38,069 nt of DNA from IMG/VR virus record IMGVR_UViG_3300012933_000331, positions 1 to 38,069 of that record; one strand, written 5' to 3'. A model generated the notes under the pieces. It saw nothing but the letters and a program-made list of their open reading frames with translations, had not been told where the DNA came from and made no database searches. This DNA is from a virus (lineage: Duplodnaviria > Heunggongvirae > Uroviricota > Caudoviricetes). Below are positions 1 to 38,069 of this stretch, in pieces (within the stretch, counting starts at the first letter, position 1; each line of letters opens with the position of its first letter). The position numbers and the translations under genes were made by a program.

Positions 1-201
1 ATTGTTGCGCTAGTAAAAGACGAAGATGTGGTGGAATACTGCGAGATCCTAAAGCGTAACACTCAACACCAGTGGGGCTGTGAGATTCCTGGTAGCCCAA
101 TCGGTGTGGATCAAGATATTGGAGAGGACTATAGCTTTGGACATTTTGTCGAAACATACCAAATTATCGGAGATAGCTTGGCCCGTGTTCAGGCTGGGTG
201 A
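1..201 (+). CDS. C-terminal fragment of T5-like family A DNA polymerase (gene starts upstream of the window)
   Basis: Frame 1 is open from base 1 to TGA at 199-201: IVALVKDEDVVEYCEILKRNTQHQWGCEIPGSPIGVDQDIGEDYSFG... This resembles the IPGxPIGxD...DYSxG tail I recall for T5 polymerase, and it lies directly upstream of the T5 D10-D15 gene order. Confidence 0.8.
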   Translation: MVALVKDEDVVEYCEILKRNTQHQWGCEIPGSPIGVDQDIGEDYSFGHFVETYQIIGDSLARVQAG

Positions 202-688
202 GCGTCAGCCAGAACAGCATAAGGGCTTGGTGTTCTATCACACTCACTATGTTGATGAATCTAATAGTGAGAGTGTAACCTTACGAATTGTAGATGACGC
301 TAACCTAAGTGGTAAAACACTTGGGTTACGTCGACTACAGCTTAAAAGCCAGGACGAAAATTTGTTTCCAATTCGCACAGCCATATACTTTTTAGCAGAC
401 TTAGTTAAACTTGCAAAATCAACAACTTGGTTTGTTGATAGCAGCGGCAGAGTATTTCAGTACGAAAAAAATACTCGCGCCAAACTGCAAACAAAACCAA
501 TCAAACAAGTTTTACCTGCGGATGGTCTAGGGTGTGTGGTTGAATTGGTGGGCATTAGTTCGCGCTTTAAATCGCTACAACGTCCTAGTGAGCATCAGCA
601 CTTTGCCAGAGTACTAAAACTTGGCATGGGATTTATTTTTTATGGCTTTTGCGAAACAGTTAAGCCTGATAGTTGGAGAATGGTTTAA
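137..688 (+). CDS. Conserved T5-like hypothetical protein between pol and D10
   Basis: ORF track 80..688. A TTG at 137 preceded by GGAGAGG (121-127) is the more plausible start. The WPVFRLG motif and position match the T5-type gene found between polymerase and helicase. Confidence 0.7.
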   Translation: MDILSKHTKLSEIAWPVFRLGERQPEQHKGLVFYHTHYVDESNSESVTLRIVDDANLSGKTLGLRRLQLKSQDENLFPIRTAIYFLADLVKLAKSTTWFVDSSGRVFQYEKNTRAKLQTKPIKQVLPADGLGCVVELVGISSRFKSLQRPSEHQHFARVLKLGMGFIFYGFCETVKPDSWRMV

Positions 689-1984
689 ATGCCTAAAGCT
701 GTAATATCAAACCGAATATACATGGATAATCCTGGTGTAGAACACACCAAAACAGTAATCAAAGAACTTACTTATAAAATCAAAAAAGACACTGGCAGCA
801 AGCAATTTGCTACCATTGAAACTATCAAGAACTATAAGGTACTGCCAAAGGGTATTCTATCAATCCCACAAGGTCGTCTAGACCTGATTCCTGAAGATTA
901 TGAAATCATTGATAAACGAGTGCTTGAGGATGTACCTTTCCCAACGCCTAAATTCGGTTTACGACCCGAACAGCAAGTCGTTTATGACCCAATCGACGAT
1001 ACCTGCTTTATCAATGCCCTTGTGGGATGGGGAAAGACTTTTACAGCCTTACACCTTGCACACAAGTTCGGACAAAAAACTCTGGTTATTACCCACACCG
1101 CAGCCTTACGAGACCAGTGGTGTGAAGAAATCGAAGTCTTATTCGGGACGCAGTGCGGAGTTATTGGTGGTGGACGAATGGACTACGCCGACCACTTTAT
1201 CACCGTTGCCAACATCCAAACCTTGTCCAAAGTTGCGCCGGAGCTTGCTAAGGAGTTTGGAACTATTATCCTGGACGAAGCCCACCACTGTCCTGCCACT
1301 ACATTTGCACAAACAGTGGACGTATTCCACGCCCGATACCGCATTGCCTTAAGTGGCACAATGATTCGCAAAGACGGCAAGCACATACTTTTTCGTGATT
1401 ACTTTGGGCCGGTTGTTTACAAACCACCACAGTCTAATACCATGACTCCAACAGTGCACATTGTTAAGTCAGGAATTACACTAAAGCCTGGAGCAACTTG
1501 GGTTGACAAGATCACGGACTTGTGTTCTAGCGAGAACTATCAGCAGTTTATTGCTGGTTTAACCATGATGCACATTGAAGCTGGGCATCAAGTACTAATC
1601 CTTGCAGACAGAGTAGAATTCCTACAGAAAGTTAAAGAATATGTTGGTGAAGATTGCGCGCTTGTTACAGGCGACACCGAGTTTGAAGAACGAAAACTCG
1701 TCAAAGAGCAAATCCTCAGTGGAGAGAAAAAAGCTATCGCAGGAAGTCGGCAAATCTTCTCAGAAGGCATTTCTGTTAACAGCCTCAGTTGTGTGATCTT
1801 AGCAGTACCAATGTCAAACGATAGTTTACTAGAACAGGTCGTTGGTCGCGTACAGCGTATGCACGAGGGCAAACTAGAGCCGCTAGTTGTAGATATTAAC
1901 TTTGCCGGTTTTGCCGATAAAAAACAAAACAATGATCGCCTTGCGCTTTATTTGCGTAAAGGCTGGAAGATAGTAACGGTATGA
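689..1984 (+). CDS. D10: Superfamily 2 DExH helicase, T5 D10-like
   Basis: Walker A-like ALVGWGKTFT, motif II ILDEAHH, motif III LSGT, motif V FSEGIS, motif VI QVVGRVQR; synteny with the T5 module. Confidence 0.92.
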   Translation: MPKAVISNRIYMDNPGVEHTKTVIKELTYKIKKDTGSKQFATIETIKNYKVLPKGILSIPQGRLDLIPEDYEIIDKRVLEDVPFPTPKFGLRPEQQVVYDPIDDTCFINALVGWGKTFTALHLAHKFGQKTLVITHTAALRDQWCEEIEVLFGTQCGVIGGGRMDYADHFITVANIQTLSKVAPELAKEFGTIILDEAHHCPATTFAQTVDVFHARYRIALSGTMIRKDGKHILFRDYFGPVVYKPPQSNTMTPTVHIVKSGITLKPGATWVDKITDLCSSENYQQFIAGLTMMHIEAGHQVLILADRVEFLQKVKEYVGEDCALVTGDTEFEERKLVKEQILSGEKKAIAGSRQIFSEGISVNSLSCVILAVPMSNDSLLEQVVGRVQRMHEGKLEPLVVDINFAGFADKKQNNDRLALYLRKGWKIVTV

Positions 1985-1995
1985 CAAATTTACAC

Positions 1996-2024
1996 TTGTC
2001 AGCACTTGGTCATTATGATATAAT
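1996..2024 (+). promoter_or_regulatory. Sigma70-type promoter for the 2043 ORF/D11 unit
   Basis: TTGTCA (1996-2001), 17-nt spacer, TATAAT (2019-2024), with extended -10 TG at 2016-2017, in an intergenic gap. Confidence 0.8.
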
Positions 2025-2042
2025 ATAGTCTGAGTTCAAGAT

Positions 2043-2420
2043 ATGGCACTCTTTTTCAACTTAGAATTACTGGAAGCAGAATCTCAATGTGACCCTAAAC
2101 TAATGTTAAGTATGCTTGAAAGGCATTTTGGCAAAAAGCTAATACCTAAAAACCATCGTGATAGAGTTACACTCAAAAACTTATCAGGCCACAGCTTTTT
2201 ATTAAATGCCGATCAACTTTTTTCCGATACCGCAGACATTGCACACAAAGCGCAATACATAAGATTAGCCGGACGACGTGATTATAGCTTGTACAAACTG
2301 TATCGCGTTACTTACCTAGACTTAAGTTACTTTAAGGATATTGACACTAGCTTACTACAAACAAACCCTCTGCTCACAATAACACAAAACAAAATATATT
2401 TCAAATACGAAAGCAACTAA
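2043..2420 (+). CDS. Conserved T5-like hypothetical protein upstream of D11
   Basis: 125-aa ORF directly behind a consensus promoter and 3 nt before D11; a similar-sized gene occupies this position in T5-like phages. Confidence 0.75.
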   Translation: MALFFNLELLEAESQCDPKLMLSMLERHFGKKLIPKNHRDRVTLKNLSGHSFLLNADQLFSDTADIAHKAQYIRLAGRRDYSLYKLYRVTYLDLSYFKDIDTSLLQTNPLLTITQNKIYFKYESN

Positions 2421-2423
2421 AAA

Positions 2424-3065
2424 ATGGCAATTTCATTTAAAAACACCAAAGGCAAGGCTCAATCTAACAAAGTTGAGGCATACGAGTACAAAGACGGCGA
2501 AAACACAGTGCGATTGGTTGGCGGAGTTCTTCCTCGCTACATCTACTGGGTTAAGGGCAGCAATAACAAAGACATTCCAATCGAGTGCTTGGCTTTTAGC
2601 CGTGACAAAGAAAAGTTTGATAACCTGGAAAAAGATCATGTTCCAACATACTTTCCAGACCTGAAGTGTTCTTGGAGCTACACAGTTAACTGTATTGACC
2701 CCAAAGACGGTAAAGTTAAGGCGCTGAACTTGAAAAAGAAACTGTTTGAACAAATTGTGTCAACAGCAGCTGACTTGGAACTTGACCCAACGGACTTTGA
2801 CGAAGGCTTTGATATTGTATTCAACCGTGTTAAAACAGGCCCATTGGCCTTTAACATCAGCTACGATCTTAAGCCATTGAAGTGCAAAAAACGTGCTCTT
2901 ACACCAGAAGAACGCGAAGTAGCTCAGGCTGCTAAAAACATTGACGAAAAGTACCCTCGTCCAACCGAAGCCGAAGTATTGGCATTGTTGGAAAAGATTA
3001 CCTCTAACACTGATGACGAAGCTGGCGACGATGCCGCTCAAGAAGCAGTTAAAGAACTAGGTTAA
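2424..3065 (+). CDS. D11: T5 D11-like protein (putative ssDNA-binding/recombination protein)
   Basis: VRLVGGVLPRYIYWV...IECLAFSRDKEKF matches the D11 signature (RIVSGVLPRYVYW...FECLRFNRDKE) as I recall it; the acidic C-terminal tail is typical of SSBs. Confidence 0.85.
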   Translation: MAISFKNTKGKAQSNKVEAYEYKDGENTVRLVGGVLPRYIYWVKGSNNKDIPIECLAFSRDKEKFDNLEKDHVPTYFPDLKCSWSYTVNCIDPKDGKVKALNLKKKLFEQIVSTAADLELDPTDFDEGFDIVFNRVKTGPLAFNISYDLKPLKCKKRALTPEEREVAQAAKNIDEKYPRPTEAEVLALLEKITSNTDDEAGDDAAQEAVKELG

Positions 3066-3074
3066 TATACCAAT

Positions 3075-3110
3075 AGCCCGTTAGATCTAAAAGGTTTAAC
3101 GGGCTTTCTT
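3075..3110 (+). terminator. Rho-independent terminator after D11
   Basis: 13-bp stem AGCCCGTTAGATC / GGTTTAACGGGCT (two G-U pairs) with a TAAAA loop, followed by TTCTT; 10 nt after the D11 stop. Confidence 0.75.
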
Positions 3111-3122
3111 ATCTTATACACA

Positions 3123-4088
3123 ATGAAAATACTATTTACAGCTGACGTACACATTAAGCTAGGCAGTAAGAACGTTCCAGTAGACTGGGCGCGTAATAGA
3201 TTTAAAATGTTTTGTGAGCAGTTTGCGGAAATGCAGGCCGATGCTGATTTGGTGATTGTTGGTGGCGATGTATTTGACAGACTGCCAACAATGGATGAAG
3301 TTGAACTTTATTTTGACTTTGTTGAGAGTTTTAAAAAGCCCACCTTAATCTATCCAGGCAATCATGAAATGTTAAAGAAAGATACCACTTTCTTGTCAAA
3401 TCTCAAAAAGTCCACACATCGCTTAAACCCCCTGGTAACCTTAGTAGATGACTACTACGAGAATATTGGGTTTAATTTGGACATTATTCCTTACAACAAG
3501 CTCAAAGATTTTGAAAAACATGGTCGTGAGTTCTCTGGGCGTATCTTATGCACTCACGTTCGTGCCGAGATTCCTCCACACGTTAAACCAGAAGTAGACT
3601 TGGATATTTTTAACCGCTGGGACATAGTCTTGGCAGGTGACTTGCACTCATATGAAAACTCTCAGCGCAATATTCTTTATCCTGGCAGCCCTTATACTAC
3701 TAGTTTTCACCGTACCAAGGTCGACACTGGCGCTATTATCCTTGATGCTGATAATCTCAGTCATGAGTGGCGGAAATTCAACTTACCGCAGCTCATCAAG
3801 AAAACGATCACTGCCGAAGAGGCCACCACCTCCGCCAATGCCACCTCCTTTGACCACACAATCTATGAGGTGCAAGGCGATATGCAAGAACTCGGAGAAT
3901 TGCAAGATTCGGAGTTAATTGCCTCAAAAGTTATTAAACGTGACACAGATTCTGCACTAATGCTAGACCCTGAAATGTCGCTGGACGCTGAAGTCAAAGA
4001 ATACTTGACTTATATATTAGAACTACCAGAACCAACTATTGATAAGGTTCTACAGGAGATGCAAAATCATGCTGAAAAACTTACGTAA
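3123..4088 (+). CDS. D12: SbcD/Mre11-like metallophosphoesterase nuclease subunit, T5 D12-like
   Basis: Calcineurin-like motifs ADVH, GGDVFD, PGNHE, THV, GDLH and YPGSP. Confidence 0.92.
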   Translation: MKILFTADVHIKLGSKNVPVDWARNRFKMFCEQFAEMQADADLVIVGGDVFDRLPTMDEVELYFDFVESFKKPTLIYPGNHEMLKKDTTFLSNLKKSTHRLNPLVTLVDDYYENIGFNLDIIPYNKLKDFEKHGREFSGRILCTHVRAEIPPHVKPEVDLDIFNRWDIVLAGDLHSYENSQRNILYPGSPYTTSFHRTKVDTGAIILDADNLSHEWRKFNLPQLIKKTITAEEATTSANATSFDHTIYEVQGDMQELGELQDSELIASKVIKRDTDSALMLDPEMSLDAEVKEYLTYILELPEPTIDKVLQEMQNHAEKLT

Positions 4089-4344
4089 CTCAACTGCCGA
4101 AGTATGGTCACAAACTAACTGCCCTGCTTGTACCGAAGCCAAACGTATGCTAGACAACTTTGGTGTAAAGTATACTGAAAAGATGCTTGGCATTAACGGT
4201 TTTACCAAAAAAGACTTAATTGAAAAAGTTCCACACGCTCGTAGCGTTCCGCAGATTTTTATCGACGGTGAATATGTTGGCGGACTGCCTGAGCTAAAAA
4301 AGAAATTAGCAGATGATAACAATAAAAACACTAGCATGGTCTAA
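4069..4344 (+). CDS. Glutaredoxin (dithiol CPAC)
   Basis: WSQTNCPACTEAK active site, cis-proline motif SVPQIFIDGEYVGG; ATG at 4069 overlaps the end of D12. Confidence 0.88.
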   Translation: MLKNLRNSTAEVWSQTNCPACTEAKRMLDNFGVKYTEKMLGINGFTKKDLIEKVPHARSVPQIFIDGEYVGGLPELKKKLADDNNKNTSMV

Positions 4345-6151
4345 CGCTTTTAGTTACGGCGCAGACAACAAGATTGACTTTTCTGCTGCACCTCTTACAC
4401 AACTTGTGGGTAAGAATGGTCATGGCAAAAGCTCTATTGCACTAATCTTAGAAGAAGTGCTTTTTAACAAGAACTCCAAGTCTATTAAAAAAGCAGATAT
4501 TATCAACCGATATGTCAAAGCCAAGTCTTATACTATTGAACTGGTATTCGACAAAGACGGAGTTGAATACAAGATTGTAACAGTTCGTGGCAGTACACAA
4601 ACTGTTAAACTGTACAAAGACGGCACGGATATTAGTGCACATACTAGCACACAAACATACAAAAACATCGAAGAAATCTTGGGCTTTGACCACAAAACAT
4701 TCTCACAGATTGTTTATCAAAGCAACTCCAGCAGTCTAGAGTTTTTAACAGCTCCTGATACAGCGCGTAAAAAGTTTCTTATTGAGATTTTAAACTTAGG
4801 CAAGTACACGCAGGCACAAGAAGTTTTCAAAGAAACAGCGCAAGAGTTGAGCAAAGATATTGCACAAGTTCAAGCGCAAGTTAATACAGTTAACTCTTGG
4901 TTAAACAAGTACGCCGGTACTGACTTAACGCTAAAAGAATACTGCAAAGTTCCTGTGGTTGATGAGCACTTAATAACTGAATCCACAGAAGTAGACAAAC
5001 AACTAAAAAGCCTGGAGTTTATCAATAAAAAGATTACTCAAAACAATACTTATCGGCAGGTACAGGCAAAAATCAAGTTATTTCCTATTCCAGAAAAGCC
5101 AACTGAAGACCCTAAGCCATTGCAAACAGAAGCAGGTGCGCTAACAACCCAATCTGTGGAATTGTCAAAAACCATTCGCGATTCGCAGGCATTTACCAAA
5201 AAGATCAGCGCTTTGCACGGAACGTGCCCGACTTGTTTGCAAGAAATTGACGAAGCCAAGATTGCTGAGTTGATTGCGGAACAGACAAAAATTCAAGAGT
5301 CTGCACAAGCCAGTAACCTGCGTATTACTGCACGCCTAACAGAACTTGATGACCTTCGTGGTGACATTACTCGCAGATTGCAAACCTGGGAAGCTGCGAG
5401 TAAATCCAAAGAAGAATGGGAGCGATATCACGCACTTATTGATGATAGCATACAATCAGATTTGTTGGACAAAAACGAGCTTGAGTCCAAGTTTATTAGT
5501 TTGCAAAAGTCTATTGTTACCTTAAAAGAAGCTATTGCGCTTGCCGAAAAGCGTAATATAGCAGCCAGTGCTCATAATGCCAAGGTTGAGATTGTTTCCA
5601 AGCAGATGGTTGAAATGAATGAGGAGTTGGAAAACTACTCAGGTAAACTACATGAGCTGTCCGAGCGCATGAGCATTATTAATGTGTTAACCAAAACTTT
5701 TTCAACAACAGGTTTGGTTGCATACAAGATTGAATGCTTGGTAAAAGACTTGGAAGAAATCACTAACAAATACTTGGTAGACTTATCCGATGGAAGATTT
5801 CAGATTAGTTTCCGTGTAAATGCAAGTGATAAGTTAAATGTTGTTATCACAGATAATGGCAAAGATATTGAAATGCTAGCACTGTCGGGAGGCGAACGTG
5901 CTAGAGTAAACGTAGCGACGCTTTTGGCTATACGTAAGTTGATGCAAACACTATCCAGTTCACGAATTAACTTGTTGATTCTGGACGAGACGGTTGAAAC
6001 ACTGGACGTAGACGGCAAAGAGCGTTTAATTGAAGTTTTATTGCGAGAAGAGCACTTAAATACCTTTTTGGTGTCTCATGGCTTTAGCCACCCACTATTA
6101 GAAAAAGTAAACGTGGTGAAAAGCAATAACATATCACAAATTGAGGTATAA
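4313..6151 (+). CDS. D13: SbcC/Rad50-like ABC ATPase, T5 D13-like
   Basis: Walker A GKNGHGKSS, Q-loop IVYQS, central coiled coil with zinc hook CPTC, signature LSGGE, Walker B LLILDE, H-loop VSHG. Confidence 0.95.
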   Translation: MITIKTLAWSNAFSYGADNKIDFSAAPLTQLVGKNGHGKSSIALILEEVLFNKNSKSIKKADIINRYVKAKSYTIELVFDKDGVEYKIVTVRGSTQTVKLYKDGTDISAHTSTQTYKNIEEILGFDHKTFSQIVYQSNSSSLEFLTAPDTARKKFLIEILNLGKYTQAQEVFKETAQELSKDIAQVQAQVNTVNSWLNKYAGTDLTLKEYCKVPVVDEHLITESTEVDKQLKSLEFINKKITQNNTYRQVQAKIKLFPIPEKPTEDPKPLQTEAGALTTQSVELSKTIRDSQAFTKKISALHGTCPTCLQEIDEAKIAELIAEQTKIQESAQASNLRITARLTELDDLRGDITRRLQTWEAASKSKEEWERYHALIDDSIQSDLLDKNELESKFISLQKSIVTLKEAIALAEKRNIAASAHNAKVEIVSKQMVEMNEELENYSGKLHELSERMSIINVLTKTFSTTGLVAYKIECLVKDLEEITNKYLVDLSDGRFQISFRVNASDKLNVVITDNGKDIEMLALSGGERARVNVATLLAIRKLMQTLSSSRINLLILDETVETLDVDGKERLIEVLLREEHLNTFLVSHGFSHPLLEKVNVVKSNNISQIEV

Positions 6152-6152
6152 A

Positions 6153-6446
6153 ATGATTAAAATTGAACGAAGTACAGCCATTAACCCTACGATTCTTCGT
6201 AATGGTGTGCGTCAACTAGTAACACTAAGCATGGTGGTAACGCAGGCTGAACTAGATACCCTTGAAGCTGAGTCAGGTAGCATCATGTATAGTGTTGATG
6301 AACTGGAGGTAAAAACAGTTGAATTTCAACCCAGCCAGCCAGCCACTCCACCAGCTGCTGAGCCAACCGCACCAGCAGAGCCAGTACCTGCCGCCAAGGT
6401 TACCAAGCCTATCGTACAACCTGTTCGTAAAACGCCGCGTGCATAA
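6153..6446 (+). CDS. Hypothetical protein with Pro/Ala-rich C-terminal tail
   Basis: GAGGT RBS at 6143-6147 and ATG at 6153; the stop overlaps the D14 start (TAATG). Confidence 0.7.
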   Translation: MIKIERSTAINPTILRNGVRQLVTLSMVVTQAELDTLEAESGSIMYSVDELEVKTVEFQPSQPATPPAAEPTAPAEPVPAAKVTKPIVQPVRKTPRA

Positions 6447-6904
6447 TGGTCGTAGACGCTAGAGCTAAAGGAGCACGTACTGAGACTACAGTACGCGATC
6501 TTTTAAAGAAACACACAGGTTTAGGGTGGGAGCGAGTACCTGGAAGTGGTGCCCTTGACCCTAAACATTTGCTAAAAGGCGATCTTTATGTGCCTGGGCG
6601 AACTAACCTCTACTGTACCGAAGTCAAAGGTTACGCAGAAGATCACCTTACTTCACACCTGTTAACTTCAAAAACTCCGCAGCTTGTGGAGTTTTGGGAA
6701 CAAACAGTACGTCAAGGAATTCAGGTAGGTAAAAAGCCACTGCTTATCTTTAAATTTAATCGAAGCAAAGTATTTGTGGCTTTTGACGATATGCCCGATA
6801 GTCAAGACTACCGATGCCTTTACTACAATCACGAAACGCATGAGTTTTATGTTGCTCTCCTAGAAGATTGGTTGAAGTATGAGCAACCTGAATTTGTAAC
6901 TTGA
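6446..6904 (+). CDS. D14: Holliday-junction-resolvase-like PD-(D/E)xK endonuclease, T5 D14-like
   Basis: KGARTE...WERVPGSGA...KGDLYVP...TEVKGY motifs match D14. Confidence 0.88.
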   Translation: MVVDARAKGARTETTVRDLLKKHTGLGWERVPGSGALDPKHLLKGDLYVPGRTNLYCTEVKGYAEDHLTSHLLTSKTPQLVEFWEQTVRQGIQVGKKPLLIFKFNRSKVFVAFDDMPDSQDYRCLYYNHETHEFYVALLEDWLKYEQPEFVT

Positions 6905-6929
6905 TTTAATAAGGTTAACAGTGTATAAT
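6901..6929 (+). promoter_or_regulatory. Sigma70-type promoter upstream of D15
   Basis: TTGATT (6901-6906), 17-nt spacer, TATAAT (6924-6929) in the D14-D15 gap. Confidence 0.7.
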
Positions 6930-6956
6930 ATACACTTAACCACAAGAATATAACCA

Positions 6957-7802
6957 ATGAGTATTACATTTAAACAAGCTACTGCAACCAATAACACACT
7001 TTTGATTGTAGACGCACTAAACTTGGCCTTCAGATATAAACATTCAGGAGCTACTGACTTCGCGTTAGACTACATTCGCACAGTAGACAGTCTTAAAAAA
7101 TCTTATAAAGCTTCGCACGTTATTATTGCTTGTGATCAAGGCAGTTCAACTTATCGTAAAGCACTTAGTCCTGAATATAAACAAAACCGCAAAGACAAAC
7201 AAGCTGAGCAAACAGATGCTGAGCGCGCAGCTTTTGAACTTTTCTTTGAAGACTTCCTTGCCACTATCAAACAGATTGAAGAAACTACAAGCTACCCAGT
7301 GCTAAAGTTTCAGGGAGTAGAAGCCGACGATATTGCAGCATATATTGTATCACAAAAGTCTAAGTTGAGCACTGACGATATTTGGTTGATTTCGAGCGAC
7401 CGAGACTGGGACTTATTGGTTGGCCCAGGTGTATCACGATTCTCCTATGTTACACGCAAGGAAGTTACCATTGACAACTGGAATGACCACTATGACTTTG
7501 ATCCAGAAGACTATATCTCGATCAAGTGTTTGATGGGTGATAGTGGCGATAATGTAATGGGCGTTGACAAGGTTGGTCCTAAACGTGCAGTTGAACTGGT
7601 CAAACAGTATGGCACAGCCTATGATATTGCTGCTAGTATTCCAATTCCTGGTAAATATGTTTATATTCAAAACTTAAACAAGTGCAAAGACTTGTTGCTG
7701 CTCAACTACCAGCTAATGGATTTGGTTACACACTGTGCCGAAGCTATTGGTGAAGAAAATCTCCAAACAATCAACGAAACCCTAGACATTTACCTAAAAT
7801 GA
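6957..7802 (+). CDS. D15: 5'-3' exonuclease / flap endonuclease, T5 D15-like
   Basis: LLIVDALNLAFR, ACDQG, YKQNR, GVEADDI, ISSDRDWD, LMGDSGDNVMGVDKVGPKRA (H3TH motif). Confidence 0.95.
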   Translation: MSITFKQATATNNTLLIVDALNLAFRYKHSGATDFALDYIRTVDSLKKSYKASHVIIACDQGSSTYRKALSPEYKQNRKDKQAEQTDAERAAFELFFEDFLATIKQIEETTSYPVLKFQGVEADDIAAYIVSQKSKLSTDDIWLISSDRDWDLLVGPGVSRFSYVTRKEVTIDNWNDHYDFDPEDYISIKCLMGDSGDNVMGVDKVGPKRAVELVKQYGTAYDIAASIPIPGKYVYIQNLNKCKDLLLLNYQLMDLVTHCAEAIGEENLQTINETLDIYLK

Positions 7803-8275
7803 GCCATTTTTTAAACATTAACCGAGATTACGACCACAGCCGTGGAGTGCCAGTAAAGCCAGAGCTGGAGTGCCAAGTACAGCCTGGTGCACAGCTTCCC
7901 AAACGTGCACACCGCACAGATGCCGGAGCAGACTTGTTTAGCTATGAAGAACACGAGATTTATCCTCAAGAACAAAAACTTGTGGATACGGGTATAGCGA
8001 TCAAAATTCCAGAAGGCTACGGAGGCTTTATTTTCAATCGCAGCTCGCAAGGGAAAAAAGGCATTACAATCCCACATTCTGTTGGAGTCATTGATTCTGA
8101 TTATCGTGGAAATTTAAAAGTTTTGCTGAAAAATATTTCAGAAGACCCTTATAAAATTTCGGTTGGAGACCGTATTGCACAACTGGTGATTATGCCAGTT
8201 TTGCTGCCTGAGTTTAAAGATATTTGGAATGACACTACAAGAGGTGCCGGCGGTTTCGGCAGTACCGGGACTTAA
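7799..8275 (+). CDS. dut: Trimeric dUTPase
   Basis: Motifs AGADL, RSS, GVIDSDYRG, DRIAQL and the C-terminal RGAGGFGSTG. Confidence 0.96.
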   Translation: MSHFLNINRDYDHSRGVPVKPELECQVQPGAQLPKRAHRTDAGADLFSYEEHEIYPQEQKLVDTGIAIKIPEGYGGFIFNRSSQGKKGITIPHSVGVIDSDYRGNLKVLLKNISEDPYKISVGDRIAQLVIMPVLLPEFKDIWNDTTRGAGGFGSTGT

Positions 8276-8470
8276 ATGCAAGAATTAAAGTACGTGTTAG
8301 TAGCTGTAGTAGCTATAATAATTATATTAGTAGTAGGCGCTCAGTACAGTGCTTACGAAAATCGCAAAGCATATTATGCTTGCCTAGAGCTAAGTGAAAA
8401 ATTAGCTGAACAACAAAAACAACCCGATGGTGGCGTACGTATTGTATCGCTGCCATATTGCAGAACTTAA
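8276..8470 (+). CDS. Small membrane-anchored hypothetical protein
   Basis: 64 aa abutting the dut stop; N-terminal hydrophobic helix VLVAVVAIIIILVVGA and two Cys in the soluble part. Confidence 0.65.
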   Translation: MQELKYVLVAVVAIIIILVVGAQYSAYENRKAYYACLELSEKLAEQQKQPDGGVRIVSLPYCRT

Positions 8471-8478
8471 GGAATTAG

Positions 8479-10446
8479 ATGAACACACCATCAACACGAG
8501 CGCAGGTAATTACACGTCGTACATATAATCGCCCAACTTCAGACGACGGAAAACAATTTGAAACATGGCAAGAAACGGTAGCTCGCGTTATCGACCACCA
8601 AGAGTGGTTGTGGGAACGAGCAGCAGGACGCGAACTCAATGACCAAGAGTACGCAGAGCTTTATGATCTGGAGCAACTAATGCTAGATCGTAAAGTGTTG
8701 ATGAGCGGTCGTACACTTTGGCTTGGTGGAACTAATGTTGCTAAAACTCGCGAAGCATCGCAGTTTAATTGTAGCTTCACACACGTTGAAACAATCTATG
8801 ACGTAGTTGACGTCTTATGGTTGTTGCTACAAGGTTGTGGTGTTGGATTCAAGCCAATTGTTGGTACACTAAACGGCTTTTCAAAGCCAATTAAAAATAT
8901 TCGTGTAGTGCGTAGCACACGCACTGAAAAAGGTGGTAATGAATCTAATACCGAAACGTTTGATCCTGAAAACAAAACTTGGACAATCACAGTTGGAGAC
9001 AGCGCAGAGGCTTGGGCAAAGTCTATTGGTAAGCTGCTTGCGGGTAAGTACCCTGCTGATACTCTCGTTCTTGATTTTAGTCAGTTGCGACCTGCTGGTG
9101 AAAGGTTAAAAGGTTATGGATGGATTTCTAGTGGAGATAGTGCTATTAGCACTGCCTATACTGCCATTGCTAATATTCTTAATGGCAGGGCCGATAGTCT
9201 TCTTACTCGTATGGATATTCTGGATATCGTTAATCATCTGGGTACCATACTTAGTTCGCGTCGGAGCGCTGAAATTGCCTTGTTCGACTACGACCAACCA
9301 GAGTGGGAAGAATTTGCAGTAGCCAAAAAAGACTGGTGGTTGCATAACAATGCACACCGCACACAATCAAACAACAGCTTAGTATTTAAAAAGAAGCCGC
9401 TTAAGTCAGATTTAGAAAAAATCTTTGGGATGATGACAGAAGCTGGCGGAAGTGAACCAGGATTTATCAATGAAGTCGAAGCCCTCCGACGTGCTCCGTG
9501 GTTTAAGGGAGCCAATCCATGCGTTGAGATCTTACTCGGTAACAAGGCTTTCTGTAACCTTACCGAAACTGACATTGCCAAGTTCAAAGGCGACACTGCC
9601 GGCTTGCACAACGCTATTAGACTGGCAGCACGTGCAAACTATCGACAAACCTGTGTTAATCTTCAGGACGGCATACTTCAAGAATCTTGGCATCTTAACA
9701 ACTATTTCCTACGACTATGCGGAGTAGGTTTAACAGGTATTGCAATGCGTCCAGACATGGGCAGCTATGACTACGAATACTTGAAGCGCACTGCAACAGG
9801 TGCTGCTATTGGCATGAGTCAGGAACTTGGATTGCCAGCTCCAAAGAATGTAACCTGTATCAAACCATCAGGAACTCTCAGCAAGATCATGGATACAACT
9901 GAGGGTGTTCACAAACCACTAGGAAAGTACATTTTCAACAATGTTCAATTTAGTAAACATGACCCGGTGGTTGAGAAGCTACGTGAAGCGGGTTACCGTG
10001 TTATTAATCATCCTGTTGATGATTCTGGAGTGCTTGTTACGTTTCCGGTAATGTGGGACGGGGTACCTTTTGACAAAGTTGATGGTAAAGAAGTCAACAT
10101 TGAGTCAGCAGTTGTACAGCTTGAACGGTACAAACTGCTACAAACATCGTGGAATCAACAAAACACGTCAGTAACTATCAGCTATGACCAATCAGAGATT
10201 CCAGCAATCATTGACTGGTTACTAGATAACTGGGATTGTTATGTTGGCGTGAGTTTTATCTACCGCACAGACCCAACTAAAACAGCCAAAGACTTGGGCT
10301 ACTTATACCTTCCACAAGAAGTTGTAGACGAGTCCACTTATCAAGAGTATGTTAAAACACTAGGAGAAGTTGATCTCAATAATACCAATAGTTTTGACGA
10401 AATCACAGATGCAGAATGTGCCACAGGCGCTTGCCCAATTAAATAA
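8479..10446 (+). CDS. nrdJ: Class II adenosylcobalamin-dependent ribonucleotide reductase (monomeric RTPR type)
   Basis: QFNCSF, LLQGCGVGF, RRSAEIAL, GSEPGF, active-site ANPCVEI, CNLTE, GVGLTG, TCIKPSGTLS and the C-terminal redox pair ECATGACPIK; no small subunit nearby. Confidence 0.92.
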   Translation: MNTPSTRAQVITRRTYNRPTSDDGKQFETWQETVARVIDHQEWLWERAAGRELNDQEYAELYDLEQLMLDRKVLMSGRTLWLGGTNVAKTREASQFNCSFTHVETIYDVVDVLWLLLQGCGVGFKPIVGTLNGFSKPIKNIRVVRSTRTEKGGNESNTETFDPENKTWTITVGDSAEAWAKSIGKLLAGKYPADTLVLDFSQLRPAGERLKGYGWISSGDSAISTAYTAIANILNGRADSLLTRMDILDIVNHLGTILSSRRSAEIALFDYDQPEWEEFAVAKKDWWLHNNAHRTQSNNSLVFKKKPLKSDLEKIFGMMTEAGGSEPGFINEVEALRRAPWFKGANPCVEILLGNKAFCNLTETDIAKFKGDTAGLHNAIRLAARANYRQTCVNLQDGILQESWHLNNYFLRLCGVGLTGIAMRPDMGSYDYEYLKRTATGAAIGMSQELGLPAPKNVTCIKPSGTLSKIMDTTEGVHKPLGKYIFNNVQFSKHDPVVEKLREAGYRVINHPVDDSGVLVTFPVMWDGVPFDKVDGKEVNIESAVVQLERYKLLQTSWNQQNTSVTISYDQSEIPAIIDWLLDNWDCYVGVSFIYRTDPTKTAKDLGYLYLPQEVVDESTYQEYVKTLGEVDLNNTNSFDEITDAECATGACPIK

Positions 10447-10448
10447 TT

Positions 10449-10640
10449 ATGACACAACAAAATCCAACATTTACCTTTACCTTTGATCTTAATGAGGCTA
10501 ATGCAATTTTAGCTGCACTACAAGAGTTGCCAGGCAAGATCTGTAATCCACTATCTGAGAAACTCAAATCTCAGGCACAGGCTCAGATCGACGCAAACGC
10601 AAAAACTGTTGACACAGCAGAAACAGCTAAAGCAGAGTAA
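10449..10640 (+). CDS. Small hypothetical protein
   Basis: 63-aa ORF 2 nt after nrdJ; ExNxILxALxELP pattern that I recognise as a recurring small phage protein; followed by a terminator. Confidence 0.7.
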   Translation: MTQQNPTFTFTFDLNEANAILAALQELPGKICNPLSEKLKSQAQAQIDANAKTVDTAETAKAE

Positions 10641-10654
10641 CTTCTAGCCAAAAG

Positions 10655-10690
10655 AAAAGCCCCCGAATCTTGCGATGCGGGGGCTTTTTT
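10655..10690. terminator. Bidirectional intrinsic terminator ending the + strand replication arm
   Basis: AAAAGCCCCCG-A-ATC-TTGC-GAT-G-CGGGGGCTTTTTT: GC stem flanked by an A-tract and a T-tract. Confidence 0.9.
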
Positions 10691-10701
10691 GTCGTCAAAA
10701 A

Positions 10702-10827
10702 TTGTCAGGGTGCGCCAATGCACTTGCAGAAAAATACTCCGAACACGGATTAAGTGCTTTTTTAAGTGAACGTATTGATGAACATCGTAAACACGGATGG
10801 CCGCTGTATTCCTCAATGGAACTATAA
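10702..10827 (+). pseudogene. dps: 3' relic of a Dps/ferritin-like gene
   Basis: Frame 1 reads LSGCANALAEKYSEHGLSAFLSERIDEHRKHGWPLYSSMEL* (TAA 10825-10827), resembling the last helix of Dps-like proteins as I recall them (EHGLSNFLAERxDAHRKHxWML). There is no upstream coding part or RBS, and the only in-frame ATG upstream (10675) lies inside the terminator stem. Confidence 0.65.
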
Positions 10828-10831
10828 AAAG

Positions 10832-10866
10832 AAAGCCCGCTATAGCAATATAGCGGGCTTTTTTAT
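10832..10866. terminator. Bidirectional intrinsic terminator ending the - strand arm
   Basis: AAAGCCCGCTATA-GCAA-TATAGCGGGCTTT perfect 13-bp stem, T-tract on both strands, immediately adjacent to the stop of ORF 10867..11247. Confidence 0.92.
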
Positions 10867-11247
10867 TTAACCGTCCGAAGACTCCAGCAAGTTAGCCGCA
10901 AACAACAAGTCCTTGGCATCAGTTCGCTCTCGCATGATTTGGTCACGCTTTTGCGCTGCCCAAGTTTGACCACCATCTCCGCCCCATAAATCCCAGGCTA
11001 CTCGCCCTTTTGAGGGAAAACCTTCTTCACCACTATTAAACCCAGTGGCTTTTTTATCTACTTCGTGGCGACTGAAAAAACTATGCATACGTAGCACAGT
11101 TGTGCCAGTTAGTGGATCACGGTCTTTTAGTTGATTTGCTCTGGCTAGTCCAACAAGTGTACCGCCCGGCTTACCTTCTTCTTTCCACTTTAGTGCACGT
11201 TTTGCCGCTGTGGCCATGCCTTCTGTGGGTGTATATGTTTCTGCCAT
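10867..11247 (-). CDS. Conserved phage hypothetical protein (RMxSFFxRHEVDK / GRVAWDLWGG domain)
   Basis: 126-aa ORF coupled to phoH (2-nt gap); the motif set is one I recall from phage head-associated proteins; function unknown. Confidence 0.8.
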   Translation of the reverse strand: MAETYTPTEGMATAAKRALKWKEEGKPGGTLVGLARANQLKDRDPLTGTTVLRMHSFFSRHEVDKKATGFNSGEEGFPSKGRVAWDLWGGDGGQTWAAQKRDQIMRERTDAKDLLFAANLLESSDG

Positions 11248-11249
11248 TT

Positions 11250-12008
11250 TTAATTCCTATAAGCCATAATAATCTGTTTACACATCTTACTACGTACAAT
11301 ATCTTCATCTAGGAACTCAATAACTTCAATTCCTTCGATACCTTCTAAGCGATCTACTGCATCTTCTAGCCCGCTATCAGGAATATCAGATTGCTCTGTG
11401 TCCCCTGAAAAGATCATTTTACAATTTTTACCGATTCGTGATAAGAGCATTTTCATTTCTTCACGAGTACAGTTTTGTGCCTCGTCAACTAACACAATGC
11501 AATTATCAAATGTAGTGCCTCGCAAGAACCCAAGTGGAGTGGGGTCAATGTCTTTTGACTTCAAGCAATATTCATAGAAACCTTTTCCAAGTGCTTTAGT
11601 AAAGATTGCATCAAAGGGTAGCAAGTACGGAGCATACTTTTCTTCAAGAGTGCCTGGCAAGAATCCAAGGCCTCGACCAGTTTCAATATTCGGTCTGGTT
11701 AAGATAACTTTATCTATGCGCTTGTGAAATAGTTCACTTGCAGCATAACTGGCTGCAATGTATGTTTTACCAGTACCGGCACTGCCAATACCAAATATAA
11801 CATCGTTGTTTTTGATAGCGTCTAGATATTCACCTTGTACGAAGTTTAGTGGCTGAACTTCTTTAAAGGTATAATTGCGTTGAGGAACAGGTTCGCTGAC
11901 TCCAGCATGTTTTTCACTGCGCAGCCTAGACTTTTCTTCTTGCGAAGGGCGATTACTAGACTTCTTTGCTGGAAAGGTGCGATGGGTTTTACCACTATTT
12001 CTTGCCAT
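11250..12008 (-). CDS. phoH: PhoH-family P-loop ATPase
   Basis: GSAGTGKT, ILTRP, LGFLPGTLEEK, FLRGTTF, VDEAQN, LSRIG, SGDTEQSD, DIVRS. Confidence 0.95.
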   Translation of the reverse strand: MARNSGKTHRTFPAKKSSNRPSQEEKSRLRSEKHAGVSEPVPQRNYTFKEVQPLNFVQGEYLDAIKNNDVIFGIGSAGTGKTYIAASYAASELFHKRIDKVILTRPNIETGRGLGFLPGTLEEKYAPYLLPFDAIFTKALGKGFYEYCLKSKDIDPTPLGFLRGTTFDNCIVLVDEAQNCTREEMKMLLSRIGKNCKMIFSGDTEQSDIPDSGLEDAVDRLEGIEGIEVIEFLDEDIVRSKMCKQIIMAYRN

Positions 12009-12048
12009 GTACTTCCTTGTTGGTTTATAAAACTGGGGGTAAGTATAG

Positions 12049-12077
12049 ATTATACCACCCCTTTAAAAATATGTCAA
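12049..12077 (-). promoter_or_regulatory. Sigma70 consensus promoter for phoH
   Basis: On the minus strand TTGACA (12077-12072), 17 nt, TATAAT (12054-12049), with TG immediately upstream of the -10; AAGGAAG RBS before the phoH ATG. Confidence 0.88.
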
Positions 12078-12085
12078 ATAAAAAT

Positions 12086-12289
12086 TTACTTAGCCTGTTT
12101 ATCTGGTACTTTTGTGCCTTCAAGCTTTTTGTGGATTTTTACTTCTTTGCAGACTTCTTTTGGCTTTTTGGTTTTAGCGTCCGTTTGCTCAACACAAACC
12201 TTTTTGGTTTCTGCCGCAAATGCTGGATGGTTATAGGACACTAAACATACTACCACTACCATTAATACGCTTCCAATTAATCTTTTCAT
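12086..12289 (-). CDS. Small secreted Lys-rich protein (envelope cluster gene I)
   Basis: MKR + hydrophobic core + AFA|AE signal peptide; two Cys in the mature part (VCVE...EVCKE). Confidence 0.75.
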   Translation of the reverse strand: MKRLIGSVLMVVVVCLVSYNHPAFAAETKKVCVEQTDAKTKKPKEVCKEVKIHKKLEGTKVPDKQAK

Positions 12290-12745
12290 TTAAATCTCCG
12301 GTTGTGGTGCTGGCTGTGGAGCTGGCTTACCATTAATCATTATAACTTGCGGTGCAAAACCAGTGCCATTAAATCCAGCCGTGGTACTTAATCCAGGCGA
12401 AAACGTTGGTTCTTGCTTGGGTACGTAACTGGTTTTTGCTGCAGCAGTGGCGTTGTCTTGCGCTTGCTTCATCATGGCTAGTGTAGCATCTACTTCTTCC
12501 TTGCTTCCACCTGCTAACATAATACCACTTAGCGTACCTGTTAGGAATGTGGCAATTGGTACAATTAGTTCAAAGAACTTTTGATCTATTGGACTAATAG
12601 CGTTTAGTGGTTGTGTTACAAAAATAAGTGAGTAGAGTACCACAAACACAATTCCTGTTAGTGTTAGTGCTAAACAAACACCAATAAAGAATTTTAAACG
12701 AGCCATTAGCTGCTCGTCAGTATATATAAACGAATTATTTGACAT
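12290..12745 (-). CDS. Two-TM membrane protein with Pro/Gln-rich tail (envelope cluster gene H; holin candidate)
   Basis: TM1 FFIGVCLALTLTGIVFVVLYSLIFV, TM2 FFELIVPIATFLTGTLSGIMLAGG; abuts the next gene. Confidence 0.75.
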   Translation of the reverse strand: MSNNSFIYTDEQLMARLKFFIGVCLALTLTGIVFVVLYSLIFVTQPLNAISPIDQKFFELIVPIATFLTGTLSGIMLAGGSKEEVDATLAMMKQAQDNATAAAKTSYVPKQEPTFSPGLSTTAGFNGTGFAPQVIMINGKPAPQPAPQPEI

Positions 12746-13013
12746 CGCAACGCACCTCTGGTTTACCTAGTTGTTGTTTTGCTAAAATGTTTTGGGCTTC
12801 TTCTGGAGGCCCAAGTCGTGGATCACGTTGCCCTTTGAACACGTGCTCTGGACAGGTGCGTGTTACGTCACACTGTGGTTTTTGGCATAGTGGCTTATCC
12901 CAGTTCTGTGGATCTTGACAGGGGTATCGGAATCGGTCACCGCCAAAAAATGCTAGTCCAACGGGCAGTACTAGTAAAAATGCCAGCCATTTTACCATTT
13001 TTAAATCATTCAT
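12735..13013 (-). CDS. Membrane-anchored/exported Cys-rich small protein (envelope cluster gene G)
   Basis: N-terminal hydrophobic segment, then RFRYPCQDPQNWDKPLCQKPQCDVTRTCP (4 Cys). A further Cys (VRCDVK) sits in the part overlapping gene H. Confidence 0.75.
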   Translation of the reverse strand: MNDLKMVKWLAFLLVLPVGLAFFGGDRFRYPCQDPQNWDKPLCQKPQCDVTRTCPEHVFKGQRDPRLGPPEEAQNILAKQQLGKPEVRCDVK

Positions 13014-13014
13014 G

Positions 13015-13578
13015 TTACTTTCCTGCTAGTGGGTTATCAATTGCTTTTTGGATCTTGTCATCCACGCTTCGGTTTAACCTATCAAGCTTTGAATCCGTTT
13101 CGCGCTTTAGTTTATCCATGTCGTCACGAGTACGATCTAAGTTAGCGCGTAAATCTTTTTGCATAAGCTTCAAGTCTTGGTCAGTTTCACGCTGTGCTTG
13201 TTTAACACTGCGCTCTATTTGTTCAGTTACTGACTCAGCACGGCGTATATCTGTTTTTAGGTCGTTTTTAATATCACGAGTGTAATCAGCACCTTTTTGA
13301 CTGTTTTCTTCAATTACCGCAAGGCGTTTATCAAAATCAGTTAGATCAGGTGCAGCATATTCTGAAATCTTTTTCTTCATGCCTACGTAGTCTTTGTAGA
13401 CTTCGAAAGCACCGTATAGTCCTCCAAGAATAGAACTAGCAAGTGTAAAAGCTATCATTAGTTTAGCTGGCGTAAACTCATAACCACCGATGCTAATAAC
13501 CGTATCTTTACTAGCATACTTTTTTGCAGCGGCTTCTAGTTCTTCGACTTTTTTATCTAAATTTTTATTTTCAGACAT
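13015..13578 (-). CDS. Single-TM membrane-anchored coiled-coil protein (envelope cluster gene F)
   Basis: AAGGAG RBS; one TM (LMIAFTLASSILGGLYGAF) followed by about 120 aa of charged heptad-rich helix. Confidence 0.8.
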   Translation of the reverse strand: MSENKNLDKKVEELEAAAKKYASKDTVISIGGYEFTPAKLMIAFTLASSILGGLYGAFEVYKDYVGMKKKISEYAAPDLTDFDKRLAVIEENSQKGADYTRDIKNDLKTDIRRAESVTEQIERSVKQAQRETDQDLKLMQKDLRANLDRTRDDMDKLKRETDSKLDRLNRSVDDKIQKAIDNPLAGK

Positions 13579-13586
13579 TGTGCTCC

Positions 13587-14000
13587 TTATTTGTTGCCTG
13601 AATTTTCAAACTTCAGGTTTTTTAGATTCTGCAACTCACGCTCCAATCGCTGAACTTCTATGCGCTTTTTACGAAGCTCTAATTGGTACAGTTCGTTACA
13701 GTCTAGTCGTTCGCGCGGCGCACCTATAGGAATTGTGATCCTACCATACACACCAACTTCCCTGCCTTGAGCACTTGGGTCAGTTGTAACAGTAGCGGCG
13801 CTACGGTTAATAAGCCCTACTACGCCGAACTCTACGTTGGTACTAGAACCTATAGCCATAGAACAGTCCATGCCGTCCGCACGGAAGCTATCGCTTTGAT
13901 AGCTTCCGTAAGAACCGGGCAAGGATAGATTTAATGAACTTGGATTAGCTGTAGCCAGTATTGGCATAATCAAGGCTAAGCAGCAAAGTAATTTATTCAT
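13587..14000 (-). CDS. Secreted protein with amphipathic beta-hairpin and C-terminal coiled coil (envelope cluster gene E)
   Basis: Signal peptide ending ATA|NP; strands VEFGVVGLIN and VGVYGRITIPIG; two mature Cys; helix ELYQLELRKKRIEVQRLERELQNLK. Confidence 0.8.
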   Translation of the reverse strand: MNKLLCCLALIMPILATANPSSLNLSLPGSYGSYQSDSFRADGMDCSMAIGSSTNVEFGVVGLINRSAATVTTDPSAQGREVGVYGRITIPIGAPRERLDCNELYQLELRKKRIEVQRLERELQNLKNLKFENSGNK

Positions 14001-14377
14001 TGTTTAACTTTTGAACATATTTTAGAAGAAACTACTGTATGAGAAACTTCTTCTTTTCTTAGCCTAGATTCAGTACATATGTAAACTGCTTTAGATAAGT
14101 CTTGCTGCTTTACGTAGACGTTTATCTTTTTTGTTTCTAAGTATCGAACTTGTAAGAGTTTATCTTCGGAAGCGAACGTAACCGGCTGCCAGTCTTTATC
14201 ATAAACCGCTAGCTCATAGTACCCTACCTCTTTTCGTTTATTGAAAAGTTCCAGCTTTGTTTGCATGACTCCTTCTATGTAAGAGGAGTCAAAAACTGGA
14301 TAGGTAGGAGTAAACTGATGAGCACTAGCGGCTGCAGTAATACAAGCTAGTACTAAACCAATTACAGAGCGATACAT
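13997..14377 (-). CDS. Secreted Ig-fold-like protein, possible pilus-chaperone-like (envelope cluster gene D)
   Basis: Signal peptide ending ASA|HQ; alternating beta-strand pattern (LELFNKR, YYELAVYD, INVYVK); two mature Cys; ATGA overlap with gene E. Confidence 0.75.
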   Translation of the reverse strand: MYRSVIGLVLACITAAASAHQFTPTYPVFDSSYIEGVMQTKLELFNKRKEVGYYELAVYDKDWQPVTFASEDKLLQVRYLETKKINVYVKQQDLSKAVYICTESRLRKEEVSHTVVSSKICSKVKQ

Positions 14378-14859
14378 TCTGCTAATACCAGTGCCTTGTA
14401 TTCACCTGCTGGAAATGACTTGTTGTAGCCATATTCCGCTTTTGAGTTGGCCGTAAACCATACTGTGCCAGGCACAGTTAAGTCAAACTCTGTGGTACTA
14501 TTATAAACACGCTTGTTGGTTGTATAAGCAGACATTGCTGCATCTGTTACCTTGCTTACTTCCACGCCACCAGTCCAGTTAACTGCATCAGTTAATGTAG
14601 GGCTAGAAGTAAATGCAGTAGGCACAGTTACTGTGGCTTTGTAGTATCCAGACTCAACAACGTCGAATCTGATAACTGGACTAATACCACCATCTACGCG
14701 AGCTGTGCTCAGTGTATTTGGTGTGGAGTTGCCATATACACCTTGTGTATCTGTGTTAATAACACACTTAGAAGAAACAATACCACGAATAGGTACCTCT
14801 GCACTTTGTGTAGCTAAGCTTAAGCTTAGGGCTAGTGCCATTAATATATACTTAATCAT
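14362..14859 (-). CDS. Secreted fimbrial-pilin-like protein (envelope cluster gene C)
   Basis: Signal peptide; mature N-terminus VPIRGIVSSKCVIN and C-terminus FPAGEYKALVLAECIAL echo the IxGxVxxxxCxI and PAGxYxA(x)V patterns of chaperone-usher/Csu-type pilins; about 145-aa all-beta mature chain. Confidence 0.7.
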   Translation of the reverse strand: MIKYILMALALSLSLATQSAEVPIRGIVSSKCVINTDTQGVYGNSTPNTLSTARVDGGISPVIRFDVVESGYYKATVTVPTAFTSSPTLTDAVNWTGGVEVSKVTDAAMSAYTTNKRVYNSTTEFDLTVPGTVWFTANSKAEYGYNKSFPAGEYKALVLAECIAL

Positions 14860-15730
14860 TTTTTACCTCTGATCTTTTAGTAGGAAATTGGGAGTCAAAT
14901 AGCTTATTGTGTAGCCGCTCTTGAGCGCCTGATAAGCCCCTGCCAGCTTTGTTATCTGGCAATATTTTATCAACATATTTTAAGCTATCTTGATAAGTAC
15001 CGCCTGGTATTTGTCTAGAGTAGCTTGCAAAGTTTGGTATATTATTAAGAGCATTAAAAGCATTGGCCTGGGCTAGTGCTTCTGCTGTTAATAGCGCATT
15101 TTGTACTGCACGGTATTGTTCAACATTACGCTTACGGGCAGCTGTACTATCACGAGCTAACTGTAAAAATATTCTATCTTCTTCTTCTTGAGCTACAGAG
15201 CGTGGAATAGCACTTTTTTGTACATATTCTACTTCTACAGGATCTGTTATTATGGGCGCTAATGCAGGAGGTTTGTAGTTAGGGCAAGTGGAGTCAGTAA
15301 CTGGAGTTAGCTTGCAGGTATCGTAAGTGTAGCCATACATCACAGTTGAATTTTCCACACGACCTGTGCCAGTGGTAGCAATCTCACCACGTCCCCAGCT
15401 TGTTAATGGTATGCTAGCCACAGGAACCGTTTTTGTAATAGTAGTGCCAGGTCTACCTGTCCAACTATCCTGACTGCGAAACACATAACCTGTTTCACTG
15501 GGATTGTAGTTTTGCACACTAACTTCAAAAGCGTCTTCTGGTCGTTTAACTGCAGTGTACCGGTAATTAACAGAATTTACTTCCAGGCCAGTATATTGAG
15601 GCAGTACGTTGGTCATAGTCCACTGCAAACCTACGGCAGCGGCATTTGGAGTTTGACCGGTTACGGTATCACAATAAGAGTAAAAGCAGCAGAGCAGCAA
15701 GACCAGCCCCGCCAAACCACGTTTTATCAT
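14852..15730 (-). CDS. Secreted two-domain protein, possible tip/adhesin subunit (envelope cluster gene B)
   Basis: ORF track 14852..15823; ATG at 15730 exposes the signal peptide MIKRGLAGLVLLLCCFYSYC|DT. Beta-rich N-domain, CKLTPVTDSTCP disulfide motif, Pro-rich linker, helical C-domain. Confidence 0.75.
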   Translation of the reverse strand: MIKRGLAGLVLLLCCFYSYCDTVTGQTPNAAAVGLQWTMTNVLPQYTGLEVNSVNYRYTAVKRPEDAFEVSVQNYNPSETGYVFRSQDSWTGRPGTTITKTVPVASIPLTSWGRGEIATTGTGRVENSTVMYGYTYDTCKLTPVTDSTCPNYKPPALAPIITDPVEVEYVQKSAIPRSVAQEEEDRIFLQLARDSTAARKRNVEQYRAVQNALLTAEALAQANAFNALNNIPNFASYSRQIPGGTYQDSLKYVDKILPDNKAGRGLSGAQERLHNKLFDSQFPTKRSEVKND

Positions 15731-16202
15731 CTGTAGTCCATTCTTTAGAACCCGACTCGCCAGGTTGTTGTTTGGTGTTGGCCTTCCAGCCGGCTTTGGC
15801 TTCTGCACCGATTGTTCCGTCATATGGACAAGGCGTGCCGGCCATCATCATTGCATCAAATACTCTGCGATCTTGACAAAGAGTGCTAACAGCCGCAACT
15901 TTCATGCCCATGTCATAAAGTGTTTTAGAAAGCTTTAGCCGCTCACAGTTCATGTCTTTGACGGTAGAGCCAGCACTAACACCTAAGATTTGTGTTTGTA
16001 CTGCACCTGCTACACCCACAGTACACAAGTCGCTGTTGGCATTGTTTATAGTAGGTGAAATAGCAGATGCTGGCGGCGAACGAACATTTGTATTAGAGTC
16101 ACTGCGAGTAGTTACTGTGCTATTGGTATTTACAACGGCATCTTGTGCATGCACACCGCCAAATACTAGTAGTAAACAAAGTATAAGTATATATTTAAGC
16201 AC
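15669..16202 (-). CDS. Secreted Cys4 protein with C-terminal hydrophobic tail (envelope cluster gene A)
   Basis: GTG start immediately after the endolysin stop, with GGAG RBS; signal peptide VHA|QD; Ser/Thr/Asn-rich linker; four mature Cys; ends WFGGAGLAALLLLLLL. Confidence 0.8.
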   Translation of the reverse strand: MLKYILILCLLLVFGGVHAQDAVVNTNSTVTTRSDSNTNVRSPPASAISPTINNANSDLCTVGVAGAVQTQILGVSAGSTVKDMNCERLKLSKTLYDMGMKVAAVSTLCQDRRVFDAMMMAGTPCPYDGTIGAEAKAGWKANTKQQPGESGSKEWTTDDKTWFGGAGLAALLLLLLL

Positions 16203-16832
16203 TTAGACTCCTAGTACATGTAGTGCATGATTGTAGTGTTTGATGCGATCTTCTAAGCCAATAGTACCACCATTGATACGTTTGGTTAGTGTTAGAATAT
16301 CTCCGGTGTCGGCCCACTGATTCAGCTTATTGGTTTCCCAGAACCAACAAGCACTTTGAGCAGCACCTTCAAATGTTTCCAAGTACTGGGCCGCTTCTTC
16401 AACACTTATTTCTAAGCTAGCTGCAAACCAACTATAGTTGTCTTTGCCTGTTAGCTGGATCAATCCACGACCACAGTAACGATAGCCGTCACCTGACTCA
16501 GGTGGCCCATTGCCCATGCGATTAGCATAAACTAGGTTAGCAATAGCCTGTTGCTTGTTGGGCAGGGCTGCATACTGTTGTGCCATTTCATCTGTGGGAA
16601 AATACTTGGGAAATATTTTGCGAAGCGTTGCGGCACGATAGTTTAAGTTTTCACGGAGAGCAGTAAAGCCAGCAGATTCATGTGCACACTGTGCAATAAA
16701 AGCAGCAATACGTTGTGGCGTATTGATCTCGTAGTCTGGTAACAGCTGTGCTAGTGCTGCATGCCATTGTTTGACATAAGGGTTTTTGGGAATCAGCTGT
16801 TGCAACTCTGAATAGCTTAATTGATGGGTCAT
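16203..16832 (-). CDS. Endolysin, glycoside hydrolase family 19
   Basis: FIAQCAHESAGF, LRENLNY, YCGRGLIQLTGKDNY, SACWFW, TKRINGGTIGLEDR; no signal peptide or SAR. Confidence 0.93.
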   Translation of the reverse strand: MTHQLSYSELQQLIPKNPYVKQWHAALAQLLPDYEINTPQRIAAFIAQCAHESAGFTALRENLNYRAATLRKIFPKYFPTDEMAQQYAALPNKQQAIANLVYANRMGNGPPESGDGYRYCGRGLIQLTGKDNYSWFAASLEISVEEAAQYLETFEGAAQSACWFWETNKLNQWADTGDILTLTKRINGGTIGLEDRIKHYNHALHVLGV

Positions 16833-17095
16833 TTAAGTCCTCTGTGTATTAACTCTTGTTTACGATACCATTCCTGCCAGGCGTCTACTTTAGTAGCGCA
16901 CTGGTAGTACTCGGAGTAATTATCAGCCACAGTTTTAGCAACGTCGCTGAGTTGTGGCGTTTGTGTTAGCGGCTTTAGTGGCGGACAAGGTTGCACACTT
17001 TGCATGCCCGGGGCTTCAGGCCATGTTTGCGTAACTGGCACAACTGTGGTGCATGCACTGAGTGCTACGACTAAGGGTAGTAACATTAGTTTCAT
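16829..17095 (-). CDS. o-spanin (Rz1-like outer-membrane lipoprotein)
   Basis: ATG at 17095 overlapping the i-spanin stop (ATGA); lipobox ALSA|C, Pro-rich segment, C-terminal YYQCATKVDAWQEWY. Confidence 0.85.
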   Translation of the reverse strand: MKLMLLPLVVALSACTTVVPVTQTWPEAPGMQSVQPCPPLKPLTQTPQLSDVAKTVADNYSEYYQCATKVDAWQEWYRKQELIHRGLK

Positions 17096-17511
17096 TTTGG
17101 TGGCTCCGCTGCACGATTGTGTGCAGTAACAAATTCTGGTGGAATCACACAACCAGAGTTGTACTTTGTAACTTCACGATCTATGTACCGAGTTGTTTCT
17201 TCTCCACGTAATTTAACTACTTGTAGTTTAGTGATTAGTCGTTCGCGTATAATTTCATTTGTTTGCTGAGACTTTTGCTCGGCTTGGGCTACTTGGAGCT
17301 CTAGCTCCTGTGCCCTGGCTTGCCAGACCTTATTGCTGTATAACATTCCTGTTAAAAAAATTCCTGCCGCAATGAGTGTAGCGGCAAGAATTTTGATAGG
17401 CAGGTGGAACGCTTTGGCTTGAGGCAAATAGCTCAAGCCAAAGCAGATTATTCCAAGTAATATAGTTGAGGGCCATAACAAGTCTGGAAGAATTTTAAAA
17501 ATCCAAAACAT
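17092..17511 (-). CDS. i-spanin (Rz-like inner-membrane protein)
   Basis: N-terminal hydrophobic segments, periplasmic coiled coil, C-terminal GCVIPPEFVTAHNRAA; adjacent to a lipoprotein and an endolysin. Confidence 0.82.
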   Translation of the reverse strand: MFWIFKILPDLLWPSTILLGIICFGLSYLPQAKAFHLPIKILAATLIAAGIFLTGMLYSNKVWQARAQELELQVAQAEQKSQQTNEIIRERLITKLQVVKLRGEETTRYIDREVTKYNSGCVIPPEFVTAHNRAAEPPK

Positions 17512-17513
17512 TG

Positions 17514-20500
17514 TTAAAATACCTTTATTGCTCCATAATAAATTTCCGAAACCGGCATACTACCATAGTATATGCTAGATATATTTAATGCAGAATAGTA
17601 TATGCTAGAAAGTACTGCGGATAGTATTTGTGCATTTATATAGCTTACGTTTAAATAGTTTGGGCTAGTTCCACTAAAGCTAAGTCCAGTATTATTACCA
17701 CTATCCGTAGAGTTTAATCCAATATTCCAGGCATCTGGTTTCTTTAGTATAGCAGGAGTAGTATTAGTACTGCCTAATTGTAATAAGTTACCAGAAGCAC
17801 CATTTATACTAAAGTTAGTAAACTCATTGGTACTTCCTCCACTGAACTCTATACGACCAATGGCGGTATTAGTTAAATTAGCGAATTTATTAGATCCAAT
17901 AATTGTTAAAGTACCTACACCACCTTGGTTAATAGTAACATCTTGTGCTGTAACTCCTGTACCAAAGTTTAAACTTTTAGCCGTTGAACCATTAGCACTA
18001 ATTGTGCCGGTTCCTGTAACTGAAAGCCCGCCACTAGAAAAATTGAAAATGTTAGTGCTAGAGGCTGTTAACGTAATTGCACTGCCATTACCGAAAGCTA
18101 CAGTTTTAGAGGCTGTGCCTGACCCAGTAATACCACCAGCACTAAATGTAAGAGAATATCCATTACAATCTAAAGTACCTGCTGTAAGCGTACCAAATCC
18201 GCCGTTTGTGGTCATAGCATCCATAAGACGCAAAGAACCTCCAGGAGAATTAATACTTATAATGCCAGTATATGTTTTACCACTACTGGTAAAATTTTGT
18301 ATTGTTCTACCACTAAAAATAAACCCTGTTGCTCCAGTATATGTCGTGCCAGTTCCAGTTATAATATCACCATAGACTGTTGGAGAAACTGAAAAGGCGA
18401 AAGTGTTAGTGTTGGTAGTTCTAGCTGACATATCTATTGTGCCAATATTATATGCAGCAAACATTGTAATAGTACTACCGCTAGCTGGTGAACTAGCCCC
18501 AATAACTGCAGTATCTTGAGCTAGTGGGAAAGCGCTATGGCTTGCCGCTCCGCCTAATGTAAGCGAGAATGTAGGTGTAGCTGTAACACCCCAACTAGTT
18601 TGAGTACTGGACCAATAAACTGTCTTGGGACTATCAAAAGTGATATTACTATTACCCTTACAATCACCAAGTAAAGTACCTATTAAACTGCCGCCGCTAA
18701 CAGCACTGCCTGTAATTGCAATATCCCTAAAATCAATATTAGTTAAAGCAGCTACAGAGTTGCAGGTTAAGGTACGCTGTGTACCGACTGTATTTGAGCG
18801 TAAAAATGTGCGCATATGTGCACCAGTACTACCAGACAGCGTTAATGTACCAGTTACCGTAATATTGCTTGTAACCGCAATTTGATTAATACCTGCTGTA
18901 GTGCGAGCAGCTACGCTTAAGTTACTAATAGACGCTATATTGTCTAATGCGCCAGCACTTGATAAGTTTGGCGCTGTAAACGATATATTGTTAAAGTTCT
19001 GGTTGTTTCCAGAGACTGTTGGTGCAGACACAGAAGACAAATTAATGCTAGAAGTACCAGCACTAAAAGCAAGGCCACCAGATGTACCAAAGTTAATTCC
19101 AGATCCAGATACTGTAACAGTAGAAGAACCAAAGTTTAAGCTACGTGTTAATGAAGAAGTAGAATTTATTGCTGTAGTAGTTACGTTGACATTATTGGTA
19201 TTAAAAGTGCCTTGAGTTATTGTTAGCACGGAAGAGCCATTAGCTAGTGTTCCAGTAATATTTAAAGTACCGCCAGGAGAATATAGCGTAATATTTTGGG
19301 TAAAAGTACGAGATGCTGTAGTCAATCCCTGAGTATTTCTACCTGCAAATGTTAAGGTTCCTGTACCACTAAGAGTAGTTCCTGTACCGTTTATCCAATT
19401 ACCTAAAATTATAGGAGTAGTTGTACCAGTAGCTAATGTCATTGTATTAGTGGTACGACCAGACATATCAACAGTACCAATTAGGTATGATTTATCCAAT
19501 GTAATAGTAGTAGCTGTTGCTGGGTAAGTTGCGGAAGGAAATACTACAGTATCTTGTGCTAAAGGGAATTGAGTAATATCAGCAGTACCACCAATAGTAG
19601 CGGACCAACCTGTTGTAGAACTCCAATTTGACGCTGTCGTAGCTCTGCAATAGACGGTTTTAGGTGTGGTGAAAGTAATGCCTGTATTTCCGCCACCATT
19701 ACCTAATCTAGTACCGGATATATTACCGGCTGTAACAGCATTTCCACTTATACCTATATCCATAAAGTCTACGTCTTGTAAAGTAGACACAGCAGCACAA
19801 GTCAATGTTGATTGAATACCTATGTTAGACGAACCACGTACAAAAGTGCGCATTGTAGCATTAGTTCCAGGAGTTAGGTTTAAAATACCATTAACTACTT
19901 GATCTAACCCCAAACTTAAGGTTTTTACGCCTGCTCCTGTTGTTATTCCGGAAACTGATAAGTTATTAAAAGTATTGCTTCCGTTTAGTGTAACTATACC
20001 CTCAATAGTACCGGTAAAAGATACATTATAAAAAGTTAAGCTTCCACCAAAAAACTGAACATTACCGCTTGGATAAGAGCAAATTATATTAGATGTACCG
20101 GCATCAAAAGCTAAATTTGTAGATGTAGTTAGTGATACGCAACTAGAGGCACTTAATGTAAGCGTAGAAGACCCAAGATTTATTGCGCGAACATTAGTAT
20201 TACTAGAAGACAGTACTGTGGCGGTTACATTATAGTTGTTGGTTGTAAATGTGCCTGAAGTAAGTGTTACAGCGCCGGTAGTAGTAAGTGCATCTAATAA
20301 ACTCCATGTTGCTACACTGGCTCCGGACGCTCCAAACGTAGGGGCGCTTGCACCAAAAGACTTCCCACTGCTAGTAACAGTATGGTTCCCACTAGTGGAT
20401 GCGAATGAGAGGGCTCCGCTACCTGTAACCGTCATTCCAGTTGAAAACTTCCAGGAACCGTATACACTTAGTATTGGAATAGTAAAACTACCAGAAAAAC

Positions 20501-23500
20501 CTGTAAAGTCAAGGCTTCTGATGTCACTAGATGCAGTAATAGTTAGGGCATAAGTGCCAGCGTTTATATTAAAAGATAAACAATTAAGCTCACCCAACGC
20601 ACCTGGACTAACTGTTGTTGCAGTTGCAGTTGCGTTTGATATATTTACAACGCGATTTCCGGAACAAGACATTCCAGTAGTCGTAGGAGTACTCCATACT
20701 GTACCTGTGCCATTTACGGTAATAGTGCCAGTAGATCCAAAATCAATAGCTCTAGCTGTTGAGTTTGATGATGAAAATAGTCCTGATGTAACTGCGTAGC
20801 CGTTTAGGTTTATAGAACCACTAGTTAACGTTAGCGTGCGTGTAGACCCTGCAGTAAGATTAGAGCCTAATACTGCCGTGTTACCAATACCACGATTAAA
20901 GGTAATAGGCATATCTGTAGACTTACCTGCTAGCGATATAGAGACGCTTTGATTTAACCAGGTAGCCCCGGCCACAGTACTGCCACCAAAAGTAAGAGAA
21001 CTAGCGGTTGCTGTTACCAACATTCCTGCGGATAAAGTTAAGTCCCCGTACACTGTAGCAGATGAGTTGGTCCAAACACCACTAAATCCAGTAAAGTCTA
21101 TATTATTCCACTGCCCACCAATTGTAACAGTAGCCGCACCTGAAGTAACACGTAAGTTTGGTGCTGCGGAACTAACCGCTGCTGTGTTACCTACAATAGA
21201 CTGTGCAGTACCAGAGGGCGTATTACCAACAATACGCACCTCTCTAGAGCCGGTAAAAATAGTGGTTGAAGTTGTAGTAAATAATGTTCCAGCAGCAGTA
21301 CTATTTAGGACAATTGCACCACTGTTACCAAAAGCAATAGTGGGAGCCCCAGAAGAAGCAGAAAAAGTAGCTGCAGTAAGTGTATAACTATTTAGATCAA
21401 GGCCCACTGATGAAGATAGCGTTACAGCAGAAGTAACGGCGCAGGCATCTAGTAGTTTTAAATTTCCTGCTCCACTTACTGATAGTGAGCCTGGAAGTAC
21501 CTCTCCAGAGGTAGTTAAATTAGTAGTAAGGCCAGTAGTAGTAACTAGAGTAAAAGAAGTAACATTGGCACCAAAAGTAAGCGCAGACGATAGTGATAAT
21601 GTCTGTCCGTATATTGTCAGGGTCTGAGCTGCTGTTGGATTTAGAGTACCGGAGAATCCTGATAAATCTAAGTTATAGAAACGAGAAGTAGCACTACTAA
21701 TTGATAGTGTGCCAGCCCCAGCAGTAACTTCAAGACTATAAGTAGCCGTGCCGCTAGTAGGCGTAGATACCGTACGTGTCTGCCCTGAAGTAGAGGCTCC
21801 AGTTAGTCTGAATGTAGGGGATGCAAAGAACCCTAGATTAGTGCTAGTGGTAAAGTCAATTACCGAACCGGAAGCGCTTGCTACGTCAATTCTGCCGCCA
21901 GAAGTCCCGTTTATTTGTCGCGAAGCTGTTCCAGACGACAGGAAGGTATTACACGATAAAACATAACCATTTGTACCTAGCGAACCTAGGGAAAGGGTAT
22001 AGTTACCTGTACCGGTATTAACATTGCCTACCAAATTAACACTACCAGATCCATTTTGAATTACGTTTATTGCTGTGGAAGTACCAGATAAGTTTTTAAT
22101 AGTACTTATAGGCGGGGCTATACCTAAACTACCGTATACAGCCGAGCCTAATACAACATCGCCTACAGCAAATGCGCTAGGCATCTGCATCTGCAAAGAA
22201 CTTGTTCTAGCAGAACAATCTATACTACCTACCAATAGTCGATCTGGTACGGAAAATGCACCAACTCCGGTATTAGTAAATACTGCAGTGTCTTGCGGTA
22301 ATGGATAGTCCACGCCAGTAGTAGAACCGCCCGCAGTTAGAGACCAGTTACTATTTGTCCAGTAAGAAGTTGAACCCACCCAGTAAAGTGTTCTTGCAGC
22401 AGGGAATGTAAATCCTGTTACAGCGTTGTTACCACCATCCCCTACACGCGTAATTGTAGGATTATTACCTAAGTGACTTATATCGCAATCTCTAAATGTA
22501 ATATCTTCAAGAACTGTAGTGGCTGCTTGCAATAGCAATGTTGCTCTAGTGCCTTCTACACTTGACTTATAAACTATAGGTGAAGAAGTTCCAACAAACG
22601 AAGTATCTAATTGCCCTATAATAAATGTGCCGTCCGCAGACTGTATGTACTCTCTAACAGTATTAGAGGTGGATACCCCCTTTACTACCAACTTATTAAT
22701 TTGTGTAAGACTACCGCTGTGGAGTAGTGAAACTTTAGTAGCTACAGTAATATCGTTAATGGAAACAGTACCATAGATCTGATCAGTTCCGAAGTCTACT
22801 ATTAGATTAGAGGCTGCTTGAGTAATGTTAAATGTCGCACTACTAGCTGATAGTGTTGTATTATTATCCAATATCCATAAAAATGGAGTACTAGATAAGG
22901 TAACTACGGAAGTACCAAAGTAAATAGTTTTAGCAGGTCCAGTATCAAACTGAAAACAGGCGGCATTTATTAGCCAGTTTCCTGTAGAAACATTACCAAC
23001 TTTAAATACAAGATACCCAGAAGACCTAAATGCACTAGTAAAGTTATACGTATCCGATGTACTTTGTGTAGCAAATATAATATCACCTGGAATAGTTTTG
23101 CCTACAAGGTCTATAGAAAGTCCGGGGCCAGTTCCAGCAAAAGTTAGCGGAGCAGAGGCTACGAGTGACATCCCAGAAGATAGTTTTAAAGATCCGTATA
23201 AGTTTAACGCAACAGAAGCCGACCAAGACCACTGACCACTAAAACCTGTAAAGTCTAAACTACCTAATACTGCTATTTGACCTAACACTGTTGCTGCGCT
23301 ATATGTGCCTGAAAGTAGGCTTACATCTACTGGATTTGTTTGATCTATTCCTGTTGTTGCAGACCAGATTAAACTTCCTGGACTTGCTGAGCTAGCGAAA
23401 GTCACAGATATTTTTGGTCTTCCTGACACTGTTAGATTAGTACCATTACTTATATCTAATAAATTAGTTCTGGCAATATTAGGGGCTAATTTAATTGAGG

Positions 23501-25133
23501 CACCAGTTCCAAAGACTAAAGATCTCGGACGCGTTGCTGAACTACTTGCAAATGAGCCGCAAGTAAATATCTGCGACGCCCCTATATTAAGTGTACCCGC
23601 ATATAGTGTGACGTCTACACCACCACTAATAGTTGCGCTAGATACTGGTGTTAGTGCTCCAGAGCCTAGCATATATATGTCTAGTTTAGCAAAGCCCCCA
23701 AGAGTGCGACCGTTTGTATTTAGCACAAAATCAGAACTACTTCTATTAATAAATAGTAGAGTAGCGGTAGTGCTACTCATACTAACACCACTGCCCAATA
23801 TTAGACCATTAGTAATGGTTAAAGCAAAAGCGTTAATAGTAAGTGCTAAGGTACGCGCAGAAGCATCAATAGATGCCACATAGTACGAATTGTACAATAT
23901 CATTAGCGTACAGCTAGCTGGCCCGGAATAGTTGCCTATTACTACACTATCTTGCGCAAGAGGAAACTGCGTGGGACTAACATCTGCACTAGAGGTTGAG
24001 GATGACCAAATAGAACCATCAGTCCAAGAATTCGCAGAGTTGCTAGATACTAAATATACAGTTTTAGCGGTTGGGAACGTAATACCTGAATTGCCGCCGC
24101 AGTCTCCTAGTCTAGTACCTGATATAGGTGTGGCGGTACCGTTAACTGTAATATCTCTAAAATCAATATCGGTTAGATTAGTACTGCCGTTTAAGCTAAC
24201 TGTTTGTGCTGTACCCAGAACAGTAGCCTTAAGTAGTATACGTTTAGCACCTGAAGAGTTGCTACTACTGGAAAATACTCCATTGACAGTTATTGAATTA
24301 CCGGTATCTATGCTAATTGTTTTTACGTTTGTAGTACCTGTAGCTGTAAGACTTAAATTATTAAATACTGTAATACCTTGAAATATATTAGATTCAGAAC
24401 TTACCGTTAAATTAACGTTATTAAAAGTATTATTACCGCCTTTAAAATTAGTGGCCGTGCCTTGTAGTACACCAGTAATGGTAGAAGTTCCAGCATCGAA
24501 AGTAAATCCTGTAAGCGGTGAGGTACTGGAAATAAAGTCAACTACGGAGGTAGCATTGCCAGCAGTACTGTCTAAGTATACAGTACTAGATCTAAGATAA
24601 ATAGCTCTTGTAGGTCCAAATGAATTAGAAAACAAGGCGCCAGCGGATAACGCGTATCCAGCAGTATCAAATGTGCCTCTAGAAACAAATAGGTTTCTAT
24701 TGGACATATATAATGCATCACCAAGCGCCCATGTTGCAGTAGAAGCTGTAAGCCCAAAGTACACTTGGGAATCTAGAGTTTTTCCGTTCGTAACTACGGT
24801 ATAGTTGCCGGAAGTTGCGGAAAATGTTAGTGAAGGGCCTGAAACCCAATTAAAATTAATATGGCTACTTAAAACTAATCCGCCATATACGTTAACGTTC
24901 TGAGAAGAGTTTCCAGTAAAAGTACCGTTAAATCCAGTTAGATCAAGGTTTAAACAATTTACTACTCCACTAACAGTTACGGTAGCAGCATTACCAGACA
25001 GATTATTAATAAATACATTATCGCTAGCTGTTGGCACGCTTGCACCTGATGTACCTCCAGAAGTAGCTGACCAGTTTGCTGTATTGGTAGTATTCCAGGT
25101 ACCACTTCCACCAACCCAATATCTATCAGCCAT
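17514..25133 (-). CDS. Giant modular Ser/Thr/Gly/Ala-rich beta-helix-like protein, probable virion fibre/adhesin
   Basis: 2539-aa uninterrupted ORF with no signal peptide; repeated motifs RYWVGG/KTVYW, FPLAQD, LDFTGFSG, TRLGDCGGNSGITF; lies in the tail-fibre operon. Confidence 0.85.
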   Translation of the reverse strand: MADRYWVGGSGTWNTTNTANWSATSGGTSGASVPTASDNVFINNLSGNAATVTVSGVVNCLNLDLTGFNGTFTGNSSQNVNVYGGLVLSSHINFNWVSGPSLTFSATSGNYTVVTNGKTLDSQVYFGLTASTATWALGDALYMSNRNLFVSRGTFDTAGYALSAGALFSNSFGPTRAIYLRSSTVYLDSTAGNATSVVDFISSTSPLTGFTFDAGTSTITGVLQGTATNFKGGNNTFNNVNLTVSSESNIFQGITVFNNLSLTATGTTNVKTISIDTGNSITVNGVFSSSSNSSGAKRILLKATVLGTAQTVSLNGSTNLTDIDFRDITVNGTATPISGTRLGDCGGNSGITFPTAKTVYLVSSNSANSWTDGSIWSSSTSSADVSPTQFPLAQDSVVIGNYSGPASCTLMILYNSYYVASIDASARTLALTINAFALTITNGLILGSGVSMSSTTATLLFINRSSSDFVLNTNGRTLGGFAKLDIYMLGSGALTPVSSATISGGVDVTLYAGTLNIGASQIFTCGSFASSSATRPRSLVFGTGASIKLAPNIARTNLLDISNGTNLTVSGRPKISVTFASSASPGSLIWSATTGIDQTNPVDVSLLSGTYSAATVLGQIAVLGSLDFTGFSGQWSWSASVALNLYGSLKLSSGMSLVASAPLTFAGTGPGLSIDLVGKTIPGDIIFATQSTSDTYNFTSAFRSSGYLVFKVGNVSTGNWLINAACFQFDTGPAKTIYFGTSVVTLSSTPFLWILDNNTTLSASSATFNITQAASNLIVDFGTDQIYGTVSINDITVATKVSLLHSGSLTQINKLVVKGVSTSNTVREYIQSADGTFIIGQLDTSFVGTSSPIVYKSSVEGTRATLLLQAATTVLEDITFRDCDISHLGNNPTITRVGDGGNNAVTGFTFPAARTLYWVGSTSYWTNSNWSLTAGGSTTGVDYPLPQDTAVFTNTGVGAFSVPDRLLVGSIDCSARTSSLQMQMPSAFAVGDVVLGSAVYGSLGIAPPISTIKNLSGTSTAINVIQNGSGSVNLVGNVNTGTGNYTLSLGSLGTNGYVLSCNTFLSSGTASRQINGTSGGRIDVASASGSVIDFTTSTNLGFFASPTFRLTGASTSGQTRTVSTPTSGTATYSLEVTAGAGTLSISSATSRFYNLDLSGFSGTLNPTAAQTLTIYGQTLSLSSALTFGANVTSFTLVTTTGLTTNLTTSGEVLPGSLSVSGAGNLKLLDACAVTSAVTLSSSVGLDLNSYTLTAATFSASSGAPTIAFGNSGAIVLNSTAAGTLFTTTSTTIFTGSREVRIVGNTPSGTAQSIVGNTAAVSSAAPNLRVTSGAATVTIGGQWNNIDFTGFSGVWTNSSATVYGDLTLSAGMLVTATASSLTFGGSTVAGATWLNQSVSISLAGKSTDMPITFNRGIGNTAVLGSNLTAGSTRTLTLTSGSINLNGYAVTSGLFSSSNSTARAIDFGSTGTITVNGTGTVWSTPTTTGMSCSGNRVVNISNATATATTVSPGALGELNCLSFNINAGTYALTITASSDIRSLDFTGFSGSFTIPILSVYGSWKFSTGMTVTGSGALSFASTSGNHTVTSSGKSFGASAPTFGASGASVATWSLLDALTTTGAVTLTSGTFTTNNYNVTATVLSSSNTNVRAINLGSSTLTLSASSCVSLTTSTNLAFDAGTSNIICSYPSGNVQFFGGSLTFYNVSFTGTIEGIVTLNGSNTFNNLSVSGITTGAGVKTLSLGLDQVVNGILNLTPGTNATMRTFVRGSSNIGIQSTLTCAAVSTLQDVDFMDIGISGNAVTAGNISGTRLGNGGGNTGITFTTPKTVYCRATTASNWSSTTGWSATIGGTADITQFPLAQDTVVFPSATYPATATTITLDKSYLIGTVDMSGRTTNTMTLATGTTTPIILGNWINGTGTTLSGTGTLTFAGRNTQGLTTASRTFTQNITLYSPGGTLNITGTLANGSSVLTITQGTFNTNNVNVTTTAINSTSSLTRSLNFGSSTVTVSGSGINFGTSGGLAFSAGTSSINLSSVSAPTVSGNNQNFNNISFTAPNLSSAGALDNIASISNLSVAARTTAGINQIAVTSNITVTGTLTLSGSTGAHMRTFLRSNTVGTQRTLTCNSVAALTNIDFRDIAITGSAVSGGSLIGTLLGDCKGNSNITFDSPKTVYWSSTQTSWGVTATPTFSLTLGGAASHSAFPLAQDTAVIGASSPASGSTITMFAAYNIGTIDMSARTTNTNTFAFSVSPTVYGDIITGTGTTYTGATGFIFSGRTIQNFTSSGKTYTGIISINSPGGSLRLMDAMTTNGGFGTLTAGTLDCNGYSLTFSAGGITGSGTASKTVAFGNGSAITLTASSTNIFNFSSGGLSVTGTGTISANGSTAKSLNFGTGVTAQDVTINQGGVGTLTIIGSNKFANLTNTAIGRIEFSGGSTNEFTNFSINGASGNLLQLGSTNTTPAILKKPDAWNIGLNSTDSGNNTGLSFSGTSPNYLNVSYINAQILSAVLSSIYYSALNISSIYYGSMPVSEIYYGAIKVF
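17514..25133 (-). repeat. Five large internal protein repeats (about 350 aa) plus about 190-200 aa sub-repeats
   Basis: Module-start motifs near 25120, 24055, 22385, 19655 and 18620; LD(F/L)(T/S)GFxG motifs near 24940, 23255, 21665, 21095 and 20505. Confidence 0.75.
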
Positions 25134-25329
25134 CTATAGCCTCCTCAGATACTAATGTAACGGCCACGTCTTCAATAGTATTAACTGTAGTAATAATATT
25201 AATCCAGTTATTAAGCCGCTGTAGTTTTAACTCGTCTATCTGTTCAGCAGTCAGGTCATGTTCATCTGGTAAATATAAGGCATCACGAAATAAGCCGTGC
25301 TCAGTTTGAAATTCAAAATCAATTTTCAT
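25126..25329 (-). CDS. Small acidic hypothetical protein coupled to the giant gene
   Basis: 67 aa, MKIDFEFQTEHGLFRDALYLPD...; its stop overlaps the giant gene start by 8 nt. Confidence 0.75.
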   Translation of the reverse strand: MKIDFEFQTEHGLFRDALYLPDEHDLTAEQIDELKLQRLNNWINIITTVNTIEDVAVTLVSEEAIDG

Positions 25330-25331
25330 GT

Positions 25332-26090
25332 TTATGCTCCAGTAACAATATATAGTGTGGTACTATCGGGCGAACCAGGCAAACTAGTTACAACCTGTAC
25401 TTTTGTTAAGCCACCCCCAAATAAACTCAAGTCTCCGCCGCCTACTAAGCTAGTACCGTTAACGGTTTTTAAAGCAGTATTTTCCCAACGACCTGTGGTA
25501 TCGTTCCACTTTAATAAGTCGTTGTTTGTGGGAGCAGGTGCATAAACATCATGTAGCTCACCAAGATGAGACCCAAAGGATGGTCTAACCAGCAAACTAC
25601 CATTATTAGCGTGTGAGTTTGTTACTGCTGCAATTTGAATAATGTGGTTTGGCTGTGTTGGTCTTGTGCCGGTTAATGCACCTGGAGTAGTAGACGCGTA
25701 TAGTATAGTACCATCAGCCCAAGCACTGGTATCTATGCCTTCTACATTTCCAAACCACACCACGTCACCATAGGCATTAGCACTAAAATTTTGTGCTGCA
25801 ACGCCCACAATCCAAGTGTCTACAAAACCCACAGCACTTAAGTCTGCTTTAGAAACAAGAATATGGTCGCCTTGTGAGCCTGCAAACATTACAAGTTGAC
25901 CTTTTGTAATCGTTTCGGTGGCCTTGGCATAAACATCACTATTGCGACTCCAGGACTTAACTTGTCCCGCAGTATTTTTATAGTAAAGCTTTTCGTCTTC
26001 GTAGTTTACGGCTAATTCGCCGTATTGAAGATCAGTTGCTAGCGGTATTTTACCAGCAACTGACGACTTCTTATGAATAATCGTTGACAT
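25332..26090 (-). CDS. Tail fibre/adaptor protein
   Basis: N-terminal IIHKKSSVAGKIP...YGELAVN fibre-attachment motif, central beta domain, LGELHDV...LLKWNDTTGRWEN segment, C-terminal VTSLPGSPDSTTLYIVTG. Confidence 0.75.
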   Translation of the reverse strand: MSTIIHKKSSVAGKIPLATDLQYGELAVNYEDEKLYYKNTAGQVKSWSRNSDVYAKATETITKGQLVMFAGSQGDHILVSKADLSAVGFVDTWIVGVAAQNFSANAYGDVVWFGNVEGIDTSAWADGTILYASTTPGALTGTRPTQPNHIIQIAAVTNSHANNGSLLVRPSFGSHLGELHDVYAPAPTNNDLLKWNDTTGRWENTALKTVNGTSLVGGGDLSLFGGGLTKVQVVTSLPGSPDSTTLYIVTGA

Positions 26091-26113
26091 ATCTTGTTCC
26101 TAAAAAGGTATTA

Positions 26114-26133
26114 AGGCAAGTATAGACTTGCCT
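26114..26133. promoter_or_regulatory. Intergenic hairpin (possible attenuator or processing/stability element)
   Basis: Perfect 8-bp stem AGGCAAGT-ATAG-ACTTGCCT between two tail genes; no immediate U-tract on the coding strand. Confidence 0.4.
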
Positions 26134-26140
26134 GTAATTA

Positions 26141-27469
26141 TTAATAAATTCCGCCGTCTACCGTGGCAATGGAAACTGCCCCAGAAGACACAGAGAAGTT
26201 TGTACTATCAAAGCTTGCTAGACCCAATACACTTGCGGTTGCTGTTGGAATTGCCGCATTAGCTGCTGCAGTTAGTCGACCCTTGCTGTCTACTGTAAAA
26301 GTTGCTACGCTAGTAGCACTACCATAGCTTCCTGCAGTTACTGCTGTGTTAGCCAAGGTAAGTGCGGCGCTGGTGTTTGCACTGCCGTCAAAATTTATTG
26401 TCCAGCTAGCATCACCGTTTATGCTAATATCACGAGCTGTGGCTAATTTGGTAGCTGTTGAGGCGTTACCACTTAGTGCACCGTATACAGTTCCAACATT
26501 TAAATCTTTGTTTAGATTCCAACGATTGTCTGCGCTTGTATAAGTAAATGTAGCAGAAACTGCTGGGCCAACAACTGTTAAACCTGCGCCATTTGCACCG
26601 GCTGCATCTGTAGCATCTTTGGCCAGTGTAATATTTAAATCACCAACTGCAATTGTTGTTGAATTAATAGTGGTTGTCGTACCTTGAACAGTTAAGTTAC
26701 CTGTGATGGTAGCATTGCCACTAATACTAACATTAGCTGCGGTTATATCGTCTGAGCTAAGTGTGCCGTTAACTGTTACGTTATTAAAAGTTACGCTAGA
26801 TGTTGTTGAAACAGCCTGACCAATTGCAATGCTTACTTGCCCATTGGTAACTGTAGTGGCAACACCAGTACCTCCTGCAAATGTCAAGGACTCTTCGCCC
26901 AGAGCTACTATATCTGTGCCAGTGTCGCCAGCAATTGAAAGTGAGGTAGAAATTGCAGCGGTTGTTACACCAGTAACCAAGCCTTTGGCATTAACTGTTA
27001 CAATTGGAACTGCAGTAGCACTACCATAAGTTCCAACATTTGAATTAACTGTGGCTAGTGTAATAGCTGTGCTTACGTTAGCGCTTCCATCCACACTGGC
27101 AAAAGTAGCTGTTGCGTCACCAGTTAGTGCAATTGATCGGGCATTTAGCCATTTTGTTGCTGTGCTAGCGTTACCGGTTAATGCCGCTGTGATTGTGCCA
27201 GCAGCAAAATTACCACTAGCATCACGCTTTACCAGCGTGCTGACTGTGTTTAATGCTGTGGAATTTGTGATTTGGTCAGTAAAAAACTTACCACCAATTA
27301 CCACGTGGTTAACAGCATTGCCGTCAGTTTCTGTACCCATACCAATGTACAGTCTATCACCGCCATTGGAGCCATTATCTCCTAAACCAGAGTATGCTAA
27401 TTCACCTGCACCTAATACGGCTGGGTTACCTGATACTTCTGATCTTTTTATCTTAATAAGAGATGCCAT
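26141..27469 (-). CDS. Tail fibre protein with internal duplication
   Basis: N-terminal IKIKRSEVSGNPAVLGAGELAY; two copies of GNASTATK...AR.I...GDA....DGSAN...G(T/S)YGSAT.V...TV..KG; ends IATVDGGIY. Confidence 0.8.
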   Translation of the reverse strand: MASLIKIKRSEVSGNPAVLGAGELAYSGLGDNGSNGGDRLYIGMGTETDGNAVNHVVIGGKFFTDQITNSTALNTVSTLVKRDASGNFAAGTITAALTGNASTATKWLNARSIALTGDATATFASVDGSANVSTAITLATVNSNVGTYGSATAVPIVTVNAKGLVTGVTTAAISTSLSIAGDTGTDIVALGEESLTFAGGTGVATTVTNGQVSIAIGQAVSTTSSVTFNNVTVNGTLSSDDITAANVSISGNATITGNLTVQGTTTTINSTTIAVGDLNITLAKDATDAAGANGAGLTVVGPAVSATFTYTSADNRWNLNKDLNVGTVYGALSGNASTATKLATARDISINGDASWTINFDGSANTSAALTLANTAVTAGSYGSATSVATFTVDSKGRLTAAANAAIPTATASVLGLASFDSTNFSVSSGAVSIATVDGGIY

Positions 27470-27481
27470 TATCTCGTTCCT

Positions 27482-27781
27482 TTAAAATTGACCAGCTTCT
27501 AGTATCTGGTTGTCTAGTTTCTTTGTGGCCTTCCAGGTAGATGTATTTGCTACATATACTAATACGGCCCCGTCTACAAGCTCTGTGGCGTCTACGTCCG
27601 TCATGTCACTGATGTTAGTAGCCCCTACCGGCCCGGGCGGACCCATTATACCGGTTATTACGACTCCGGTGGTGTTTGTATCTACTACTACAACTTCTTG
27701 TTCTGTTACAAGTACTTGTTCTAATAAATTTTCGGCATTGGGTAGTACGCCGGATTCTTCTGCGACTACTATTTTTTCCAT
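27482..27781 (-). CDS. Short tail-fibre-associated protein
   Basis: Collagen-like GPPGPVG, ISDMTDV...DGAVLVY...TWK segment, ends EAGQF. Confidence 0.7.
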   Translation of the reverse strand: MEKIVVAEESGVLPNAENLLEQVLVTEQEVVVVDTNTTGVVITGIMGPPGPVGATNISDMTDVDATELVDGAVLVYVANTSTWKATKKLDNQILEAGQF

Positions 27782-28368
27782 TATCGAGTCACTTCTTTCT
27801 CTAGGGACACAGAGCCCCTAGCAAAAGTTGAAACCTCACCACCCGCCGTTTGAAATTCCAAGGTGTACACGCCACTAACAAAATTTAGTAAAGTGGTTGT
27901 CTCGTCAGGAATAGTTAATGTGATTGTTTTGTTTGTGTTATCAAAAACAATACCGCCGTTTTGTGTGGTAAGTTCATGAATAACTTCTGGGGAAGTTAGT
28001 TTTTCACGTATTTGCATACGTGCAGTTAGTCCACTTAGTGAGACTGGTTGGTTGTATTCTAATACACCGCCAGTGGTATAGGCGGTAAATCCCAGTGAGT
28101 TTACCTGATTAAAAGTCACTGTGTCACTAGTAGTGCCGGTGACTATCTGGTAATCTAATAAGTTAGCTTCTTTCATGCCGCCTGCATTCGATACACGTGC
28201 ACGCCACCCTAGTGGGATGGAGTGGCCAGTGGCGGTAACTACCATTGGAGCGCTTTTAGCTATTGATGTAATTGGTACGTATACTTTTGTAGCCGATTCC
28301 CAACGCAATACCTGCTTGAAAGTGCTGCCCTGATATATTTTTAAATTTAATTTAATTGGTGCTGCCAT
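27781..28368 (-). CDS. Baseplate/tail adaptor protein (BppU-N-like Ig fold with inserted small beta domain)
   Basis: LKIYQGSTF...LSGLTARMQIR...ITLTIP...GVYTLEF...GSVSLEKEVTR pattern, interrupted by ITSIAKSAPMVVTATGHSIPLG. Confidence 0.65.
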   Translation of the reverse strand: MAAPIKLNLKIYQGSTFKQVLRWESATKVYVPITSIAKSAPMVVTATGHSIPLGWRARVSNAGGMKEANLLDYQIVTGTTSDTVTFNQVNSLGFTAYTTGGVLEYNQPVSLSGLTARMQIREKLTSPEVIHELTTQNGGIVFDNTNKTITLTIPDETTTLLNFVSGVYTLEFQTAGGEVSTFARGSVSLEKEVTR

Positions 28369-28705
28369 TGGGCTCTCCTTTATGTAGCACTGTTTGAAGT
28401 CTAGTAACTTCTCGGGTAAGGGCTACTACTTCTGATTGTAATCTTTGATTTTCAAAGGTTAGTTTCTGCAGTTGCTGGTTTAGTGTGATTACTTCGCCAT
28501 GTAACCTACCTAGTTCTATGCTTAGTGCAGTATTTTGTTCTGCCATACGCTCTAGTTCAGTGTGCATTAGGGTAATTATTGAATTTTCAGCGGCGCTGGC
28601 CTTCCAATCTTTTAAGATTTTTTGCACACCTATAAAAACTGCAATAACTGCTAATGCTACCATTCCCAGCACTTCAATAAAACTGTCTGCTGTAACACCT
28701 AACAT
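28352..28705 (-). CDS. Single-TM protein with leucine-zipper-like coiled coil (holin/antiholin candidate)
   Basis: GAGAGG RBS; TM VLGMVALAVIAVFIGV; about 55 aa of regular heptads; first gene behind the 28833-28861 promoter. Confidence 0.7.
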   Translation of the reverse strand: MLGVTADSFIEVLGMVALAVIAVFIGVQKILKDWKASAAENSIITLMHTELERMAEQNTALSIELGRLHGEVITLNQQLQKLTFENQRLQSEVVALTREVTRLQTVLHKGEPNGSTN

Positions 28706-28832
28706 ATTAGGCCCTCTCTTTGCTATTAAGCAATACTTAATATTGATTGATACGATTTAGGGTCGCTATTGATTTTACCTGGTACTGAGTTTTGTAGCCT
28801 TGCAACTAAAACGCCTTAAAATAATTTGTACT

Positions 28833-28861
28833 ATTATATCATAAGGGCAGGGATTTGTCAA
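28833..28861 (-). promoter_or_regulatory. Perfect sigma70 promoter driving the fibre-lysis-envelope operon
   Basis: Minus strand TTGACA (28861-28856), 17 nt, TATAAT (28838-28833), plus extended -10 TG. Confidence 0.9.
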
Positions 28862-28864
28862 TGC

Positions 28865-28897
28865 AAAAAAATACCCAGGGGTTTAGCCTGGGTATTT
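28865..28897 (-). terminator. Intrinsic terminator of the upstream tail operon
   Basis: Minus strand AAATACCCAGG-CTAAACC-CCTGGGTATTTTTTT, 4 nt after the stop of 28902..29372. Confidence 0.88.
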
Positions 28898-28901
28898 AAA
28901 G

Positions 28902-29372
28902 TTACTGTGGTTGTGTTGGCCAGATTATTTCTTGTGGAAAAGTTGCCTGCTGAGTAATATCGCGCAAAGCCTGTCTGTATGCTGCCCAGGCTGCTCGACT
29001 TTCTGCGGTTAAGGGTGAGTCAGCTACTTGAGTCCAATCGCTGGCCGCTAATAGTCTAGACCTAAGTGCTCTAGCATTATAGGCTAAAGATTCGGTATTT
29101 CGTAATTCAGCTAACTCCATAGTAACACTATCTAGCTGGTATACTTGCCAGGTTTGAAAATAGACACCGGACTGGTCTGCTTGAGGTAAAACTTCGTTAA
29201 TTCCCTGAGTTTTTATATCATAGGCCGGCTTTGCTACACCATGCACATATGCGTAACCAAACTGAGTCCAGTCAATATTTGAAAAATCCCTGGGAAAAGA
29301 AGTATTTGGGTACTGAGCTATAACGTAATACTCTGATACAGGGTACTCATTGGTTTCTAAATTAATTAACAT
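28902..29372 (-). CDS. Tail fibre assembly chaperone-like protein
   Basis: C-terminal RSRLLAASDWTQVADSPL...WAAYRQALRDITQQATFPQEIIWPTQP, the typical phage tail assembly chaperone motif. Confidence 0.85.
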   Translation of the reverse strand: MLINLETNEYPVSEYYVIAQYPNTSFPRDFSNIDWTQFGYAYVHGVAKPAYDIKTQGINEVLPQADQSGVYFQTWQVYQLDSVTMELAELRNTESLAYNARALRSRLLAASDWTQVADSPLTAESRAAWAAYRQALRDITQQATFPQEIIWPTQPQ

Positions 29373-29373
29373 A

Positions 29374-31812
29374 TTATGCCTTTGTTTTATACCTAATTAC
29401 TGTTTTCTTACTCACAGTATAGTTATTATTTATATAACTAGAATCAAATGTTCTAGTAAAAATAGTTTGGTCATCAGTGATAACTACAGGCCCGGTCCCA
29501 AAGGCGGAGAAATCCTTTACAGAGTAACTATCGGTTATTTTACTTGCTAGCTGCCAGCTTCCACTGACATTTCTAAATACAAATATAGTTCCGCCATAGG
29601 TACTTAGGTTAGTGTTCATAGCCTCGGCGGTAATAGCTATAACATTACCGTCGCTGGTTAAGGATATGTTTTTACCAAAATAAGCACTAGTCTGTAAAGG
29701 GCTAGGGCGTAGAATGGTATAACTACTACTATTCATATAATCTGGGAATATGTATACTCCTCCTTCTGAATAGGTATATGGGGTTGGAGAAGGTGTAGTG
29801 CTATAAGTGTGCGCACCTACTGCCAAGATTCCGCTATCGGTTATTGCAACACTAGACCCGAATCCAGTGGTGCCTGCACCAAATATAGTATATTTTTTCT
29901 CGGTCCAGCCAGTTCCAGCAGTATATCCATATACGAATACACTACCACCCTGAGTATATCCACGATCGCACCCTACTGCAAGTAAGTTTCCGTCAGGACT
30001 GAAGCTAAGTACTTTTCCGAATATTTGTGGTATAACATTACCAGTAATTAGTGTAGCTGATACTCCCCAGCCCGTACTTTCTTCAAGTATATAAACGGCC
30101 CCCATATTGGTACCATTTACGTTGTCGTTGTTTGGAGCACCTACTGCTATTCTAGTTCCTGCGGAATTTATATCAACAGCCCAACCAAACTGATCGCCAA
30201 ATGCCAAGCTATTTGGGTGACCTATTTTATTTTCCGACCAAGATGTTCCACTTGTGTATGTATACACAACTATGCCACCCCTATTGGAAACCGTGCCTCT
30301 TGACCCTACAACAAATCTTGTTCCATTACCATTAATAGCTATTGAAGTACCGAAAAGGTCATTAGCAGCTACAGACCGTATAGTAGTATTGTATGTCCAG
30401 GAAGTCCCAATCTTTTTATAAACGTCAACTGCGTAATTGGCGCTGTCAGTAGTGTTTAGTTGCACCATGGTACTACCATCTGCACTCACATCCATGGTTT
30501 TTCTCATGTCTATGGTTTCACTAGTCTGGGAGGTATACGCGGGCACTACCGGTATCTCTAAACCATTTATCCAGTTAGCACTGTCTGTTCCGGTATATCC
30601 GGTAAACACGTAAGCTTCTCCGGAATTTATATTAGAACTATCTATATCTGCATAACTGCTGGACGCCAGTAATGTATTTCCTTCTGCACTTAAGCTAACA
30701 CTTTCCCCTACTTGCACGTTACCAATAGCTGATACGTATTTTGCCGATATATTAGAAGTATAAATCCAGCTACCCAGTATGTATTTATAAATATACACTG
30801 TACCACGATTACTATTCTCATAAGGCGTACCAACGGCTAAAGTTTTTCCGTCTGCAGTTATAGCAACGCTAAATCCGAACTTGTACGCTCCGCTTCTTTG
30901 TATTACGGTTGGTGCGGACCATGTAGTAGTGCTACCCGAAGTACGTGTATATACGTATACTTTGTCATTATTAGGTATCCCTACTACCATTGTTCTGCCA
31001 TCGGCAGAAATACAAACAGAATCTCCAAAACCGTCGAGTGTTATATTTGTACTAAATCTAGTTGGTGTCCACGTAGAGGCTCCATCGTATTGGAAATGAT
31101 GAACACTTGAATAGTAGTTTGGACTTGTTCCTACTGATGCGCCAGAAATTATGCTATCTCCGTCCGCATTAACAGCTACAGATATACCTAGTTGTATATC
31201 TGCACTGGTAGTACCTTGTAGACGTGTAGAAGACCATGCAGTAGGAGAAGTTTGTCTAAACACATATACACTACCTGCATTAGTTCCTAGACTGTTGTCG
31301 TCAGATGGGGCTCCAACAACTACAGTAGTGCCTAGTGCACTTATAGCCACTGAAAATCCAAATAGGTCACTATTTAACCTATCTGAGGCAACAAATACTT
31401 GGGACAATGTCCAGGTAAGGGCATTAGTGTCTTGTTTGTATAGATGAACAGTACCGTTATCTGAGTAAGTAGCTGTTTGGTCGTAAGGCGCACCTACTAC
31501 TAAACTAGTGCCACTAGCATCAAATGCCAAACTATACCCTAGCCGGTCGTTTGTCTCTGGGCTGGAAATATTTAGTTTAGCCTGCTGAACCCATGAACTT
31601 CCGGAACGTGTAAATATGTACACAACACCGGCATCGACTACGGTTCCAACATCTTTGTTATAGGCTGAAATTGCTAGCTTATTACCGTCCGGACTTATAC
31701 AAGTCCGGAAACCAAATCGATCTCCGGCTAGTATGTCACCAGGAAGTATTGTTGTTATTTCTGTTAGGTCAATATTTTGTGCAGCACCCATTAGTAAATC
31801 ACGTACTGTCAT
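29374..31812 (-). CDS. FG-GAP repeat (integrin-alpha-like) double beta-propeller protein
   Basis: 14 repeats of D-x-FG-x-SV-x-I-x-x-DG-x-x-L-x-VGA...G-x-VYVF; no signal peptide; located in the tail operon. Confidence 0.85.
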   Translation of the reverse strand: MTVRDLLMGAAQNIDLTEITTILPGDILAGDRFGFRTCISPDGNKLAISAYNKDVGTVVDAGVVYIFTRSGSSWVQQAKLNISSPETNDRLGYSLAFDASGTSLVVGAPYDQTATYSDNGTVHLYKQDTNALTWTLSQVFVASDRLNSDLFGFSVAISALGTTVVVGAPSDDNSLGTNAGSVYVFRQTSPTAWSSTRLQGTTSADIQLGISVAVNADGDSIISGASVGTSPNYYSSVHHFQYDGASTWTPTRFSTNITLDGFGDSVCISADGRTMVVGIPNNDKVYVYTRTSGSTTTWSAPTVIQRSGAYKFGFSVAITADGKTLAVGTPYENSNRGTVYIYKYILGSWIYTSNISAKYVSAIGNVQVGESVSLSAEGNTLLASSSYADIDSSNINSGEAYVFTGYTGTDSANWINGLEIPVVPAYTSQTSETIDMRKTMDVSADGSTMVQLNTTDSANYAVDVYKKIGTSWTYNTTIRSVAANDLFGTSIAINGNGTRFVVGSRGTVSNRGGIVVYTYTSGTSWSENKIGHPNSLAFGDQFGWAVDINSAGTRIAVGAPNNDNVNGTNMGAVYILEESTGWGVSATLITGNVIPQIFGKVLSFSPDGNLLAVGCDRGYTQGGSVFVYGYTAGTGWTEKKYTIFGAGTTGFGSSVAITDSGILAVGAHTYSTTPSPTPYTYSEGGVYIFPDYMNSSSYTILRPSPLQTSAYFGKNISLTSDGNVIAITAEAMNTNLSTYGGTIFVFRNVSGSWQLASKITDSYSVKDFSAFGTGPVVITDDQTIFTRTFDSSYINNNYTVSKKTVIRYKTKA

Positions 31813-32783
31813 TTAACATCCTTTGCTAGGAACAGGCCTGTCCAGGTAGTGCCTGCATCATGAGTGTAAAACCCTAGCACATCCCTACCTGAAGTAGTTA
31901 GTATAGGGGCTACCCCATTTTGCCATTTTACACCACTAAACCAATTAATAACAGCCGTAGCACCGTTAGTTAATTCTAATATGAAAGAACTGCTTGTGCC
32001 AGATGCTGGAATATTAGATACCGTAAAGGTAACTGTACTAGAAATAGTTTTAGTGAAATAGTTACCTGAGTTTAAGTCTATATCATTAGCTGACATAGCA
32101 ACTTTAACTTCACGAGTACCTTGAATAGTTTTGTTTGTTAGTGTTTGTGTAGAGGTTAGGTAAACTCCGTTTGTAACAGTGGTAGCATTAGTTGCTGTTG
32201 CGGCATTACCACTAATACTACCTACTATTGTTGAGCTAAAAGTTTTAGACCCTGCAACAGTTTGTGTGGATGTTAAATCTACTGCGCTGGCACTTATGTT
32301 GGCAGCAGTGATTATTTTAGAAGCACTGCCGCCAGTTGGTGTAATAAATAAGTCTGTGGTAGTATTATTAGTATCTAACCTAACTGCAAAATTAGTACCA
32401 CTATTGCTAGTGTTACTAAAATCTAGGTATCTACCAATATTACTCACACCATCTGTACCTATTCGTGGAATACTACCCCATACAGGACCGTTATCTCCAC
32501 TGGCTAACGCTAACCCTCCCAAGGTAGTAGCATTAGCGGCAGTACCGCTAATGCTAATTGCGTAAGTACTGGTTAAGTCTACCCAATCAGGTGTGGGCAA
32601 TGTACTATCCCAACGCTGCCACTTATTAGAAGCAGCTACCCACCGTATATAGCCGTTTAAGGGATTTGTTACTGATGTAAGAACTGGTTCAAGCCCACGA
32701 GCTATATCATCAAGTCTACTATCTAAGTTACCTAAAAAGTTAACATAGGTACTCGATAGTTGAGGTAAACTGTGATCTGCCAT
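31809..32783 (-). CDS. Tail fibre protein
   Basis: ISGTAANATT and ISGNAATAT shaft motifs, QTLTNKTI, C-terminal domain IDLNSGNYFTKTISS...VKWQNGVAPILTTSGRDVLGFYTHDAGTTWTG. Confidence 0.8.
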   Translation of the reverse strand: MADHSLPQLSSTYVNFLGNLDSRLDDIARGLEPVLTSVTNPLNGYIRWVAASNKWQRWDSTLPTPDWVDLTSTYAISISGTAANATTLGGLALASGDNGPVWGSIPRIGTDGVSNIGRYLDFSNTSNSGTNFAVRLDTNNTTTDLFITPTGGSASKIITAANISASAVDLTSTQTVAGSKTFSSTIVGSISGNAATATNATTVTNGVYLTSTQTLTNKTIQGTREVKVAMSANDIDLNSGNYFTKTISSTVTFTVSNIPASGTSSSFILELTNGATAVINWFSGVKWQNGVAPILTTSGRDVLGFYTHDAGTTWTGLFLAKDVK

Positions 32784-32784
32784 A

Positions 32785-35700
32785 TTAATATCCTCTGATT
32801 AAATAAGAAACGGGGGCAGTCACTGCCTGTCCATTTTGTGGATTAAGTGCATATACTACCAAACTATTAGGATAGGCAGTTACATTTCCGCTAGTATTTG
32901 CGGTAACCAAAGCAAAAGTAAAAGTACTTGCTGTTGGCGTAGAAGTTATTATATATCTACCACTAGGGGCGGTTCCCGATGTGAAATATACCTTAACCAG
33001 TTGACCTGTTACTAATCCGTGTGCAGTACTGCCAGGAAGAGTTATTGTACATACGTTGCCAACTACTGCATAAGTACAGTACCTTACAACATCTTTGAAA
33101 TCATATACAGTATTTACAGCTGTGTTGCCACCTGCTGTTAGAGTAATGGAGCTGATATCAATAAACTCTTTAGTAAGGTTTAAGATCGTGGATCCGGTTA
33201 CGGTTATGTTATTTGCTTCTGTTATCTGCTTGGAACTTAGTTTTAAGTAGATACTACTTACGCTGTATATGCTTCCAGCAGTAACTTGCGTTAGAGTTAC
33301 CACTACCTTAACAAACCTAAAGTTTGTGGCAAACCCACTGGTTAGTGTATACGCATCACCGGCAGCTGCTTTTGTGTATAGCTGTACAACTCTGGTACAA
33401 TTACCTACTAAGTTTGTTCCAAGTACAGTTACATCTATTTGACTACTTCCAATAATATTAACAAAGTCAATTTCTTCTGTGTAGCTACCGCTAGATATAC
33501 CCGGCTGGATATAGTACGGATATCCTGCTGCAACCTGTGAGCTTGGACCTACCCAGTCTGGATTTGGAGCAGTAAAGTGCTCTTCATACGTTTCAGTAGT
33601 ATTAACTGGTAATAGTAGTTCGCCGTCATACTTCTTAGAGTTTACATATGAACTAACCACATTTGTTTTGCTTTCAAAGCTAGAAATATGATCACCATAG
33701 AAAACAAAGTCAGGAGGTTGCGCTACGTTTACGGCTTTAGATACATACTCAGAAGTACGGTTATCTGTGTCAACAGCAGCAACATAGTAAACATACTCGC
33801 CAGCTACTAACTCGCTAAAACTTGTAAACTCGCCACTTTTAGTACCAACGACTTCTGCTGTTTCCCATGTTCCGGCAGTGTCGCTACGCTTGATTAAGGC
33901 ATGGGCAACAGGTAGACTAGTACGTTCAGGATTTTTCCAATACAGTAGTACGTTATTATCAATAACTTGTACACGGAAGTCAGTTACTGGGCTAGGAGCT
34001 ACTTTATCTATAGACTTGGTAAATCCACTACTAGATTTCGTCAGTAAGTCTATTACTTTTACTGTAAAAGCTCTAGTTCCCAACCAGTTAGCCGGTACTG
34101 TTACCTGTGTAGAGTTTACTCGTACTGACGTACCAGCATACTCTAGTAAGTATGCACTAACTCCGAATTTGCTTGTTACTACAGGGCTCCAACTTAGGGT
34201 TACAGTTGCTTCCGTTAAGCTACTAGCACTATAGTTTGCAGTAATATCTGTGATATTAGGCAGCTGTGGGTAAGTATAACTAATCGCCAATGCTTGAGTG
34301 CTGTAGTTACCTGCGTAATCAACAGCTTTTACATACCAAGTATCAGTAATGCCTGGTCCAGATAGTTCAACAGGTAGTTCAGTGGTTAGCCCACGGAATA
34401 GGTGTTGCTCGTCACCCCAGTTTGCGTCAGTATCGCGAACTTCATAGTACTGAATATCTACCTCGGCATTATCATTCCAGACTAATTTTAAGCCACCTTG
34501 TAACTCTGTGTACCCTAAACCATTAAGCGCTACAGTAGCAGGAGGATTTGTTTTACCAACTACTCCATAAACATACCAATCAGTCCAAGGACCAACTTTA
34601 CCAGATTTAGTTTCATAACGTAGTCTAAAGCGATAAGCCTCTAGCTCTACTAAATTAGTAAAATCTACGGAACCGGATGTAACCGGTACTTTAACGGTTA
34701 TTGTACCACTAGCGTCCGGATTATTTGCAGGATAAATTTCAGCTGCGATACTTGATACATCATTAGACAGTTTTGCAGGGTTTTCAAAGGGTATTTTCAT
34801 ACGATACTCAAAAACACCTGGACTAATTACTCGCATTACTCGCTCGTCGCTTATGAACTTTGTCGAATCTAATATAGGCTTTATATTTCCTACTTGATTA
34901 AGCAGCTCTGGAACTTTTGTTGTTTGCGATTCGAAAATAGTACTAGAAGTTATAGTGTCGCTGCTATAATCTGTAAAAATATTATAGCTACTAGTAACTC
35001 CGTAATCTACCATAGTTATTCTAGCTGACTTACCGCTTGTTGGTTCAATAGTTGTTACTATTAAATCTTGTGACTCATTACCGTACTCACCAAATAAAAA
35101 TAAGTCCGTGTTAGCAACCAACGAGGTTGGTTGAGAAATTACAACTCTACCATATCTTTCTGTTACCAGCTTAACCAGTCCGTTAGTGCTTGTTAAATTA
35201 GTGTTAGCGGAGTCTAACACGTCAAATGTAAATCCAACAGGTAAACCGGAGCTTAGTATAACACCCTTGACTTCACCAATAGTACGGTTAAGCACCGTAG
35301 CAAGACTATCAGTAATAGTGGCCATATCTCCGGCCTGGAGTGAGTGATTTTGCTGAGTATAAACGCTTATAGTATTTCCAGCTTGTGAATAAGCAGAAAT
35401 AGTAAACTGACTTAATACTTGATGCTCGCTACTTTGGCCAGTACTAGAATTACGAACGCGTATTGCATTTTGTACACTTGGATTTATTAATACAGGCTCA
35501 TCTAAGTCAAAAATACTCAGACTGTTACTGCTGATTCCATAAGTATTCTTTATACGACCACTGCCTGCACCCCATTGAGGTACCCAGTGTGTTAACTTAA
35601 CCCGATCACCACGATTACATACAATATACTCAATATCTGTATTTATTGTGTATATTTCAGGGCGTAATTTGATTTGAGCTAAGTGCCACTTTGCATGACT

Positions 35701-38067
35701 TACAGCCTCGCCGGTACTAGTTATACCTGGTAATGATATGGCCTCTAGTAGTTGTGCATTGGATGCATCTTTACCAGTATATGCCACAATAATTTCTTTT
35801 TGTACATAATCGCTATTGCGGTCATTAAATTGCACTTTTAGTGCGTCCGGCATACGTGGCAGTAGTTTTGAAGCCTCAAAACCCCAGCTGTTGTGTGGGC
35901 TAAAATGCTGTACAATAGTAGATTTTGGCTCATCAATAACCACCGACCATTTACCATCCGACATAGCAGGGCTTCCACGTCCTGCACTGGCTATTTCACG
36001 CAACGTATCCATTACACTGCGTTGTTGTCCAGCTATAATACTATTATACTCTAATTTGTATGAGTAGGCGGTGCCGTTATATGTTACTGTGCGTTGTGTA
36101 TTACAATACTCGTGCCAGTGCTGTAGTTGAACTAAGTCTAAGTCGCTGTCGTCAAGTGGTTGAGGGTTAGCTGGGTGCTGCAGTACATACCTGTACAGTG
36201 AGGCGGGGTTACTAGTGCCACGGTTTACCCAAGTTTGTGAAATACTGTCCCAATCTTTGCAGTAAGTTTGTACAACTGCGTTAATACCATCAACTTGGCC
36301 ATTTACTTCATCTGTGGCTTTTAATGTAAGCGCAGTTTTGGCGATTTTTACACCGCTAGGGTCAACAGCTGGAGTAGCATTACGAATTGATGTAACAGAT
36401 TGTATAATAGCAGTGTGTGTATATCTGTATCCACCGGGCTCCTGATCACTGCCAGTAGTTCGACGAACTCTCACAGACACTAAATCATTCTCAGCCCAGC
36501 GTGGGGATGAGTCTAGTCGGTTTAGGGTAACTGTCCAAGTAAACCCGTCCGGAATCATTGTGCCAGACAAAACTTCGTTTTGTGTTGCAGAAATAGTTTC
36601 TGTGATAGTACCCCAATATTGATAAGAGTTATCTCCATAGCCTTCGTTAATCAGCCCCTCGTAAGAGTTTTGATACGAATAGGTTTGGGCAGAAACTTTG
36701 CCGCCAACAGTGTAGTGGCCTGGACCGGCATCTATTGCAGTACTACCTGGCCAAGGTGTCCATGCTCCACTACCTACTTTGTATTGTAGCTCTAAACCAA
36801 CTGGAGCGGTATACTCATTTCCGGCACCGTCTCCGTCTATTTTAGTACTGCGTAGTCCTTGTGGAAAGTTAATGCTAACAGAAATTTTGTCACTTGGCTG
36901 TGTAAATCCATACTCTGACCAACCAGTATCTGCGGTAGGTCGTGGTTGTGGTGTCCAGCGCATACCTCCAAAGTAGCTAGCACCGGTTGGAGGTAGTCCA
37001 TCATATGTTAAGGTTAAGTTAGGGAAGTCCTGTTGTATGTCTGTGCCATAGATACCGTTAAAACGACTTAACATGTCAGCGGTTGGCTCACTAATGCGAT
37101 CAAGTGTAACCTGAACAGCGCTGTCATAGTTTTGACCAGTAATACTTCCACTATTATCCAAGTTATAATAACCTATTTGTCCTATACGTAAAGTAGCTTG
37201 ATCTATGACCAGTGGACCATAACCCCATATCAGTAGCATGTCTACATAGGTGTCGCTGCCTGCTACACCACCACTACTGGAGTTACCGCTACCGTTTAAA
37301 ATAGAATCATCACTGCCAAAACGCACATTATTATATGCACCAAGCGGTGGCGTCATACGAGTTTTACCAAGCACAACTGGTATTGAACCCCACTGAGAAA
37401 GTGGATTGTTGGCACCATTAATAAACTTTTGCGACTCAGACGGAGTTGCTGATGGTGCAACTGGCTGTTCTGGTATTGGGGCTATTGCGTTGATTATCAA
37501 CGAACCTGCCATCATAACACCTGCAGTAGCAAGTCCTGCTGTAAACCCGCCTACAGTGGCTACGTTAGCAGCAATTGAAGTACCAAAACCTCCTGCTAAG
37601 CTCATAAAACCGTTTGCTAAATACGGTGCAGCAATAGATAGTGCAATAATAGCAAACATTCTAAAAACACCGCTGTCTCCAGCTACCGCACGGAACTCAA
37701 GTGAGTCTCCTTGGCTTACACGAGTACTTGCCCACTGCGGATAAAAAACTGGCTTAGAGTTAAGTAAAAAGATTGAGCGTTCTAGAGTTTTTTGCGATAT
37801 ATTTTCTTCGGTTTTTAACCATTCTCCTAAAAACTCTAAACTAGTTCCAGTAATCACTGGTATAACTATTGGTTTTGATTTTAGTGGGTTTGGTAAAGCT
37901 ACCAGAGTATTAGCAGGTTGTTGCTGCGTATACTTGAAATACCCAACCAATCTATTTTTCCATAAACGTGACTCTACCGACTCTACAACCGAATCGACAC
38001 CTTCTCGAATATGCAGAAACTTATTTTCACCAATGTAGACACCAACGTGTGTTTCTGTGCCAAGCAT
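32785..38067 (-). CDS. Tail tip / central fibre protein: lambda gpK(NlpC/P60)-gpI-gpJ-like fusion with FN3-like repeats; 5' end probably beyond the window
   Basis: N-terminal HVGVYIGENKFLH (NlpC/P60 His region), ubiquitin-like segment ending RVSQGDSLEFRAV, hydrophobic gpI-like stretch, IPVVLGKTR, ISVSINFPQGL, SNPA, putative phage tail domain (RGDRVKLTH), FN3-like units. The frame is open to the window edge. Confidence 0.85.
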   Translation of the reverse strand: MLGTETHVGVYIGENKFLHIREGVDSVVESVESRLWKNRLVGYFKYTQQQPANTLVALPNPLKSKPIVIPVITGTSLEFLGEWLKTEENISQKTLERSIFLLNSKPVFYPQWASTRVSQGDSLEFRAVAGDSGVFRMFAIIALSIAAPYLANGFMSLAGGFGTSIAANVATVGGFTAGLATAGVMMAGSLIINAIAPIPEQPVAPSATPSESQKFINGANNPLSQWGSIPVVLGKTRMTPPLGAYNNVRFGSDDSILNGSGNSSSGGVAGSDTYVDMLLIWGYGPLVIDQATLRIGQIGYYNLDNSGSITGQNYDSAVQVTLDRISEPTADMLSRFNGIYGTDIQQDFPNLTLTYDGLPPTGASYFGGMRWTPQPRPTADTGWSEYGFTQPSDKISVSINFPQGLRSTKIDGDGAGNEYTAPVGLELQYKVGSGAWTPWPGSTAIDAGPGHYTVGGKVSAQTYSYQNSYEGLINEGYGDNSYQYWGTITETISATQNEVLSGTMIPDGFTWTVTLNRLDSSPRWAENDLVSVRVRRTTGSDQEPGGYRYTHTAIIQSVTSIRNATPAVDPSGVKIAKTALTLKATDEVNGQVDGINAVVQTYCKDWDSISQTWVNRGTSNPASLYRYVLQHPANPQPLDDSDLDLVQLQHWHEYCNTQRTVTYNGTAYSYKLEYNSIIAGQQRSVMDTLREIASAGRGSPAMSDGKWSVVIDEPKSTIVQHFSPHNSWGFEASKLLPRMPDALKVQFNDRNSDYVQKEIIVAYTGKDASNAQLLEAISLPGITSTGEAVSHAKWHLAQIKLRPEIYTINTDIEYIVCNRGDRVKLTHWVPQWGAGSGRIKNTYGISSNSLSIFDLDEPVLINPSVQNAIRVRNSSTGQSSEHQVLSQFTISAYSQAGNTISVYTQQNHSLQAGDMATITDSLATVLNRTIGEVKGVILSSGLPVGFTFDVLDSANTNLTSTNGLVKLVTERYGRVVISQPTSLVANTDLFLFGEYGNESQDLIVTTIEPTSGKSARITMVDYGVTSSYNIFTDYSSDTITSSTIFESQTTKVPELLNQVGNIKPILDSTKFISDERVMRVISPGVFEYRMKIPFENPAKLSNDVSSIAAEIYPANNPDASGTITVKVPVTSGSVDFTNLVELEAYRFRLRYETKSGKVGPWTDWYVYGVVGKTNPPATVALNGLGYTELQGGLKLVWNDNAEVDIQYYEVRDTDANWGDEQHLFRGLTTELPVELSGPGITDTWYVKAVDYAGNYSTQALAISYTYPQLPNITDITANYSASSLTEATVTLSWSPVVTSKFGVSAYLLEYAGTSVRVNSTQVTVPANWLGTRAFTVKVIDLLTKSSSGFTKSIDKVAPSPVTDFRVQVIDNNVLLYWKNPERTSLPVAHALIKRSDTAGTWETAEVVGTKSGEFTSFSELVAGEYVYYVAAVDTDNRTSEYVSKAVNVAQPPDFVFYGDHISSFESKTNVVSSYVNSKKYDGELLLPVNTTETYEEHFTAPNPDWVGPSSQVAAGYPYYIQPGISSGSYTEEIDFVNIIGSSQIDVTVLGTNLVGNCTRVVQLYTKAAAGDAYTLTSGFATNFRFVKVVVTLTQVTAGSIYSVSSIYLKLSSKQITEANNITVTGSTILNLTKEFIDISSITLTAGGNTAVNTVYDFKDVVRYCTYAVVGNVCTITLPGSTAHGLVTGQLVKVYFTSGTAPSGRYIITSTPTASTFTFALVTANTSGNVTAYPNSLVVYALNPQNGQAVTAPVSYLIRGY

Positions 38068-38069
38068 CT

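Follow-up and report, generated by a model that had tools for sequence, protein, structure and literature searches.

Chaperone-usher pili, of the PapD/FimC type and the archaic Csu/SCPU and CS1 types, are assembled from Ig-fold subunits with a Cys near each end, which are held by a two-domain chaperone through donor-strand complementation, carry an N-terminal extension, and depend on an usher. Pelagiphages carry curli (type VIII secretion) modules, exported multi-gene sets found in aquatic phages, whose gene order is conserved and which have passed between unrelated families of phages (Wittmers et al. 2022, PMC9599517). In the lambda Rz/Rz1-type two-component spanins, the i-spanin, which has one N-in transmembrane segment followed by a coiled coil in the periplasm and ends in a conserved C-terminus, has a lipoprotein partner. 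T5 Llp and T4 Imm and Sp, which act in exclusion or masking, are single small proteins, exported or in the membrane. The T4 imm and sp exclusion genes are early genes, and T5 llp adjoins its receptor-binding gene. The locus described here resembles each of these systems in part and departs from all of them.

The window, meaning the whole 38,069-nt stretch of a tailed-phage record (IMGVR_UViG_3300012933_000331) that was analysed, carries nine ORFs, A to I, on its minus strand, located as the preliminary description had them (Table 1). They are tightly packed. The GTG start of A is the first base past the endolysin stop (0-nt spacing, with AGGAG upstream), the first 62 nt of B overlap the end of A, and further overlaps join B to C (8 nt), C to D (16 nt), D to E (4 nt) and G to H (11 nt); E and F are separated by 8 nt, F and G by 1 nt, and H and I by none. 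The B start at 15730, as opposed to that of a longer ORF from 15823, is upheld by 25 homologues that share this start. Well over 100 further viral loci encode homologues of the proteins of the run with 30-89% identity, so the genes are real.

Table 1. Features of the run and its neighbours, in window coordinates.
Feature	Position	Strand	Description
Promoter-like site, sigma-70-type	12049..12077	-	TTGACA, 17 nt, TATAAT, with TG; 12/12 matches
I	12086..12289	-	Small secreted Lys-rich protein, 2 Cys; resident lysis gene
H	12290..12745	-	Two hydrophobic segments; PHROG 25359 (no assigned function); resident lysis gene
G	12735..13013	-	N-terminal hydrophobic segment and 5-Cys periplasmic domain; resident lysis gene
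F	13015..13578	-	Cytoplasmic N-terminus, TM (40-58), periplasmic coiled coil of variable length, C-terminal DNPL (alignment A6)
E	13587..14000	-	Leader, N-terminal SLNLxLP strand motif, beta hairpin, 2 Cys, C-terminal helix (101-129) (alignments A5, A7)
D	13997..14377	-	Single-domain PapD_N-like half-chaperone; C-terminal strand (112-123) predicted to act as donor
C	14362..14859	-	Pilin-like Ig-fold subunit, one Cys near each end (alignment A1)
B	14852..15730	-	Leader, jelly-roll head (22-140), variable charged linker, conserved helical C-terminal region (alignment A2)
A	15669..16202	-	Leader, short Ser/Thr/Asn-rich spacer, 4-Cys domain, C-terminal GG..LLLLLLL hydrophobic tail (alignment A3)
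Endolysin, GH19/chitinase-like	16203..16832	-	PHROG 181 endolysin E=3e-75; Pfam Glyco_hydro_19 E=7.8e-5
o-spanin (Rz1-like lipoprotein)	16829..17095	-	PHROG 456 Rz-like spanin E=2.9e-7; lipobox LSAC after MKLMLLPLVVA
i-spanin (Rz-like)	17092..17511	-	PHROG 312 Rz-like spanin E=1e-4, PHROG 4952; N-terminal TM

Export or membrane anchoring is predicted for all nine products, in agreement with the envelope targeting first claimed for them. The calls combine N-terminal hydrophobic leader heuristics with conservation: leaders terminated by a small-x-small motif are kept in the alignments of the A, B, C, D and E families, F has one internal transmembrane segment, and H has its two hydrophobic segments. 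None of A-F has a lipobox. The mature chains contain four Cys in A and two each in B, C, D, E and I, as originally counted, and five in G, not four. Nine consecutive exported products are far beyond chance expectation for the late region of a tailed phage.

The run is a composite, and not the single nine-gene unit that had been proposed: G, H and I are resident lysis genes, whereas the six genes A-F form a mobile cassette that is optional. The i-spanin, o-spanin, endolysin, G, H and I make up a resident lysis cassette that related phages often carry alone, and all six were constant across the 58 distinct related loci with endolysin and G in which we took a census of the slot between those two genes. 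This slot was empty in 10 of the 58 loci, with G directly after the endolysin; 19 held one other small gene, 11 a version of A to F without C-D-E, and 18 the full A-B-C-D-E-F. The i-spanin gene is the first of the resident set, and adjoins o-spanin and endolysin in relatives too. The o-spanin, whose homologues are 86-89 aa long, likely begins at the ATG at 17095, overlapping the i-spanin stop by 4 nt, whereas the listed ORF begins at TTG 17152. The PHROG matches and lipobox confirm that a spanin pair is already accounted for, and the endolysin is of GH19 type. H has more than 594 viral relatives and stands beside spanins and endolysin whether A-F are present or absent; it is the best holin candidate of the phage, and likely its holin. 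I follows H in relatives both with and without A-F.

A-F is an optional mobile accessory cassette, consisting of a frame, A-B-F, and a nested insert, C-D-E, each of which exists alone elsewhere. A forms its outer bookend and F its inner one. Gene order is identical in T5-like, T4-like, terminase-proximal and DnaB-proximal contexts, and myo-, sipho- and podovirus-type backgrounds all carry the cassette. Gene-neighbourhood comparison, for which failure to co-occur had been named as the refuting outcome, thus found A-F travelling together as a conserved set. In the T4-like context A-F lie beside DNA polymerase and UvsX, and on one 166-kb T4-like contig (L146, L034) the lysis cassette lacks A-F, which lie about 25 kb from it. 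Coupling to the endolysin, another feature of the preliminary description, is present here and lineage-specific; the cassette stands alone in T4-like phages. Pelagibacter phage HTVC115P and phage contigs binned into MAGs carry A-B-F without C-D-E, and the same holds for A and F in Roseobacter CRP-810 and in a freshwater podovirus. C-D-E occur without A-B-F in the T5-like Vibrio phage Bennett, with no A or F anywhere in its genome. Because each part is found without the other, the six genes are not one obligate machine. Within the collections sampled, the cassette is phage-restricted: genome-collection matches were solely MAG contigs of inconsistent taxonomy, and profiles of E and D run against 400 sampled Gammaproteobacteria found nothing beyond one such MAG. 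A-F gave no Pfam family match, and their PHROG matches were only to families without assigned function.

C and D give the cassette its clearest likeness to a known system. The pilin-like character attributed to C is supported by Atlas features (SCPU, DUF4402 and Fimbrial_CS1, at 0.93-0.95) and by a predicted structure with a TM of 0.53 to DUF4402; alignment A1 reveals no N-terminal donor extension. The predicted fold of D (Atlas TM values of 0.76 against a cluster with PapD_N alone and 0.69 against a fimbrial chaperone of two domains) likewise suits the chaperone-like role suggested for it. PapD_N homology was not detected in the sequence of D, with no Pfam match at E<=1 and an hhalign probability of 0.2%. 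The mature D chain opens with an invariant His.

When C and D were modelled together, one of the pairwise checks proposed earlier, the predicted complex adopted donor-strand geometry with a score of 0.74, against 0.01 for the best control (partner pLDDT 88; runs shared at least 89% of contacts). C-D passed the mark set for this score, as did 58 of 80 solved complexes, compared with 2 of 110 mismatched pairs; these rates are approximate, since we supplied our own alignments. In the model, C158-164 runs parallel to D116-123 and C32-35 antiparallel to D118-120, with the last strand of D between the first and last strands of C; the predicted C interface also includes D N-terminal residues 20-26. 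The C-D score may partly mirror the model's memory of solved chaperone-subunit complexes, and speaks for likeness, not binding. We regard the composite, modular and chaperone-subunit reading as highly probable.

E, the third member of C-D-E, is about 35% identical in 183 Vibrio phage records and adjoins C- and D-like genes in phage Bennett. Its SLNLxLP motif is conserved, and its C-terminal helix mostly ends in Lys. The outer-membrane pore that E was thought to form finds no counterpart in a monomer model that is poor (AF2 pLDDT 58), consists of hairpin and helix only and has no sign of a barrel, or in a sequence without a lipobox. Because E folded so poorly, its role is guesswork.

The 4-Cys domain of A (about residues 42-140) is near-invariant. 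A has more than 8000 metagenomic homologues, named only 'hypothetical protein' and without a Pfam match, and belongs to PHROG 20531, which has no assigned function; its core is 50-60% identical in Pelagibacter phages, and it occurs in Roseobacter and Ralstonia phages too. B is among the least conserved members (30-53% identity), and the A-B-F version has longer homologues, of 466-634 aa. The matches of its modelled head (AF2 pLDDT >90) are generic ones at Z 7-8 to jelly-rolls, lectins, CBMs and phage tails; jelly-roll heads of this kind are seen in lectins and phage receptor-binding parts, which is consistent with the adhesin-like description. F, correctly described as an inner-membrane coiled-coil protein from its transmembrane segment and alignment, has an invariant C-terminal DNPL and 540 clusters at 50% identity with E<=1e-3, and matches gp49 of Pelagibacter phage HTVC115P at E=7.8e-44.

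These features suggest how A-F might work. Leaders and paired Cys suggest that all six products would be exported by Sec. D would cap C by donor-strand complementation, its C-terminal strand laid between the first and last strands of C and parallel to the last. C, without an extension, would serve solely as an end-piece. E, with an alternating-Leu strand and a C-terminal coiled-coil helix, is a candidate to take C from D and oligomerise. F would provide a stalk, an inner-membrane-anchored coiled coil ending in DNPL; B would be a divergent jelly-roll head on a helical tail, and A a disulfide-bonded domain tethered by its hydrophobic C-terminus. Jointly, A-F may form a periplasmic, inner-membrane-anchored complex with binding heads, made late in infection.

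Our best guess is that A-F are dispensable for lysis itself. The leading candidate for their role, which we hold tentatively, is envelope protection of the infected cell or progeny, through superinfection exclusion or through receptor masking on cells and debris. T5 Llp and T4 Imm and Sp offer a comparison of kind only: they too are optional exported or membrane proteins without enzymatic domains, and the position of llp recalls that of the cassette after fibre genes in several phages, but A-F are a six-gene set with no detectable homology to them. The repeated location of the cassette within or next to lysis genes suits a role linked to lysis no less than one in exclusion. The cassette is nested within lysis genes here and in 29 distinct related loci, recurs inside or beside them (the window, L063, L070, L071, CRP-810, Manatee Spring podovirus), and has lysozyme or holin-like genes as neighbours in unrelated podoviruses and in MAG contigs. 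F has i-spanin architecture, T4-like contexts have late-type promoter motifs, and the o-spanin position of CRP-810 is occupied by a small lipoprotein weakly similar to half of the A domain (E=3.8e-4). A-F could be a lysis or release accessory: F might pair with E, A or B in the periplasm as an additional spanin-like bridge, or the set might tune holin or endolysin action or help to break or shed the outer membrane. We consider this somewhat unlikely. The phage already owns an Rz/Rz1 pair, A-F include no lipoprotein partner, close relatives have the same lysis genes without the cassette (the 10 empty slots and the 19 with one other small gene), and T4-like, terminase-proximal and DnaB-proximal contexts place the cassette well away from lysis genes. 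Accessory genes also commonly land at module boundaries beside lysis genes. The position after fibre genes would also suit proteins of the virion, for instance ejection or tail-accessory proteins whose genes close the structural module. This is the least credible possibility: tailed-phage virions are assembled in the cytoplasm, cleavable leaders and paired Cys are kept in five of the six families, and the cassette is optional among close relatives and common to myo-, sipho- and podovirus-type backgrounds.

The preliminary description favoured a surface appendage or trans-envelope machine, with C as polymerising pilin, D as chaperone, E as outer-membrane pore, B as tip adhesin and F as anchor. 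The folds of C and D, their predicted complex and the B head are in keeping with it, and phage-borne fibre export has a precedent in pelagiphage curli (PMC9599517). However, C has no N-terminal extension and therefore would not polymerise by donor-strand exchange. Usher, secretin and CsgG are all absent from the complete 102-kb genome, so this is not an ordinary surface pilus. The cassette differs from chaperone-usher systems also in that its D has one domain rather than two, and in that it lies in lytic phages and was not found in the bacterial genomes sampled. Curli modules have bacterial ancestors and a pore; A-F have neither, and no CsgG, CsgF or CsgA homologues were found for the cassette. 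With E showing no pore, A-B-F separable from C-D-E, and G-I outside the cassette, an appendage is improbable; what stands of the nine-gene model is C, D, F, B and the A-F linkage, and what lacks support is the nine-gene unit, the E pore and the filament. An uptake or metal-handling module is more doubtful still. The invariant His at mature position 1 of D could bind metal as in histidine-brace proteins, with phoH next to the cassette in this lineage pointing to nutrient scavenging, but D folds nearest PapD_N and MSP, not CopC- or YcnI-type proteins, its residues 20-26 sit in the predicted C interface, the phoH neighbourhood is lineage-specific, and no transporter is present. On balance we lean towards the full explanation in which a composite run and a C-D chaperone-subunit pair belong to a late periplasmic protective complex.

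Finally, the timing of the cassette is not uniform, since the L027 and L045 backgrounds have host-type promoters. In T4-like contexts a late-type motif, CATAAATA or TATAAATA, lies upstream of A. The cassette looks late in two backgrounds, which counts against exclusion, given that T4 imm and sp are early genes. From the fibre gene to I, a consensus scan of the window found only weak sites (9/12 promoter matches, and terminator-like stems with 3-4 G-C pairs), which points to late expression. The perfect promoter-like site is at the downstream end of the run, between I and phoH, the gene that adjoins the run beyond I in this lineage.

That genes A to F are an optional insert in a resident lysis cassette (i-spanin, o-spanin, endolysin, G, H and I) is well supported by the states of the slot in which they sit and by the other contexts in which they occur. 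The nine consecutive minus-strand ORFs, A to I, of the preliminary description were all found in place, with spacings from endolysin-A to H-I of 0, -62, -8, -16, -4, +8, +1, -11 and 0 nt, in order. A viral-contig scan with E gave 50 loci, and in 50/50 of these A-B-C-D-E-F are present and keep this order as far as the contig extends. The expected co-occurrence as a conserved cassette is thus borne out for six genes rather than nine, as G, H, I, phoH, the endolysin and the spanins join A-F only in the window's lineage. In other loci A-F are flanked by T4-type DNA polymerase and UvsX, by terminase and portal, or by DnaB helicase. The reverse scan, with H as the query, found over 594 relatives. 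Of 58 distinct loci holding both the endolysin and G, 10 have the two genes side by side, 19 have a single other small gene between them, 11 have A..F lacking C-D-E there and 18 have the complete A-F. On one T4-like contig of 166 kb the lysis cassette lacks A-F (locus L146), and A-F lie about 25 kb away (locus L034). Coupling to the endolysin, which had been taken as a trait of the system, is an accident of the window's lineage. These natural variants at one site (empty slot, A-B-F, A-F) are a ready-made set for experimental comparison.

The endolysin ahead of A is of the GH19 type (PHROG 181, E=3e-75), and it is preceded by the i-spanin, which is Rz-like, and the o-spanin, an Rz1-like lipoprotein. 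Holins are small membrane proteins that have at least one TM segment, are encoded alongside the endolysin and are needed for its release. H, a candidate holin, has two hydrophobic segments, is conserved together with the spanins and the endolysin in over 70 loci, and matches no holin family in Pfam or PHROG. The extra genes that relatives carry in the endolysin-G slot matched only PHROG families of unknown function. One protein of 160-170 aa (PHROG 32327, unknown function), amphipathic at its N-terminus and with a hydrophobic segment at its C-terminus, is found in relatives in this slot, or inside or just after the A-B-F version, and is missing from the window. T4-like relatives have an extra 74-77-aa membrane protein between H and I, also missing in the window, where H abuts I.

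Coordinates of features in the window and in related loci (loci are designated L plus a number; L055 is Roseobacter phage CRP-810)
Feature	Position	Strand	Remark
Genes A to I	window 12086-16202	-	A first, I last
o-spanin	window 16829-17095		
A-B overlap	window 15669-15730	-	
D gene (His at residue 20)	window 13997-14377	-	
E gene (C-terminal Lys)	window 13587-14000	-	
TTGACA-17-TATAAT site, extended -10	window 12049-12077	-	after I, just upstream of phoH
2539-aa protein	window 17514-25133	-	
CRP-810 gp51	L055:7141-7632		
PHROG 32327 protein	L107:6263-6751		relative
PHROG 32327 protein	L083:6177-6689		relative
PHROG 32327 protein	L071:10370-10852		relative
74-77-aa H-I membrane protein	L143:2670-2903		weak PHROG 1322 (membrane protein) match
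74-77-aa H-I membrane protein	L146:7513-7737		weak PHROG 1322 (membrane protein) match

The window covers the first 38 kb of a virus record of 102,069 bp that is complete and has direct terminal repeats. It encodes a J-like central tail fibre protein, further tail-fibre genes and a PhoH gene, and an upstream 655-aa ORF is provisionally read as a ribonucleotide reductase. A DNA search of cultured phages with the region matched only the endolysin, and there is no close cultured phage at the DNA level. Between the gene for a 2539-aa fibre protein and I, consensus scans found only weak promoter-like (9/12) and terminator-like sites; the sole 12/12 sigma-70 consensus match in 16 kb lies beyond I. 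From these sites, A-F in the window appear to be expressed by read-through from late genes. The 2539-aa protein, presumably a giant fibre, has several long internal repeats and no PHROG match at all. Its C-terminal 495 and N-terminal 500 residues have no relative in any of the 50 related loci, where the adjoining spanin genes are kept.

In most T4-like contexts a CATAAATA motif stands 69 nt upstream of A, and in two others TATAAATA stands at -40. The T4 late promoter is TATAAATA, which both motifs resemble in sequence. Two further A-F contexts have host-type promoters.

The A-F cassette itself consists of two nested modules, A-B-F and C-D-E, a division well supported by searches of other loci with profile HMMs built from alignments of the six families. 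Pelagibacter phage HTVC115P has A, a long B and F (gp54, gp53 and gp49), with other small genes or nothing between, and several MAG-binned phage contigs share this arrangement. Roseobacter phage CRP-810 and a freshwater podovirus have A and F only. Conversely, Vibrio phage Bennett, a T5-like Thalassavirus, has C, D and E (gp148-150), and the profiles found no A or F anywhere in its genome. The usual site of both the A-B-F and the C-D-E versions is between fibre genes and lysis genes. There are no A-F paralogues elsewhere in the genome of the window phage. CRP-810 gp51, annotated as a lysozyme, is an F homologue with a TM segment, a coiled coil and an NPLGR end, and is not a muramidase; an 87-aa lipoprotein encoded just upstream has weak likeness to half of the A domain (E=3.8e-4).

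None of A-I has a Pfam match above the curated cut-off, the PHROG matches of A-F have no assigned function, and no solved or PDB sequence relative was found for A-F. Scanned member by member against Pfam, the E and A families gave scattered chance matches only, and nothing meaningful in the PDB matched profiles of the C, D and A families. Leaders are conserved across the A-E families. The cysteine counts agree with those first reported except in G, which has five. By ESM Atlas features, C falls beside SCPU, DUF4402 and CS1 fimbrial clusters (0.93-0.95), and by structure DUF4402 is nearest (TM 0.53). A Pfam scan of C at E<=1 gave DUF7604 only, at 0.041 and below the cut-off, and no sequence match to SCPU, DUF4402 or Fimbrial_CS1. 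Mature D is a single domain of 107 residues whose structure scores TM 0.76 against a cluster of single PapD_N domains and 0.69 against two-domain fimbrial chaperones.

The likeness of the C-D pair to a chaperone-subunit complex is well supported by structure prediction. When mature C and mature D were modelled together, each with its own alignment, the complex scored 0.74 (three runs, 0.73-0.75) against 0.01 for the best control. The score passes a mark that 58 of 80 solved complexes also reached, as did 2 of 110 mismatched pairs; these figures apply only roughly, since the alignments were our own. Contacts agreed between runs at 89% or more, with a partner pLDDT of 88. In the model, D 112-123 lies against C 153-165 (parallel) and against C 29-36; residue numbers increase together where D 116-123 pair with C 158-164 and run oppositely where D 118-120 meet C 32-35. 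The last strand of D would therefore lie between the first and last strands of C, parallel to the last. Such placement is the hallmark of chaperone donor-strand complementation in PapD and FimC complexes. The C-terminus of C is also predicted to contact the invariant Thr25/Tyr26 and near-invariant Lys123 of D. The pass indicates likeness rather than binding, and the predictor's training on solved complexes may contribute to it.

Mature D begins, at residue 20, with a histidine invariant in 27/27 aligned sequences (AHQF..PTYP), and residues 20-26 contact C in the model. A metal-binding role for this histidine was considered, and the nearest folds of D give it no support.

The likeness stops short of the classical pathway. 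Chaperone-usher chaperones have two Ig-like domains, PapD_N and PapD_C, that are recognisable from sequence, whereas D has one. PapD_N (PF00345) gave no match to D at E<=1, either by hmmscan or in a six-frame genome search, and hhalign of the D family with 11 E. coli K-12 PapD_N domains gave a probability of 0.2%. Donor-strand complementation geometry is matched by C-D in the model only. Chaperone-usher subunits polymerise by donor-strand exchange through an N-terminal extension; C has none, and in 18/18 aligned sequences its mature chain starts about 11 residues before the first Cys, with those residues forming the first strand of the fold. The complete genome (102,069 bp) has no usher (PF00577) match at E<=1, in a search whose control was positive in E. 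coli, and the largest cassette protein has 292 aa. Neither secretin (PF00263) nor CsgG matched at E<=1 in the genome, and no Csg family is among the Pfam matches of A-I. With one domain in D, no extension on C and no usher, secretin or CsgG, C-D fall outside the chaperone-usher pathway; on the model, the pair would work like a chaperone-subunit complex and could not build a conventional pilus. Our literature search found nothing relevant on phage-encoded chaperone-usher pilins and nothing on DUF4402.

B has a confidently predicted eight-stranded jelly-roll head (residues 22-140, pLDDT >90), then a disordered linker and a helical tail. Foldseek and VIA-align matched the head only generically, to lectins, CBMs, TNF-like proteins and phage tail parts (Z <=8), with no specific family, and the head has no sequence relative among the window phage's own fibre proteins. 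Protein searches of cultured phages matched neither B nor C, and the viral-contig scan with B found no relative because B patterns are too variable. With 30-53% identity (A has 56-82%), B belongs to the least conserved members, and such divergence would fit a ligand that varies from host to host. F combines a single TM segment with a coiled coil whose length varies and an invariant DNPL at the C-terminus; this layout and the variable coil length suggest a periplasmic stalk. In A, a short spacer of Ser/Thr/Asn is followed by a near-invariant domain with four Cys and by a poly-Leu tail rich in Gly; in other phages the spacer is far longer, in proteins of 297-389 aa. E, which has no model in the ESM Atlas, gave an AF2 model (pLDDT 58) of a hairpin and C-terminal helix that was too poor for a fold search. 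Its mature N-terminus carries a conserved strand-like SLNLxLP with alternating Leu, in which L25 and P28 are invariant and which is disordered in the monomer model. Most E proteins have a Lys directly after the coiled-coil helix at the C-terminus. Braun's lipoprotein also ends in a Lys, which is cross-linked to peptidoglycan, and we take the similarity as a lead only.

In a more speculative reading, D would act as a half-chaperone and pass C, a pilin-like head that does not polymerise, to the coiled-coil adaptor E, whose SLNLxLP strand is a candidate replacement for the D strand in C. The product would join the inner-membrane-anchored stalk F, bearing the variable lectin-like head B and the tethered disulfide domain A. 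A-F would then be a widespread, phage-only envelope device of aquatic lytic phages, using usher-free strand donation to make a periplasm-spanning complex not described before and shutting out competitors or controlling the fate of progeny at release. Taken whole, this picture is unlikely to be right. Exclusion or receptor masking, considered as a role by itself, is the most favoured possibility, if short of probable. Single-protein exclusion factors such as T5 Llp are like A-F only in being optional and exported, with the position of Llp beside a receptor-binding gene as a further likeness.

A-F might instead be an accessory of lysis or release, which we consider somewhat unlikely. The endolysin-G slot and the form of F speak for it; A-F also occur beside replication or packaging genes, and F shares with two-component spanins only its layout, that of a type II membrane protein with a periplasmic coiled coil. 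F matched no spanin family, and its only PHROG match is to 18138, of unknown function (E=0.0049). An o-spanin is a lipoprotein with a lipobox Cys, whereas A-E all lack such a Cys at the cleavage site. A surface appendage, the initial reading of the operon, is very unlikely. That reading is supported in part: its chaperone-subunit likeness stood, and the nine-gene unit, the endolysin coupling and the conventional pilus did not. The nearest published analogue in kind, not homologous to A-F, is the curli type VIII secretion module carried by pelagiphages and exchanged between Myoviridae and Podoviridae (PMC9599517).

The A-F families are large and are found in phages of SAR11, Roseobacter, Vibrio and freshwater hosts, which are major aquatic bacteria. 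Homologues of A form more than 8000 clusters at 90% identity, and those of D 1333 clusters; for F there are 540, clustered at 50% identity, among 1.84 billion representatives. When 185,579 species genomes were scanned with A, the only hits were MAG contigs assigned to unrelated phyla, which give no host assignment and which we read as binned phage contigs. In 400 sampled Gammaproteobacteria, the E and D profiles found nothing beyond one MAG holding a phage contig and one marginal D match (E=0.006). If A-F control superinfection, receptor masking or release, they bear on phage competition and on progeny survival at lysis in the ocean and in lakes. Usher-free donor-strand complementation, if true, would show a textbook principle of assembly at work in a new setting.

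Finally, A and B overlap by 62 nt, and those relatives that were inspected conserve an overlap of about 65 nt. One frame of this DNA encodes the poly-Leu tail of A and another the leader of B, and such dual coding may explain the near-invariant LLLLLLL end of A.
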